64,000 nt of DNA from Hyaloraphidium curvatum SAG 235-1 (taxonomy: Eukaryota; Fungi; Monoblepharomycota): contig JAIVFI010000031.1 of assembly GCA_025558095.1 (NCBI GenBank), forward strand, positions 372,001 to 436,000, written 5' to 3'. The notes under the pieces were generated by a model. That model was not told where the DNA came from and ran no database searches. It saw only the letters and a program-made list of their open reading frames with translations. The translations under genes and the position numbers were made by a program. Below are positions 1-64,000 of the stretch, piece after piece; position 1 is the first letter of the stretch, and the number at the start of each line of letters is the position of its first letter.

Positions 1-286
1 AAGCATTATCGAGTTCGGCTTGTCGTACGATGATGCATGCTTGAGCTGCGCAGCCAAGGGATGGCAACGAGTGTACTATCCATAAAGCGAAGGCAAGAGA
101 GGGATGTGAGGCGTCGTATGGCTGCATTGAGCTGACTAGGCGCCCGCGAAAGAACATGGGCAGGATCGGCGTCGCTGCAGAGATGGAGCGCTGCAACAAT
201 TGAAGCCCCAGCCCCCCCACTCCCGACTCGCAACAACAAGGAGGCTGTGCCAAACTCCGCACCCCTCGCCCGCACTCCAAGCAACG

Positions 287-819
287 ATGGCCCCCGACGC
301 CCTCAAGCAGCCCATGGAGTGGGCCACAGCCGTTTACGCCGCGGCGGACGCGATGGACGCCGAAGGCTACCTCAAGTTCCTCTCTCCCGGTTGGGCATGC
401 CTGACGGGCTGTGCCCGATGCTCGAGCTCATTACGTTGCGCGACAGATGTTTGGTTCCGGTTCGGCAACAATCCCCCGGCGATCGGTGCGGAGGCGGCCA
501 GCGCAGCGCTCGGCGGCTTCCTGGGCGCCATCAGCAGCATGAAGCACGAGTTCGTCTCGGTCGGGGCGACCGGATCCACCGTCGTGATTGAGGCCGACAT
601 CAAGTACGGACGCAAAGATGGGACGTCGGTGACTATCCCGGGGACCATCCTTTACCATATTGGAAAGGACGGTCTGGCACAACAAGCACAGATCTTCATG
701 GTAGAGCGGTCTCCATCTCGTTCTTCCTTCCATACTGATCTCCACAATCTGACAAGGATGCCTCGCCGATCTTTACGGGTGCCGAAGTTCCGCACGCCCC
801 CAGGCCCAAGATCGAGTAG
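287..819 (+). CDS. SnoaL-like / NTF2-fold small protein (3 exons)
   Basis: ATG 287; introns 390-446 and 701-756 (GT-AG). Spliced product ...DVWFRFGNNPPAIG...VVIEADIKYGRKDG...QIFMDASPIF... matches the SnoaL_2 pattern. Confidence 0.75.
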
Positions 820-990
820 GGTAGAACGCTTTCGGTGGGCAACGACCGCTGTCCATACCTCCGGCTGCTGGATGCTCTTCCACAAAGCAGCCGGAATGTG
901 ACGCCGCGGATTGATGATTGTGGGTTAACGACGAAGACGGATAGCCGGTAAAGGCTTCTTTTGCATCCAATAAATACGCGGAATTGCAAC

Positions 991-2490
991 CTAAACCAAC
1001 ATCATCATCACAAGCACCAGAACAGCAAGGACAGTAGTCCCAATCATCCACGGCAAGGAGCTCCCTGCGCCCGACGGCCTGCTGGTGGACACCGACGCGG
1101 TTGTGGACTGCGCCGTGGCCGATGCAGAGGCCGATGCCGATGCAGAGGCCGATGCCGAAGCAGACGCTGTTGCCGAGACCGACGTGGCCGTCGAGGCGCT
1201 CGGCGTGATCACGGTCAGCGTCGAGGAGCCTGCCGCGTTGCTGGTCGTCGCAAGAACGCTGCCCGAAGCAGAGACCGTCGCGGTAGACGACCCAGTGCGG
1301 CTGGAGGTCCTCGTTGTTTCCGGGGGAGGGTCCTGGTAGAATGCGCAAGCGGGGCTCGTGGAGTTGGCGAACGGAATCACGGTATCGGCGACGACGCCGT
1401 TTTCGTCGGCGCATTCCACGCTGAAAGACTTGACAATGATCCGGAAATCGGCTGCAGATACCGTCAGTCTCTACCAGCTAGGTCCACGATTTCGACTCAC
1501 GGTTGGACGGTTCAGTCCAGTTTGTGGGACCTCCCGCCCAGCTCGAAGCTCCTTCGTTGCTCTGCGAATCAGGCGCCGCGAATCAGGAAAACAGCTTCAC
1601 CAGCAGTACCCAGCTTTTCTCACAGAGCCAGCATCCCAGATCGTCATTACAATCTTCCCCGGCCGGTACGGAATGTCGGGAAAGTCTTTCCGGAAGGTCC
1701 CACGCTTGGTGTCGCCGTCCAAGGTCCAGAAGATGGAATCCGGGGTGCGGAGGACGCAGTACTCGTGGAAGTTCTCGAAACCGTCCGAGGGGAGTGGATG
1801 GAAGCCACCGTGCGAGTTGTTAAGCTTCTCGAGCCCGAACCAAACGCTTTCGAAGCGGTCGGTCCGGATGCCGGTGAGCTCGACGTCGATTTCGTCGTCA
1901 ACGGTGGCTCCGGGGATATAAGACGAAATCACTGAAGCAGTATAAGACGCGTTTTCGACAGAGAAACGGGAGAGTGACCCACTGAACGCCGTGATCACGC
2001 CGCCGCCCCGAGCGGCCTTGAACGTCATGCACGTCTTGCCGTACTGCCACCAACGGGACCAGCTCACGGCAGTCTCCTGTCCGCCAATCTTGCCGAATTC
2101 CTATTCCAGCGGCGGTGAGGGCTTCACGTCAGTTGCGAGCCTGCGATCGGCCACTGATTCCCGGGGACTGACATTGATCTTGGTTGCCCGGTTCATCTGC
2201 AGCTTCATTCCCTCCGGCGTGATCTCTGCGTCGCTGTTGTAGAACTCCATCACGAAGTCGGCACAGCCCGGGTCGCCATTCCATCTTGTGATGTTCGAGA
2301 GCGAGTTGGCGGCGCGAACGGAGCCGTCGTCAAAGTCGATCCGATACCGGCCCCGGCAGACGCCATTCTGGCGCGGATCACTGAGAGGGCTCCTCAGAGT
2401 GCCCGGCAGGTCGCGAGCATCGGCCGCGTTGACGAACAGGCAGGCCACGACGAGGGCCGCCAGGAGCCAAAACAGGCGAGAAGGTGCCAT
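991..2490 (-). CDS. GH16 Crh/Utr2-like cell-wall transglycosylase, probably GPI-anchored (multi-exon)
   Basis: Signal peptide MAPSRLFWLLAALVVACLFVNAADA; catalytic motif DEIDVE; FHEY, WTLDG and TIWDAG strands; Ser/Thr/Ala-rich tail and hydrophobic C-terminus. Confidence 0.85.
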
Positions 2491-3146
2491 TGCGGATCCG
2501 TGCGATGTTCTGCCAGGCCTTTTAAAGCCCCCGCAGAACTCGCAATCAATCGCTCCAAGGCACGTGGGAGGCGATTTGAGGGCCCCACTGGTCTGGTTAG
2601 GCAGCGATGGCCGTCGAAAGGAAGGGGAACGCCCGGGCCGAGAATGAGACGGCACGCCGCATGCGGACACTGATCTCGCGCCCACCGGCAGCGGCTGGCA
2701 CACGGAGCAGGCTCCGGAAAGATCGGGAGCTGTATGCCGCTGTATGGGCTGCAGCGGTCCAGGGCAGAGTTGGTCCCCCGTCGGTCGGCGCGGGCTGATG
2801 AGGCGCTGCGGCCTGCGCTGGACCCATTTTCCATTCCCGGATGATACCCACTACTCCGCGCCAGACGGCGACACGAATACCTCGACAGAGAACATCTCCC
2901 TCCAGGGAATTTGACTTAGCTTCAGCTGCTTCGAAATCTGGTCCAGGAAGGGGTTGTTCAGCCTTCGTAGGCCTCGACCCAGTAAATCACACCACGTCCA
3001 TCATCACCAACGCCTTCGCACTATGGGCAGTTTCAGAGCCTCGGAGGAAAGCACCGCGGCTGGTATGCTATTCTAAATTGTACAAGGCGTGCCGAACTCA
3101 AAAGTGCAGGATCTTCCAAAAGTCAACAATTCTCTGCCCGACGTCA

Positions 3147-6100
3147 TCACTGGATCAAGCACACCCTCCGGCCCTTCTTCTGCTTTTTCGCGGCACTTTT
3201 GCCGTCCAAAGACGCGCCTCGCGGCGTTGCAGTCACCGGCGTCGCGAGCGCGCTCGGCGCCTCCGACTGGCCCCCGATCGCCGGCGAGTTTGGTGCCGTG
3301 GGCTCCGCGCTGGCCAGGTCGTTGGCGACGACCATGGGCATCGACGGCCCCGCCGGCGGGGCTACCGACATCGAGTAGGTCGAGGACCGCCTCGACGACA
3401 TCAGCGACGGCGCCTTGGAGGAGGACGCCGACGCCACCGACCCGCCGATGGAAAAGCTGCTCGGCCAGATCATCGAGAACCTGGACACCTTCCCGCCGAG
3501 ATCCTGCACCTTCTTGACCGCTGACTTGTCGCCCTTCTTGGCGGCCATCTCGTACCACCGGCACGCCTCCTTGGTATCCGGCGCCATCCCAGTCCCGATT
3601 CCGTGCTCGTAAAAGTAGGCAACGGCCTGCGAGGAAGCGCTGTAAACAACGTCGAAGCGAATGATCGGCGCACGGCACTCACGTAGAAACCGCGACCGAG
3701 ACCTTTCTCCGCGGCTTGCCGTGCCCATTTGTAGGCCAGCTCGTCGCTCTGGGGGAAGGTGAAGGGCGGCTCCTTGCCGAACCGCTTGGGCTGGACCTTG
3801 ACCTCCTCGCCCGGCCGGGGCCAGCCAGTCAGGTACCACCCCGAGATCTCGAGCATCGAGTCCGCGTGGCCCTGGTTCGCCGCCGCCTGGTAAAGCTGGA
3901 TCGCGATCTTGGGGCTGGGAGTCGTGACCTCGGGCGCCTCGGGGTTGGAGTGCATCCGGCCGAGCTCGTATGCGCGGCCGAGGCGGTGCTGAGCCTCGGG
4001 GTCGCCGAGCTCGGATCCGCGCTTGAGCAGCTCGAACGCGTAGTCGTCGTCCCGCAGCACGACGTGCTCGATCCCCTGGGCGTGCAGCTTGGAGAGCTCG
4101 ACGCACACTCGCGGGAACCTGGTGTCGGCGTACTTGAGGGCGATCCGGAGCCACTTGACGGCATCGCGCGGGGACCGCGACAGCCCCAACTCCCCGTTCA
4201 GCAAAGCCATCCCAAGCCGGGTCATCGCACCAGGATGGTTGAGGACGGCTGCCTTGCGGAAAAAGTCCGCCGCACGGCGCTGGGACGATCGGGTGCCCAA
4301 GCCACGCTCGGTGCAGAGGGCGCTGAGTGCAAAGGTCAGCGCGTCGCGGAGGCAACGGGCTCCAGATGGAACCTACACATTGTACGTGGCGTCGGCATGG
4401 TTCCTCTTGGCCGCCATGACCCAGAGCTCGAAGGCGCGCGCATAGTCGGGCTTGTGCTTCTTGCTCCGGTTGCGCACGTTGTCGGGCAGGCCGGTGATGA
4501 AGAGGTTGCCGAGCGTGTACTGGGAAGGTGGGTGGTAGTGCACGTAGGCGAGGCGCCGCAGGAGCTTGATCGCGCTGTGGGTGACGTCGGCCGACGGGCC
4601 TCGGCCCTTGTCGTCGCACCAGGGGAGGTCGGTGAGGTGGTCCAACAGGAAGTCGAGGAAGTGGTACTGGAAAAGAGCCGATTGGTCAGATGATGTGCCG
4701 GATCGTGCAAAAGTCCACGACTCACCCGCTCGTCCACATCCTGGGTCCTCCTCGCGTACTTGAGCGCCTTCTGCGCCTGGTCCAGGGACAGGATGTCGCT
4801 GTCGAATAGCGTGTCGTTGCCCGGCAGGCTTGACCCGCGGCCGCTCGAGCCGTCCTCGGTCTCGGCGTCCGTGTCGGCCTCGGACATGTCGCCGGCGAGG
4901 TCCGAAGACGAGAAACCGCCGGGAAGCTCAAAGTCGTCCCCGTCGCCGCCCATCTGGCCCTCGCCGTGCATGAGCTGGTCCAGCGCCATCATGGAAGCGC
5001 GGTGGTCGACGCCGCCCCGGAAGGTCGGCTTGTTGGGCGGGGAGCGGTTCATGTCCGGGCTCGTGTGCGAGGTCCGCATCGAGGGCGCAAAGGTCGACGA
5101 GCGATCGGGCTCCGACATCTGCGACGCGGCCTCGTCCGGGTAGTACATCTGCGACTCGGGCCGGGAGAAGGACGAGTAGGAGAGGTCCGGGTCGGAGCCG
5201 TTGACGGGGGCCGTGCGCGAGCGAGCGGGGGTGGACCGCTTGGAGCGCGCGTCGTCCTCCTCCTCGGCGCCCTTAAGGAGCATGTCGCGGATGGCCGCAT
5301 GTGCGTCCTTCTTGAGCTCCTCCATGTTCTCGGGAGTCAGTCCGACCATGGAGTGGCGGGCCGTTCCGTAGGCGATCGGCCTGTTGCTCCGGAAGCTCCG
5401 GCGGCGCCGCTTGGGTCCCTTGGCGGCGGCAGCGGCCGCCAGCGGCGAGCTGACGTTGGGCTGGTAGCTCGACATGCGTGCCCCGCCAAAGCGCTGGTCG
5501 AGACGGGGGGAGCTGGCCGAACGCGGGATGCCCGAGATGATGGGCCCAGAATAGTCCCGCTCCTCCAGGTTCTCGGCCGACTGCGAGTGCGACATCCTGC
5601 TCAGATCCCCGGACGAGGGAGACTGCTCAGTCTGCGGGCCGGGGCGCGGGAAGGACGGGTCCTCCTCCTCCCCGGCGTCCTGCCTGGGCTTGCCGACTTT
5701 GCCAAGCCCGTCCTCGTCTTCCTCCTCCTCGTCCACCGTTTCGAGGTCGCGCCCGGCGTAGTGGTCGACGACCGGTTGCGCCTGCACCAGCTGCGCCTGC
5801 ATGCGGATGCGCGCCGCGGCCTCGGGGTCCTCCATCCCGATCATGGCCGAGACGACAAAGGCATCGTCGCCGGCAAGGAACATGGAAGGGCTGCTGGGGC
5901 TGTTTGGGGTGGTGGCAATGACGCCCGAATGCGGCGAGGCCACCGCGAGGGGTGAAAGGTTGGAGTTGACCGACTGGATAGTTGCGCCGGGCTGCTGAGC
6001 GGGGGACAGCTTGGGGTCGGCCTCCCCGACGGGAGTCGGGAGCATGTTCATGAGCTGGGCGGTGAGTGCAGCACTCTCCTCAACGGCAAGAACGTCTTCT

Positions 6101-6873
6101 TGATGTCGAGGAGGAGGTGTGAGGACAATGTCCGGAGCCTCCGTGGGGCTGGTCGCCGTGGGTTCCGCGACCATGATCGGCGGAGTTACGGGGTCCGCAA
6201 TGACGAAACCTGCCGGAGCCTCGACGTAGACGGGCGGCGGCGACGAGTCCGACTTTAAGGAATGCGTTTGCAAGTCCGTGATGGGGCTCTGTGGACGCGT
6301 GTCCTCGATCGGGCCCTTGCTCCCGTCCGCGGGCCACTCGGGCGTGCGCTCCGGGGTCGCAGCTCCCGCGGCCGCCACGGCGGCCATGTCCACCGGCTTG
6401 GGCCTCATTTCCGAGGTTCCAGCGTCCGACGCACTCCCGATCGAGGGGGACGAAAGGCCCGAGAGCAGGTTCCTGTTCTTGCGAGGCGACTTTGGCGACA
6501 GCGGCTCTGGCGACAGGGCGGCGCCGCCGGGGCTCTGCACGGCGGCAGCACCATTCGCCGCATCGCCTGGGACCGCGATGCCCGAGAGCGAGTCCACGCG
6601 CTTTGGCGGCAGCGGGGGCTCGACGGCGCCGGGCTGTTTGACGGGCACGGCAGGCGTGCCGTTCAGGGCGCCGACCGACGACGAGCGCGGCAGGATGGGC
6701 ATCTGGTATGCAGCGGCGGCGGCGGCGGCGGTTGTGGCGTCGAGTGCGGCCTTTGCGTCGGACGGGCTGCGGCGGGTGTTGGGTGCTTGGGCCCCCACTG
6801 CGGCGGAGCGCACCCACCCTGCGGGGCCGGCCGGCGGCGGCGCGGCCGCCACGTCGACGTCAGCGGGCGCCAT
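3147..6873 (-). CDS. Sel1-repeat chitin synthase activator-like protein (Chs4/Skt5 family) with C-terminal CaaX
   Basis: Long disordered N-terminus, several Sel1 repeats (YTLGNLFITG, AFELWVMAAKRNHADA, AQHRLGRAYELG, MLEISGWYLTG, YFYEHGIG), ending in polybasic KKQKKGRRV-CLIQ*. Confidence 0.8.
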
Positions 6874-7238
6874 GATGCGCTTTGGGCGCGGCGGCGCGGC
6901 GCGGGGTTCGGCGCGGGGCGCGGGGTAAACAACCGCGGGGCGGCCGGTCACACAGCGCGGGGGCCGCCGCAGCGGGGCGGCATCCGCCGGCGGGCAGCGG
7001 CGGCAGACGAGGCGCGCTCGGCGGAGTCCGGCTCGGCTCCGAGCCCCGATCGGAGAGTTTGCCCCGTCGCGATTCGCAGGGGAACGGCAGGGATCCGAGG
7101 CTCCCTCGAAAACCAAACAAACTCAAGCGGTTAAGACCGCAATTAGGAAAAACCCCGCCACACGCCCCTCAGCACCGCGGGGGATTCAGGCGCCATCGCG
7201 ACTCGGTGGCGCGGCCCGGACCTTCGGGCGCGCTTGCG

Positions 7239-9388
7239 ATGCGTTTACGCCGACCCGCCACGTGCGGCGGGGCGGCACATACGGGCCATCGGAGGACACG
7301 GTCTTGCCGGACGGGTCGTGAACCCACGTGGCCCGCCACTGCGGCACTGTTCCTTGCAGTCCTGGTTTTGCTGCTGCGGACAACCTCGGCCCAGACGGAC
7401 CTGACGGCCTGCTCGACCGCCTGCGTCCGGGCTTCCGCGGAGGAGGCGCAATGTCCGCTGACGGGGACCCAGCTGTTCCCGCCGCGCTCGTGCGCCTGCG
7501 ACACGGAGGCGGTGTTCTACACCACGCTCCTGGCGTGTCTGGACACCGATAATTGTCGAGACGGGGATTTCGTCCGAGAGTACGTCCAGGTCAGTTGGAG
7601 AAAGCCCCCCTCTCCTACCGTCCCTTTCTGACGGTTCTCCAGGGGTATTGCCCAGGCCTAGCTATCCCAACGCTGAACTCCGGGGGGACGACCACGAGCG
7701 GCACCAGGGGCTCGACAAAGACCACGACGACGACTCGGACGACGTCGGCACCGACCACCAAGTCCGGAACGACCACAACCACAAAGTGCGTTCAACCGAC
7801 GGTATCGCTGCCAGAAGCTTGACGTGTCGCTCTTTCAATCAAGAACCGTCACCTCCCCCACCACGGGCACCACTCTTTCGACGACGAGGACCACGTCCCG
7901 AACATCGTCCGCCACCACCTCGACCGTGACGACCACGTCGCGGACAACCACCCTGACCACCGTTGCCACCACTTTGCCCTCTACCACGACCCGTGGCACG
8001 ACCACGACTGTCGGAACCAGCGTTTCCACCGTTCCGCCGACCCCGACCCTGACCGGCCAACCGCTGTTCCTCGCCGCCGCGAACGGGCAGCTGGCCTGCG
8101 GCACCACGAGCTGCAGCGTGGCCGTCGCCGGCGATTCGTTCCAGAGGGTGTGCCCGGACCGCACCTCGAATTGCCTGGCGGTGCTGCTCGTCAAGGCCGC
8201 GCCGGGGCAGCTCTGCCTGACCGTGGGGCCGGACGAAATTACCGGTGAGCGGACCTGCTTTCGACCGCTGCTTCGAGGTTGCTAAATCATTGTTCCCCCT
8301 GTTGCAGTCTTTCTTTCGTCGTGCAGGTCCCCGATCCCCTCCATCAGCCGGCGGCAGACCGTCAGCGACCAGCTTTGGGTCTTTTCCGCGTCTGGCAACG
8401 CCACGCAGACGCACGTCGCGCTCCAGGCGAACCTCAATTGCCTCCAACCGGGCTCCGGAAACCGCGTGGTGCTGGACAACTGCGTGTCTCCGGCCGCCAC
8501 CTGGAACATCATCAGCTCAGTGCCGCCGCCGCAGCCCCTGTCCTCGGGCGGCCTGTCGACGGGTGCTATCATCGGCATTGTCGTCGGGTCCGTGGCGGGC
8601 CTGTTCCTCCTCGGCGGCCTGATCGCGTACCTCGTGATCCGCGACAAAAAGAAGAAACAGGCCGCGGAGCTGGCCCTCCAGCAACGGACGGACGACCGGG
8701 ACGCCCAGCTGGCGGCCCAGAATGAGGCCCGCGCCGCTGGATTCGCCGCGGGCCAGTCGCCGAACGGATACACCAACGGCAGCGTGAACGGGTACTCGAG
8801 CATACCCTACGGATCCGCGGCGCCCGCCTACACCTCGGCGGTGCCGGACTACATGGCTTCCATCCCCATGAACGCCGTTTCCCAGAGCCGCGGCGTGTCC
8901 CCGGCCTCCCAACCGATGCAGTCCTCGCCGTTGCCCGGCGGGATGGCGTCGATCGCCTCCGCGGGAGCCGCGGCGGCCGCGTATCCCTCCCCGGGCCACC
9001 TCCCCGGGACGCCTTCACCGGCGTCGCCCGTGCCCCCCTCGGCTGCCGGCTCGATCGTGGCCGGCGCGCTTCCGGCGGGCTCGGCGGACCTCTCTTTGTA
9101 CCAGGGGCAGCAGTGCACTGCGACGCGGCCGTACAACCCGAAGTACGCGGACGAAATGGAGCTGAGGCCCGGGGATGTGGTGTTGGTGGAGCGGGTGCAC
9201 GAGGATGGCTGGGCACAGGTGCGTTGTTCGTCGAATCCGTTTCGCGTCCCGGAACTGATTTCCGCGATCGAAAGGGTTATAACTACACGTCGAATGTGCG
9301 GGCTATGTTGCCCCTCAATTTTGTTCGGCCGACGGGGGCGGCGCAGACGCCCGGGGCCGTGCCGTCGCCGGGGCAGCAACGGACATGA
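7239..9388 (+). CDS. Type I membrane protein: signal peptide, CFEM-like Cys domain, Thr-rich stalk, Cys/QLW (ricin-B-like) domain, TM helix, cytoplasmic SH3
   Basis: Exons joined by eye. Cys pattern CSTACV..C..CAC..C..C; TM GAIIGIVVGSVAGLFLLGGLIAYLVI followed by RDKKKK; SH3 signature RPYNPKYADEMELRPGDVVLVERVHEDGWAQG...LPLNFV. Confidence 0.75.
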
Positions 9389-9550
9389 GGCCGGAGAGTG
9401 GAGGGCAGGCGTAATTGGAGCGAGCAGAGCTATAGCTCCACATGATTTGACCTATTGTTGTGTATGGTGATGAAGATTGGAATGTCACAAGATACATCAA
9501 CGAACGAAGACAAATGACGAAGCAATCACAGATCCAGATGACCATGAAAA

Positions 9551-11224
9551 TCAGATGATGATATATGACTCCTTGCGCCCTCCATCGCCCATGGCAGGCG
9601 GAGCCGCAAGCGTCGAAACCGCTCCCTCTCTCTCCTCACCACAACGTTCCTGCGAGACTAGCGTGTCTCGCTTCTGGGAAGCGAGGACCCCACCCTCAAC
9701 CATGCACGCAGACATGTCCCCAGCATCCAGCTCGTGGCCTTGATTAGCCGCACAGGTCGACTTCCCACCGGTGCACTCGAGCTTCCCGTGCTCCAATTCG
9801 GCTCCGTCTTTGAGCATGTGCTGCACAGTCCCGGCGGCAACGTTTGCAGAAACCCCAGCCTCCTCGCCGTCGGAGACGATGTCGATGACGCAGAGCGGCG
9901 CAGCACCATCTCGCGAGCCCTTCGGAGCTCCCTTCGACGGCGGGCTGGGCTGCTTGGCGGTGATCTCTTCGATCGTCGATTGCCGCTTGGCGACGGGCAG
10001 AAGATCCTGGGCAGCAGGTTCTCCGGCATCCGGTTTTTTCCCCTTTCCCCGGGGCTTCTTCGGCGGCTTCGGCGGTGCGGGCTGCTTGGCGAACTTCACA
10101 CCCCAAAACTCAGGCAGTCCGAGCGGCCGAGGACGTTCGGCGTAGGCAACGACGGCCTGCGGGTAAACACAGAACCCCTTGAGCCGTGGGTTCTCGTTGT
10201 CGGGAAAGACAAGATACGAGTGATCCACCTCGTTAGGCGTCAAGTAGTAGGAGACCGCGAAGTTGTCTGCAGTGTGGTTGGTTGGAACAGACACACTCCG
10301 CGAACGTCAGCAGCACTCACTGTCGCGATGAATTTCGGCCAAGCCTTTCGCTTTCGACTTGAACTCCTTCTCGAGCTTCCCGGGGAGCGCGAAACGGATC
10401 GCTACCAATACCTCCTGAAGAAGCAAAGTGAGCATGTGTAAGTGACTAAGTTGGAGGGAACCTACCTGCAAGCGCCGTTCAGACCACCATCCATCAAGCA
10501 TGCTCTTCTTCAGGTAGAGAACGACTCGCATGACGTGATAGCTTGTCACCCGCAGAAAGTGGACCGATCTCGTTGGGTAATCGGGCTCGAATGGTCCTTC
10601 GAACCGCTGTGGAGGCACCGGCTCGCGCTCCGTGTCCGACAGGAAGATTGCCTCAGCTCCGGCCTTTGCCTTTTGCTTCCGAGGTTTCTTGGGCTTGGGT
10701 TCGCCCTCGACCCCATCCTGATCCTTTTGCCGGCGTCGCTTCGTTTTCGGAAGAGCCGCACCATCGGCGTCGAGGCTTTGTTCCTCCTCCGCGGCTTGAT
10801 CTTTGCCAACGCGGGGCTTTTTGGGCTTTTCCACCTTGTCTGCTTCGGGGTCCTTTCTCGGCCTGCCTCTCTTCTTCTTCTCGAGCACCGGCTGCACCAA
10901 GGCCGCAGTTGCCGCGCCGTGGTCTGGTCTGGCCCCAGGCCGAAGTTCAACTCCAGGCACGAGCGCGCGACCTTTGGCCGCCCCATTCGGATCGAACATG
11001 AATGACTTGATCGGCGCTGGACGGTCGCGAATCCTGTCCCCGGCTCCGTCTGGCAGATCGTGATCGCCGTTTGGAACGGTTGCGCGCTCTTCGAGAATCA
11101 AACCAGCAACATCTTGATCCCTCGCATCCCCCATCCCGTCGCAGCCCTCAACGGTGTGTGCTGCTTTAGCCAAGACGTCAGAAGCTATCTGCTCCTGCTT
11201 AGCCGTCGGCACCACTGGGATCAT
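9551..11224 (-). CDS. Nuclear protein with AT-hook and SLX4IP-like folded domain (2+ exons)
   Basis: AT-hook KKRGRPRK; folded segment FLRVTSYHVMRVVLYL..WWSERRLQEVLVAIR..FAVSYYL..FCVYPQAVVAY. Start codon uncertain. Confidence 0.5.
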
Positions 11225-11264
11225 CCGTTTATGATGCAATGCTGCTGGTTCCCGGGCGTCCGTC

Positions 11265-12254
11265 CTAGCTGCTCCAATGACAGATTGCCACTTTCGACGT
11301 TTCTGCGATCTCAAGGTCAGAACCTGCCTCGCGGCGCCGCGGTGCGCAAAAGCCTACCCTGTGCTCTACCAATGCAGCGGCCCGAGCCTCGTCGTCGCTC
11401 TCGGCCACGTACTGCCCCTTGAGGTAGTGCTGCCTCGTATCGTCGTCGCTTTCCTCGATCACATCCTCGTGCGAACGAGGTAAACGTCCCGCTCCCGCTC
11501 CCACATCAATGTCCCAACCATCCGACGGAGCAAACACACATCCTCCAAGCGCATGCGGATCCGGTCGAGGAGGCGAACCAGGGGGCGAAGGGTGCGGAGA
11601 AAGAACCGGCGCCGGAACAGCCCTCGCTTCAATCTGCAGAACCAGCGAGCCACCATCTCCAGGAACACTACTCTCTGCGCCTCCAAAGAACACCTTCATG
11701 GCATCCCAGAGCTCTGGTTTCGGGGGCGCTTTCCCCTGCAAACGCAGCGTTCGGCCCTTGTCGTATCCAGCCTCCTCGTAAGCAGTGTAGGTCCGGCGCA
11801 GCGACTTTTCCAGGTTCAAAAGCTCGCTTCCCGCGTAATCGTACTCGGGATACCTGGCGCCAAAGTCCGCGGCCATGACGTCGAAGAGGTCCTTCTGAGT
11901 GATCCCCTCCGCCTTCCGTGCATGCTCCACCCGTTTCTCGCGACGGTACAGGAGCCAACGGGTGCGCGCACGTTCATCGAATTGGGCTGCCTTCTTGCGC
12001 GGCTTCTTGGCGGGGACCTCTGCCGGCCCGTTTGGGGCATTGACCTCCAGGGCCTCGAAGGCCATACCCAGCATCGCAGGTGCCGAGACTGGCTTCTGAA
12101 CGATGCCGGCATGCCGAGGAGATGATCGAAATGCACCTTCGGCCGCAACCTGACCCTTCTGCGAGCCCTGGGACGCCAGGACCTCCTGGCCACGGGGTTC
12201 GATGTCCAGGCCCTCCTGCCCCCTGGGGCGCTCGAGTAGCAGCGCCGCCGACAT
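11265..12254 (-). CDS. Myb/SANT-like DNA-binding domain protein
   Basis: Segment TRWLLYRR..QKDLFDVMAADF..ELLNLEKSLRRTY..PELWDAMKVFFG follows the trihelix/Myb-SANT-like pattern. 5' end uncertain. Confidence 0.5.
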   Translation of the reverse strand: MSAALLLERPRGQEGLDIEPRGQEVLASQGSQKGQVAAEGAFRSSPRHAGIVQKPVSAPAMLGMAFEALEVNAPNGPAEVPAKKPRKKAAQFDERARTRWLLYRREKRVEHARKAEGITQKDLFDVMAADFGARYPEYDYAGSELLNLEKSLRRTYTAYEEAGYDKGRTLRLQGKAPPKPELWDAMKVFFGGAESSVPGDGGSLVLQIEARAVPAPVLSPHPSPPGSPPRPDPHALGGCVFAPSDGWDIDVGAGAGRLPRSHEDVIEESDDDTRQHYLKGQYVAESDDEARAAALVEHRVGFCAPRRREAGSDLEIAETSKVAICHWSS

Positions 12255-12422
12255 GCCCTGTCACTCCATGCCCACTATCCTGGGGATTTATGGTCCATTC
12301 CTCGTCCCACTCAAGCTTTTTGGTGGACGCGTGTACTGGTGTTTGTCCAGCGGACTCGGTTGCTTCGGACTCGGTTGCACCCCAAATCACGCGGCCCTGC
12401 TGTACTGCTGACAAAATGGTAC

Positions 12423-14225
12423 TCAATTTGTGATTGGACACACGGTTTCAATCGTCACGAATACGCCCGATCCCCTCAGGATCGTCCACAATCCGAGACA
12501 GACGGTCAAGCTTGTCACCACCAGCGTGCGCACGAAGCCCATCGTCACTTGCACTCCAAACAGGCGAGATTTGTACGCATCGGTGTCCGCGTACGACTGT
12601 AGCATGGCAATGTGCGATGCAATTCGTCCGATGACGTTGGTCGTCCGCAGCGCCGGGTCGCGCTCGGCCGCGACGATAAGCTTCTTCAGCGATCGTGCGG
12701 CGGAAACGCAGAGCTCCGAAACGTCATTGGCCTGATTGTTCAGGATGCTCGTGTTCACAAGCTCCAGGATTAGCAGGTAGAAGCCTGCCGCGACAAGGGC
12801 TATCGTGACCGTAGGGATGCAAGACCCTAGAGCCTGCACGAGCAAGGTAATCAGCGCCATCGATTAGCAGCTGAGCGAGTGCACGAACCACAGAAACAAC
12901 GATGCAGATAGACTCGCAGACGAATATAGCCAGTGTCAACCAAACGGAAACTCGGAAGAGATAATTGGCGCGCCACTTCGTGAATATGGCAGGAAGGAGC
13001 TCGCCGTACAACTCTTCCGCCCGTGCATCCAGGAGCGAGTCTTCCTTTCCGCGAGCAAGCATACCGTCAAAATGGACTACGAGAAGCCGGAGAGCACTTG
13101 ACACGGCCCGATGGAGCAAGCGACGCTCCAGGCTGCACACGGAGAAGTTGTTCGCCATGATCGGGCCGCCCAAATAGTTCGGCAAGACATCGAACAAAGT
13201 CGCGAGAACTGCAGGCAAACTCACTCAGCTTCGTCATGCCAAACCGATGACGAAGTTAACTCACTTACGACGATGCCAAGAAGAACTCCCCACCAAGATG
13301 CCCAAAGGGATGATGCGAACGTCACCAACAAGGTGTACTCCCCAGCAAAATCGTGAAAAAGCGCGACCGAAAGTGCCACGGCCAGCAACAAGGTCTGGAT
13401 CCGGGCACATTGCGCCGGGAGATTGCCGGCACACAATAGTGAAGGACAGCTGCAGAGTTCGTCCTCCTCAGAGTGCACAAGTAGCGTCGAAGAACAAAGC
13501 TGTGTCTGGCGGGATCCTGGGACCGCGATGTCTTCCAGATCTCGGCCGCGTCCAGAAGAAAGCTGTATGTAGCGCCAAAGCGACGCACCGGGCCAGAAGG
13601 ACAAATCTGGTGTCTGGTGTATCCCCGCCGAGCTCGCTGCTCGGTAGTTGGACGTATTCGCCCACACAGCGACCCAACGAAAGGCGACGCCGTAGACGAG
13701 GACTCGTAGCACTGCCGACGCAGTCGCTGCTCTCACGGGGCACTCAGACCTCAAACCTCGGGGCAGCACAAGCAATTCACCTGCAGCGAGCTGCTTGGTT
13801 CCCAAACGTCCGTCATTGACACCCCAGAGGAATCCCATTGTTCCGCAAATAAGCAGGTTGTATCCGCCCACGCGCAGGACGGACTTGCTGGCCAACGGGC
13901 CTAAAGCCAGGTTCATCCTTACCAGTCCTTGGAGCAGAGGTTCAACCGCCAGGGTCCGCAGCACAGAGTCCATCGTGAGCGGGTCTTTCTGCCTCAGGTT
14001 GGACGCCGGATCCGCCGGCGGACTCCTGGTGTCGCCGACGTCGCGGGTCGCCTGCACGGGCCGGGGAAATAGAACGAGCCATTCTTCCGGCGAAAGTCCG
14101 CCGAACCCAATTTCGGCTTCCGAAGAAGCGGCAGCGGGGTCGGACGGCGGTGGTTCTGGGCGTGTCTCCCGAACGCCTTCCAGGGCAATCCCGGGCTTCA
14201 GTGGTCCGTCGCCTAGCCCAGCCAT
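12423..14225 (-). CDS. Multi-pass membrane protein, gustatory-receptor-like (7TM ion channel) candidate (multi-exon)
   Basis: Several hydrophobic helices over ORFs 13221-14225, 12724-13224 and 12423-12860; C-terminal YKSRLFGVQVTMGFVRTLVVTSLTVCLGLWTIL. Confidence 0.55.
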
Positions 14226-14446
14226 GGAACGAAGTGCAATCTAGCAGACCATAGCAAGGGAACCGGAAAACAGTCAGAGCCCCCGCAGAAGGTAGCGATG
14301 CCCGCACTTGATCCACCGGCGCAAGCGCCGGCCGCGCGCGATCACGTTCACTCGACAAGCTCTCCGAACAGCGCGATCGCTGCCTTGTTGCGGCTATTTG
14401 CGGTCCATTGGACAGGTCCGCAACGCGCATCGCGCCGCTTTGCCCA

Positions 14447-15568
14447 ATGTCCGCGGAGCCGGAAGCTCCCCCCGCGTGGGTTTCGGAACTGCGGTCATCC
14501 GCGTCTGGGAAGGTCGTCTGGGACGTGGACTGCTCCTCGCTACCTTCTCCGCACCCTCCGGGCCTGTTTTGGCCCGACATCCTCATTCCTGACGCGATTT
14601 CGCGGTACATTTCTGTTGCGGCCGATGGAGAGAAGGGCACAGTTGCCGTGCTGTGCGGTCGGAAGCTCGCCGGAGGAAACTTCGGGACAAATGTGTCGGC
14701 GCAGGGCACCGCGGGGATGTCGATCGCGCTGCAGGCGGCCTCGGACCTCGTTGGGGCTGGGAAGAGGCCCCGACGGATTGAGGTTACCTACCGGAAACCA
14801 ATGTTTCTGCCGTGCTGGGTGCGCGGGCGGACAAAGCTCGTAGGCGGGCAGGGAACCGCGATCGCCGTCGACTGCGTGCTCTCGGACCCGGCGACGGGCA
14901 AGGACATTGTGGAGGCGCGCTCGGAATGGGTCCCTGCGCCGGACAGCTTGGTGCGAAGGGCTCCTTTCACGCCCGTGGGCACGGACGCGTGGCCACAGGG
15001 CCTGCGCGAATTATTCGACGCTTCTGGCCGTCCAGAAAAGACTCCCAACACGGCAGAGTACTTTCATGAGGCGGCCGTCGGGCACGGCATCGTCGCGGTT
15101 CCCTACCTGCGCCTCCCCGGAGACCCCAGCCGAACTCCCCCGCCATTCGCCGACGTCGTTCCTTTCCTGTGGCCTACGCCGCACGAGTCACGTTTCCGGT
15201 CGCGATCGCTCTCGGTGCTCGACAGGGAGGGCAATCTTGAGGAATGGCAGGAGATGGTCAGCCCCGGCGGACGGTACTCGTGGAACGGGGCGATCCATCC
15301 GGCCGCCCTGTACATCCTCATGGATTATGCCGTGAACCAACCCCCGGTTGGGATTGACAGAGTCACTTTGGCCACCGCGAAGCTGGCCGTGGATTTCGAG
15401 CCCGCTGCGTGGGCTTTCGAGGAAGGCTGGCTCCATTCCCGCGGCTGGATGGTGAGAAAGGAAGGCAGACGCTACGAGACAGAGGCGATCGGCCGCATGG
15501 AGGACGGCACGGTTGTTTGCCGCGCTCGGGCGAGCCTCGCTCTGATCGGGCCGCTTCCGAGGCTGTAG
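14447..15568 (+). CDS. Double hotdog-fold thioesterase family protein, possible peroxisomal (C-terminal PRL)
   Basis: Two hotdog-like halves (FGTNVSAQG..IEVTYRKPMFLP; GAIHPAALYILMD..LAVDF..GRRYETEA..VCRARASL); intronless. Confidence 0.7.
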   Translation: MSAEPEAPPAWVSELRSSASGKVVWDVDCSSLPSPHPPGLFWPDILIPDAISRYISVAADGEKGTVAVLCGRKLAGGNFGTNVSAQGTAGMSIALQAASDLVGAGKRPRRIEVTYRKPMFLPCWVRGRTKLVGGQGTAIAVDCVLSDPATGKDIVEARSEWVPAPDSLVRRAPFTPVGTDAWPQGLRELFDASGRPEKTPNTAEYFHEAAVGHGIVAVPYLRLPGDPSRTPPPFADVVPFLWPTPHESRFRSRSLSVLDREGNLEEWQEMVSPGGRYSWNGAIHPAALYILMDYAVNQPPVGIDRVTLATAKLAVDFEPAAWAFEEGWLHSRGWMVRKEGRRYETEAIGRMEDGTVVCRARASLALIGPLPRL

Positions 15569-15751
15569 CACACCAGAGAACAGAGCATATACAGACAGTG
15601 ATTGTCTCATAGAAGAGTATCTCACCTGAAAGTTGGTCCTCTCGTTGGTGACGCTCATTGAAGCAAACGTCGAAGTGGGAGTAAAGTGGGGGGGCGTCAT
15701 CAGGTGCACACGTCCCCGAAAACACGCCTTCGGATTCGCCCCTCCGCCGCC

Positions 15752-18422
15752 ATGTCCGACTCCGAGGAGGACGGCGGCGGGCCGCACGCCAACGGCGGCC
15801 CGCGCGGCGCGGCGCAGGACCCGCTCGCGCGGCCGCACTCAGTGCCGCCGACGCCGGTCTCGCACGGCCCCGCGCCGCCGTTCCGCGCGTTGCCGGCCAA
15901 CGACGCCGGCCTGCTGATCTCGACGGTGTCGCCGCCGCCCGCCGCGCCGCCCGCGGAGGCGTACGCGCCGCCCAAGTCGGCGCACGCCGCGCACGGCCAC
16001 GAGCTGCTGGTCGCGCTGCTGACGTCGGCCGACATCGAGGGCAACGTGACGCGGCGCAGTGCGGGGAGGCCGCACGCGGAGGTGTCGCGCGCGACGTTCG
16101 CCGACGAGGAGATGGTCAACTACCGTGGGATTCGCGTGCCGGGACACGGGGGCGCGTCGTCTGACTCGGCTCGCCCCACCGACAGTCGACCACCTCACCG
16201 GCAGCAGCCTCGCGCAGCTGCGCACCGAGTCCGAGGCGCTGGCCGAGCAGGCCTTGCACATCCAGGAGGAGCTCGCGCGGCTGGCCTACACGGACTACAA
16301 GACCTTCCTGGACTCGCACGCCGCCACGGCCTCGCTGCGCTCGAGCTTCCACTCGGCCGCCGAGGGCCTGGACAAGGCCGTCGCGGTGCTCCCCGAGCTC
16401 GAGGCCGCGTCGGCCGACTTTGTCCGGCAGGCCTCGGCCGTGCTCGCCGAGCGCGCGCGCACCTCGCTCGTGCTCTCGCACCACGCCACCCTCCTGGACG
16501 TGCTCGAGATCCCGCAGCTGATCGACACCTTCGTCCGCAACGGGTACTACGAGGAGGCCATGGACCTCAAGAACCACGCGGCGCGGCTGGTGGTCCGCTA
16601 CCCCGGCGTGGCGCTTCTGCAGCGCATCGCGGCCGAGGCCGAGCAGTGCGGCGCCATGATGCTCGGGCAGCTCGTGAACCTGCTGCGCGGGGACGTCAAG
16701 CTCCCCGTGTGCATCCGCGTGATCGGGTACCTCCGCCGCCTGGAGGCCTACACCGAGCACGAGCTCAGGGTCATGTTCCTGCGGCAGCGGGACGGGTTCT
16801 TCCGCGCGCAGCTACCCGCGCCCGCGGGCGACCCGGCCGACTACCTGAAGCGGTACATCGATTCCTCGCGCGAGCACTTTTTCGACATCATCACGCAGTA
16901 CCGCGCCATCTTCTCCGACGGCCCGGCCTCGGGCCTGGCCCCGTCGGCCGCGCTGGACCCGGACGTGGGCTCCAACACCGTCCTCTCGACCCTCTCGATC
17001 CTCTCGTCCTACGTCACGGGGGTGCTCGAGGACTTTGTGGGGCAGCTCGAGGCGCACCTCCCCCGCGTGCGCGACGTGCCGCAGCTGGGCTCGCTGCTCA
17101 CGCAGACCATGTACTACGGCATGTCCCTGGGCAGGGTGGGGATCGACTTCCGGCAGTGCGTCGGGAAGCGGTTCGAGCGCGCGGTGGGGGACGTGGTGCT
17201 GGCGCAGATGCGGGCGGGGTGCGACGCCTTTGTCGAGTACGTCGCCCGGAGCGGGGTCGAGGCCGTGCAGCCGGTCAAGGTGTCCGGGGGGGCGGGGAGG
17301 GGGGAGGCGAGCGTGTACCAGGCGCCGGCGGTGCTGGTGGCCTGGCCGCCGCTGGGCAATCTGGTGGGTCGCCAGAGGCGGGAAATGCGTTTGCGGGGCT
17401 GACGCTCCGCGGCAGGTCAACTACTACTTCACGGCGTACAACGCGCTGCGCATCTGCGCGCCGCTGTCGCAGATCCGGCGGCTGGCCAAGGAGGGCATCG
17501 AGGACGGCCTGGTGCGGGCGGCTGAGGCGCTGCGTGCGGTCGGGAGCAGGTGCGTGGACGGCCGGCGCCACTTCCAATCCGATCTGACGCCATCCTCCGA
17601 TCCGTGCACAGGCTCGACCCGACGTCCACGCACCACGCGCCGCTGATCGCCAACCACCGGCAATGCGCGCGCCTCTTTGCCGAGGTCGCGGTGCCGGCCA
17701 TCTGCGACGGGTTCGAGCGCGGCGTGTACGCGGGCTCGGTGCCGTCGACGGGTGCGGTGGACAGGACGCGGTGCGCGGAGCCGCTGGCGGAGCTGCTGCC
17801 GCGGGCGGGGGCGTCGCCGGTGGCAAGGGAGGGAGGGGCGGAGGCGCCGGCTGAGGAGGGGCGGGGCAGCGTGGAGCAGGGGCGGGCGAGCACGGAGCAG
17901 GGTCGAACGAGCGTCGATCAAGGCAGACGCAGCACGGAGCAAGGGCGTGCGAGCATCGAGCAAGGCCGGCCCAGCACGGAGCAGGGGCGTGCGAGCATCG
18001 AGCAAGGCAGGCCCAGCACGGAGCAGGGGCGTGCGAGCGTCGATCAAGGCAGGCCCAGCACGGAGCAGGGGCGTGCGAGCGTCGATCAAGGCAGGCCCAG
18101 CACGGAGGAGGGCAGGGTCAGCGCAGAGCAAGGGAGACCCAGCGCCGAACATGCACGAGCGAGCGCCGAGCACTCCAGGCTCAGCGTGGAGCAGCCCCGG
18201 ACGAGCGTGGACCGGCCTCCCGCCGCGCCGGCTTCGGAACCCGCTCCCAGGACGAGCACCGAGCAGGCGCCGAGGAGCAGCACCGAGCAGCCCCCGCGCC
18301 TGAGCGCCGATCGCGCGGGCAGGGAGAGCTCGGAGCAGGGCCGGGCGAGGACGGCGCCGGGGCAGCCGAGCGCGGACGGGGGACCGCGGGCGAGCACGGA
18401 TTCGCACGGCGAGGGCGCATGA
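15752..18422 (+). CDS. COG8: Conserved oligomeric Golgi complex subunit 8 (Dor1) with C-terminal heptad repeat tail
   Basis: LLDVLEIPQLIDTFVRNGYYEEAMDL, LPVCIRVIGYLRRL, FFDIITQYRAIF, LLTQTMYYGMSLGRVGIDF are hallmark Dor1/COG8 motifs. Confidence 0.93.
17859..18215 (+). repeat. Coding 21-nt tandem repeat (~17 units of GRxSxEQ, 42-nt higher-order unit)
   Basis: Directly visible: GRGSVEQ GRASTEQ GRTSVDQ GRRSTEQ GRASIEQ GRPSTEQ ... PRTSVDR. Confidence 0.95.
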
Positions 18423-18759
18423 TACCGCTGGACGTGGGATACCAGATATTCGGAGGACATTAGATTGATTGGGGCGGCTGTGGCGGTTGCCGCGACCAGC
18501 CAGTCACAGGCCGCTGTCTCTGCCCGTGGAAGGCGAGGCGGCCGATCGCGGCCGGGGGACATCCGGGACTAGCAGAACAGCCAAGATATCACAGTCTCGC
18601 GGCGCTCTTGAGTCCGGACCGGTCGGGTTTGGGGTCTCCCGGTCGCTCGATCGCTGGCCGCCGAACCGCAACGACCAGCCACCGGGGTCCCATCTGCCGT
18701 CAGTTCGCGCGGTCTCGACGCCGCGCACGGCCCCAGCCCTTCGGCGCGCGCGCCTGTAT

Positions 18760-21600
18760 ATGGGCAAAACGGCGGCGATGCTGGGCGAGACCGCGACGGG
18801 CGCGCCCGGTGCGGGTGCGGCGCACTGCGTGCCCGCGGGGTCGCCCGCGCGGGGGCCCGCCGACGCCGCGTCCCCGCCGGGCGCCGTGCCGCCGGGCGCG
18901 CGGGCCGCGCTGCAAGCCGGGTTCCGCGACCCGCCGTCCCCCTCGCAGCCGCTGTCGCAGGCGCCGTCGCCGCGCCCGCCCGCCGACCGGCCGCTCGAGC
19001 TGCCCGCGCCGCGGATGGGCCCGCGCCCGCCGGCGCCGCGCTCGCCGGCGCCGCGCTCGCCGGTGCGCCCGCAACTCAAGTCGCCCGCCGTGCTCGCGCC
19101 GTCCTCCGTCGAGCCGAAGGGGCCGCGCGCCCCGCCGCCCCACGCACGCGCACCCGGGACGCCCGCCCCCGCGCCGCCGCACACGCCGCTGTCGCACGGG
19201 CCCGCCTCGCCGGACGACGACTCGCAGACGCAGCTGCCGTTGAACCTCAAGCGCAGGCGCGTCGACGACCTCACCGTCGCGAACGTGGTGCGCTCGCCGC
19301 CCCCGCTGCCCGCGCACGTGACTGACGCCCCCCGCTCCAAGCAGCGCCGCAGGCTCGACGGCCCCGCGTCGCCCGGCGACGACTCGGCACCCGTGCCCAC
19401 CTTTGCGCCGCGGCCGCCGGCACAGGCACCCCTCCCGCTGCCGCAGCCCGCAGAGGTCGCCATCCAGGACCCGTCGATCGTCGAGATGGGCCAGCTCACC
19501 GCGGAGCTGGACCAGGAGATCGGCCGCATCCCCGCAAACGGCTACGAAAACTCGCTCGCGATCTCGTCGATCTTCGAGGCCGCCGCCCAGGCCGGCGAGC
19601 TCGAAGAGGAGCCGGACCTGCCCGAGGACCTGCCCGACGACCCGCTCGACGAGGGCGCGCACGGGGACGACGCGCACGGGGAGGAGCCGCAGCTCGAACC
19701 CGCGCAGCTCGACCCGATGCACGAGGAGCCCGCGGACGACCCGCCCCTGCCCGAGGCCGAGGAGCCCGCCACGCAGGAGGACCCCGCGCCCGTACCCCCC
19801 GCGCACGACGGACAATACCCCGACCCCCTCCGCGGCCCGCAACCCCCGATCCACGCCCCGCCGCCCCCGCAGCAGCACCTGCCCGCGCAGCCCGCGGACC
19901 CGCAGCGCGCCCCCTCCTTCCGCAGCCCCACCCCGCGCTCCCCCCGCCGCGACTCCCGGGGCCGCCCGCGCTCCCGCGACCGCTCGCGCAGCCGGGACCG
20001 CTCCCGCGACCGCGACTGGGACCGCCGCCCGCGCTCGCGGGACCGCTCGCGCGACCGCCGCACGTCGGACCGGCCCAGCCCGGCCTCGCAGCGCGGCGGC
20101 GGCCCCGGAGGGGCAGGGGGTGGCATCAAGACCACCATCTACGGCCTGCTGGAGGCGCAGGAGGAGGAGCTGACCGAGGTCAAGCAGCGGCTCCAGTGGG
20201 CCGAGGAGGAGCTCGCGCGGCGCGAGGGCGAGACGGGCGAGGCGGCGGCGCTGCGGGCCGCCAACGAGCGGCTGGCCGCCGAGGTCGCGCGGCTGAGCGC
20301 CGAGGCGGCGCAGGCCAAGGAGGACTCAGCGCGCGCGCGGGCCGAGGCGGCGCGCAAGGCCGAGGAGGCGGCGCGGCGGGCCGAGGAGACGGCGCGGGCG
20401 CGGGAAGAGTCGGGGCGCAAGGACGGGGAGATCGCCTCGTCCACGTCGCGGCACGCGCGCGAGATCGCGGGGCTCAAGAAGCAGGTCGAGGTCGAGGTGC
20501 AGAAGCACGCCGAGGTGATGCGGAACCGGGACGAGCTCCTGCTCAAGGCGAGGCAGACGGTCGACACGGCAAAGTCCAACCTGGCCATGCGCATCGAGAT
20601 GTGCGTGGCCAAGCAGGCCGAGGTGGACGCGCTCGAGCGGCGGGTGGCGGACCTCGAGGCCCAGGACGCGCTGCGGGAGAACGAGCGGCGCGCGCTGGCC
20701 GACTCGGCGCTCGCGCTGGGGACGAGGAACCTCGAGATGCAGCAGGAGAACGAGGAGCTCAACGCCGAGGTGGCCAAACTGCTGGAGGAGCGCGCCAGGC
20801 TGAGGGAGGAGAACGCGCTGCTCAAGGAGGAGCAGGGGAGGCAGGACGCAGCGAGGAAGGAGCTCGAGATCGCAAAGCGCAACCTCAAGCAGCTGCGCGA
20901 GAGGGTCGTCGCGATGACCAAGCAGCTCAACGCCGAGATCGCCGACGTGACGTCGCTGGTCGAGGCCATCGACGAGGAGGCGGCGGCGCGGCAGTCGCCC
21001 TTCCTGCAACCCGAGCTCCAGGAGGTCGGCTCGCCGGGCCAGTTCATCCACGGGCTGCCCTCGCCCGACGACCACGAGGAGGGCGCGGACCCGCATGCGC
21101 ACGACGCCTTCTCGCCGCACGAGCTCTTTGCCTCGCAGGAGGGCGTGCTCGCCACGGACCTCCTCCGCGGCACCGGCGACCGCGGCGACGACCCGCTCGA
21201 CCCCTTCGGCGACATCGGCCAGGCCGTCGTGCCCTCGAGCGTGTTCCCGGCAAAGCGCGGCAGGCCCAGGGGCAGGCGCGGCGGCGGGCCCGGGAGCAGG
21301 GGCGGCGGCGGGCCCGGGAGCAGGGGCGGCAGGGGCGCCTACAGCCGCGCGTCGTCGCAGGCCAAGGCGGCGGCGGCCGCGGCGGCGCTGGCCAACGGGG
21401 AGCAGCCCAAGGTGCGGAAGCGGGGCAGGCCGCCCAAGTACCCGCGGCCGGAACCGGTCCCGGAGCCGGAACCGGAGCCCGAGCAGATGGAGGACCAGGA
21501 GTCGGAGGCGCCGCAGGACGAGAGCGAGGAGATGGATTCGGCGTTCGGGCCGGGCAGCAACGATGACGATGATGACGACGACGGGGACTACAGGGGTTGA
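18760..21600 (+). CDS. Intronless nuclear protein: Pro-rich N-terminus, RS/RD tract, long coiled coil, two AT-hooks, acidic tail
   Basis: Uninterrupted ORF with strongly GC3-biased codons; RSRDRSRSRDRSRDRDWD; heptad region; KRGRPRG and RKRGRPPK; D-rich end. Start uncertain. Confidence 0.75.
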   Translation: MGKTAAMLGETATGAPGAGAAHCVPAGSPARGPADAASPPGAVPPGARAALQAGFRDPPSPSQPLSQAPSPRPPADRPLELPAPRMGPRPPAPRSPAPRSPVRPQLKSPAVLAPSSVEPKGPRAPPPHARAPGTPAPAPPHTPLSHGPASPDDDSQTQLPLNLKRRRVDDLTVANVVRSPPPLPAHVTDAPRSKQRRRLDGPASPGDDSAPVPTFAPRPPAQAPLPLPQPAEVAIQDPSIVEMGQLTAELDQEIGRIPANGYENSLAISSIFEAAAQAGELEEEPDLPEDLPDDPLDEGAHGDDAHGEEPQLEPAQLDPMHEEPADDPPLPEAEEPATQEDPAPVPPAHDGQYPDPLRGPQPPIHAPPPPQQHLPAQPADPQRAPSFRSPTPRSPRRDSRGRPRSRDRSRSRDRSRDRDWDRRPRSRDRSRDRRTSDRPSPASQRGGGPGGAGGGIKTTIYGLLEAQEEELTEVKQRLQWAEEELARREGETGEAAALRAANERLAAEVARLSAEAAQAKEDSARARAEAARKAEEAARRAEETARAREESGRKDGEIASSTSRHAREIAGLKKQVEVEVQKHAEVMRNRDELLLKARQTVDTAKSNLAMRIEMCVAKQAEVDALERRVADLEAQDALRENERRALADSALALGTRNLEMQQENEELNAEVAKLLEERARLREENALLKEEQGRQDAARKELEIAKRNLKQLRERVVAMTKQLNAEIADVTSLVEAIDEEAAARQSPFLQPELQEVGSPGQFIHGLPSPDDHEEGADPHAHDAFSPHELFASQEGVLATDLLRGTGDRGDDPLDPFGDIGQAVVPSSVFPAKRGRPRGRRGGGPGSRGGGGPGSRGGRGAYSRASSQAKAAAAAAALANGEQPKVRKRGRPPKYPRPEPVPEPEPEPEQMEDQESEAPQDESEEMDSAFGPGSNDDDDDDDGDYRG

Positions 21601-21869
21601 AGGCACCGGGCCTTCGAAAGCGCTCGGGCTGGCAGGGCACGATGGATGCGGCGAGGGAGCACGTGGATCGCGGAACTGTTCATTGGCGATCGGGAGGCTA
21701 GCGGGCCGACATGCCCGGCTTTGGATCTGTATCTTCGGCAGCGCGAGGTATCTATCATTGTTCATTTACCGGCTTGACTTCAAAAGTGCGGAAGGACGAC
21801 GGTATGTCGGCCAGGGGTTCGATCAGGGTCCAAACTCCCGCCGTGCCGCCCGATTCTCACACCTCGGCG

Positions 21870-22923
21870 ATGGCAGAGGCACCGGTTCCGAGCATGCCGC
21901 TGTCTAGCGGCAGCGCAGCACCCGCGGCCGCGGCGGCCGCCGCACCCGATGCCGCCGGGGCCGCCGCGGGGGCCGCTGCAGAGCAGAAGGACGACTCGAT
22001 GTGGAAGAAAATGACCTCGGTTTTCACTGGGGACGACGACGCCGCTCCGCCGCGGGTTGTGGACGTGGAGGCCGAGCTCGCGAAGAAGATTGAGGAGCTG
22101 CCGAAGGACTTCATCAAGATCAAGCTGCGGGCAGAGAAGCTCGATGCCCTGGTGGGTTCTCTACTTGAAAGGCTCTCCGCAGCCCGCTGAACCCGTATCG
22201 CCCGCTCCAGGACAAGCTCAAGAGGTCCAGCGACCCGTTTGTCCGCATCAAGAAGGTGGACCCGGCGACGAAGCTCGCCGAAACCGTGATCGAATCCACG
22301 CGGGGCATCATCCAAACGGAGCTCAATCCCAGCTTCGAAGAGCTCACGTTCCCGAAAAGCGAGCTCAATATCGACGAGAAGGGCGATGCGGGCATCATTT
22401 TCGAGGTGGGCAGCCGGCTGGGCCCCACGTGGATGCCCGAGCCGACCCTCGCCTCCAACAGGTCCTGGACTTCAACGTTTCCGGCAAATATCCCCTGATT
22501 GGGGGCTGCGGCGGCTCTCTGTCCTCGACCATGTCTGGTGCGCGGAAGGAGTTTGATCTGATCAACCTGGACAAGAAGAAGGCGGACTCGAACTACAAGA
22601 ACTCGGGGAAGCTCTTTATCGAGGAGGCGGCGATGGTCCCGAGCCCGCAGGACGTGTCGGACTTCAAGAGGAAGCTGAAGGATGAAGCCGAGAAGCGGAA
22701 AGAATGGGAGGAAGAGCAGGCCGAAAAGGCGGCAAAGGCAGCAAAGGCGGCGGCAAAGTCGGGCACGGCCCAAGTGGCCGCCAAGGTCGACGGGGCAGCG
22801 GCGCAGGTCGCCGACGCCGCTTCGTCCGGGGCGCAGCAGGTTGCTGACGGCGCGGCAGACGCGGCAAACGCAGTAGGGAACGCAGCATCTGACGTGGCTG
22901 CCGCCGTCAAGCCTGCGCCTTGA
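21870..22923 (+). CDS. Copine-type C2 domain protein without vWA (3 exons)
   Basis: Spliced LRAEKLDALDKLKRSSDPFVRI..LNPSFEEL..IIFEVLDFNVSGKYPLIG..FDLIN.DKKK...YKNSGKLFI, resembling the copine C2B domain. Confidence 0.75.
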
Positions 22924-23017
22924 AACATTCAACACAGATCTTTGCGCTGGCGGGTAGCATTATGGCATGTCGGGTATAATGATTTGAGCTTGAGCATCGA
23001 CAGCGCAGTTGAGTGGA

Positions 23018-23574
23018 TCAGATGATCCGCTTGCGCTTTCCGACGTTCCCGCTTTTGCCTTTGCCCTTCTTCTTGAGCTTCAGAAGCCTCTGCTTTCGCC
23101 GCGAGAGGAAAAGACGCTTGTCGATCTTCTTTGCGTCCACGGCCATCGCTGCAGAGGAGATCAGGCCAAGAGGAAGGCCGCCGGAAAGCGACAGACGCAC
23201 CGTCCCCAGATCCCGATGCCCCGACTTCCTCCTTCGTGCCATCCTGTTCCTCCACAGCGTCCGAAAATTCCCCTCGAGCCGCGTTCGCCCCGTCGTCCAT
23301 CTCCAAGTCCGCGGCACCCTCGCCGGCTTCCGACTCGGCCAGCTTCTTCGCAAGCCGCTCCGTCCGCTCGTCCTCTTTCGGCCCGTAGATTTTCTCGCGG
23401 CGAAGGGCCCGGAAATGCCGCTTGGTCTTGGAGCGCAGCGATTTTGCTGAACAGGGGGGAGAAGTGGCAGAAAGGCGACCACCAGAGCCGATGCGACACA
23501 ACGATGCCCCGGAAAGTCAAATGGCGGGGTCAGTGAACACGTTGTCAGGAGAACTAGAGACGAAATGTACCCAT
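23018..23574 (-). CDS. UPF0642/DUF2423 (LLPH-like) basic nucleolar-type protein
   Basis: 4-nt first coding exon ATGG then GTACAT donor; spliced N-terminus MAKSLRSKTKRHFRALRREKIYGP; Lys-rich C-terminus. Confidence 0.75.
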
Positions 23575-23699
23575 TTCGAAGTTGCCACGGGGGGAAGAAA
23601 GAGCTCTCTGGAGGTCCCCAGCCACCCAGCCAAACAACCGCGGGGCGCCGGGAAGTCCCTCACTGACGGCTCAGCGGTCGATCGAAGCGCCGGGCTTCA

Positions 23700-26600
23700 A
23701 TGGACCGCGTAGATAAAGCGGTGGATAAGACTATTGATGGCGTGTTGCGAGTATTCGGACGGAAGAAGCTCGGCGGCAGCAGCGGGAAGCAGCAGCAGCT
23801 CACGCAGGCGCAGTACGATGCGCTCATGCAGCAGCTGTCGACGCCTGCACCGCCTCCGCCGCAGGGCGGGCGGCCAAGTTCGGCGCTGAGTGCGGGGGCG
23901 CCCTCGGTGTCGCAGGGCTCTGCCGCCCCGCCGCGGAACCTCGCCGCCTCGGACGCCGGCGTCGACTACGACGACGACGACTATGGCGCCTCGGCCTCGG
24001 AGAATGGGGACGCCGTACCATACCCACGGACGCACTCGCTGCAGGCTATGAGCTCGCAGCAGTCCGGCTCCGTGGCCGCCCCGCCGCAGCCCGCGGCCGC
24101 CGTGCCGATGCCCTCCTCCTCGTATCCCCCGGCGCCCGCCAGCGTGCGGTCTGCCGCCTCTTTGGCCCCTCCCCCTGCCCCCAAGCCGTACCAGCAGCCG
24201 GTACCGACCGTGACCGTGGTGCCGGCGAACGCTGCGGGCCAGCCGGCCGATCCAGCTCAGATGGCCGCCATGGAGGAGCGCGCTCGGCAGTTTGAGGAGC
24301 GTGCCGCCTACCTGCGCGAACACTACGGCATCGATTCGGTCGCGGACGACGAGGCCAGCTCGGTCATGTACCCGCCGTCAAAGTCGGGGGTGCCCGAGAT
24401 CGCCGTGGACCTCGGGCTCGGGACCCAGCCGCAGCAGGGGTCGTCCAACGTCAACCTGTCCCAGCAAACGCTGATGGCGAATTCCTATTCCAACCCTTAT
24501 CTGCCGGGGACCAACGGCGCCCCGCAAGCGGCGCAAACGAATCAGGGAGGACCGTCAAACCTGGCTGCCGCCCCGAACCCGTACGCGCAGCGGCAGTTCC
24601 AAGCGGCGTACACGCCGCCACCCGACCCGGACTCGCCGCCCGTGCCGGTGCCGCCTCAGGGCCAGCAGCTGCGACCTGGGCAGGACTATCGCGCGGCCTC
24701 GGAAACGGCGTCACAAGTGTCGACCAACGGCGGCAGGCCTCCGTTACCCCCGATGCCGCCCCAGCACTATCACAAGGACCTGCCTCCGAGCCCGCAGCCC
24801 AGCGAAAGCGTTTTGGCACCGGCACAGCAGCAGCTGAATCAACCTACGTACTCTTCGCAGGGGCAACTGCTTCCACCAACCGCGCAACAGGTGCCCGTTT
24901 CCCAACAAGGGCAAACGTATCAGGCCCCGGCCTATGCTGCGGCCCCACCGGCTGAGCCACAGCGGCAACGGCCAACGATGCAGTCCGCCGCCGGGGCGGT
25001 CATGGCCGCGCAGTACATGGCCAACAGCCGAGGGGCGCGCTCCGCGACGGCGAGCGAGAACGTTTCCATGCGCTCCGGCGCTCCGTCCAACGAGTACGAT
25101 GCCCCTGCGTCAGCCACGCCGTCTCAGCTCGCGCAACTGGAGCAGCTCACCCGCCTTCTTGAGGAGAAGGAGAAGCTGCTGCGAGAACAGCAGCAAAAGA
25201 TGGCCACGATGCAGCGTCAGGCCACCCAGGCCGTGCAGGCGGCGCAAATGGCACAGGCCGAGGCCGCTGCCGCAGCGCAGTCAGCCGCAGCTGCCGAGAA
25301 CGGCGCCCGGGCAGCGAGCGCCAACGCCCGTCCCGAGCGGCCCACTCCGCCTGCCATCATCACCCAGCAGCCGCGACCGCCGCCATTGACGACTGCTGGC
25401 TCCCAAGTTCCCGGTGCTACACCGGGCGATCAGTCGGACGGCAGCGGCGATCAGCTCCCTTTCATCTCCACGCACGTCAACGGAGAGGACATTCCGTACA
25501 AGCCGCTCCCAAACCCTACCGTGATCTCGCAATCTGCCGCTCGCCAGGAGCTTTCCAAGGCGAAGGCACTCGCCGCATCGCCCGGACCGCCTTCGAATCC
25601 CCCAGCCATCGACACGCAGAAGCATCCGCCGGATCTGTCCTTCCGTATCCGCGTTCCTGGTTGGTCGACCTATTGGCCCGGGAAGCGCCACAAGCTCGTG
25701 GACGGCGAGGCAGGCGGCTGGCGTTGGCGCGTCACCCTGTATCCCAAAGGCCGTCAAGGGTGCCGCCCGGGTTTCAACTGCTCGATTGAGGTGCACTGCG
25801 TTTCCTACGAGGGAGATTTCTCGGACCGGACGAACGGCGTGGAGGCGCGGTTTCAGTTCGTTGTCGATGGCCGGGCTTGCATCACGAAACAGGGGCCGAT
25901 GAAGGCGGGTTCGCGCTGGGGAATGGACACCGTAGTCGAGGCCTCCGATCCATGGGGCTGGGACGATGCTCGGAGCGTTCGAACGCAGCAGGATCCGCCG
26001 TCTGCGCCTCCGGAGGAGGAGGACACCGTGACGGGCGACGTGAGATTCTGGTACGGTCCGTTCAAGTTTCCGATACCGGATCCGCGGGACGAAGGCATAC
26101 GGCATCCTCTCACGGAGCTGCACCGATTCTTCCCCAGTCCCGGGGGGAATCTCGCGGACTTGACTCTTCGGGTTGGCGAGAAGAACTACTACGTGCACAG
26201 GATGGTGCTCGGGCTTTGTTCGGTGGGTGTCCGAGCTCGGCCGCGCGGTTGCCTTCAGGAGCTGACACGCGTCAATGCAGGATTTCTTCAAAAATCTCTT
26301 GGACTTCGGACCTTCGGAACCTTTGGTGGATCAGACCATTCTCTTCCGGTCCCTGCGGCCCGAGATCATGGAGATCATCCTGGACTACATCTACAACACG
26401 GAATATGCTCTTCCCTCGGGCATGCCGTGGCGCACCCTCGCCGAGCTGTTTGCTGCCTGCGAGACCTACCAGATCCCGCACCTGCAGCAGATGGTGATAC
26501 GGCGGCTCCATCCCCTGTTTGATTCCAACAACATCGTCCCGCTTTACCTTCTTGCGCGCAAGACGGAGAATCGGCGGCTGCAGCGCATGATCACGGACTA

Positions 26601-27003
26601 CGTGACGCACAACTACGCCAAGCTCAAGGAGCACAAGTCGCAGCTCGTCGCGACGATGCTCCGTTTGCCGGAGCAGGATGCGACGCAGGTTCGCAAGCTC
26701 CTCGATGCGCTTCTGGAAGCGGCCGAGAAGTACCAGAACTCGACCGCGGCGGACCGCACGGCGCAATCGAGCTCCCAGCAGGCCTCCGCGCCGCCTGCGG
26801 CGCAACAGGGGCCGACGCCGCAACCGCAGCGTCCGCGGGCGATTGCGCAGCCCTCTAGCGCACGGACAGCCGGCGAAAGAATTGGATGGAGCTCGGGAAC
26901 TGTATACTCGGCGGACGGGCCCCGACCGGGGCTGAGGAACGCGGATGCCCTAGCGGCCAACCGGTTGGCGGCGGCACGGTGGCTTGGGAACGGCTTCTCT
27001 TGA
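23700..27003 (+). CDS. MATH-like + BTB/POZ domain protein with long Gln/Pro/Ala-rich N-terminus
   Basis: GGWRWRVTLYPKG and SRWG (MATH-like); LADLTLRVGEKNYYVHRMVL..S.FF..LL, IMEIILDYIY, AACETYQIPHL (BTB); one intron near 26223-26280. Confidence 0.8.
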
Positions 27004-27083
27004 TGGTTTGATGCTATTTCGAATGATGCTGTGATTGAATACTGTTGTGACCAATACAACCTAATGCTGATGCCGAAGACCAA

Positions 27084-27905
27084 CTAACTGGCATGGATTC
27101 TAGCAGAGTCCTCGATGATCCGGTCGGCCGTCTCGGCGCCGTACACGGGCAGCGGCAGGTTGGCCGGCAGGAGGCCCAATTGCTTCAGGACCGCTCCCTG
27201 ATCCCACCTTCAGGAGGATGTGTGAGCGACGGCTAACGGATCTTACGCCAATCCCAACGTACCAGATGTGCTCGTGGTGGATCAACCGGTTCTTGAACCT
27301 CACAACTGCGATCAAAGGAAATCGGATCTTCTTCCCCGTTGGCTCAAGACCGGGCAGGAGCCAGTCCATTTTCGTGGTGTGCGTCAGCTCGATGACCATC
27401 TCGTCGACGACGCCTATCGAGACAACGTCAGGCGAGGGTTCGAAATGGGCGAAGCTACCCACTTTGGTCCTCCACGGAAATGATCCGGCCAAGCGGCTTC
27501 AGAGTGAAGTCCGCGGGCACGCTCGGGATAAATGAGGTCCCGTAAAAGTTGGAGAGGTGCTCGGCGCCGTAACCGCCCTGAAGCGTCGGGATATGGTTCA
27601 CGTAGCAGTCCTGGACCATGGTTTTCATCGTTGCTACGACATCTGGTCGAGGTGAAGAGTCAACCACTGCTTGAGCTCACAAGCTGAAGAGCCGTTACCT
27701 CGCGTAGCAAACTGCAGTCATCGCGCCGTAGAAAGGCGTTATTAGGAAGGAGAGAGGTCGTCGCGTCGAGAACGGCGTAAGGACAAAGTCCGAGGGAGGC
27801 AGATGGGAATCTTGCCTCGTAGCTCGTGTGCTCATCCCAAAGAGCGCTCAACTCTTCGCGAGTCAGGAGGTTTCCCTCCTTGGCATTGGTGTCGCCGCTT
27901 GGCAT
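27084..27905 (-). CDS. SnoaL-like ester cyclase (carboxymethylenebutenolidase C-terminal type), multi-exon
   Basis: LWDEHTSYE, YVNHIPTLQGGYG, VVDEMVIELTHT..MDWLLPG..PTGK, HEHIWWDQGAVLKQLGLL. Confidence 0.85.
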
Positions 27906-28008
27906 CGTGGGCGGTGGGGAGTGGCGGCCGTCCCCGCGATCGGGGCGATACGCGATCGACTCCTGTAGCTAACGGCCGCATAGAAAGCAGTCTATTGCCA
28001 TGCGTGCT

Positions 28009-28986
28009 CTACTGTTCCGGATGAATGCTAGAGATGGATGGCCGGCGTCCAGCGGTACGCGCTGAGGGAGGCCTTGTTAGGATCCACTGGCTGCCGATGA
28101 ATAGCACGGCTCCGACGAGGTTCCCTGGTATCACGAGAGCGAGGTTGTACAGAAGGTCCACAAAGGGGATCGCATCTGCCGTCCCTGACGACAGAAAGAC
28201 CCCCAGGGGAATCGTGAAGCAGTTTGCGACCGAATGTTCGAATCCGAGGGCGACGAACGTCGAAATCGGAATCCAGATTGCGGCCACTTTGCCCCCGGTG
28301 GTCCGCGACGTATACGACATGTAGACGGCGAGGCAAACTAGCCAGTTGGCGCCGATCCCACGCACGAATGCCGTCCCCGCGGGCAGAGTCCCCTTCTTGT
28401 GCGCCACCTTGATCGCCCATGCGACCGATTCGGGCGACAGACCGCCAAGGTATGCGGCGCATGCGGCAATCATCACGCTGCCGGCCAGATTGGCGAACAG
28501 GCTGACGGAAAGCAGCCTCCCCAGGGAGAGCCAGGCAGAAGCTCCGCGCTTCCCAAACACCTCACGGGGAGCCAGCTCCAGGAACGGGACCGTCGTGTAC
28601 ATCATGTTAGATGTCAGGAGGTCAACTCCGGTCAGAACGATCATGACCAGGCCGACGGGAAAGACGAGGCCGGCGAGCAGGGAGACGAGTCCGGGTGGCA
28701 GGACAAGAGAGGAACCACCGGCCACCACGACCATGAGGAAGCCGCCGAAAGATAGCAGGCAGCCACCCATGAACCCGGCAAGAATCAGCTCCACCCAAGT
28801 CCTCTCGCACTTGGCGTGCGATGCATGTACGAGGAAGTCCGTCACCTCGTTTGGCTTCAGGAAAGAACTGACGTTGACCGGAGCCGGGTGCGCCAGAGGC
28901 TCCGGCACCACGATAGCAACGTCTTCAACCTTTCGGGCCCATGTTGCGGGCGCGCAGGGCCCGTCGTCTTTCGGTTTTGATTCCAT
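28009..28986 (-). CDS. Formate/nitrite transporter (FNT) family channel
   Basis: FPVGLVMIVLTGVDLLTSN, ANLAGS, RGIGANWLVCLA, FVALGFEHSVAN, GNLVGA; intronless. Confidence 0.93.
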   Translation of the reverse strand: MESKPKDDGPCAPATWARKVEDVAIVVPEPLAHPAPVNVSSFLKPNEVTDFLVHASHAKCERTWVELILAGFMGGCLLSFGGFLMVVVAGGSSLVLPPGLVSLLAGLVFPVGLVMIVLTGVDLLTSNMMYTTVPFLELAPREVFGKRGASAWLSLGRLLSVSLFANLAGSVMIAACAAYLGGLSPESVAWAIKVAHKKGTLPAGTAFVRGIGANWLVCLAVYMSYTSRTTGGKVAAIWIPISTFVALGFEHSVANCFTIPLGVFLSSGTADAIPFVDLLYNLALVIPGNLVGAVLFIGSQWILTRPPSARTAGRRPSISSIHPEQ

Positions 28987-29943
28987 CGCTGAGGAAATGA
29001 GGAGCGGCGGCGGCGTCGTCGGCGGCCCTCTCTCTGATTCTCGGCGCGGGCCCCGGGAGGAGTCTCGGCCGTGAATGAAGGCAAAGAGGAGTGCTTTTTT
29101 CAGCGTCCTAAGCTCAAGGAACTGCTGGGGAACTCGTGACGATTGTTAGTCATTGAGCTCGGCGTCCCTACGACCGGGTGTTCGCGGGCCGCCCCGCCGC
29201 CGTGGTCAGCCGCTCCCGCATCCCGATCAATCGCACGGGATCGGAAGATACGTCGCAGATTACGGAACACCGTGTGGCTTTATGCATTGCAGAGTCACTT
29301 CAGAACATCTACAAGTCATTGGCACTGCAATGCCAGTGGTGCAGTCGTGTTTGGATACCGGAGACCCTTCCACCCGCAACCACACCCTCGGGAGGTGTGT
29401 GGCGCGCGCGTATGGGCCCTGACTCGGCTGCTGTGTGCACCATAGTAATGTACTGCACTCTTGGACGCGCTTTCGCTGCTTTTGGAGGGTTGCGCGTGCA
29501 GGGCTTTTCGGGCTTCTCTCAACCTACCCGACCCGGCTGCCGTTCACCTCACGCCTGAGGTGTGCAAGCACCGCATAGGCCATCCTTTATCGTGTCCCGA
29601 GCAAAAACCAAAGACCATGCACTGTCCCGTGGGCTTGATCCGAGGTCCACCACCCGTCCCCCGATTTGAAATCGGTGTTCGTGGTCCATGGCTTGCCATT
29701 CGAGGTCCAGAACGACGCAGACTGCTTTCGAGGGAACTCGTACCTGGATTGGCTGAACGGATTCGCAGATGCGCTTGCGCTTGAAGCTGATGAAACCGGT
29801 GGTGTTGCTGCGGGACGGCGTTTTGAGCTTATGCCGCGCGCGCCGCGCGGAATAGCTGTTCAGCTGCTGTTCACTGTTCATCTGTCCCTCTCCCCTTCAC
29901 CCACTACGCAGCAGTAAGCGCAGGTGCCGGTGCTGCCGCCGAG

Positions 29944-32106
29944 ATGGACGTCGACGACCCCAAGAAGAAGCGCGCGACGCGGTGCGTGTTTCCGGGGCCC
30001 CGGGCGCGCCGAGCTGCCTGACAAGCCCGTCTCCCGCAGGTCGTGCGATGCCTGCTCGCACCGCAAGGTCCGCTGCGATGCCGCGTCGCCGCGTTGCGAG
30101 CGCTGCGAGCGGCTGGACCTCTCGTGCGACTACACGCGGCCGGAGCGCAAGCGGGGCCCGCCGCGCGGCACAACCTCCAAGGTGCACGCCAGGCTGAAGG
30201 TGCGCCGCGCCCGCCGCCCGCCGCGGCCGGCCAGTCCTGACGCACCACCCTCAACTGCAGGCCCTGGAGTCGCTGGTCTCCAACACCCTCGGCCTGGACC
30301 CGAAGGACATCGACAGGGAGCTCGGCCTGCCGCCGAACCGCACGGCGAGCGGCGGCATGGCGTCCGCCGGCGCCCGTCGCAACTCGCGCCGCGACTCGCC
30401 GCCGCACTCCAACTCGTCGCACGACTCGCCCGAGCTCGCACCCATGGGCGCGTTCCCCGGTGCACGTCCGCTCACGCCCGAGACCGACGACTCGTACGGC
30501 GGTCCCGGAATGCAGCATGCGTCCGCCGAGGGCATCGCGGTGCCCAACATCTTCGAGATGCTGTTCTCCGGCGCGAACGAGGACTTTGGCGAGCAATCGA
30601 CGAGCCCCAGCGGCTCTTCCTCCGGAAGCCGTGCGGACTACCTGGGCGAGCAGGTGGAACCTTTCGCGGTTCTGGATCGCCACGCTGCGCCGATGCCGAG
30701 CTTTTCGCTGCCGGACCCGTTCGTGGAGATGTTTGTCTCGAACCGCAACCTCCAGGTCCCCATCCTGCCCGAGCTCATCGGCATCTACTTCAACAAGTGC
30801 GCGCCGTTCCTCCCCATCATCCATCGGCCGAGCTTCGAGCAGAACCCGGCCAGCTACCCGCCCCTGCTCGTCTACTCCATGTACTCGATGGCCGCCGCGC
30901 ACGCTGCGTTGGATCCGAGCTACCGCGGCACGCCCGCTGCCGACTACTGGGAAATGGCGCGGCAGCACCACGACACGCTTGCCAAGCCCGACGTGCGGCT
31001 TCTTCAGGGGATCGTGCTGCTGATTGCATCCGGGAGCGGCTTGAAGAAGCTAAATTCGCAACAAAGCGACGCGCTCATCGGCGCCGCGGTCTCGATGGTC
31101 AGGCAGATGCGTCTCGACATTCCCGACGGCACGCTGCGCGCGCAGAAATGGAAATCGTTCCGGTCGCCGGTCGAGCAGGAGGAAGCCAAGCGCACGCTCG
31201 CGCAGGTCTGGGTTTACGACATCTACCTGAAGTGCCTGCTCGATCGCACTGCATCCTTCGACCAAGAGATCGAGACCGGGCTCCAGGTCAACGCCCCGGC
31301 CCTCATCGAACGAGAACCGGACTGGGTTGGGGGCTGGGATCGGTCGCAGGGCCCGGACCTCGTGGCGAACGTGCAGCTTTTCCTCGCTGCGAGGGATGCC
31401 ATCGCGATCAACACAGCGACCAACGCGGGTGCCGACTGCGATACCGTGGCACTCTTCCGCGCCAGCGGCGTCACCGCCGACTCGCTGCGTGATCCCTGCC
31501 AGCAATCCCTGCTCCTCCACCGGCACTTTGCATTCGCCCACTCGTACGTCTGCTACCCCGACACGCCGGACCGGGAAGCGAAGGCCCTGCGGGACAGCGA
31601 GGCCGTCAAGCGCGTCATGGCGGTCGCCCGTGCGAGCGGGCAGTCCGCGCGGTGGTACATCTGCGGCCGGGTGCTCTACCACTGCACGCTCTCGATGCTG
31701 CTCGTGCGGCACGGCGGGCACGACTTCTCCGATCTGATCCTCGACCTGGAAGCGGCGCTCATGGCCGTCGGCGAGGGTCAGTACCTCGAGATGGGTTCTC
31801 CGTTTGCGGCATGGTGAGTTGCTTCTGCTCCCCCAAGACCTTGGCTCGTTCTTACATGCGATTTCCCGCAACAGGGCCGTCTTCCACATGGGAGCGAAGC
31901 TGCCCGTCGGCCACGTCGCAAGGAACACCATCACAAAAGCGCTCAATGCGTACGGCAAGGCCTGGAAGCTCGGCAGCGACCTCGCCGCCGTCCTTGCCGC
32001 TGGCGTCTTGCGACACGTTCGGAGCGAGCAGGATGAGCTCAAGCCGACGCAGTCCTACGCGGTTGAGGTCGAAGGATTCGCGAGAGAGTGCGTCGCCACC
32101 TCTTGA
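29944..32106 (+). CDS. Zn(II)2Cys6 transcription factor with fungal-specific middle homology region
   Basis: SCDACSHRKVRCDAASPRCERCERLDLSCDY followed by RKRGPP; YFNKCAPFLPIIHRPSF. Confidence 0.92.
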
Positions 32107-32221
32107 ACGGCGTCTTAAAGGACGATTGCGTGCGTTGCAACATTGGATTTAGAGTTGTTCTCTTCTGCAAATACATCATGGGTATCCGCTGTTTCTCCGA
32201 CCTTCTCGGTGTGCCCTCGCA

Positions 32222-33217
32222 TCATGCAGTCGTTATCTTCTTGATTTGCTCGTAGAAGACTAAGCACGGATTAGCTCTCGCCCATACCGCACATGCGCAC
32301 ATGACCCACCAAAGATGAGCACGAGATGCGGTCCCATGCGAATGTACGCAGACAGCCACCCCTTAAAGAAGGCGGACGGCCCCTCTGTCCTCAAAATGCG
32401 ACCGAAAGCCGAAACAACCCCGCCGTATTCTCCAGGGGTCTTCGAAGCCATGACTCTGCTCTTTATCACGTCCACTGGATTTGCGGCGGTGGTCGCAACG
32501 AGGCCGGCAACCAGACTCGAGGCAATGTGCGTCGAAACGTCCCCGTCGCGCAGCCCGACCGAGCCGACGAAAAGCTGCTTCGCGTAGTCGTACGAGACCA
32601 GCTGCGACACCGTGACGATTGCAGAGCGGGCAACGTGGGCGCTCAGTCCGCGAAAGAGTCCGCCGAAACCCTCGTCCTTTGCGATCCGGTAGACGGCGTC
32701 GAGCGCGTTCTTGTAGTTTCGCCGCAGCTCCGGAGGCAGCTTCCCGTCGTTCTGCATCCTGACGTTTGCAAGATCCGCCGGGTTCCCGACGACCCCTCCG
32801 GCCGAGCCGGCGAGCGCGGCGGCGATGGTGGAAGTTACGGGGTTCAGGCGGTCCCGGCCTTTCAGCTCCTTCTTCAGCCAATCGTAGACGGCAAATCGCG
32901 TCGTGCCGTATGTGAGCTGCCGCAGCACGCTCGCCGAAAGGCCGGCGTAGAGTCCGAGGATCCCGTCCTGTCTCACGATGCTCCGAACAACGCTCCCGTA
33001 CGACGACCCTGCGCCGACAGACGTCTGGGCTCGCACTTTGAGGAGATCGAATGGGTGTGACACGCTAGACAATCACAGGAGCATGGGATCGGGAGGGTGA
33101 ACGGTGGGTCGCATGAGAAACGATTCGAGCTGAAGCAAACGAGCAGTTTCACCAAGTTGCCAGGACGCTTGCCATTCCGCCTGCCCACCACGGTGGCTCT
33201 TTCTGTGTTGCTGCCAT
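32222..33217 (-). CDS. DIC1: Mitochondrial dicarboxylate carrier
   Basis: PWWAGGMAS, HPFDLLKVR, GLSASVLRQLTYGTTRF, NPADLANVRMQND..LPPELRRNYKNA, NPVDVIKSR; last exon VFYEQIKKITTA*. Confidence 0.9.
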
Positions 33218-33400
33218 CGTGGACGAGAACTTCCGGAGGCAAGCTTTGTTGACTTTGTGCGCGAATCCGAATCCGATGATCGCACCATTCAGACGCGTCC
33301 CGCCCCGGCTGTCGCCGGACAACCTACCCGCTCCGCTGCGAGAGACGTGCCACTTGAGGGACGGCTCTATATCCGACGTTTTGCGGGCTCCGGGACCGCG

Positions 33401-34850
33401 ATGCAACGCGTTCTGCTGACGGGAGCTTCGAAGCGGGCCGGCGTCTCCCATGCGCCACAGGCACGATTCTTCGCGACGGCGCATGCCCCGCTGCCTGGAT
33501 CCCCGGTTTCGGCATCCGAAGCCGTCCAGTTGATCAAAAGCCATGACCGGGTCTACGTGCATTCTTTCTCCGGCACCCCGTTCAATCTCTTGAAAGCTCT
33601 AAGCGAGCGCGAGGACGTCCGTGGGGTTGAGCTCATTCACTACGGTCTCCAAGGAGAGTCTCCATGTGCGACGGTTGACCAGGACTGGTTGAAGGCCGGA
33701 CGAGCACCTCGTTTCAAGATCAATAATCTGTTCGTTGGGCCTTCGTTGCGGAAAGCTGTGGAGGAAGGGCGATCGACATACACGCCAGTGATGGTCTCCG
33801 AGGCGCCGTTGGCGATTCGCAACGGACCTCTTACTCCTGACGTTGCTCTCCTCACCGTTTCGCCACCGGATGCGGACGGGAACTGCTCGGTCGGTCTGGA
33901 GGCCACGGCGGGCTTCGCAGCAGCCGAAATGGCGAAAGTCATCCTCGCCGAGGTCAACCCGCACGTGCCGAACATTCCTGGGGCCGTGATACCTTTCGCG
34001 CGGATCAGCCGATACATTTACAACGACAAGCCACTGCAAGAATTGAAGGCCAAGCCCCCGTCTGAGCTCGAGAAGCAGATTGGCCGCCACGTCGCCGCCC
34101 TCGTCCCCGACGGGGCGACCCTTCAGGTTGGCATCGGCGGCGTTCCGGATGCAGTGTGCCAATCGCTGCTGGAGAACCACAAGGGGCTCGGTCTGCACAC
34201 GGAGATGATTGGGGACGGGCCAGTCGAGCTTATCAAGGCTGGCGTGATCACGAACGTAAACAAGAAGATACACCGCGGCAAGAGCTTGTTCACGTTCGTT
34301 TACGGATCGGGCAAGCTCTACGACTTCCTGCGAGAAAACACTAAGGATGTCCTGAGCATGGATGCCGCTTTCGTGAACGACCCCTGCGTCATACGGCAGA
34401 ACGACAAGGCCACGGCGATCAACGCGGCGATCGAGATCGACCTCACCGGGCAGGTCGCTGCCGATTCCGTGGGCACCAGGCAGATATCTGGCATCGGGGG
34501 ACAGCTCGACTTCATCCACGGGTGCGCGCATTCGGCGGGCGGGGTGCCGATCGTTTGCCTTCCCTCTACATCCGCGCACGGGACGTCGAGGATCGTGCCC
34601 ACTTTGAAGCCCGGTACCGGCGTTGTGACTTCGCGCTACCATGTACGTTGGGTCGTCACCGAGCACGGCGCGGTGAATCTCTTTGGTGAGTTCTACCGCC
34701 TTCTTAAGGGAGCGGACAGGACCCTGACGACCCCGCCCAGGGCTGAACTACGTGCAAAGAGCGCAGGCATTGATTTCGATAGCGGCTCCGGAACATCGTG
34801 GGCAGCTGGAACTTGCGGCGTTCGAAAGGTACCGGCTTAAGGCATGGTAA
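33401..34850 (+). CDS. Mitochondrial acetyl-CoA hydrolase/CoA-transferase (4-hydroxybutyrate CoA-transferase / ASCT family-1B-like)
   Basis: Arg-rich presequence; DGATLQVGIGGVPDAV, catalytic HTEMI, IDLTGQV, SGIGGQLDF, VVTEHG; last exon QRAQALISIAAPEHR after intron 34686-34740. Confidence 0.9.
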
Positions 34851-34956
34851 TGTGTGACGCATAGATGAAACCAGGAAGATGATACAGGCGGCAGACCAGT
34901 CGGCTCCTTTCTCTAGCCTCCACGACCTCCCCGTCCTATTCTGCACTTTGGATGCT

Positions 34957-35553
34957 TCATTGATTCAGCACGTCCTTGAGGTCGCCTGTCAGATCCTCCT
35001 CGATCCAACTGAATGATTGAGAGGTAAAGTGGCAGCCATCTAAAGTACCGCTACGCATACCGCTTCACCGCGCCGCCGCAAGTGTTCTTGACCCTCACGC
35101 CCTGCTCCTGAGCGCTGCGGAGCAGCAGCTCCATCATCTTGCCTTCATAACCCTCGTTGGCGTGTTCCAGAGGGACCTCGCAGTGCACCACGGTCCAGAG
35201 CCCATGAGGATGATCGCGATACTCAAGCAGCGCAACGCCTCGAAACGAAAAGGTCTGAATGTAAAGCTCCTCCTACCCCGAGCCAGATGTCTCCCACCAA
35301 ACGGCTCTGCAGACGCGGGAGCGAACCTGAGCTCCACCCGATTCTTTTCCGGCAGCCATCGAGGCTCTGGGGTTTCTCCTGTTTCAACGCTGGGCCGGCG
35401 GATGTGGTACGGATGCGCTGGCAAAGGCACAGGTGACTCAGCGTGCTTCAACGCCCCTTGGCTACGTTCCTCCGTACCGCGCGGGCCGCCGTCCGAGACC
35501 ACGGTCGATGTAAAGGATGTAGGCGAGACGGGTGACTTGGGTTGGTGCTCCAT
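34957..35553 (-). CDS. NATD1/YjdJ-like GNAT fold protein (3 exons; core not in ORF track)
   Basis: Manual translation VALLEYRDHPHGLWTVVHCEVPLEHANEGYEGKMMELLLRSAQEQGVRVKNTC..VKRWIEE. Confidence 0.65.
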
Positions 35554-35652
35554 CTCGCGTTCTTTGCTTGGAGAGTGGGAGTCCACGCGCAACTGCAGTT
35601 GACGACTCCGCCAGCGGGCGGGCGACGCTTCTTCGATCGGCGACAAACAACA

Positions 35653-37082
35653 ATGCTCGAGCTCGTCGCGGAGCTGAAAGGCAGGATTTCCGACCTGTTC
35701 GCAGATCAGAATCAGAATTTGACTCCCCGCATCTTTTTCGACGATTCCGGCGGCGATTTGGGACGCATCGCGTCCTCCGACTGTTATCGCGGATCTGGGG
35801 CCACAACACACGCAGGCCACCTCGACCGGGTCTGGAACCTGGCCTGGCATCCTTCCGGGAGGTTGCTTGCGTCATGCTCGGGCGACAAAACCGTGCGGCT
35901 CTGGGCTCAGGACGCGACGGGGACCTGGGTCGCGACGAACGTCTTGGACGGCATGCACAAGCGGACAGTCCGCAGCGTGTGCTGGTCCCCGGACGGCGAG
36001 CACCTTGCCAGCGCGAGCTTTGACGCGACCACCGGAATCTGGGAAAAGGGCATGGACAGAGGTGGGAAGCGCTGCCGGTGACCGGACCGTCCCACGAACC
36101 ACACGGCATTTGCAGAGTACGAATGTGTCGCGACTTTGGAGGGGCACGAGAACGAAGTGAAGAGCGTGGGCTACTCTGCGGGAGGCAATCTCTTGGCCAC
36201 TTGTAGCCGAGACAAGAGCGTCTGGATCTGGGAGGGTAGGCTTTCCGGCTTCTCCGATCGAACTGCCCAATCGTCACCACGTGCCCGCCTCAGTCGAGGA
36301 CGACACGGACTTCTCGTGCCTCAGCGTGCTCCAGGAGCACACGCAGGACGTGAAGATGGTCTGCTGGCACCCAAACGAAGAACTCCTCGCATCGGCCAGC
36401 TACGACGACACGATTCGAATCTGGAGGGAGAACAGGAACAATGACGACTGGATGTGTTCCGATACGCTTGAAGGGCACACTTCTACCGTGTGGGCTGTTG
36501 ATTTCAACGCGGACGGCAACCATTTGGGTTCGTGGATTGCTGGTCTCTGCTAGCGGCGCGGACCACCAACCTCACACATCATTCACGCGTCAGCTTCGGT
36601 GTCGGACGACTTGTCGTTGCGAATATGGAAGCGCTACGGACCCGGAAACGCCCGAGGAATCCCCACGCCTCGAAATGAGCCGCGGTGGCGGACGGTGATG
36701 GCGAAGCCTGATGCCCATGATCGGACCATCTTCGGCGTCTCGTGGAGCAAGGTGCACGGGAGGATCGCGACGTGCGGGTCGGATAACCGGATACGTGTTT
36801 GGGAGCAGGTAAGCTTGTCGGCTGTGCTCCTGGTTTGGGCTATTGATTGCACACGGTCGACTGACTGAGCGATCGCCGGGGCAGGACGATATTGCCAGCT
36901 CCGATCCCGATAACCTCGTTTGGAGCGTGGTTGCGACTGTGGACAACGCCCACGGACAGAGCGACATCAACTGCGTGGCTTGGAACCCCGTGGATTCCAA
37001 CTCGACGCTTTTGGCCAGCGCTGGAGACGATCAGATGATCCGGATATGGCGGTTAGCAGGCCAGCCGAATGGGCATGTGTAG
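35653..37082 (+). CDS. CIA1: WD40 cytosolic Fe-S assembly protein CIA1/CIAO1
   Basis: [63 protein letters not shown]. Confidence 0.95.
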
Positions 37083-37131
37083 CGATCGTGATGAAAGGAG
37101 CGGCTTTGCGACACCGCCGAAACCCCCAATC

Positions 37132-40100
37132 ATGGACGAGGACCAGGGCGCCGGTGCCGGCGCTGGTCATCGCGGTGGCGGAGGCGATGAGCCAGATCTC
37201 TACGAGAATGACGGCGCGCTGGAGGCGGACGCGGATATGGCGGTGGCCGTCCCCCCGACGCTGGATGCCGGGTCCCCTTGGGAGCAGACCTTAAATCGGT
37301 GGGATTTGCGCGCCTTGCGCGTACACTGGGGCTCATGTTGCTGCTTTACGCGTCTGCTGATGCGGTGGCCTGCGCGACGCGTCCCGACCGTGCCCTGTTC
37401 AGGCTCATTCCGGCCATTGTCAGCATTCGCTTCATCTGCGTCCGCAACTTCGACACTGAACAGCGCCGCACGAGCCAAGCAACCGGATTCATCATCGACC
37501 GGGAGCGTGGGCTGATCCTGACCAACAGACACGTCGTAACGCCAGGTGACCGGTACACGACCTGAGCCCCGGCCGTTCCTCACCATGCCTCGTGAAGGTC
37601 CCATCATCGCGGAGGCAATTCTGAAGAACAAGGAGGAAGTCCGGATATACCCTGTTTATCGAGACCCCGTGCACGATTTCGGCGTGTTCCGTTTCTCGAC
37701 GAAGGAGGTCAAGTACATGGATCTGGTGGAGATACCCCTGGCACCCGAGCTGGCACGCATCGGAGCGGATGTTCGCGTCGTGGGCAACGATTCTGGAGAG
37801 AGGCTTAGCATCCTAAGCGGGGTGATGGCTCGACTCGACCGGAAAGCGCCTACGGTAGGGCCGGCAGCGGAGTTCACTCGAAGCAAGGCGCTCAGATGTC
37901 ATTCGCAGTACGGGGTGGGACGCTTCAACGACTTCAACACCTGTGAGTCTGTTTGCGAGAAAGTTGGGATGTTGCGCCTCAACCAACGCCATGAAACTGT
38001 CCAGTCTACTACCAAGCGGCATCCATGACCTCTGGGGGCTCCTCCGGCTCTCCAGTACTGGACATTTCCGGCCACTGTGTCGCATTGAATGCCGGTGGCG
38101 CCACTGGAGCGGCAGCATCCTCCTTCTTCCTCCCCCTGGATCGAGTGGTTCGTGCCTTGGAGTACATAAAGGAGGGCAAGGAAGTGCCCCGTGGAGATAT
38201 CCAAGCCGTCTTCAAGCACGCCGCCTACGATGAGGTCCGGAGGCTGGGACTCAAGGAAGAGCTCGAGGGCGAAATGCGGAGAGCTTTCCCAGACGGAGAG
38301 GGCATGCTTGTCGTCAGGTGGGCCTCGCTTTCAATTGTATGGCGAGCTTCCGATCATGGCCTTCGGCTTTCGCAGCCAAGTGGTGCCACAGGGACCTGCG
38401 GATGGAAAGCTGGAAGCCGGAGACATTGTCCTGCGGATGAATGGTCAGCTGCTGACAACCTTTGTCCCCTTGGAAGGTGAGCGTCCGCTGTGGCCTCCGT
38501 CGAACCAACTCACATCGCTCCTCGCAACCAGAGATACTGGACTCCAACGTCGGAAATGAGGTCACCTTCGAGATCCATCGAGGCCCGAACATTCTGTCCG
38601 TCTCGGTGACGGTCGAGGACCTGCACTCGACAATGCCGCGAAGATATGTCGAGGTCGGCGGTGGAATCCTTCACGACTTATCGTACCAGATGGCACGCGG
38701 CTTCATGGTTCCGTGTTCGGGTGTCTACGTCGCTTCGGCCGGCTACATGCTATCGCTCGCCGGCGTGAGCCGAAAGTGCATCATTACGAGCCTCGACAAT
38801 CAATCCACTCCGCACTTGGATGACTTCGTACGGATATTCGCCCAACTGAAGGATGGCGACCGCGTCGGTCTCCGCTACTATGCTCTTGGGGATGTGAACA
38901 AAGAGAAGCTCGGAATCCTGCAGGTGAGACTGATGGCGGCGGTTATCGAGTTCTGCCCCAAACGTGCTTGATCGTGAATCAGGTCGACCGCAAATGGCAC
39001 GCCTTCTCGGTGGCAACCCGTGACGACGTCTCCGGACTGTGGCATTACACCTATCCGGAATGCACGACGGGGACAGCCGTGCCAAAGCCCCATTCCGCGG
39101 CGAGAATTCACATCGACAACCCCATCGCGGACAAAATTGTGCCGGCGCTCGTGCTGATCGAGTTCCGGATGCCTTTCAAGGTGGACGGGACTTCGCTGCT
39201 GGTGCACACGGGCATTGGCGTCGTCGTGGATCGGGAGAAAGGACTTATCGTGACGGATCGGCATTCGGTCCCCACTGCCATGGGCGATGTGGTGCTCACT
39301 TTTGCCAACTCGGTGCTGGTGCAAGGACGCGTCGTCTTCATCCACCAGCTCTACAACATCGCGGTTTTGGCCTACGACACCAAGGTCTTGGGGGACACCG
39401 AGGTCGCGGAGATCGAGTGGAGCGACAAGAAGCTGGCGCAGGGCGACACGGTGCTGCAGGTCTGCCTCACAAAGTCCTTCCACGTCGTCGTGCGTTCCAC
39501 TGTGGTCACAAACGTTCGCGCGTTCTTCATCACGGAAACCTTGCCTCCGACCTTCCGTGCCACCAACCAAGAGGGCATCGAGCTCGACAACCCCTTGGCT
39601 GCCTACGGTGTGTTGTGCGATCCCGAGACGGGCAAGGTGCAATCCGTGTGGATCGCGTACACAAAGTACTCGTCCAAGGGCAGCCGGCACGAGTTCGGAA
39701 TGGGCTTTCCTGCGGACCTGTTGCTCCCTTTCCTCAACATCCTGCGGCAAGGCGTGGTCCCCAGGCTCATGTGCCCCGAGATCGAGCTTGGCTACGCGCA
39801 CGTCGCCCAAGCGCGCCTCCTGGGCGTTCCGGACGAGTGGGTGAAGAGGATCGAGGGCGGCCAGTCCAGTCGGCGGAACGTGGTCGTGGTTCGGAGGGTC
39901 ACCAGTGGCACAGAAGCGGGCGAGATTCTCAAGGAGGGGGACCTGATCCTTGCCGTGGACAGTACCGTTGCTACTGTGTTTACGGACGTTGTGGGCTACC
40001 CTGACAAGACCGAGCTTCTTCTGGTGAGGGCGTCACGGATTAGGAGAAGCACACGCGCGCTGAGCTGGTGAAACCCACCCAGACTACCTTCAGGAACGGT

Positions 40101-40753
40101 TCCGTCTTCGAGGCCAAGGTGCCCGCTTCGGAGCTGTCTCCGATTGGCACCACCCGGATCGTCGGCTGGGCAGGCGCCGTTTTCCAAAGTGAGTGTTCGC
40201 CCGTTTGCCGATGACCCTCATCCCAACATTGTCGTCCACAGTGCCCCATCGGCAGGTCTATTCGCAGCTGAAGAAGGTTCCGAACGGCGTCTACTGCGCT
40301 GTTGTTTTCAGCGGGAGCCCGGCCGAGCTGTACGGCCTTCGATCCATGACTTGGGTGACCGAGATCGGTGGCAAGCCCATCAACGACCTCGACTCCATGT
40401 TGGCGGCGGTGCAGGCCGTGCCGGATGAGACTTTCGTCCTGGTCAAGATGTACCATGCGTTCTCGCGCCAGACCAAGGTTCTCTCGATCAGGTGCGTGGC
40501 GCAGTTCTGAGTGCCACGAGCTCGACGTGACGTGCTTGTTCGCCGTAGAAACAACGAGCACTACTATTCGACGTGGGAGATTGTCGGCGTGAGCAAGAAG
40601 AGAAAGCCGTCGGTGGTCGGCAACGGCGACGCCAGTGCGATGGTGGTCGATTCCCCTGAATCTCCGGATTCGGAAAGGCTCGAGCGATGGACGGATCACG
40701 AGATAGTGTGGACTCTGCAGAAACCAGACGGAGCGCCTCGCGCCGCTTCGTGA
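37132..40753 (+). CDS. NMA111: HtrA-like nuclear serine protease with PDZ domains
   Basis: [63 protein letters not shown]; second protease-like domain; many introns. Confidence 0.93.
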
Positions 40754-40938
40754 TCTGACTGCACTTGATCATGGCGACTCTGTCTCGGTGTGTGGCAAGA
40801 TACCCCTGGAATGTAGATTTCGTCATGCTGTGTCACGGGAAGTTGATGGTCAATTGAGTCGTCAGCGCGCGCGGATGTGCGTAGCCGGTAGGCCCGGGCG
40901 GTGATCAAGGCGGGACCCCGCTAAACATCAAAACAGCG

Positions 40939-41409
40939 ATGGCCGACTACAAGAGCCCAATCAAGCCCATGGCGACGGAGGAGCCGAAGCTGGTCGTGGT
41001 AAGCACGATGAAAGCGCTCGACCTCGCGGTTTGTGCCAACTTCTCCGCGGCAGCTCAATGGTGCCTACGAGGACCCGGGGTGTGCGACCTTCACGCTGAA
41101 CGAGGAGGACCACACTCTGGGCAACTCGCTGCGTTACATGATAATGAAGAAGTGAGATTTGAAAGTGACTCGCCAGCTGAGCGGGATCTCATGTTTCGCT
41201 GAAGCCCGAAGACCGACTACTGCGGCTACTCGAACCCCCACCCCTCTGAAGACAAGATTAACCTCCGTATTCAGACGGACGGGTCCTGCCCCGCTACCGA
41301 CGTCCTTTCCAAAGGCCTGGATGATCTCATGGATCTCTGCGACCACGTTCTGGAGACCTTTGACGCCGCTGTGGCATCGAGGCGGTCGTCTTCGCGGGCG
41401 AAGAAGTGA
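40939..41409 (+). CDS. RPC19: RNA polymerase I/III subunit AC19 (POLR1D)
   Basis: ATFTLNEEDHTLGNSLRYMIMK, YCGYSNPHPSEDKINLRIQT, KGLDDLMDLCDHV. Confidence 0.93.
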
Positions 41410-41718
41410 GGACTTTTCGGGCACCTGATCCACTGGAGCCAGTCTCTATCGGTGGCATCGCTGCACTCGGACATGTCGACCGGAGCTGTGTCGAGGTTGC
41501 GCGTCCAGCAGTGGATGACCGCTACATTCTTGTGCCTCGACAGCACGCTTCCCTCGTGATTGCTGGACGATGAGGACACAGCGTTGTCTTTCGCAGAGCG
41601 CTCTTGCTCATCCCGAGTGGAAGGGCAGTGTGCACGACGGACCTTTCATTGGAAGGATGAGCAGGGGAGCCCTCTCGGGTCAGCTTATCAGAGGTTGAAT
41701 CAGACTACAATGCCCAAA

Positions 41719-42951
41719 TCACAGTGCCGGGGCACCTCCTTGCTTGCTGAGAAAGTCCCAAACCTGGGATGGCTGCAGGTCGAGGTGGTCTTCTACCTCC
41801 AGCTCCTCCAGGACTTTGCTGCCCCACTTCTCCTTCGCCGCGGCCACGTCGTAGGCGTCGCCACATCCGTCGCAATCGGGATCGAACTGTTTGCGGACTC
41901 TCTGCACGAGCCAGCAGTCGTCGGTGTTTGCCTCTCGTTCGCCAATGTCGAACTCGAGCACCCCGACGGAGCTGAAGAGCAGAAGCCAGAGCACGTGATC
42001 GGGAATCAGCTCGGTCGTGTATCCATCGAAGTCTGCAAAGAGGTGCTCTCGGATCCGCTTCGTATTGATTTTGGACAGACCGTCGGCGCGCCGGTGTTCG
42101 ACTGGTTCCCAGCATCTCAAGTCCATTGCAGCATCATTGAGCTGGGGCGGTGCCTCGTAGAGGTTGCTGGCAACCATCGTCCAGTCCTGGTCCGACAGGA
42201 GCGGTCTGATGGAGAGGACGAAAAGAAACTCGGTGCGTTTACGTCGCATATTCAGTGCGGCTTCGAGCCCAGTCGGAGCAGCAAACGGGCACCAGAGCTT
42301 CGTGTGAACAGTGACGTGCTCGAGCTGGTAACCTGCCCACGTCCCCTTTGTACTGATCGTAATGTTGCGGGCGATAGCCTCCCTGAGGTTCCTCGAGATG
42401 CCGTTCTCCCACAACAGCTTCCTCACAGACTGCCTGATGCGGCCTGCAATGTCCGGCGGAAAATCCACGTGGCACTCGTAGTCATCGATCCGGATCCAAT
42501 CGGTGTCGGGCACCTCGGCCTCCTGCTTCTCCGAGTTCTCACGATCGTCAGCAATTCGGCAAGCAACGTAGGCTTCCCACAGCGACCTCAGATGCTCGCG
42601 AGGGAATGCCGTCCATTCGGCCGGTGCGCAGATGAGACCGAAATACTCCCAGGGAGTTGGAGTTGCGACACTCGGGCGGGCAGCGGTGATCGATGTCGGG
42701 CCAAGCGCACGCGGACGGCCAGTGCCCGCGTCCGGAGGGGCAGCGATGATCGAAGGGGCCGGATGAGCAGTGCCGAGATTCCGACCAGCGCTCCCGAGTC
42801 CGCGCGTCGAAGTTGTCGGTCGAACAGGGCCGTTTGCTGCGAGCGCGGACGAGGCGCGATCCTTGACAGGAGCGGTGCCGAGATGAAGCACCAAACGGCG
42901 CGGGGGCGGTTGCTGAAGTCCGGACGAGCTTTCTTCGCTTGCCGCGGTCAT
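41719..42951 (-). CDS. Hypothetical protein
   Basis: 410-aa ORF with protein-like composition; no family recognised; 3' end may be spliced further. Confidence 0.5.
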   Translation of the reverse strand: MTAASEESSSGLQQPPPRRLVLHLGTAPVKDRASSALAANGPVRPTTSTRGLGSAGRNLGTAHPAPSIIAAPPDAGTGRPRALGPTSITAARPSVATPTPWEYFGLICAPAEWTAFPREHLRSLWEAYVACRIADDRENSEKQEAEVPDTDWIRIDDYECHVDFPPDIAGRIRQSVRKLLWENGISRNLREAIARNITISTKGTWAGYQLEHVTVHTKLWCPFAAPTGLEAALNMRRKRTEFLFVLSIRPLLSDQDWTMVASNLYEAPPQLNDAAMDLRCWEPVEHRRADGLSKINTKRIREHLFADFDGYTTELIPDHVLWLLLFSSVGVLEFDIGEREANTDDCWLVQRVRKQFDPDCDGCGDAYDVAAAKEKWGSKVLEELEVEDHLDLQPSQVWDFLSKQGGAPAL

Positions 42952-43235
42952 GCGACCGCGCTCGCGCGAGCTCTCTTCATGGCTCTCTGCGAGCTTTTAG
43001 GGCTCCGCTGCGGGACACGGGACGCGTGTGGAGGGTCGTGCGAACTCATCAATCTCCACCTTGCGTCACCCCAGCACACAGGAAAGAATCTCGCCACCGT
43101 ACAATCTTTGAACCCGTATTGTTCACCGGCCAAAGTAATCGTGTGGCTTGCGGACGTTCGGACGAGGTCCGATCTGGAATCGGACTTTACCGCAGTGGAA
43201 CAACAGACAGCATCAATCCAACTCTAGCAGAGATC

Positions 43236-43967
43236 TCAAACCAGCACTTGTTCCTCATTGCTCTCTGTCGTCAGCATGCCGGTGCGGACGTCCGCGCCAC
43301 AGATGTCGCGGAATGCCGATACCAGCGCCCTTTCCATCTCTTTGCACGATTGCTCATCGATGCCCCGAACAAATTCCGAAACGACGACGATGCGTCGCGA
43401 GCTTTCGTGCACGAGGCCCTGGCGAGCTTGCCTCCAGATGAAATGACGGGTGAGGCCCACGCTTCCTGTGAAGTAGGCCAGCTCTCCAGGTGCCATGTCC
43501 TTCGTCTCCGCGTCATCCAGCGCCAAGAACGTGTCACCGACCTCGGACCGTCGCAAAAGGATGTCTCCGCCGTTGGAAGCAGCCGCCACGCGGTCGAGGT
43601 CGAAAGCGCCCGCTGGAAGAAAGTTCTCCAAGCACATCGAATTGTAGAGGTCTACGAGCGGGTTCACGGAAAACGGGCTCGTCCCAGGCTTGATCCGCTT
43701 TGTCAGGGACTCGATCGCGGGAGGATACGAAGATACTTTAATCCCGGCCGCCTTCAAGGCGGTCCTAAAGGTGGCAATGTGCGGATGCGGTCCGTTTCTC
43801 GGTGCGTCGGCAACACGCGACCATGCCGCGGTCCATCGAGAGCGGATCGCTTCGTTCCGAGCCAACACACGCTCCTCCGGCACATCGTTCGGCATGGTCA
43901 CCGAAAGGACCAGCACGCGTAGCCCAGGAATGGCAGAAAAGACGTTGGGTCGTACGATGAGCTTCAT
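43236..43967 (-). CDS. Standalone B3/4 domain protein (PheRS-beta editing-domain-like)
   Basis: YPPAIESLTKR, SVNPLVDLYNSMCL..LPAGAFDLD, GDTFLAL, PGELAY, WRQ; intronless. Confidence 0.88.
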   Translation of the reverse strand: MKLIVRPNVFSAIPGLRVLVLSVTMPNDVPEERVLARNEAIRSRWTAAWSRVADAPRNGPHPHIATFRTALKAAGIKVSSYPPAIESLTKRIKPGTSPFSVNPLVDLYNSMCLENFLPAGAFDLDRVAAASNGGDILLRRSEVGDTFLALDDAETKDMAPGELAYFTGSVGLTRHFIWRQARQGLVHESSRRIVVVSEFVRGIDEQSCKEMERALVSAFRDICGADVRTGMLTTESNEEQVLV

Positions 43968-44183
43968 GCCGAGCTCTGCCCGTCAATGCGCGTTGTCCGT
44001 GGCGTAAGCCGCTTCGGGCACGCGATGCTACAAAAATGGAACAGAAAAAAAGAACAGACGGCGAATGAAGACCCGGAAGCGTGTCGCTCGAAGCTCGAGT
44101 GATCGTCGATGGACAGCGCGGAGGCGGGTGCCGTGATCGCGCAGGGCAGGAGCCCTGAAGTCCCCTTCACGCCCCGAATCGCG

Positions 44184-45343
44184 ATGTCGACGGCTTCGGA
44201 GGACAAGAAGAGGATGCAGCGGCGCCAATCGGCGCATGGCTTCCGGCCACCGGAGCTCCACGGGGCGGCCAAGGTGAGGCGCCACGCTGGGAGACTCCTG
44301 CTCGCCGACGCTCCCGCGGACGATTTGTCCGCGTCCGTCTTTCGGCAATCGATCCGGAACGTGATGCGGCAAGCTTCATACCCCAGCTTACCCATTCTGC
44401 CCTCAGATTTATGTCCCGGTCGTGTTCTGGACGCGACTTGTCTTGACGATGCTTGTCGTCGCCATCCTCTTCGTTGTGGTCATGCTGCTCTCTTTCGTGC
44501 TGCGCATACTCGGATTGGAACGCTACTCGAATTACATTGCGGGCCGGATCATCGCGTTCGCCGTCACGGTGATCGGCGGGATCCGCTACAAGATCATCGG
44601 CGCCGAGTATCTGGACGCAACCCGGCCCTGCGTCTTTGTCAGTAATCATCAGTCCAGTCTCGACATGATTACCATGGCAAGGGTTGGTCATGATGTGTAT
44701 ACCTTCCTGCGCCTGTTCTGACGTTTGCAGGTCTTCCCGATGAGCTGCTTTGTCATTGCAAAGAAGGAGCTCGCTCGGCTGCCTTTCCTCGGGTGGTACT
44801 TCACAGCCGCCGGCAATTTCGCGCTGGACCGCAAGAATCATGCCGCAGCCATCGACATGATGGGCCAGGTAGCGGAGAGAATGAAGGAGCGGAAGATGGG
44901 CGTCTGGATCTATCCCGAGGGAACGCGGTCCTAGTGAGTCGAACTGCTTCTCGTGCAGTCAAGTCGGATGACCCTGACATTCGCCAAGTCTGCGCAAGGC
45001 CGACCTGCTGGATTTCAAGAAGGGTGGCTTCCGCACAGCCATTGACTGCCAATGTCCCGTCGTCCCCGTCGTCTTTTCAGTCTACACGCATGTCTTTGAC
45101 GAGAAGGCCAAGCGCTGGCCGGGCGGCACGATCACCGTCCGAGTGCTGCCTCCGATCCCGACCAAGGGCCTCACGGCTGCCGACACGCAGCAGCTTTTGG
45201 ACACGACGAGGGATACCATGCTGCACACGCTGAAGCAGATTTCTGGAGCGCGATTCCGGGACACTATAACAGACCTGGACGTTCCCGAGGTGGACCTTGA
45301 CGACGAAACTGAGGTGCCGGAAGGGGAAAAGAAAGACGAGTGA
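44184..45343 (+). CDS. SLC1: 1-acyl-sn-glycerol-3-phosphate acyltransferase
   Basis: NHQSSLD, AKKEL..LPFLGWY, LDR, YPEGTRS, FKKG motifs; an upstream in-frame ATG at 44109 is possible. Confidence 0.9.
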
Positions 45344-45406
45344 TGTTGAAAGGCCTGTATTGGGTTTCCAATGAAGAGCGCTCGAGCAGAAGTGGCCGAG
45401 GGTTGA

Positions 45407-46649
45407 TCAAGCGCTCAGAAGTCCCAGCAACCGCCGAACGCAGCTTTCGGCGCCGTCCACGGACTTTGCAAACGCCACGTGCCTGCAGAACTGCGAGGGA
45501 TCAACAACGGCATGGCCTTGCGGACACTGGGCGCACCTCTTGGAAAGCTGCATCTGCGGAACGGTCGCTGTCCGCCCTGTCGTGACGATCCCGGCTCCTA
45601 CTGCGCGGTTGAGGCTGTCGGTCCGGTCCATGCAGCAGATACTCGGCTCCCGCGATGCTACGGATGCCCAGATACACGCAAGCAGCAGCAACATTCCTAG
45701 GATGGCATCGAACGGCCAGTTCCGAATCCATCATGGCGTCCGCGCAGGCGGCCCAGGCGAACTGCGCGACCTGGCGCAGCACATCGAAGCGGAAAAGCAT
45801 TGCTTCCTGCGTCGAACTTCTCCTCGGGCTAGCAGACCGATTGCGGTTGCTGTATGGAGTCCAGTACGGTCCGCCGTGACCTGCGTTGTCGCGCGATCCG
45901 CCATGCGGGGCATCGCGTTCCGGTGCGAAGCCCTCTGCTCGGTCGCGATCGGTAAACGGCCGGTGTCCGTACTCCTCACGCCCGCGTCTGGAATCCGAAT
46001 ATGGTTCCGTCTCCCGGCACCAGATCTCGTGAACGGTCCGGGCGATCCAGCGATGGGGGAGGTCGACCTGGAGCTCGAACCGCAACACCCTCAGCATGAT
46101 CAGCTCCGCGTTCACAAGCGAGTCCCGCAGCGCATGATATTGGTCCGAGATCGGCAGGTACGGATCCTCGGGATGGAGGACGAACCAACCGACGTTGATC
46201 ACGTCGCGGATCTTCCTCACGGTCTCGGCCGTCTTGCAGGCCAAATCCAGAGCCGCGGTGGCGACGAGCTCCAAAACCGAGGAGATATCAATGTTCCATT
46301 GGCGCCATTCAGCGAGGAATCCGGTCCCGAACCGTGTCCGGTGCCGTACGCGGGGCGGAGCGGGAACGCGTTTGGAGAACAGCTTCGCACGCGTGCTCCA
46401 CGCCAACGGCCGACAAGACGCTCACATAGTCATCAAGAGGCGGGAAAGACGATGCGATGTCTGGCGTTTGACGGTCGCTGTAGTAGAGCTTGTAGCGATG
46501 AAAGTAGGCCAAGGCGGTCGCTGTGGTCGTCCGGGGTCTGGGAATCGCTTCGCGTCCAGTTCGCCGGGGACACGACGGCAGCGGCAATCATACATCTTCA
46601 GTGTTTCTGCACACACGAGGAGGAACTCCATGGGCGGTGGGGCGGCCAT
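45407..46649 (-). CDS. Transcriptional cyclin, cyclin Q (FAM58)-like
   Basis: LACKTAETVRKIRDVINV..HP...LPISDQYHALRDSLVNAELIMLRVLRFELQVDLPH; second cyclin box NVAAACVYLG. Confidence 0.75.
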
Positions 46650-46810
46650 TTCCGTCCCAAGGAGTGTAGCGATGACCACGATAGCGAAGAAAGACCCGCG
46701 ACCGATCAGTCGTGTTTTTCTGACCAAGATCATCGAGGAGGATGACCTCGCCGAGACGATCGGACGCTTATTCAACGAAGGAATACACAATGATGTAACC
46801 ATTCAATCAT

Positions 46811-48080
46811 TCATTCATCGCCGTTCGTGCTGGTACCTTTCTTCTCGGACTTGGGCTTGAACTTGATCTTGGAGACGAAGAAGTCGATCAACTGTCCAGG
46901 GCGTGAGCTCGAAGCTAGGAGCGGAATGCGAACCCCGACCCACCGTCTGCGGACACCGCAACCGGATCTCGGGCAGAGGATGCACGCTCTTGCCGCCGTC
47001 CTTCCACATCACAAACACCATCGTCTCCCCGCTGTCGGCATTCACCATGGTCTCGACCCGTTTGAGGAGGGGATCCCAATGTTTCTCGTACCTGAGCTTC
47101 ACGGGAAGCTCGTCCATGACCTTGTACACTGCAAGGCGGGGTGAGCGCGGTGTCCGAGGGATGGCGGGTCAAAAACCGACCTTCGCCGCTCGTCTGGCTG
47201 CTGTCATCGCCGCCCCGGTTTATGGGAGATGCCGATCGGTTGGCAGCTGCCCGTCCGGAAGCCCGGTTCGGCGGCCGTTCGTCGTCAGTCTCGCTCTCGT
47301 CCGAAACGGCGCGCTTCTTCGGCGTCTTTGGCTTGATCGGCTCAACGAAAGGGGATCGTTCCCGCGCGGCCGACTTTTTTCTCTTTCGCGGCGCCTGCAC
47401 GGCAAGGTCAGCGGCATTCTCGAGGACAACAGGCCACTAGCTCACCTCGACAATCTCCTCCTCGTCATCGGAAACAGAAATGGCCCGCTTGCTCCGCTTC
47501 GACTCCCTCCGCTCTTCCTTGGTTTCCGATTTCGCCCGCCGTCCGTTCGTTGCGCTCGCTGCGGCGGCGGGCTTCCGCTTGGGAGCGGGGCTCGGTGCCC
47601 GAGAGACATCCTTGGACCCTGCTGGTCACGTCAGCGGCACGCAGATCTTGCGGCGGGCGCCCTGCGAACCTCTTGCACTGCTCTTCACCGCCTGCTTCGC
47701 GTTCTCCCGCTTCCAGAACCGCGCAATCAGCGTTTGGTCCTGGCGAGGCAAGAAGCAGGGGTCAGACGGGTCGCGGCGCCCGTAGCAGCGTGCTCACCAG
47801 GATATTTTCCTCGGGCTCCCATGTCGGCTTCCATTTCTTCCCCTTGGTGGGCTTCCACTTGACCAGGAACTCGGAAACGTACTGGAACCCCGAGCTTCAG
47901 ACCCCGTCCCGGGCCAACGCCACGGGCGCGACCGCCGCGCACCTTGCCCTCGTCCACGTCCTCCCTATCGCGGTGCTCGAGCAGGTCCTCGACCTCCCAT
48001 TCCTCCAGCTCCTCCTCCTCGCTGCCCTCGTTGGACTCGGGTCCCTCGTCGTCGTAGTCGCTCCCCGTTTCGGAGGGCAT
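46811..48080 (-). CDS. HP1/Swi6-like chromodomain + chromo-shadow protein
   Basis: Acidic patch EEEELEEWEVEDLLEHR, FLVKWK..TWEPEENI; basic hinge; shadow domain WDPLLKRVETM..VFVMWKDG..RCPQTLIDFF. Confidence 0.85.
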
Positions 48081-48425
48081 GGCGCCGCGGGCCTATGCGG
48101 CGTGGCGAACGGCAACGGCGCCGCCAAATGCGGGGCGGGATCGCCTCGGGGGTGGTCTCCGACCGGGGAGTTCGCCCGGCGACCGGGGGTCCCAAGCCGC
48201 GGCCGGGGGGCGGAGAGCGGTTCGCCGGCCGGGGAGGCCGACGTCGCTGCGTCACGAGCGCTAGCAAACGCGTCAGGCGGCGAAATGCCTCTTCCTGTGG
48301 CCGTGTCGGCGGGAGATGTGAGCGTCTCACAATAGACTCGCGCGGGGCGGCGACGCCGAGATTCAACAGAGATCACACCCTCAAACCCGAGCGACCGAGG
48401 GTATCAAAAGACCATTACATCCAGC

Positions 48426-48581
48426 CCAGCTACTCGATCAAGGATCCTCATCACTGTTTGACGACGATCGCCTCGCCGCCGTGCCCGAGTGCGGCACCCG
48501 CTTCCAGCTACTCGCTCAAGGATCCTCCTCGCCGTCCGACGACGATCGCCCCGCCGCCGTGCCCGAATGCGGCACCCTCTC
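48426..48581. repeat. Diverged 78-bp tandem duplication spanning a stop codon
   Basis: ccagctactcg(a/c)tcaaggatcctc...gtgcccga(g/a)tgcggcaccc starts at both 48426 and 48504. Confidence 0.9.
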
Positions 48582-49835
48582 CAAGAGACCCGCGTTCTCG
48601 TCCGACCTCCGCTCCGCATACAGCCCCGAGCTCGACGTCGGCAGCGGGATCGCCGGGCCCAGTGCGGCCGGCACGGGAGGCGCCGACGCCTCCGCAAGAC
48701 CCTCCTTGTACTTGGCGTAGGAGTAGAGGAGCGAGTCGATCATGAACACCCACGCGGCGAGGAAGTTGACGGGCTGGCAGTAGTCCTCGCCCAGCGAGCT
48801 GAACGGCGCGCAGAAGTACGAGTCCAGGGCGTACAGCGCCGATCCGACCGCAAAGAGGACGTCCCCCCAAAAGTCGGCGTCCCAGATGCGGACGGACGCG
48901 AGGCAGCCGCGCGGCGGGGCAGGATCCGACGCCGCGCCGGCCATGAGGTACACGGCCGAGTCCAGGAGGAAGGTGTGCGAGGCGGCGATGTCCACCCAAA
49001 AAAGCGTCCACGGGTCGACGGTCCTCGGCCAGGCGAACCAGACCACGAGGGCGTTCCAGGCGTAGAGGGCGCTGCCGAGGACAAAGAGGATGCCGCCGAG
49101 GAGGAAGCCCAGGTGGGGTTTCGTCCGGCGCGGACGGCGCTTCCCGTGTCCGTGGAGGTCCTCGGCCTCGGAAGGGTGCGCGTTGCCGGCTGGTCCAACG
49201 GGCTGGAAGTAGGCGACAAAGGAATCGAGCAGCCCGTTGAAGATGAAGAGGAGGGCGGCCACGACGTTGCCGTGCAGCACCAGGGCATTGCCAAAGTCCG
49301 TCACGGGCGAGCCGTTAACGGAGGCGCTTCCAATGACGACATACATGAAGGAGCCGAGAACAAAGAGTGTGTTAGAGTAAACGGAGAGCTGGGCGGTGGA
49401 GGCCTCGATTTCGTCAAAGTCCATGGCGGCGTGCACGGGTTCCGCCGACAGGAGCAGTGCGCTCTCTGCGAGGCGAGAGTCCGATTGTGCGGCAAAGAGC
49501 GCCGGCGAGGCCGCGCGCGAGATTTGCGAGGACGGGTACGGCGAGGGCAGCGGCGTCCACTCGGCGTCCAGCCGCGGCGAGGAGCGCTGGCCAGCCGGCG
49601 AGGATTCTGCGGTGCCCGGCGCTGGCTGTAGAGCGCCGCCGTCACGCCACAGCGGGGAATGCGCGGCGGGCGAGGGGTGCGCGGAGAGCGTGGGGTTCGC
49701 AGCGCCCAGCGGGGCGAGCGCGGCGCATTGCGGCGAGCGGCGGTCGACCTCCTCCAGTGTGGCGGTGTGCGACGCCGCTCTCAACTCCGCAGTGCCGCTG
49801 CCGGCCAACGCCGCGGACTCCGCCGGGGTCGACAC
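48516..49835 (-). CDS. Multi-pass membrane protein with repeated YrhK-like helical pairs
   Basis: Three similar units (NTLFVLGSFMYV / GILFVLGSALYA / DVLFAVGSALYA), each followed by a helix ending in FxxNG/DS; true start may be ATG 49424. Confidence 0.65.
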   Translation of the reverse strand: MSTPAESAALAGSGTAELRAASHTATLEEVDRRSPQCAALAPLGAANPTLSAHPSPAAHSPLWRDGGALQPAPGTAESSPAGQRSSPRLDAEWTPLPSPYPSSQISRAASPALFAAQSDSRLAESALLLSAEPVHAAMDFDEIEASTAQLSVYSNTLFVLGSFMYVVIGSASVNGSPVTDFGNALVLHGNVVAALLFIFNGLLDSFVAYFQPVGPAGNAHPSEAEDLHGHGKRRPRRTKPHLGFLLGGILFVLGSALYAWNALVVWFAWPRTVDPWTLFWVDIAASHTFLLDSAVYLMAGAASDPAPPRGCLASVRIWDADFWGDVLFAVGSALYALDSYFCAPFSSLGEDYCQPVNFLAAWVFMIDSLLYSYAKYKEGLAEASAPPVPAALGPAIPLPTSSSGLYAERRSDENAGLLERVPHSGTAAGRSSSDGEEDP

Positions 49836-49903
49836 TACGGTGACGGCGCGCGTGATCGACGCTTCTGCAAACAGTCACGCAGACGCCCCCGCCAGGCGCA
49901 GCG

Positions 49904-50459
49904 ATGCGGATCGGCCTGAGAAACGCGGCCGCGTCTCCGGCGCGCCTGTTTGGCCCGCGGAACCCGCGATGCGCCGCGGGTTTGGCGAGCACGCCGTCGG
50001 CCGGCGCCGCGCGGCCCCCCGCCGACTCGCCCGAGTCGCTCGTCAGCCGCGCGTACCTTCTCAGGCTGTTCCGCCACACGCTGCGCGAGGTCAACAGGCA
50101 GTTCACGAAGCCGAACGGCTCGCGCGCATGGCGGGACGAGCTCGTCAGGCAGTTCCGCGGCGCCCCGGCATCCAGCATCCTGGTGCCGGCGGACGCGGAG
50201 CTGCAGACGCGGACTTCGACGCCCAGGCAGATCGCAGAGCGGAATGCGGAGGACCTGCTGACTTTTTTGCGGTCCAACCGGACCCACCGGGAGATGATGG
50301 AGCTGTACTGGCCACTGGAGAAGATGACGGACGCGGAGCGCGTCGAGGCGAGCGCGAAGCGCGTGGGGTTGAACCTGCCGAAGATGTGGGTGTCTGGAAC
50401 GGGTGTCGCTCAAGCTTGGCTGATTCTTTTCCAGGTTCCGGGACATGGACGAGGACTAG
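49904..50459 (+). CDS. FMC1: LYR-family mitochondrial ATP synthase assembly factor
   Basis: Presequence; LFRHTLRE..FR..LTFLRSNRTHREMMELY...ERVEASAKRVGLNLP. Confidence 0.8.
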
Positions 50460-50529
50460 TGTTGAACTAGCGCTGTGGATCAGACACTCTTCGCCAAGTC
50501 GAAGAGGAAATAGATTGTCTCTGACGCAT

Positions 50530-51765
50530 CTAGATCTTCGCCTTGCCCTCCCGCCCCGTCTTCACTCCCATAGCCTTGACGTCCTGGTTCAACCGCTGAG
50601 CACCGCCCCCCGAGGTAAGGTAGCTTCCGCCATCAACAATAATCGCCTCGCCCGTGACGTAGCGCGCGGCGTCCGAGGCCAGGTACAGCCCGCTCAGCTC
50701 GATGTCCCTGATGGTGCCCATCGAGCGGAGCGGGATGTTCTGGATCATGGCGTCCTTCTGGGCCGGGGGGAGGAGGCGCGCGATGCCCTCGGTGTCGTCG
50801 ATAGGGCCGGGGGCGATGATGTTGGCGCGGATGCCGTAGCGCCCCCCTGCAAGCGGTCGAAATCAGCAAATGATCGCCATTGGCGCCCGTGCCACGTACA
50901 CTCGATCGCGAGGGTGCGGATCATGGCGTCGATCCCGGCCTTGGCGGCAACCGGGTGGACCTGCATCGCGGTGCCTGGCAAGCGGGAGGCATCAGCAAAC
51001 GGCCCGCGGGCCCGACGGCTCCACCGACCCTGGTAGTGCATCGTCGCCGAGATGGCGATGATGTTGGCGTTGCCCGACTTCTTCAGGTACGGGAACGCGG
51101 CCTTGCAGGTGTTCCAGGCGCCGAGGAGGTCGATGTCGATGACGGTCTTGAACGCCTTGTACGAGAGGTTCTCGGCCAGGGCGAGGAAGTTGCCTTTGGA
51201 CCCGGGATCAGCGGATCAACCCCCGCAGCCGGGCGCCGCAACCCACCCGCGGCGCCGACAATGACGATGTCGATCCCTCCGAACTTTTCCGCCGTGGTCT
51301 TCATCGCCGCCTCGATGTCCTCGGGATTCCTCACGTCACCCGCGATGGCGAGCACCTGCGCCCCGGGGATGTCGCGCCGCATCTCGTCGGCGGCGGCATC
51401 GAGCTTCGACTGGGTGCGGGAGAAGATGGTGCACTTGGCGCCGTGCCTGGAAAGAGGGAATGATGGGGAAAGGGAGGGCGTCGGTGGCCGGACGGAGGAC
51501 GTTGGAGACGAGCTTGATCACCTCAAATATGCCTCAGTCATCCCTGCAGGAGGGTTTGAGCCCCAACGTCGGGAGCATCGGACACGGCAAACGTACCCTT
51601 GCAGATGCCGGAGCCACCACCGGTGCTTTTGCGCGCGTGCAGGGGGTCAGGCAAGTCCGGGAACCGGGACCGGTCCGGCGCTCACACAAAGGCGACCTTG
51701 CCCTTGAACAGGTCGGGCGAGAAGACGCTGGTCGTCGGCGGAGCAACTTTCAGGCCGCCGGACAT
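50530..51765 (-). CDS. SPS19: Peroxisomal 2,4-dienoyl-CoA reductase (SDR), PTS1-like AKI
   Basis: VFSPDLFKGKVAF, GAAGNFLA, AFKTVIDIDLLGTWN, AAKAGIDAMIRTLAIE, NIIAPGPIDDTEG, YVTGEAIIVDGG. Confidence 0.88.
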
Positions 51766-51784
51766 CTCGACGGGTCTTTGCGGG

Positions 51785-52080
51785 GGAGTAGGACGGGGGC
51801 CTGTTCGAAACGTCTGGGATGCGATCGGGCCGGCGGCAAGTTTGTCGCGCGTTTACCCGGCCGCAACACAACACAGGCCATTTGTCCTTTCTCCGGCCGA
51901 AACGGCGGAGCACATGTCATTTCTCGGCCGTCTTTGCCGCCAGCAGGGCGGAAACGCGATCTTCCCACGATCCGTTGACGCTGCGGTAGGGCCGTCCTGG
52001 TTCCGAAGGTCAGCTCCGACGCCCCCAAGATCCCGCAACCCCAGTCCACCTGTAGGAAGGATCTTTGTCCAACACCATCC
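51785..52080. repeat. Direct repeat copy A (duplicate of SDR last intron/exon plus spacer)
   Basis: Aligns by eye to 54075-54380; shared blocks ctccggccgaaacggc, ctttgccgccagcagggcggaaa, gcgatcttcccacga, ccgttgacg, gcggtagggcc. Confidence 0.92.
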
Positions 52081-52197
52081 TTCGTCAACTTGTTTTGAAG
52101 AGGAGAAGATTCGCGGCTACATTCATTGCGCCGTGCTTAATACCGCTCAATACCAAGACAAAAAGATCTCACATACAGCGTCCCAAATCATCGCAAC

Positions 52198-54027
52198 TTA
52201 CATCCTACCAATCTCCTCCGCCACTTCGATGAACGCCGGCCTGTCCGCAGCCTCTTGCGCCCACATCCTCTGCATCAGCCCCCACATTGCGTTGCTCACA
52301 CGGTTTGGCCGGGTTGGCCTCTTCTGCTCATTGCACACCTTTTGCATAATCTGCCAACCAATTAACCCCAGCAACGGTATGCGCGTGGGCAGCATGACCT
52401 ACCGCTATCATCATCATCCCCTGAAATGGATACTCTCCTTCGCTCGTCACCTCGAAGGATACCATGGCAAATGCATATCCATCAGCCGGGGCCTTGAGCT
52501 TCTGGCCATCCCAGAGCTCGGGGGCCATAAAACCCGGGGTGCCAGCGGGGGTGCCGGGGTTGATGCTGGATGAACTGGAAAGATGCGTGCGAATCCTGGA
52601 GAGGCCAAAGTCGGCAATCTTCGGGACATCGTGGTCTACAGGGTGGGTATCGACATTTGAGCTGAAGGCAGATGTGCAGGCAGTGCTTGACCAACCAATC
52701 ATGATGTTGAGTGACTTGAGGTCCCCATGGAGCATGCTGAAGGAGTGCAGGTAGGCCATGCCCTCTGCCACACCCCTGAGGTACTTGAGCCCCATTGCTT
52801 GGTCCCAATCTAGGTCCTCGAGACGGTCTCTAAGATTGCCTCCTGTGCAGTACTCAGAAACCATGAGCGGTGGGTCCTCGCAGAAAGCCAGCAGCGGAAG
52901 AACTGCAAGGGGGATTAAAGTCAATGTGCGCTCCACGGCAGTGACCTCAAAGACCCAACCGTTCCGCTGGGTTAGGCCCTCCCAGACCGCAATTTCGTCC
53001 TTGAACATCTTCATGGTCTTGGGCCCCACAGGGCCCTTGATAGTCTTGACCGCCACCACCGTGGCCCCCCGGAGCTTGCCACGATAGACCTTACCAAACC
53101 CGCCTTCACCAAGCCAGTCTTTCTCCTCGTACTTGACGTCCTTTGCGGTGATGCGCAGCTTGGAAACGAACGCTGAGTCGGAACCCGGGGTCTTGGCAGA
53201 TCCGTGCCCCGAAGACAAGGAGCCAGGAACACTGGGGATCAAAGTGATCTCGGAGACTGGCGTTCTTGCCCCCCCGCCCGGGAGAGGCAATGCTGCAATC
53301 TTCTCCTTGAGCGCGAGCTCCCGCTCCCGGATCTCTAGCTCCTTCATCTTGATCTCAAGCTCGCGTTGCTTGGCCCCGTCTGCAGCTGCCTTGTCCCGCA
53401 CATCCTCGTTGCGATGGTTAGCCCTATGCTGCTCAGCTTCCAGCCGGCGGCCTCCGGGCTGCGGGTTCTCCTGTCGTCTCTGCCCGTTGCCCTCCGCAAT
53501 CTTGGCCTCGATGAGCCGCTTTTCGTTGGGTTTCGCAAAATCGGCGGCCGATTTCCCTCCTTTATTTCGGGCAGTGATGTCCAATCGTTCACAATGTTCC
53601 AGAAGAAGCCTGACGGTTGCATCCCTTCCCGGAGTGACCCTCAGTTTGCAAGCTGTGATCAAGCCCGTGTTCCCGTTACTATCTTTGGCATTTACATCGA
53701 CCCTTGGGTCCGTCAGCAGTAGTTGAACGACGTCTGTATAGGCGTAGAAGCAGGCCACAATGAAACCCGTGCGGCCGAAGCTGTCGCGTTCACATCAACA
53801 CGTGGGTCCGCCAGCAGCACCCGAACGACTTGAAGTCGCCCAGCATAGCATGCATTGTGGAGCCCCGTGCCGCCGCCGTACAAGCCGGCGTACAAGCCGT
53901 CCGGAAGTTCCGCGTTGACGTTGAACTCCGGATCGGCCAACAGTGTCCGCACTCTGGCCACATTCCCCTCTTGGCACGCGTCCCGGAACGCCTTCTCCTT
54001 CTCCTTCGAAGCGCTCGAGATGCTCAT
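52198..54027 (-). pseudogene. Ankyrin-repeat + coiled-coil + TKL protein kinase with a frameshift at ~53785
   Basis: Ankyrin repeats (LLADPRVDVNA); kinase motifs GEGGFGKV, VAVK, HGDLKSLN, DFG, APE intact; frame switches inside DVNA/DSFGRTG with no room for an intron (real lesion or sequence error). Confidence 0.75.
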
Positions 54028-54074
54028 CGCGCTCGCCTCCTCGCACTCCCGACGTGCCGCCAGAGGGAGTATGC

Positions 54075-54380
54075 GGAGTGGGACGGCGCGGTTCGAAAAG
54101 TCTGGGATCGCGGTCGGCCGGCGCAATTTATTAGAACGTCGAGACAGGTCGTTGTCCTCTCCGGCCGAAACGGCCTAGCACACGTCACTTCTCGGTGGCC
54201 TTTGCCGCCAGCAGGGCGGAAAAGCGATCTTCCCACGACCCGTTGACGCCGCGGTAGGGCCATCCTGGTTTGGTGCGCAAGGTCAGATCGGAACGCCTCC
54301 CGAGATCCCGCACCCCAAACATCCGACGATGCCGAGCAACGAACGTACCTGCGGGAAGTATCTTGGTCCATCCACCGTCG
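54075..54380. repeat. Direct repeat copy B
   Basis: Counterpart of 51785-52080; contains the functional SDR 3' end. Confidence 0.92.
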
Positions 54381-55268
54381 ACAACGATACCCTCGCCGTT
54401 GATGAAGCCGCTCGCTGGCGTGCAGAGCCAATAAATCACTTGGGCGATGTCCTCGGCCGTTCCCGCGCGTTTCGCCGGGGTGTCGGCGCCCATGACGTGG
54501 AACAGATCTTGGATTTGAGACGTCATCGGGGTGAGGATCAGCCCAGGGCAGATCGCGTTCACGGTTATCCCGAGGGGCCCGAGCTCCGCACACGCAGCCT
54601 TGGTCACGCCGAGGACGGCGTGCTTCGAGGCGTCGTAGCCGTACGAGCCCGTGGTGAAAAGCCCGGCGACGCTGGCAATGTTCACGATCCTCGAAGTGCC
54701 GTCCGCCGGGGGTCCGACGCCGTCCGGCCGCACGGAGGCGCTCTTGGCAAGGTACGGGGCGCAGGTGGCCATGAACCGCACCGTTCCAACCAGATTGACG
54801 TCGACCACGTCCGCGACGTTCTTCGAAACGACCGCAGGGTCCGGCGCCATCAGGGTGTTGGGACCAGGCCCTCCAGTGACGCCGGCACAGTTTATGAGGA
54901 AGTCGATGGCCCCAAAGGCTTCTGCGACTGCGTCCGTAGTTTTCTGGACCGCCTCCATGTCTCGCACGTCGCAACGGAAGCCCTTCGCCGTGCCTTCTCC
55001 GTGGCACTCATTGATCTCGGCGACGACCTCGTCCACGTTCGAACCGAGGTCCACGACGGCGATTTTGCAGCCGTGGTCCGACAGAACATGGCATGTGCTC
55101 CTCCCAATGCCGCTAGCACCACCGGTAACCAAGGCAACGCGTCCTGGAAGGGCAGGTGAGAGATGGGCGCCCGGGGACGGCGGGAGGCATCTCACCCTCG
55201 ATGGAGTATGAACGCGTCGAAAGACGGCGGCGAGCGGGCGCCGAAGCTCGGACAGGCGGCTCCGACAT
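54185..55268 (-). CDS. Classical short-chain dehydrogenase/reductase (3 exons)
   Basis: TGGASGIG, NCAG, NIASVAG, YDASKH, NAICPG, VDGG; probable in-frame last intron 54265-54348. Confidence 0.9.
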
Positions 55269-55390
55269 CGCAACTGATCGAGGATTGTACGGAGAAAATG
55301 GAAAAGGACAGTGGTGTTCCGGCCGAGGACGCTGTGGCGAAGACGATGACCCGCCCTTGATCTGACATCCGCCGGTGTATTCTAATTCTG

Positions 55391-57967
55391 TCAGTTCTTC
55401 TTCTGCACTTCCTTCACGTAGTTCAGGGCCGATCCGTGCTCGAACCACCGGATCTGATCGTCGCTCATGGTGTGGACGCAGTCGATCTTGTGCGTCGAGC
55501 CGTCGCCGTTCTTGACCAGCAGGACCACCTTGGAGCCCGGTGCCAGGGAGCTCAGGCCAACGGTGGTGATCATGGCATCCTCGCCGATCAGGTCGTACGA
55601 TGCCGGGTCGGCAAAGACGAGGGGAAGGATGCCCTGCTTCTTCAGGTTGGTCTCGTGGATGCGGGCAAACGATCGCGAGACGATCAGGCGGCATCCGAGG
55701 TAGCGAGGCTGCATTGCGGCTGGAGGACAGGTGAGCTGACGTGCAATCGGGCAGGCTCGTGCAGATGCTCACCGTGCTCGCGCGCGGAACCCTCGCCGTA
55801 GTTGTGGTCAGCAATGACGATCCATCCGACGTTCTTGGCCTTGTAGTCCTTGGCCACGTTGGGAATGGTGTCCTCCTTGCCCGTGGCGAGGTTCTTGACC
55901 GTGTTGACCTTGCCGTTGAAGGCGTTGGTCGCTCCGATCAGGGTGTTTTCGGCGATGTTCTGGAGGTGGCCCTTGTAGCGCAGCCACTTGCCGGCCGCAG
56001 AGATGTGGTCGGTCGTGCACTTGCCCTTGGCCTTGACCAGGACGCGGAGGTCCTTCAGCTCCTGGCCGTTCCAGGGGGAGAAGGGCTCGAGGAGCTGGAG
56101 GCGCGTGGACTTCGGGTTCACGGTGATGTCGCGGGCCTGGTTGGGCTTGGGGTAGGCAGGAGGCGGGGAGTAGGTCTGGCGACCACGTTCAAAGCCAGAC
56201 GAGGGGAGATCGTCGCCCTTTGGCGGCTCGAACATCCAGGACTTGCCCGTGACGGGGTCCACCATGCTGTCGGTCATGGGGTTGAAGGTCAGCTTGCCCG
56301 AGAACGCGACGGCCGTCACGATCTCCGGCGAAGCCAAAAAGTTCATGGTGCCCGCGAAACCGTCGTTGCGGGCACGGAAGTTGCGGTTGAAGCTGGTGAG
56401 GATCACGTTCTCCTCGTCCTTCTGCATGTCCGTCCGCTTCCACTGCCCAATGCAGGGCCCGCACGCGTTGGCGAGGACCAGACCGCCGGCCTTGGCCAGC
56501 ACCTCGGACTGGCCATCGCGTTCGATGGTGGCGCGGATCTGCTCCGAGCCGGGAGTGATGAAAAGGGAGGCGGCGAGAGGGGTGTTGTTGCTCAGGGCCT
56601 GCTGCGCAATGGAGGCAGCCCGGGACATGTCCTGGTAGGAAGAGTTGGTGCAGCTGCCGATCAGGCACGCCTTGACCTCGTCCTTCCAGCCCTTTTCCGC
56701 CACGAGTTTCTTGACCTGGCTCAGGGGGGTGGCGGCGTCGGGGGTGAAGGGGCCGTTGATCATGGGCTCGAGCTCGGAAAGGTTGATCTCGACGACCTTG
56801 TCAAACTCCTTTTCCGAGCCGTCGTCGCGCTTCAGAAGACCCTGGGCCAGCGCGGCGTCGGCAGCCTCGGCCACATGCGGCCGCCTCGTGGCGTGGAGGT
56901 AGGCCGCCATACGCGGCGAGTAGGGGAACAGGGAAGTCGTGGCGCCGACCTCGGCGCCCATGTTGCAAATGGTGGCCATGCCGGTAGCCGACAGCGTCGC
57001 GGCTCCGGGCCCAAAGTACTCGATGATGTGGCCGGTTCCGCCCGCCACGGTGAGGAGCCCAGCCAGCTTCAGGATCACGTCCTTGGGCGAGGTCCAGCCA
57101 TTCAGCTCCCCGGTGAGGTGGACCCCAAGGACCTTTGGGGCCTTGAGCTCCCACGGAATCGCCGACATGGCGTCAACGGCGTCGGCACCGCCGACACCGA
57201 TGGCGCAGGTCCCGAGGCCGCCGGCGTTCGGAGTGTGCGAGTCCGTGCCGAGCATCAGCAGCCCGGGGGCGGCGTAGTTCTCGAGCACAATCTGGTGGAT
57301 GATACCTGGAACATGAAATTAGTAGCCGTCGGCGTCACGGCGGTCGGCCAACCCACCGCTTCCCGGCTTCCAGAACCCAATGCCGTACTTCTCCCCGCAT
57401 GCCTCGAGGAACTCGTATATCTCCTTCTCGCTCTGGACGCTGCGCGCCACGTCCCTGTCTCCCCCCTCGAAGGCCTCAATCAGGTGGTCGCAGTGGATCG
57501 AGGATGGCACGGCCGTGGTCGGCATGCCCGTGAGCATGAACTGTAGGAGGGCCATCTGAGCGGAAGCATCCTGCATGGCCACCCGATCTGCGACAACAAA
57601 GCCAAGGAGATGGGAATGAGGAATGGCGTGGAATGGAGGCCAATTTGGCCTCACCAGGAGAGAGCTTCAGGTACGAGACGCCGCGCTCCGGCGGCGGGCC
57701 GTTCGGATCCGTCAGGTGGCTGTAGACGATCTTTTCCGCGAGGGTCAGGGGTCGTCCGAGCTTCTTCTTCACGATCTCAAGGTTGGCAATGAGCTGCAAG
57801 GAGCGGGTGAGATGCTGCCGGCGGGAAGGAAAGGCGGCCCGAACCTTGCCGTACGGCGGCACAAGATTCTGGGGGTAGACCGCCGGGTCGAAGGAGGTGG
57901 CGAAGCCGCGGTCGAGCCGTGCTCGCCGGAGAGCTCGGAGCGCCGGCCGGCCCACCACGGACGCCAT
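55391..57967 (-). CDS. ACO2: Mitochondrial aconitase-family protein, Aco2/homocitrate dehydratase type
   Basis: [66 protein letters not shown]; these variants fit the Aco2 rather than the Aco1 clade. Confidence 0.85.
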
Positions 57968-58170
57968 GGTCGAGCTCGGGATGGACGTGACGGCGCGTAA
58001 ATAAAGCGACGCGGCCGGCGGCCGGCGGCCCAGTCGGACCGTCGAAGCTCCCTTCAAGCGTCGTTCCACCATGACCTAAATGATGGCATCTTACATGTCC
58101 AAGCAATGTTCCTGCTATGCCATGAGCTAGAGAGGATGTGCACGGGCCCGCAGAGCCCCGACAAGATTCC

Positions 58171-61157
58171 TCATGCTCGAAGATCGGCAGGCACTTCTGC
58201 CTCCGTTCCCCACGCGACCAGGGACCCGTCCGCCTTGAGCGCCATGGCATAACGCTCCCCCGCAGTCACCTGCACCACCGCGTCCAGGTCCGGAGGCACC
58301 GCCAGCTGCCCCGTCGAGTTGCGCCCCCACGCCGCCACCCTCCCAGTCTCGAGCAGCGCGAGGCTGTACGACACCCCTGCCTCGACCTGCTTGACCTTGC
58401 CAAGGCCGGCGGGCACTTCCCGCTCCCTGAAGAAGTTGAAGCCGCCCCATGCGACCACGGTGCCGTTCGAGAGCAGGGCGAGGTTGTGCGTCGGCGAGGC
58501 CGACACCTGCGCGACGCCCTGCAGCGATCCGGCATAGTCGGCGTCCGACAGGTTGGGATCGCCCCAGCTGAACACCGTCCCGTCCGTCCGCAGCGCGAGC
58601 GTGTGGATCCCCGACGAGGAAACGTGCGCCACCCCCGACAGCCCGTCGGGCACCGTCCCCTGGTCCCGCAGGTTGGAACCCCACGCCACCACCGTCCCGT
58701 TCTCCAGCAGCGCCTTGGCGACCGAGACCTGCCTTACACCGGTCAAGTTCAACGGCAGCATGACCTGCGCCGCCGTCTCGCCCCAGGCGCGCAGCGTCCC
58801 AGTGTCCGTCAGCGCGACGTAGTACCCCGGGCCGGCGCTCAGCTGCTTGACCTTGCCCTGCAGATCCGGGGGCACGTCCGTGAAGTACTTTCCCCAGGCA
58901 CGCACGGTGCCGTCGTGGAACACCGCAGCCGCACTGGAGTAGCCCGCCACGACCTGCTTGATCCGCGCCGTCTCGCTCGGCGCGCAGACCTTGCCGCTGC
59001 CCCTGAAGCCGGCCTTGCACACGCACGTGGCCACGTGATCGCTACCCGTGCACAGCGCATGCGGGGAACACACACCCCGCACGGCGGCGCACGGCTCGGG
59101 CGGGTCACACTGCCCGCCTTCGTCGTTGTTGCCGCAGAAAACCCGCAGCGTCCCATCGGGCATCAGACCCACGGCGTGCACGCTCCCCACCGCCAACTGG
59201 GCCAGCCCCTCCGTGTCCCCCAGCGCCAGTGCTGTGGTCTGCGCGGCGTCGTTGGCGCCCCACGCCACCACCCGGCTCCCCGCCAGCACTGCCGCGCTAC
59301 GCTTCTCCCCGGCCACAACCGCCACGGCGCCCGACACCCCCGGGGGCATGTTGCGCTGCCCCTTGTCGTCGGCCCCGAATGCCACCACAGATCCGTTCTT
59401 GAGCAGCACCAAACTGTGGTCGTAACCGGCCGACACCGCCGCCACGCCTTTCAGACCCTTCGGCACGGTCGCCTTCCCCGAGGGATCCCCGTTCCCGAAC
59501 CCGAACGCCTGCACGGTGCCGTCCCGCATCAGCACCAGCACGTGGTCGTTCCCTGCCGACACCTGCGCCGCGCCGGTTAGGCCCTGCAGCGCCGTCTGCG
59601 TTGCGCGGCGGTTGCCCCACACGTGCACGGTGCCGTTGGCGTCGAGCGCGGCAGAGAAACCGGCTCCGGCTGTAATGTCCTTGATCCCTGGGATGCGTGG
59701 GGGTACCCTGGCAGAGCCGGGGCCTGGGCCCCAGCCGACGAGGTCGCCGGTCCGGAGAAGCGCGACCGTGTGCAGGAAGCCGGCGGCGACCCGAACCACC
59801 CCGCGGAGGTTGGCCGGCACGGTGGCCTTGGTGCCGTTGCTGTAGGTGCCCCAGGCCTGCACGGTGCCGTCGCTCATGACGGCGACGGTGTAGTTGCCCT
59901 TGGAAGCGACCTGGCGGTACAGCGGGCTCGCGGCCAGCAGGCAGGTGCGTCCATCGCCGATGTGGTTGGCGCGGCAGGAGCATTTGGCCCTGCCCTGGTC
60001 GTTGGTGCAGAGGGCGTTGGCCGCGCAGCCGCCGTTGCTGTCCGAACACGGATTGGGCCGGGCGCACTGGCCAAAGTTGGAGGCGCCCCGGCATCCCCAG
60101 AGGAACAGAGACCCGTCGACCATCAGCAATGCGTTGTGGTACGACCCCGCCGCCACGTTGAGCATGGTCGTGCGCTGCGGAAATACGAGCGTCCGGGGCA
60201 CATTGGTCTGGCCGTACGAGTTGTCGCCCAGCACGAAGATCCCCGACGGGTCGTGTGCGCGGACCACGACGTGGCCTTCGCCGGCGGCGATCTGCACCAA
60301 GCTGACGGCCTGCTTCATGGTGAGAGCGATGTAGTAGCGCTGTGTCTGTACGCGGCCGTTCCATAGGCCCCAGACCAGGACCGAGCCGTCGCCCAGGGCG
60401 GCGGCCGAAAAGGAGGCGCCGGCGGCGACGCTGCGCGCGACCGTCACGACGGCGGACCCGTTGACCACCATGGGGCCCTGCAGCTCGCGCGGCACGTTGC
60501 ACTGGCCGTGCTCGTTGGAGCCCCAGGCTGGAAGAGGCACTTGTGAGGGGTGAAGACGTGCTGCGTGCCAGACGACCTACCCCTCACCGTGCCATCGGCC
60601 AGCAGCGCGAGCGAGTGCGCCCTCCCGCCGCCGAGCTGCCGCACGTTCTCCAGCCCCACAGGCACTGTCGACTGCCCTGCCTCGTCCGCGCCGAAAGCCC
60701 GAACCGTCCCGTTCTTCAGGATCACCAGCGTGTGGGCGCCGCCTGCCGCCACGTCGCGCGCATCTCGGAGGCCATCGGGCACCAGCGCGCCTGGGCCAGC
60801 GCCCCACGCGCGCAGCGACCCGTCATTAAACATGGCGACGGCGTGGGCCGCGCCCGCCGCCAGGCGTGTGACTCCCTGGAGCCCAACCGGCAGCAAGTCC
60901 ACGACCGGCCCCGCACCCCACACCCGGATCGTGCCCTCGGCGCGCAAAGCAAGCGTGAATTGCTCGCCCGCTGCCGTCTCCACGAACCGCGAGCCCAGCC
61001 CGTCGCTGTATGCCCTCTCGAGCTCGCGCGCAACGGGCCCGGAAAGCCCCGCCGCGAGGGCCTCGGGAGGCAGCTGGTCGGCCCCGGTGCCGTCGCATGC
61101 CCCTCCCGGCGGCCACGCCGCCAGCAGCAGGACAATCGCCGCCGCCGCCAGGCGCAT
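58171..61157 (-). CDS. Secreted RCC1/BLIP-II repeat protein with two EGF domains (2 exons)
   Basis: Signal peptide MRLAAAAIVLLLAAWPPGGAC; many ~38-40-aa repeats AG..HSLAL..DGTV.AWG....GQ..VP..L.GV; EGF CSDSNGGCAANALCTNDQGRAKCSCRANHIGDGRTC and CAAVRGVCSPHALC..CVCKAGFRGSGKVC. Confidence 0.88.
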
Positions 61158-61272
61158 GGCTCCCTGCGTGGCGGGCCCAGCGTTGTTTGGATTCGAGCCG
61201 TTGTTTGGACGCAAAACGTGGCGGTGGCCAACTGCGCTCTCCCAAATCTCCTCCCCATACAGGCCGAAGGAT

Positions 61273-62607
61273 CTAGAAAAAGCGGTCCGCCCCCGGCAGC
61301 GACCTCATCGCAAGCCCCAGCCCCCAGCTCCCCGCGATGCTAGCCAGTCCCGTCGCTCCCGCCCTCAGCCCCGTCCCGAGTGATGCCCAATCCACCCCGA
61401 AGCTCGCGAGCAGGTGCGGGAGCACCACCGAGGCCAGCACCGTCGGGATCGGGTGCAGCACGTAGGTGGCAAGCGACGCACGGTCCATGGCCGCGAGCAG
61501 GTCGCGGACACGGGCGCGGGTGCCTTCCGGGACAGAGTCCCACCAGGTGGCGAGGAACGCAGGGTATGTGCCGACCAGCGAGTAGGCCGTGATGCCGACA
61601 GCGACCGCTGGCTCCCAAAGCGCGTACGCGACGGCGTCGAGGTCGAACCCGCCCGCGATGTTCACCTTTCCCACGTCGCCGGCGTGCCTCACGAAAAGGT
61701 AGGCGGGCAGCGCCGGGATCGCGGCCAGGGAGAAGGCGAGCAGCCGTGCAGCGAACGCCGACGTTTGCGGGTCCGGGCCCGCGGCTGGGAACAGGGTCGG
61801 GAGGTGCCTCCCTCCCGCGATCCCGAGGGCAAAGGCGATAACGTAGCCGGGGAAGAAGCCGAGCTGGAAGCCAAGCCTGCCGAGCGCGCGCTCGAGCCAC
61901 GCCGGGACGGGCGGGCGGGCGCGCTCGCCGATCGGGAACAGCAGCCGCGCGGCGAACGACGCCGGGGGCACGAGCGCAAGGTAAGCGAGGGCCCCGCGAC
62001 GCACGAGATCCGTCTGCGTGGTGGGTGCCTCCGTGCCGGGTTTGCGGCCAGTGCCCTCGTCGCGCGGAAACAGCGCCCGGATCCCGACGAATCCGGCCGT
62101 GAACGCGATGCCCGCCAGCGCAAACCACAGCGGTCCCGGCGCCAGTCTGCCCCGCGCCGTCTTGGGCAGCTCCGACAGGAACTTCCCCGCGAACTCGGGC
62201 AGCCACGTCCCCAGGGGCTCAAAGACCACGGCACCCGTCGGCGAACGCTTGACGAGCGACATCTCCGCGTTGCAGAATGCTTGGACCACCGGCCCCACGA
62301 GGAACGCGTACAGAACGGTCGGAATCCCGAGCCTCCTTGCTCTGTCCGCCATGTACCCGCGCAAACCCCTCTTTGCGGCCCCGCCCTCCACGAAGAACCC
62401 GCTCAGGAGGAAAAACTCCGACATGAAGAAGCTCTGGTTGACTCCCGCGATGATCGACAGCCCCGGCGACACGAAGCCCGGGGGCAGCGAGGGGTCGTGG
62501 AAGGGCCAGCCGCCGGACGCGCCGTTGGCGATGGAGGAGTGGTGCCACGGGACCAGGCAGGTCAGCGCGACGCGCGCGTGGGAGACGGTGGAGAGCATTG
62601 TGGGCAT
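61273..62607 (-). CDS. Acyltransferase-3 family (OpgC-like) membrane acyltransferase
   Basis: RVALTCLVPWHH, NQSFFMSEFFLLSGFF, DRARRLGIP, GPLWF, SLATYVLH; intronless. Confidence 0.85.
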   Translation of the reverse strand: MPTMLSTVSHARVALTCLVPWHHSSIANGASGGWPFHDPSLPPGFVSPGLSIIAGVNQSFFMSEFFLLSGFFVEGGAAKRGLRGYMADRARRLGIPTVLYAFLVGPVVQAFCNAEMSLVKRSPTGAVVFEPLGTWLPEFAGKFLSELPKTARGRLAPGPLWFALAGIAFTAGFVGIRALFPRDEGTGRKPGTEAPTTQTDLVRRGALAYLALVPPASFAARLLFPIGERARPPVPAWLERALGRLGFQLGFFPGYVIAFALGIAGGRHLPTLFPAAGPDPQTSAFAARLLAFSLAAIPALPAYLFVRHAGDVGKVNIAGGFDLDAVAYALWEPAVAVGITAYSLVGTYPAFLATWWDSVPEGTRARVRDLLAAMDRASLATYVLHPIPTVLASVVLPHLLASFGVDWASLGTGLRAGATGLASIAGSWGLGLAMRSLPGADRFF

Positions 62608-62859
62608 GACGGTGGAGGAAGCGGCGACGCGTCGAAAGCCTGTCAACGGCGTGCGTGCTTCCGTCCGTCTCAGAAGGCGAGAGAGGGACGACGGCGGCCG
62701 CGCCGCCGTGGTCGGCGCGGACTCAGGGTCCTGGAGCAATCCTCGCAAATCTCTAGTGCCACTGCGTGGGCGGCGCACCCTACCTGCTCAACACGTCGCG
62801 AGCCGCTTCCGTCCCACCTCGGGCCCGGCGCCTACGCCTCTCCCCTTCGCACCCCCGAA

Positions 62860-63207
62860 ATGTCCTCCTCCAACTCGACGACCGTAGCGGCCCGCAGCAC
62901 CATCCCCTCGGGACCGACCACCACCACCGCCGTCGAGGGCACCGTGGAAGCAACCTCGGGCACCTTCCGCGGGGAGAACTTCGAGCAGACCGCAGTGTTC
63001 GAGATCGACGGCGGGGCCGAGTTCTCGGAACAGCCCGCGCCGGCCCCGGCCCCGGTGCTGATCCAGCAGGCCGCACCGGCCCCGCCGGCAAAAGTGCAGG
63101 TGGCAGCTCCGCAGCCGACGATCACGAAGCCGGCGGCGCCGCCGGCGCCCAAGCCCCAACCGGCACCGGAGCCAAAGAAGGAGAAGAAGAGCTGCTCGTT
63201 GATGTAG
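62860..63207 (+). CDS. Small Pro/Ala/Thr-rich protein with polybasic CaaX terminus
   Basis: ATG in aaATGt context; 115 aa ending PKKEKKSCSLM*. Confidence 0.7.
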   Translation: MSSSNSTTVAARSTIPSGPTTTTAVEGTVEATSGTFRGENFEQTAVFEIDGGAEFSEQPAPAPAPVLIQQAAPAPPAKVQVAAPQPTITKPAAPPAPKPQPAPEPKKEKKSCSLM

Positions 63208-63546
63208 GGTTGGGGGATCGACCGACTGACACGACTGCGGTAGATTTTGCCGTCGATTTCGCTTGGAGCTTTGGAGGAGGACGGCCGGTTATGCGGCGTG
63301 GTTCGCGCAGACTTCAACGCTATCCGGACGCGCCCATCGAGATCTTAGACTCGCCTCAAATCTGCTTGTTTATGTAATCCGAATGAGCTCCGTTTACGCA
63401 CTGTAGAGTCTGATCGGCGTTCAGCATTGGAAAGGACGACTGTGATCCTTCAACGCTTCGTGACGATCGGCCGGCAGACGGCACCACAGCGAGCCGAACC
63501 CAACATCACCGGCGCGTTGCCTGCTGCGAATCCCAGGTCGTACGGC

Positions 63547-64000
63547 ATGTCCGTTCCTTCCTACATTCCCGCCGCCCTGCGGCCGCAAATCCAGCGCTTC
63601 CTGGACTTTGGCGCGCGTGCCGAGTGGCCGGACCCGTTCCAAGCGGACGACGGCTTCCGCTCGGCCGTGCTCGTGCTGCTCGTCCCCGACGACCGCGGCG
63701 AGAACCTGGACGTGGTTCTGACGGTGCGGACGACCAAGCTGCGGCGGAACGCCGGGGAGGTGGCCCTTGCCGGAGGTGGGAGACGCGGCGCGTTAATCGT
63801 TGCCGATGCTGACCTACAATGAAAGGCCGGTTCGACGCGGCGGACAAGACGCTGACCGTCACTGCGCTCCGCGAGTGCGAGGAGGAGATCGGCGTGCCCG
63901 CATCGGCCGTCACGGTGCTCTGCACGCTCCCCGTGTTCATCTCCCGGACGTCGCCCAAAACCCTGGCCGACGGCGTGCCGTCCAAGTACACCAACCTGCT
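63547..64000 (+). CDS. Nudix CoA pyrophosphatase (NUDT7/Pcd1-like), truncated by the window end
   Basis: SAVLVLL, VVLTVRTTKLRRNAGEVALAGG, then after an intron the Nudix box TALRECEEEIG. Confidence 0.85.

Follow-up and report, generated by a model that had tools for sequence, protein, structure and literature searches.

Target-site duplications left by transposons usually span 2–20 bp, and LINE-type insertion can yield long target duplications. In Arabidopsis, Woodhouse, Pedersen and Freeling (2010; PMC2869330) described transposed genes whose flanking repeats occur just once at the orthologous target site. These repeats are mostly 30–400 bp long and often occur at the donor site as well, which led to a circle-plus-recombination model; among nine cases with an identifiable parent and flanking repeats >30 bp, the repeat was also present at the parental site in six (PMC2869330). 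In Drosophila, Ranz et al. (2007; PMC1885836) reported that staggered breaks followed by fill-in produced duplications with a median size of 321 bp, and proposed that paired single-strand breaks were followed by filling-in of the long overhangs and by end joining. Dispersed whole-gene duplicates flanked by repeats of 44–433 bp were reported, also in Drosophila, by Yang et al. (2008; PMC2211543, according to the figures quoted in PMC2869330). Transposon-free gene moves are already known from plants and flies (PMC2869330, PMC2211543, PMC1885836), and the phenomenon that we describe here is not new in kind.

We analyzed a window of 64 kb from the genome of the fungus Hyaloraphidium curvatum, in which an ankyrin-TKL kinase gene stands between two copies of sequence belonging to its neighbors. 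As in the Arabidopsis cases (PMC2869330), an ordinary gene occupies a non-ancestral site between direct repeats of host, mostly genic, sequence with no transposon, and the affected gene classes are fast-evolving families, kinases included. Unlike those cases, the Hyaloraphidium locus has no identifiable donor, its repeat occurs solely at the target, and the host is an early-diverging fungus with intergenic spacers of ~150 bp. As at the Drosophila breakpoints (PMC1885836), the rearranged segment lies between two copies of non-repetitive host sequence that takes in gene ends, and the sizes compare as ~315 bp versus a median of 321 bp; there, however, the events were inversions with inverted duplications, whereas here a foreign segment is bracketed by a direct duplication. 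The duplicates of Yang et al. (PMC2211543), as far as that study is quoted, likewise place a gene at a new site between repeats, but there the repeats are repetitive or transposable element copies through which ectopic recombination proceeds, whereas the Hyaloraphidium repeats are unique local sequence. A direct target duplication also brackets the inserts of transposons and LINEs, but the Hyaloraphidium insert lacks the machinery, termini and poly(A) of such elements and retrocopies, and has kept its introns.

The original prediction held that diverged direct repeats surround the kinase gene and that each contains the last intron, the terminal exon and the following spacer of an SDR gene. Both points were borne out: the repeats were recovered by a repeat search, self-blastn and global alignment, and their content was confirmed by the alignment and the annotated SDR protein. 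The limits were refined by global alignment (in the minus-strand orientation of the genes, copy A runs from 52090 to ~51782 and copy B from 54378 to ~54072). The features of the repeats and the flanking genes are as follows.

50530..51765, minus strand: SPS19-like peroxisomal 2,4-dienoyl-CoA reductase gene, C-terminus AKI (Pfam, ortholog match, structure relative)
51782..52090, minus strand: repeat copy A, an orphan SDR 3' end and spacer (repeat search, genome search, alignment, protein match)
51803..51820, minus strand: 18-nt spacer block ATCCCAGACKTTTCGAAC, a candidate shared cis-element (alignment, genome motif search)
51917-51997, minus strand: copy A pseudo-exon, including the stop (alignment, translation)
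54072..54378, minus strand: repeat copy B, the functional SDR 3' end and spacer, now upstream of the kinase (repeat and genome searches, self-blastn, alignment; gene model from P0001)
54185-54265, minus strand: copy B terminal exon (P0001 gene model)
54266-54349, minus strand: copy B last intron, 84 nt (P0001 gene model)
54185..55268, minus strand: SDR gene, putative 3-oxoacyl reductase, P0001, 315 aa (Pfam, annotated protein)

Overall, copies A and B are 75–76% identical (E ~1e-44). Self-blastn aligned 51785–52041 with 54075–54316 (265 columns, 76% identity, E 1e-44), and within the 64-kb window this pair is the sole non-tandem repeat of at least 50 bp. The repeat search detected a 113-nt core (51890–52002 versus 54158–54270) with 90% identity. 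A search of the whole H. curvatum genome (31.9 Mb) yielded exactly two copies, A and B; the duplicated target stretch of ~315 bp is unique to this locus. Each copy also holds the last ~30 nt of the SDR penultimate exon, and its spacer reaches almost to the next ATG: ~15 nt separate copy A from the SPS19-like ATG (51765), and 44 nt separate copy B from the kinase ATG (54027). Copy A begins 105 nt past the kinase stop, and both repeats thus lie within ~500 bp of the ends of coding sequence. At the upstream insert junction there is a possible ACTCC repeat, blurred by the ~25% divergence, and the junctions appear too diverged for microhomology to be read from them.

Gene structures rest on the annotated proteins P0001, P0111, P0112 and P0114 and on exon-by-exon references. 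The C-terminus of P0001, ...WTKILPAGWPYRGVNGSWEDRFSALLAAKATEK, bears out the exon–intron structure given for the SDR gene. For the SPS19-like protein, the best solved relative is 4fc6, the human peroxisomal 2,4-dienoyl-CoA reductase. Copy A reads GRPYRSVNGSWEDRVSALLAAKTAEK and then a stop, and in a protein search it matches SDR residues 324–362 at 72%. Its pseudo-exon has R in place of the conserved W of the WPY motif, which is kept in an SDR paralog on contig C5, in Gonapodya and in a relative's contig described below. The K value between the copies is 0.30 overall, with 0.11 in the terminal exon, 0.27–0.38 in the spacer, which aligns at 70–77% in spite of being non-coding, and 0.49 in the intron part, where copy A is shortened by ~31 nt compared with copy B; the global alignment contains several indels. 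These differences among segments fit one constrained partner in each half of the repeat, with copy B constrained and copy A free in the terminal exon. Simple neutral decay of copy A would have left the terminal exon somewhat less conserved than it is, and gene conversion or some constraint may have contributed.

Between the repeats lies an insert made up of one complete ankyrin-TKL gene with a leader of 44 nt and a trailer of 105 nt.

52093..54071, minus strand: insert, ~1.98 kb (global alignment limits, Pfam, repeat searches)
52198..54027, minus strand: ankyrin-TKL kinase reading frame, from the ATG at 54027 to the TAA at 52198-52200 (Pfam, annotated protein P0111)
52904-52960, 52637-52696 and ~52378-52399, minus strand: GT-AG introns of the kinase gene (paralog comparison)
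53776..53795, minus strand: apparent frameshift between ankyrin repeats, seen in the assembly (paralog protein matches)
52330..53170, minus strand: kinase-domain stretch with copy-specific CpG loss (comparison with the nearest paralogs)

In the encoded protein, a coiled-coil linker connects three ankyrin repeats to a kinase domain of non-RD type (HGDLK), which matches PF07714 at 1.9e-29 (103 bits against a cut-off of 23.1); Ank families match as well. The motifs VAVK, HGDLK, DFG and APE are all present in P0111, the annotated kinase-only model. It is a TKL-type kinase with N-terminal ankyrin repeats, the ankyrin part being out of frame with the kinase part: residues 7–77 of the paralog P0114 match frame –2 on the upstream side of the frameshift, and residues 72–118 match frame –1 on its downstream side. 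Because of this frameshift, the public kinase model starts only at 53347. The three introns coincide with exon junctions of the annotated paralog P0112. In the kinase stretch, the CpG observed/expected ratio is 0.41–0.67 and the GC fraction is 0.56, compared with ~1.1 and 0.64–0.65 in the nearest paralogs; CpG counts are 45 versus 90 and 99, and 54 of the 106 private differences of the inserted kinase are C>T or G>A. Judged by its frameshift and CpG decay, the gene looks partly degenerate.

The repeat searches and Pfam analysis of the insert ORFs agreed with the further claim that no transposase, LTR or TIR is visible. Neither a TIR at the insert ends nor an LTR was found by repeat searches, and no long insert ORF contained a transposon-type Pfam domain; eight more ORFs, taken from either strand of this region, had no Pfam match. 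A poly(A) tail was sought at the insert and was absent, the trailer ending in a short A-rich AAAACAA. We rejected a processed retrocopy, in which introns would not be retained and the 3' junction would carry more than AAAACAA. Nor does the insert resemble a DNA transposon, an LTR element or a Starship-like carrier: no such termini and no machinery gene were found, and the flanks are unique in the genome.

The arrangement before the insertion could be examined at one outgroup locus, the Logan contig L045 (run SRR23967301). There, a spacer of ~230 bp separates the SDR ortholog from the SPS19 ortholog (~75–96% amino-acid identity, depending on the exon), the next syntenic gene comes after that, and no kinase is present; in the tree, the SDR of L045 groups with that of the window (support 84/92). 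This kinase-free arrangement supports the proposal that the kinase entered an ancestral SDR–SPS19 junction. L045 carries one SDR terminal exon and one spacer, and the repeat unit is single-copy at the target, though the spacer is too diverged to align. Even in non-coding DNA, copies A and B can still be aligned, but the H. curvatum and L045 spacers cannot; the duplication is therefore younger than the split from this relative. The finding that would have told against an insertion, a copy A continuing into a decayed SDR paralog, was also checked: relaxed tblastn and blastn searches detected nothing of the SDR beyond its terminal exon and ~10 residues from the end of its penultimate exon. Colinear remnants of the SDR body, which an ordinary tandem SDR duplicate would have left upstream of copy A, were absent. 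The SDR–SPS19 adjacency was also sought at the C5 SDR paralog and in Gonapodya and was absent at both, which is uninformative on insertion.

We think it probable, though by no means assured, that these features reflect a single old insertion at the DNA level in the H. curvatum lineage, independent of any transposon, in which ~315 bp of the target was duplicated by staggered-break or template-switch repair. A complete, intron-containing gene of the large non-RD ankyrin-TKL kinase family would have landed in the ~150-bp spacer between the SDR and SPS19-like genes. The break in the target would have been staggered, or repair would have left and re-entered the target ~315 bp apart, and fill-in or repair synthesis could then have placed on each side of the insert a copy of the sequence that begins at the end of the SDR penultimate exon and stops shortly before the SPS19-like ATG. 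In this way, copy B would have preserved the 3' end and terminator of the SDR gene, and copy A the whole spacer upstream of the SPS19-like gene. Later, the copy A exon would have drifted (W to R), and the kinase would have gained its ankyrin frameshift and lost half of its kinase-domain CpGs. An insertion in so tight a spacer probably survived because the duplication left both neighbors complete. That one event and one of these two mechanisms account for the locus is what we infer from its structure; by its position, the spacer of copy B is a putative promoter of the kinase. No feature of the locus speaks for a circular intermediate in particular.

The same structure might instead have arisen in two steps, by a tandem duplication of the SDR 3' end and spacer (or of a larger SDR segment, since eroded) and the later arrival of the kinase at the unit junction through insertion or replacement. 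Woodhouse et al. (PMC2869330) often found mobile gene classes inserted in tandem duplications or interrupting them, tandem duplication is active in the kinase clusters of this genome (C6), and two SDR paralog lineages are present, as seen by search and tree. We nevertheless regard this course as unlikely, because the insert would need to have hit the unit junction almost to the base, the expected SDR remnant is missing upstream of copy A, L045 has a single unit, and one event explains as much. It is quite improbable that the kinase came first, just upstream of the SPS19-like ATG and with no duplication, and that a ~315-bp copy of the SDR 3' end and spacer later restored the upstream region of the SPS19-like gene. 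The divergence of the kinase from every paralog (dS ~1.2 against P0112) exceeds that between A and B, and the kinase might predate the repeat, but most of the excess consists of C>T and G>A changes specific to this copy, and two events would be needed, with end points that match the ends of the kinase unit exactly.

Movement by a mobile element (a DNA transposon, a Helitron, a Starship-like cargo carrier or LINE machinery), with the repeats as element ends or as an unusually long target-site duplication, could draw on the long duplications known for LINE-type insertion and on the A-rich end of the trailer. We consider it very unlikely: TIR, LTR, transposase and reverse-transcriptase domains are lacking, the flanks are host gene sequence confined to this locus, the introns are retained with no real poly(A) tail, and comparable flanks are absent at eleven paralog loci. 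Equally hard to credit is continued use of the copy A exon under selection, either as an alternative SDR terminal exon, which would place the kinase inside a 2.3-kb intron, or as a 3' part of the kinase. Copy A does retain an intact reading frame, stop and AG acceptor, and the exon is the best-conserved segment; however, among its 8 differences from copy B in 81 nt, 5 change the amino acid, including the one in the otherwise kept WPY, the intron part is heavily eroded with a 31-nt deletion, and the public SDR model takes copy B only. An assembly or haplotype artefact seems scarcely conceivable. Some small contigs do duplicate parts of large ones (identical matches C48/C30 and C52/C1), but artefacts yield near-identical copies, whereas A and B are just ~76% identical with several indels and lie inside one 572.8-kb contig with unique genes on either side.

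The preferred reading, a single insertion, concerns this locus. The original prediction had gone further and proposed that members of the kinase family disperse with locus-specific long flanking repeats, and this was not upheld: the 11 paralog loci viewed with 10-kb context had no bracketing direct repeats, nor had the 29 viewed with 1.5-kb flanks. The visible mode of family growth is tandem duplication in clusters (C6). A search for the donor identified none; the nearest paralogs, on contigs C23 and C27, differ by 23% of kinase-domain nucleotides, and dS against P0112, the nearest annotated paralog (C23), is saturated. This divergence exceeds that between A and B, although copy-specific CpG decay inflates the kinase figure; the donor may have been lost, or the kinase may be of older origin. 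No parent copy with the repeat at a donor site was found, and genome-wide the repeat is present only here. A literature search on Hyaloraphidium kinases returned nothing relevant. One might still conjecture that the locus is a single legible case of a recurrent transposon-free route (for example, through excised circles or template switching) that scatters non-RD ankyrin-TKL genes into tight spacers, duplicating the neighbor's terminator and promoter each time and so giving the inserted gene a copied host promoter for its expression; the repeats of older events would have been lost to divergence, and CpG decay would be a response of the genome to duplication. We hold this to be highly doubtful, and the frameshift and CpG decay would fit a successful dispersal strategy poorly.

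The locus alone establishes neither a new mechanism nor a family-wide process. It does provide a clean and datable example, in an early-diverging fungus, of a gene of an expanding kinase family reaching a new chromosomal site with no transposon, and it extends the observations in Arabidopsis and Drosophila to zoosporic fungi, with a concrete locus for the question of promoter duplication. It also suggests a route by which a genome with ~150-bp spacers might tolerate insertions, as a long target duplication provides both neighbors with a complete version of the terminator/promoter spacer that they share. The functional importance of the inserted kinase itself is limited, because this copy seems to be degenerating.

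Two smaller sequence features were also examined. The block ATCCCAGACKTTTCGAAC is kept at 17 of 18 positions across both spacer copies (its partner is at 54091–54108); as a genome-wide motif the 18-mer was rejected, since it gave no exact sites but these two and one match with 2 mismatches, no more than the reversed-pattern control. An 87-nt inverted repeat around the kinase paralog on contig C15, tried as a TIR, was rejected as such: it is a piece, in inverted orientation, of the last coding exon conserved in the family, and that exon sits at the 3' end of many kinase paralogs.

Every gene at the locus is carried on the minus strand of C31, a 572.8-kb contig of which the window covers 372001-436000. 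This contig is part of a 31.9-Mb, 55-contig genome of the monoblepharid Hyaloraphidium curvatum, a zoosporic fungus whose own annotated proteins were the closest protein matches for the genes of the window. Gene models were taken from annotated proteins recovered in searches and from exon-wise references.

55268 (ATG) to 54185 (stop), minus strand: SDR gene encoding P0001, annotated as "putative 3-oxoacyl-reductase" (protein match)
54266-54349, minus strand: last SDR intron, 84 nt, in-frame (confirmed by the P0001 C-terminus)
54185-54265, minus strand: SDR terminal exon (confirmed by the P0001 C-terminus)
54027 (ATG) to 52198 (TAA), minus strand: ankyrin-TKL kinase gene (Pfam and paralog protein comparison)
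51765 (ATG) to 50530 (TAG), minus strand: SPS19-like gene with a C-terminal AKI (sequence comparison)

The best solved relative of the SPS19-like last exon was the human peroxisomal 2,4-dienoyl-CoA reductase.

The original prediction placed the kinase between diverged direct repeats, each containing the last intron, terminal exon and spacer of the SDR gene. Self-comparison of the 64-kb window confirmed such a pair (265 aligned columns, 76% identity, E 1e-44, with a core of 113 nt at 90% identity). By global alignment, in gene orientation, copy A, beside the SPS19-like gene, runs from 52090 to ~51782, and copy B, the 3΄ end of the SDR gene itself, from 54378 to ~54072; each comprises ~30 nt from the SDR's penultimate exon together with its last intron, terminal exon and spacer. 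Copy A ends ~15 nt short of the SPS19-like ATG, and copy B 44 nt short of the kinase ATG. The pair is the sole non-tandem repeat of at least 50 bp in the window, and a whole-genome search found exactly these two copies. The self-comparison also displayed short tandem arrays at 17853-18211, 48426-48593 and 58443-58713 (periods of ~42-126, 78 and 117 nt).

The interval between the copies (52093-54071, ~1.98 kb) consists of the kinase gene alone, preceded by a leader of 44 nt and followed by a trailer of 105 nt. The insert is a whole gene, because its N-terminus aligns with the native start of the paralog P0114. As predicted, no transposase, LTR or TIR was visible: no inverted repeats were found at the insert ends, and eight other long ORFs here, taken from the two strands, gave no match in a Pfam search. 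Three GT-AG introns at sites where the annotated paralog P0112 likewise has exon junctions, together with the absence of a poly(A) tail, exclude a processed retrocopy. The kinase domain retains VAVK, HGDLK, DFG and APE. Between ankyrin repeats 2 and 3, at about 53776-53795, paralog proteins pass from frame -2 to frame -1; this apparent frameshift puts the ankyrin part in a different reading frame from the remainder, and the public model P0111 (326 aa, kinase-only) starts at 53347 and so bypasses it.

The kinase domain (52330-53170) shows a copy-specific loss of half its CpGs, with 45 against counts of 90 and 99 in its two closest paralogs. Its observed/expected CpG ratio is 0.41-0.67, with TpG/CpA in excess, and C>T or G>A changes make up 54 of its 106 private differences, whereas the ratio is normal (about 1.1) in the ankyrin part, the linker part and both neighbouring genes. 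This composition suggests that cytosine methylation or a repeat-directed mutation process may have acted on the part most like other family members. Private changes fall at codon positions in the ratio 29:21:56; the third-position bias is weaker than in paralogs but persists, and selection on the inserted kinase therefore seems relaxed rather than absent.

An ancestral SDR-SPS19 junction lacking the kinase had also been predicted, and gene order in a relative supports this. A fragmentary protein from the SDR search (P0005) led to L045, a contig in the Logan assembly of run SRR23967301, which carries on one strand the SDR ortholog, ~230 bp, the SPS19 ortholog and then sequence matching what follows in the window; no kinase lies between the SDR and SPS19 orthologs. 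The SPS19 orthologs share about 75-96% amino-acid identity by exon. In a maximum-likelihood tree, the L045 SDR (L045:2324-3467) pairs with the window SDR (support 84/92), and P0002, the second H. curvatum SDR paralog on contig C5, is placed elsewhere; the window SDR branch is about 3.5 times longer than that of L045 (0.53 versus 0.15). Alignment between the window and L045 is confined to coding snippets, whereas the non-coding spacers of A and B still align at 70-77%; the duplication must thus postdate the split of the two species, and the ancestral state is most plausibly the empty site. Gonapodya and the C5 SDR locus were uninformative for polarity. The last SDR intron is differently placed in the two organisms: that of L045 precedes GGW, and that of H. 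curvatum follows ILPAG.

With moderate confidence, we consider the most likely history to be one old insertion, made without a transposon, that duplicated ~315 bp of the target. A possibility raised with the original prediction was that copy A extends into a decayed SDR paralog. Over 51700-54100, relaxed tblastn (queries P0001 and P0002) and blastn (query the SDR body) found no SDR body upstream of copy A; matches were confined to the terminal exon (E 2.5e-9) and, from the penultimate exon, its last ~10 residues, which rules this out. An assembly artefact is unlikely, as the copies differ by about 25% and several indels within a single long contig. Two-step histories of insertion and duplication are kept alive because the kinase is further from its nearest paralogs than A is from B, partly owing to CpG decay, and no donor can be named: the nearest paralogs (P0112 on C23, and the C27 locus) differ at 23% of kinase-domain nucleotides, with a dS of ~1.2 against P0112. 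The single-event reading is weakest on this point.

For a single insertion, the structure is as expected from a staggered break followed by fill-in and end joining; a repair or replication template switch would give it too, had it left the target immediately ahead of the SPS19-like ATG and re-entered about 315 bp upstream. Staggered breaks were proposed by Ranz et al. for duplications at Drosophila inversion breakpoints (median 321 bp; PMC1885836), and Yang et al. described dispersed Drosophila duplicates flanked by repeats (PMC2211543). A study of transposed Arabidopsis genes weighed both a long target duplication and a circle with recombination (PMC2869330). Our locus shares the first three defining features of that class, and therefore belongs to a known kind in a new lineage, but lacks its donor-site feature. 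A circular intermediate has no specific support, since the repeat exists at the target only, leaving a circle with this sequence no obvious origin. Overall, the repeats themselves are confirmed, and the interpretation attached to the original prediction is supported in part.

Jukes-Cantor distances between the copies are 0.11 in the terminal exon, 0.49 in the intron and 0.27-0.38 in the spacer (0.30 overall). These values fit one constrained partner per half, namely the exon of B (SDR protein) and the spacer of A (SPS19-like gene). The copy A exon looks like a relic, because five of its eight differences alter the amino acid, including W to R at a WPY motif kept in the C5 paralog, Gonapodya and L045. 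It is nevertheless slightly better preserved than simple neutrality would predict, which makes use of this exon, or gene conversion, possible. An 18-nt block matching at 17 of 18 positions between the spacers, with no other exact occurrence in the genome, is a candidate shared cis-element.

The kinase family is very large: its matching segments number at least 111 and fall at roughly 70 loci. Ankyrin arrays are present in many members, and LRR or other N-termini in further ones. Dispersal across the family would place locus-specific long direct repeats around TKL paralogs. No sign of such a process emerged: no bracketing direct repeats were found at 11 paralog loci with 10 kb of context, including the three nearest paralogs and most full-length ankyrin-kinase paralogs, or at 29 loci with 1.5-kb flanks. 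What resembled an inverted repeat around the C15 copy proved to be a piece of the last exon that the family conserves. On C23, an 895-bp direct repeat (84% identity, 1.48-kb spacing; L047:1-2362, G000:C23:164000-166361) sits about 670 bp upstream of the P0112 gene and does not bracket the kinase. Kinase matches with identical scores on small and large contigs (C48:15380-15844 and C30:59831-60295; C52:14759-15961 and C1:548363-549565) suggest that the assembly contains haplotigs or segmental duplicates of very recent origin. Contig C6 opens with a cluster of at least five TKL kinase genes (C6:1-25000; L050, G000:C6:8000-17999), including a plain 1.7-kb tandem duplication (80% identity) with internal 84-nt periodic repeats; this contig end, possibly subtelomeric, has the look of a nursery for the family.
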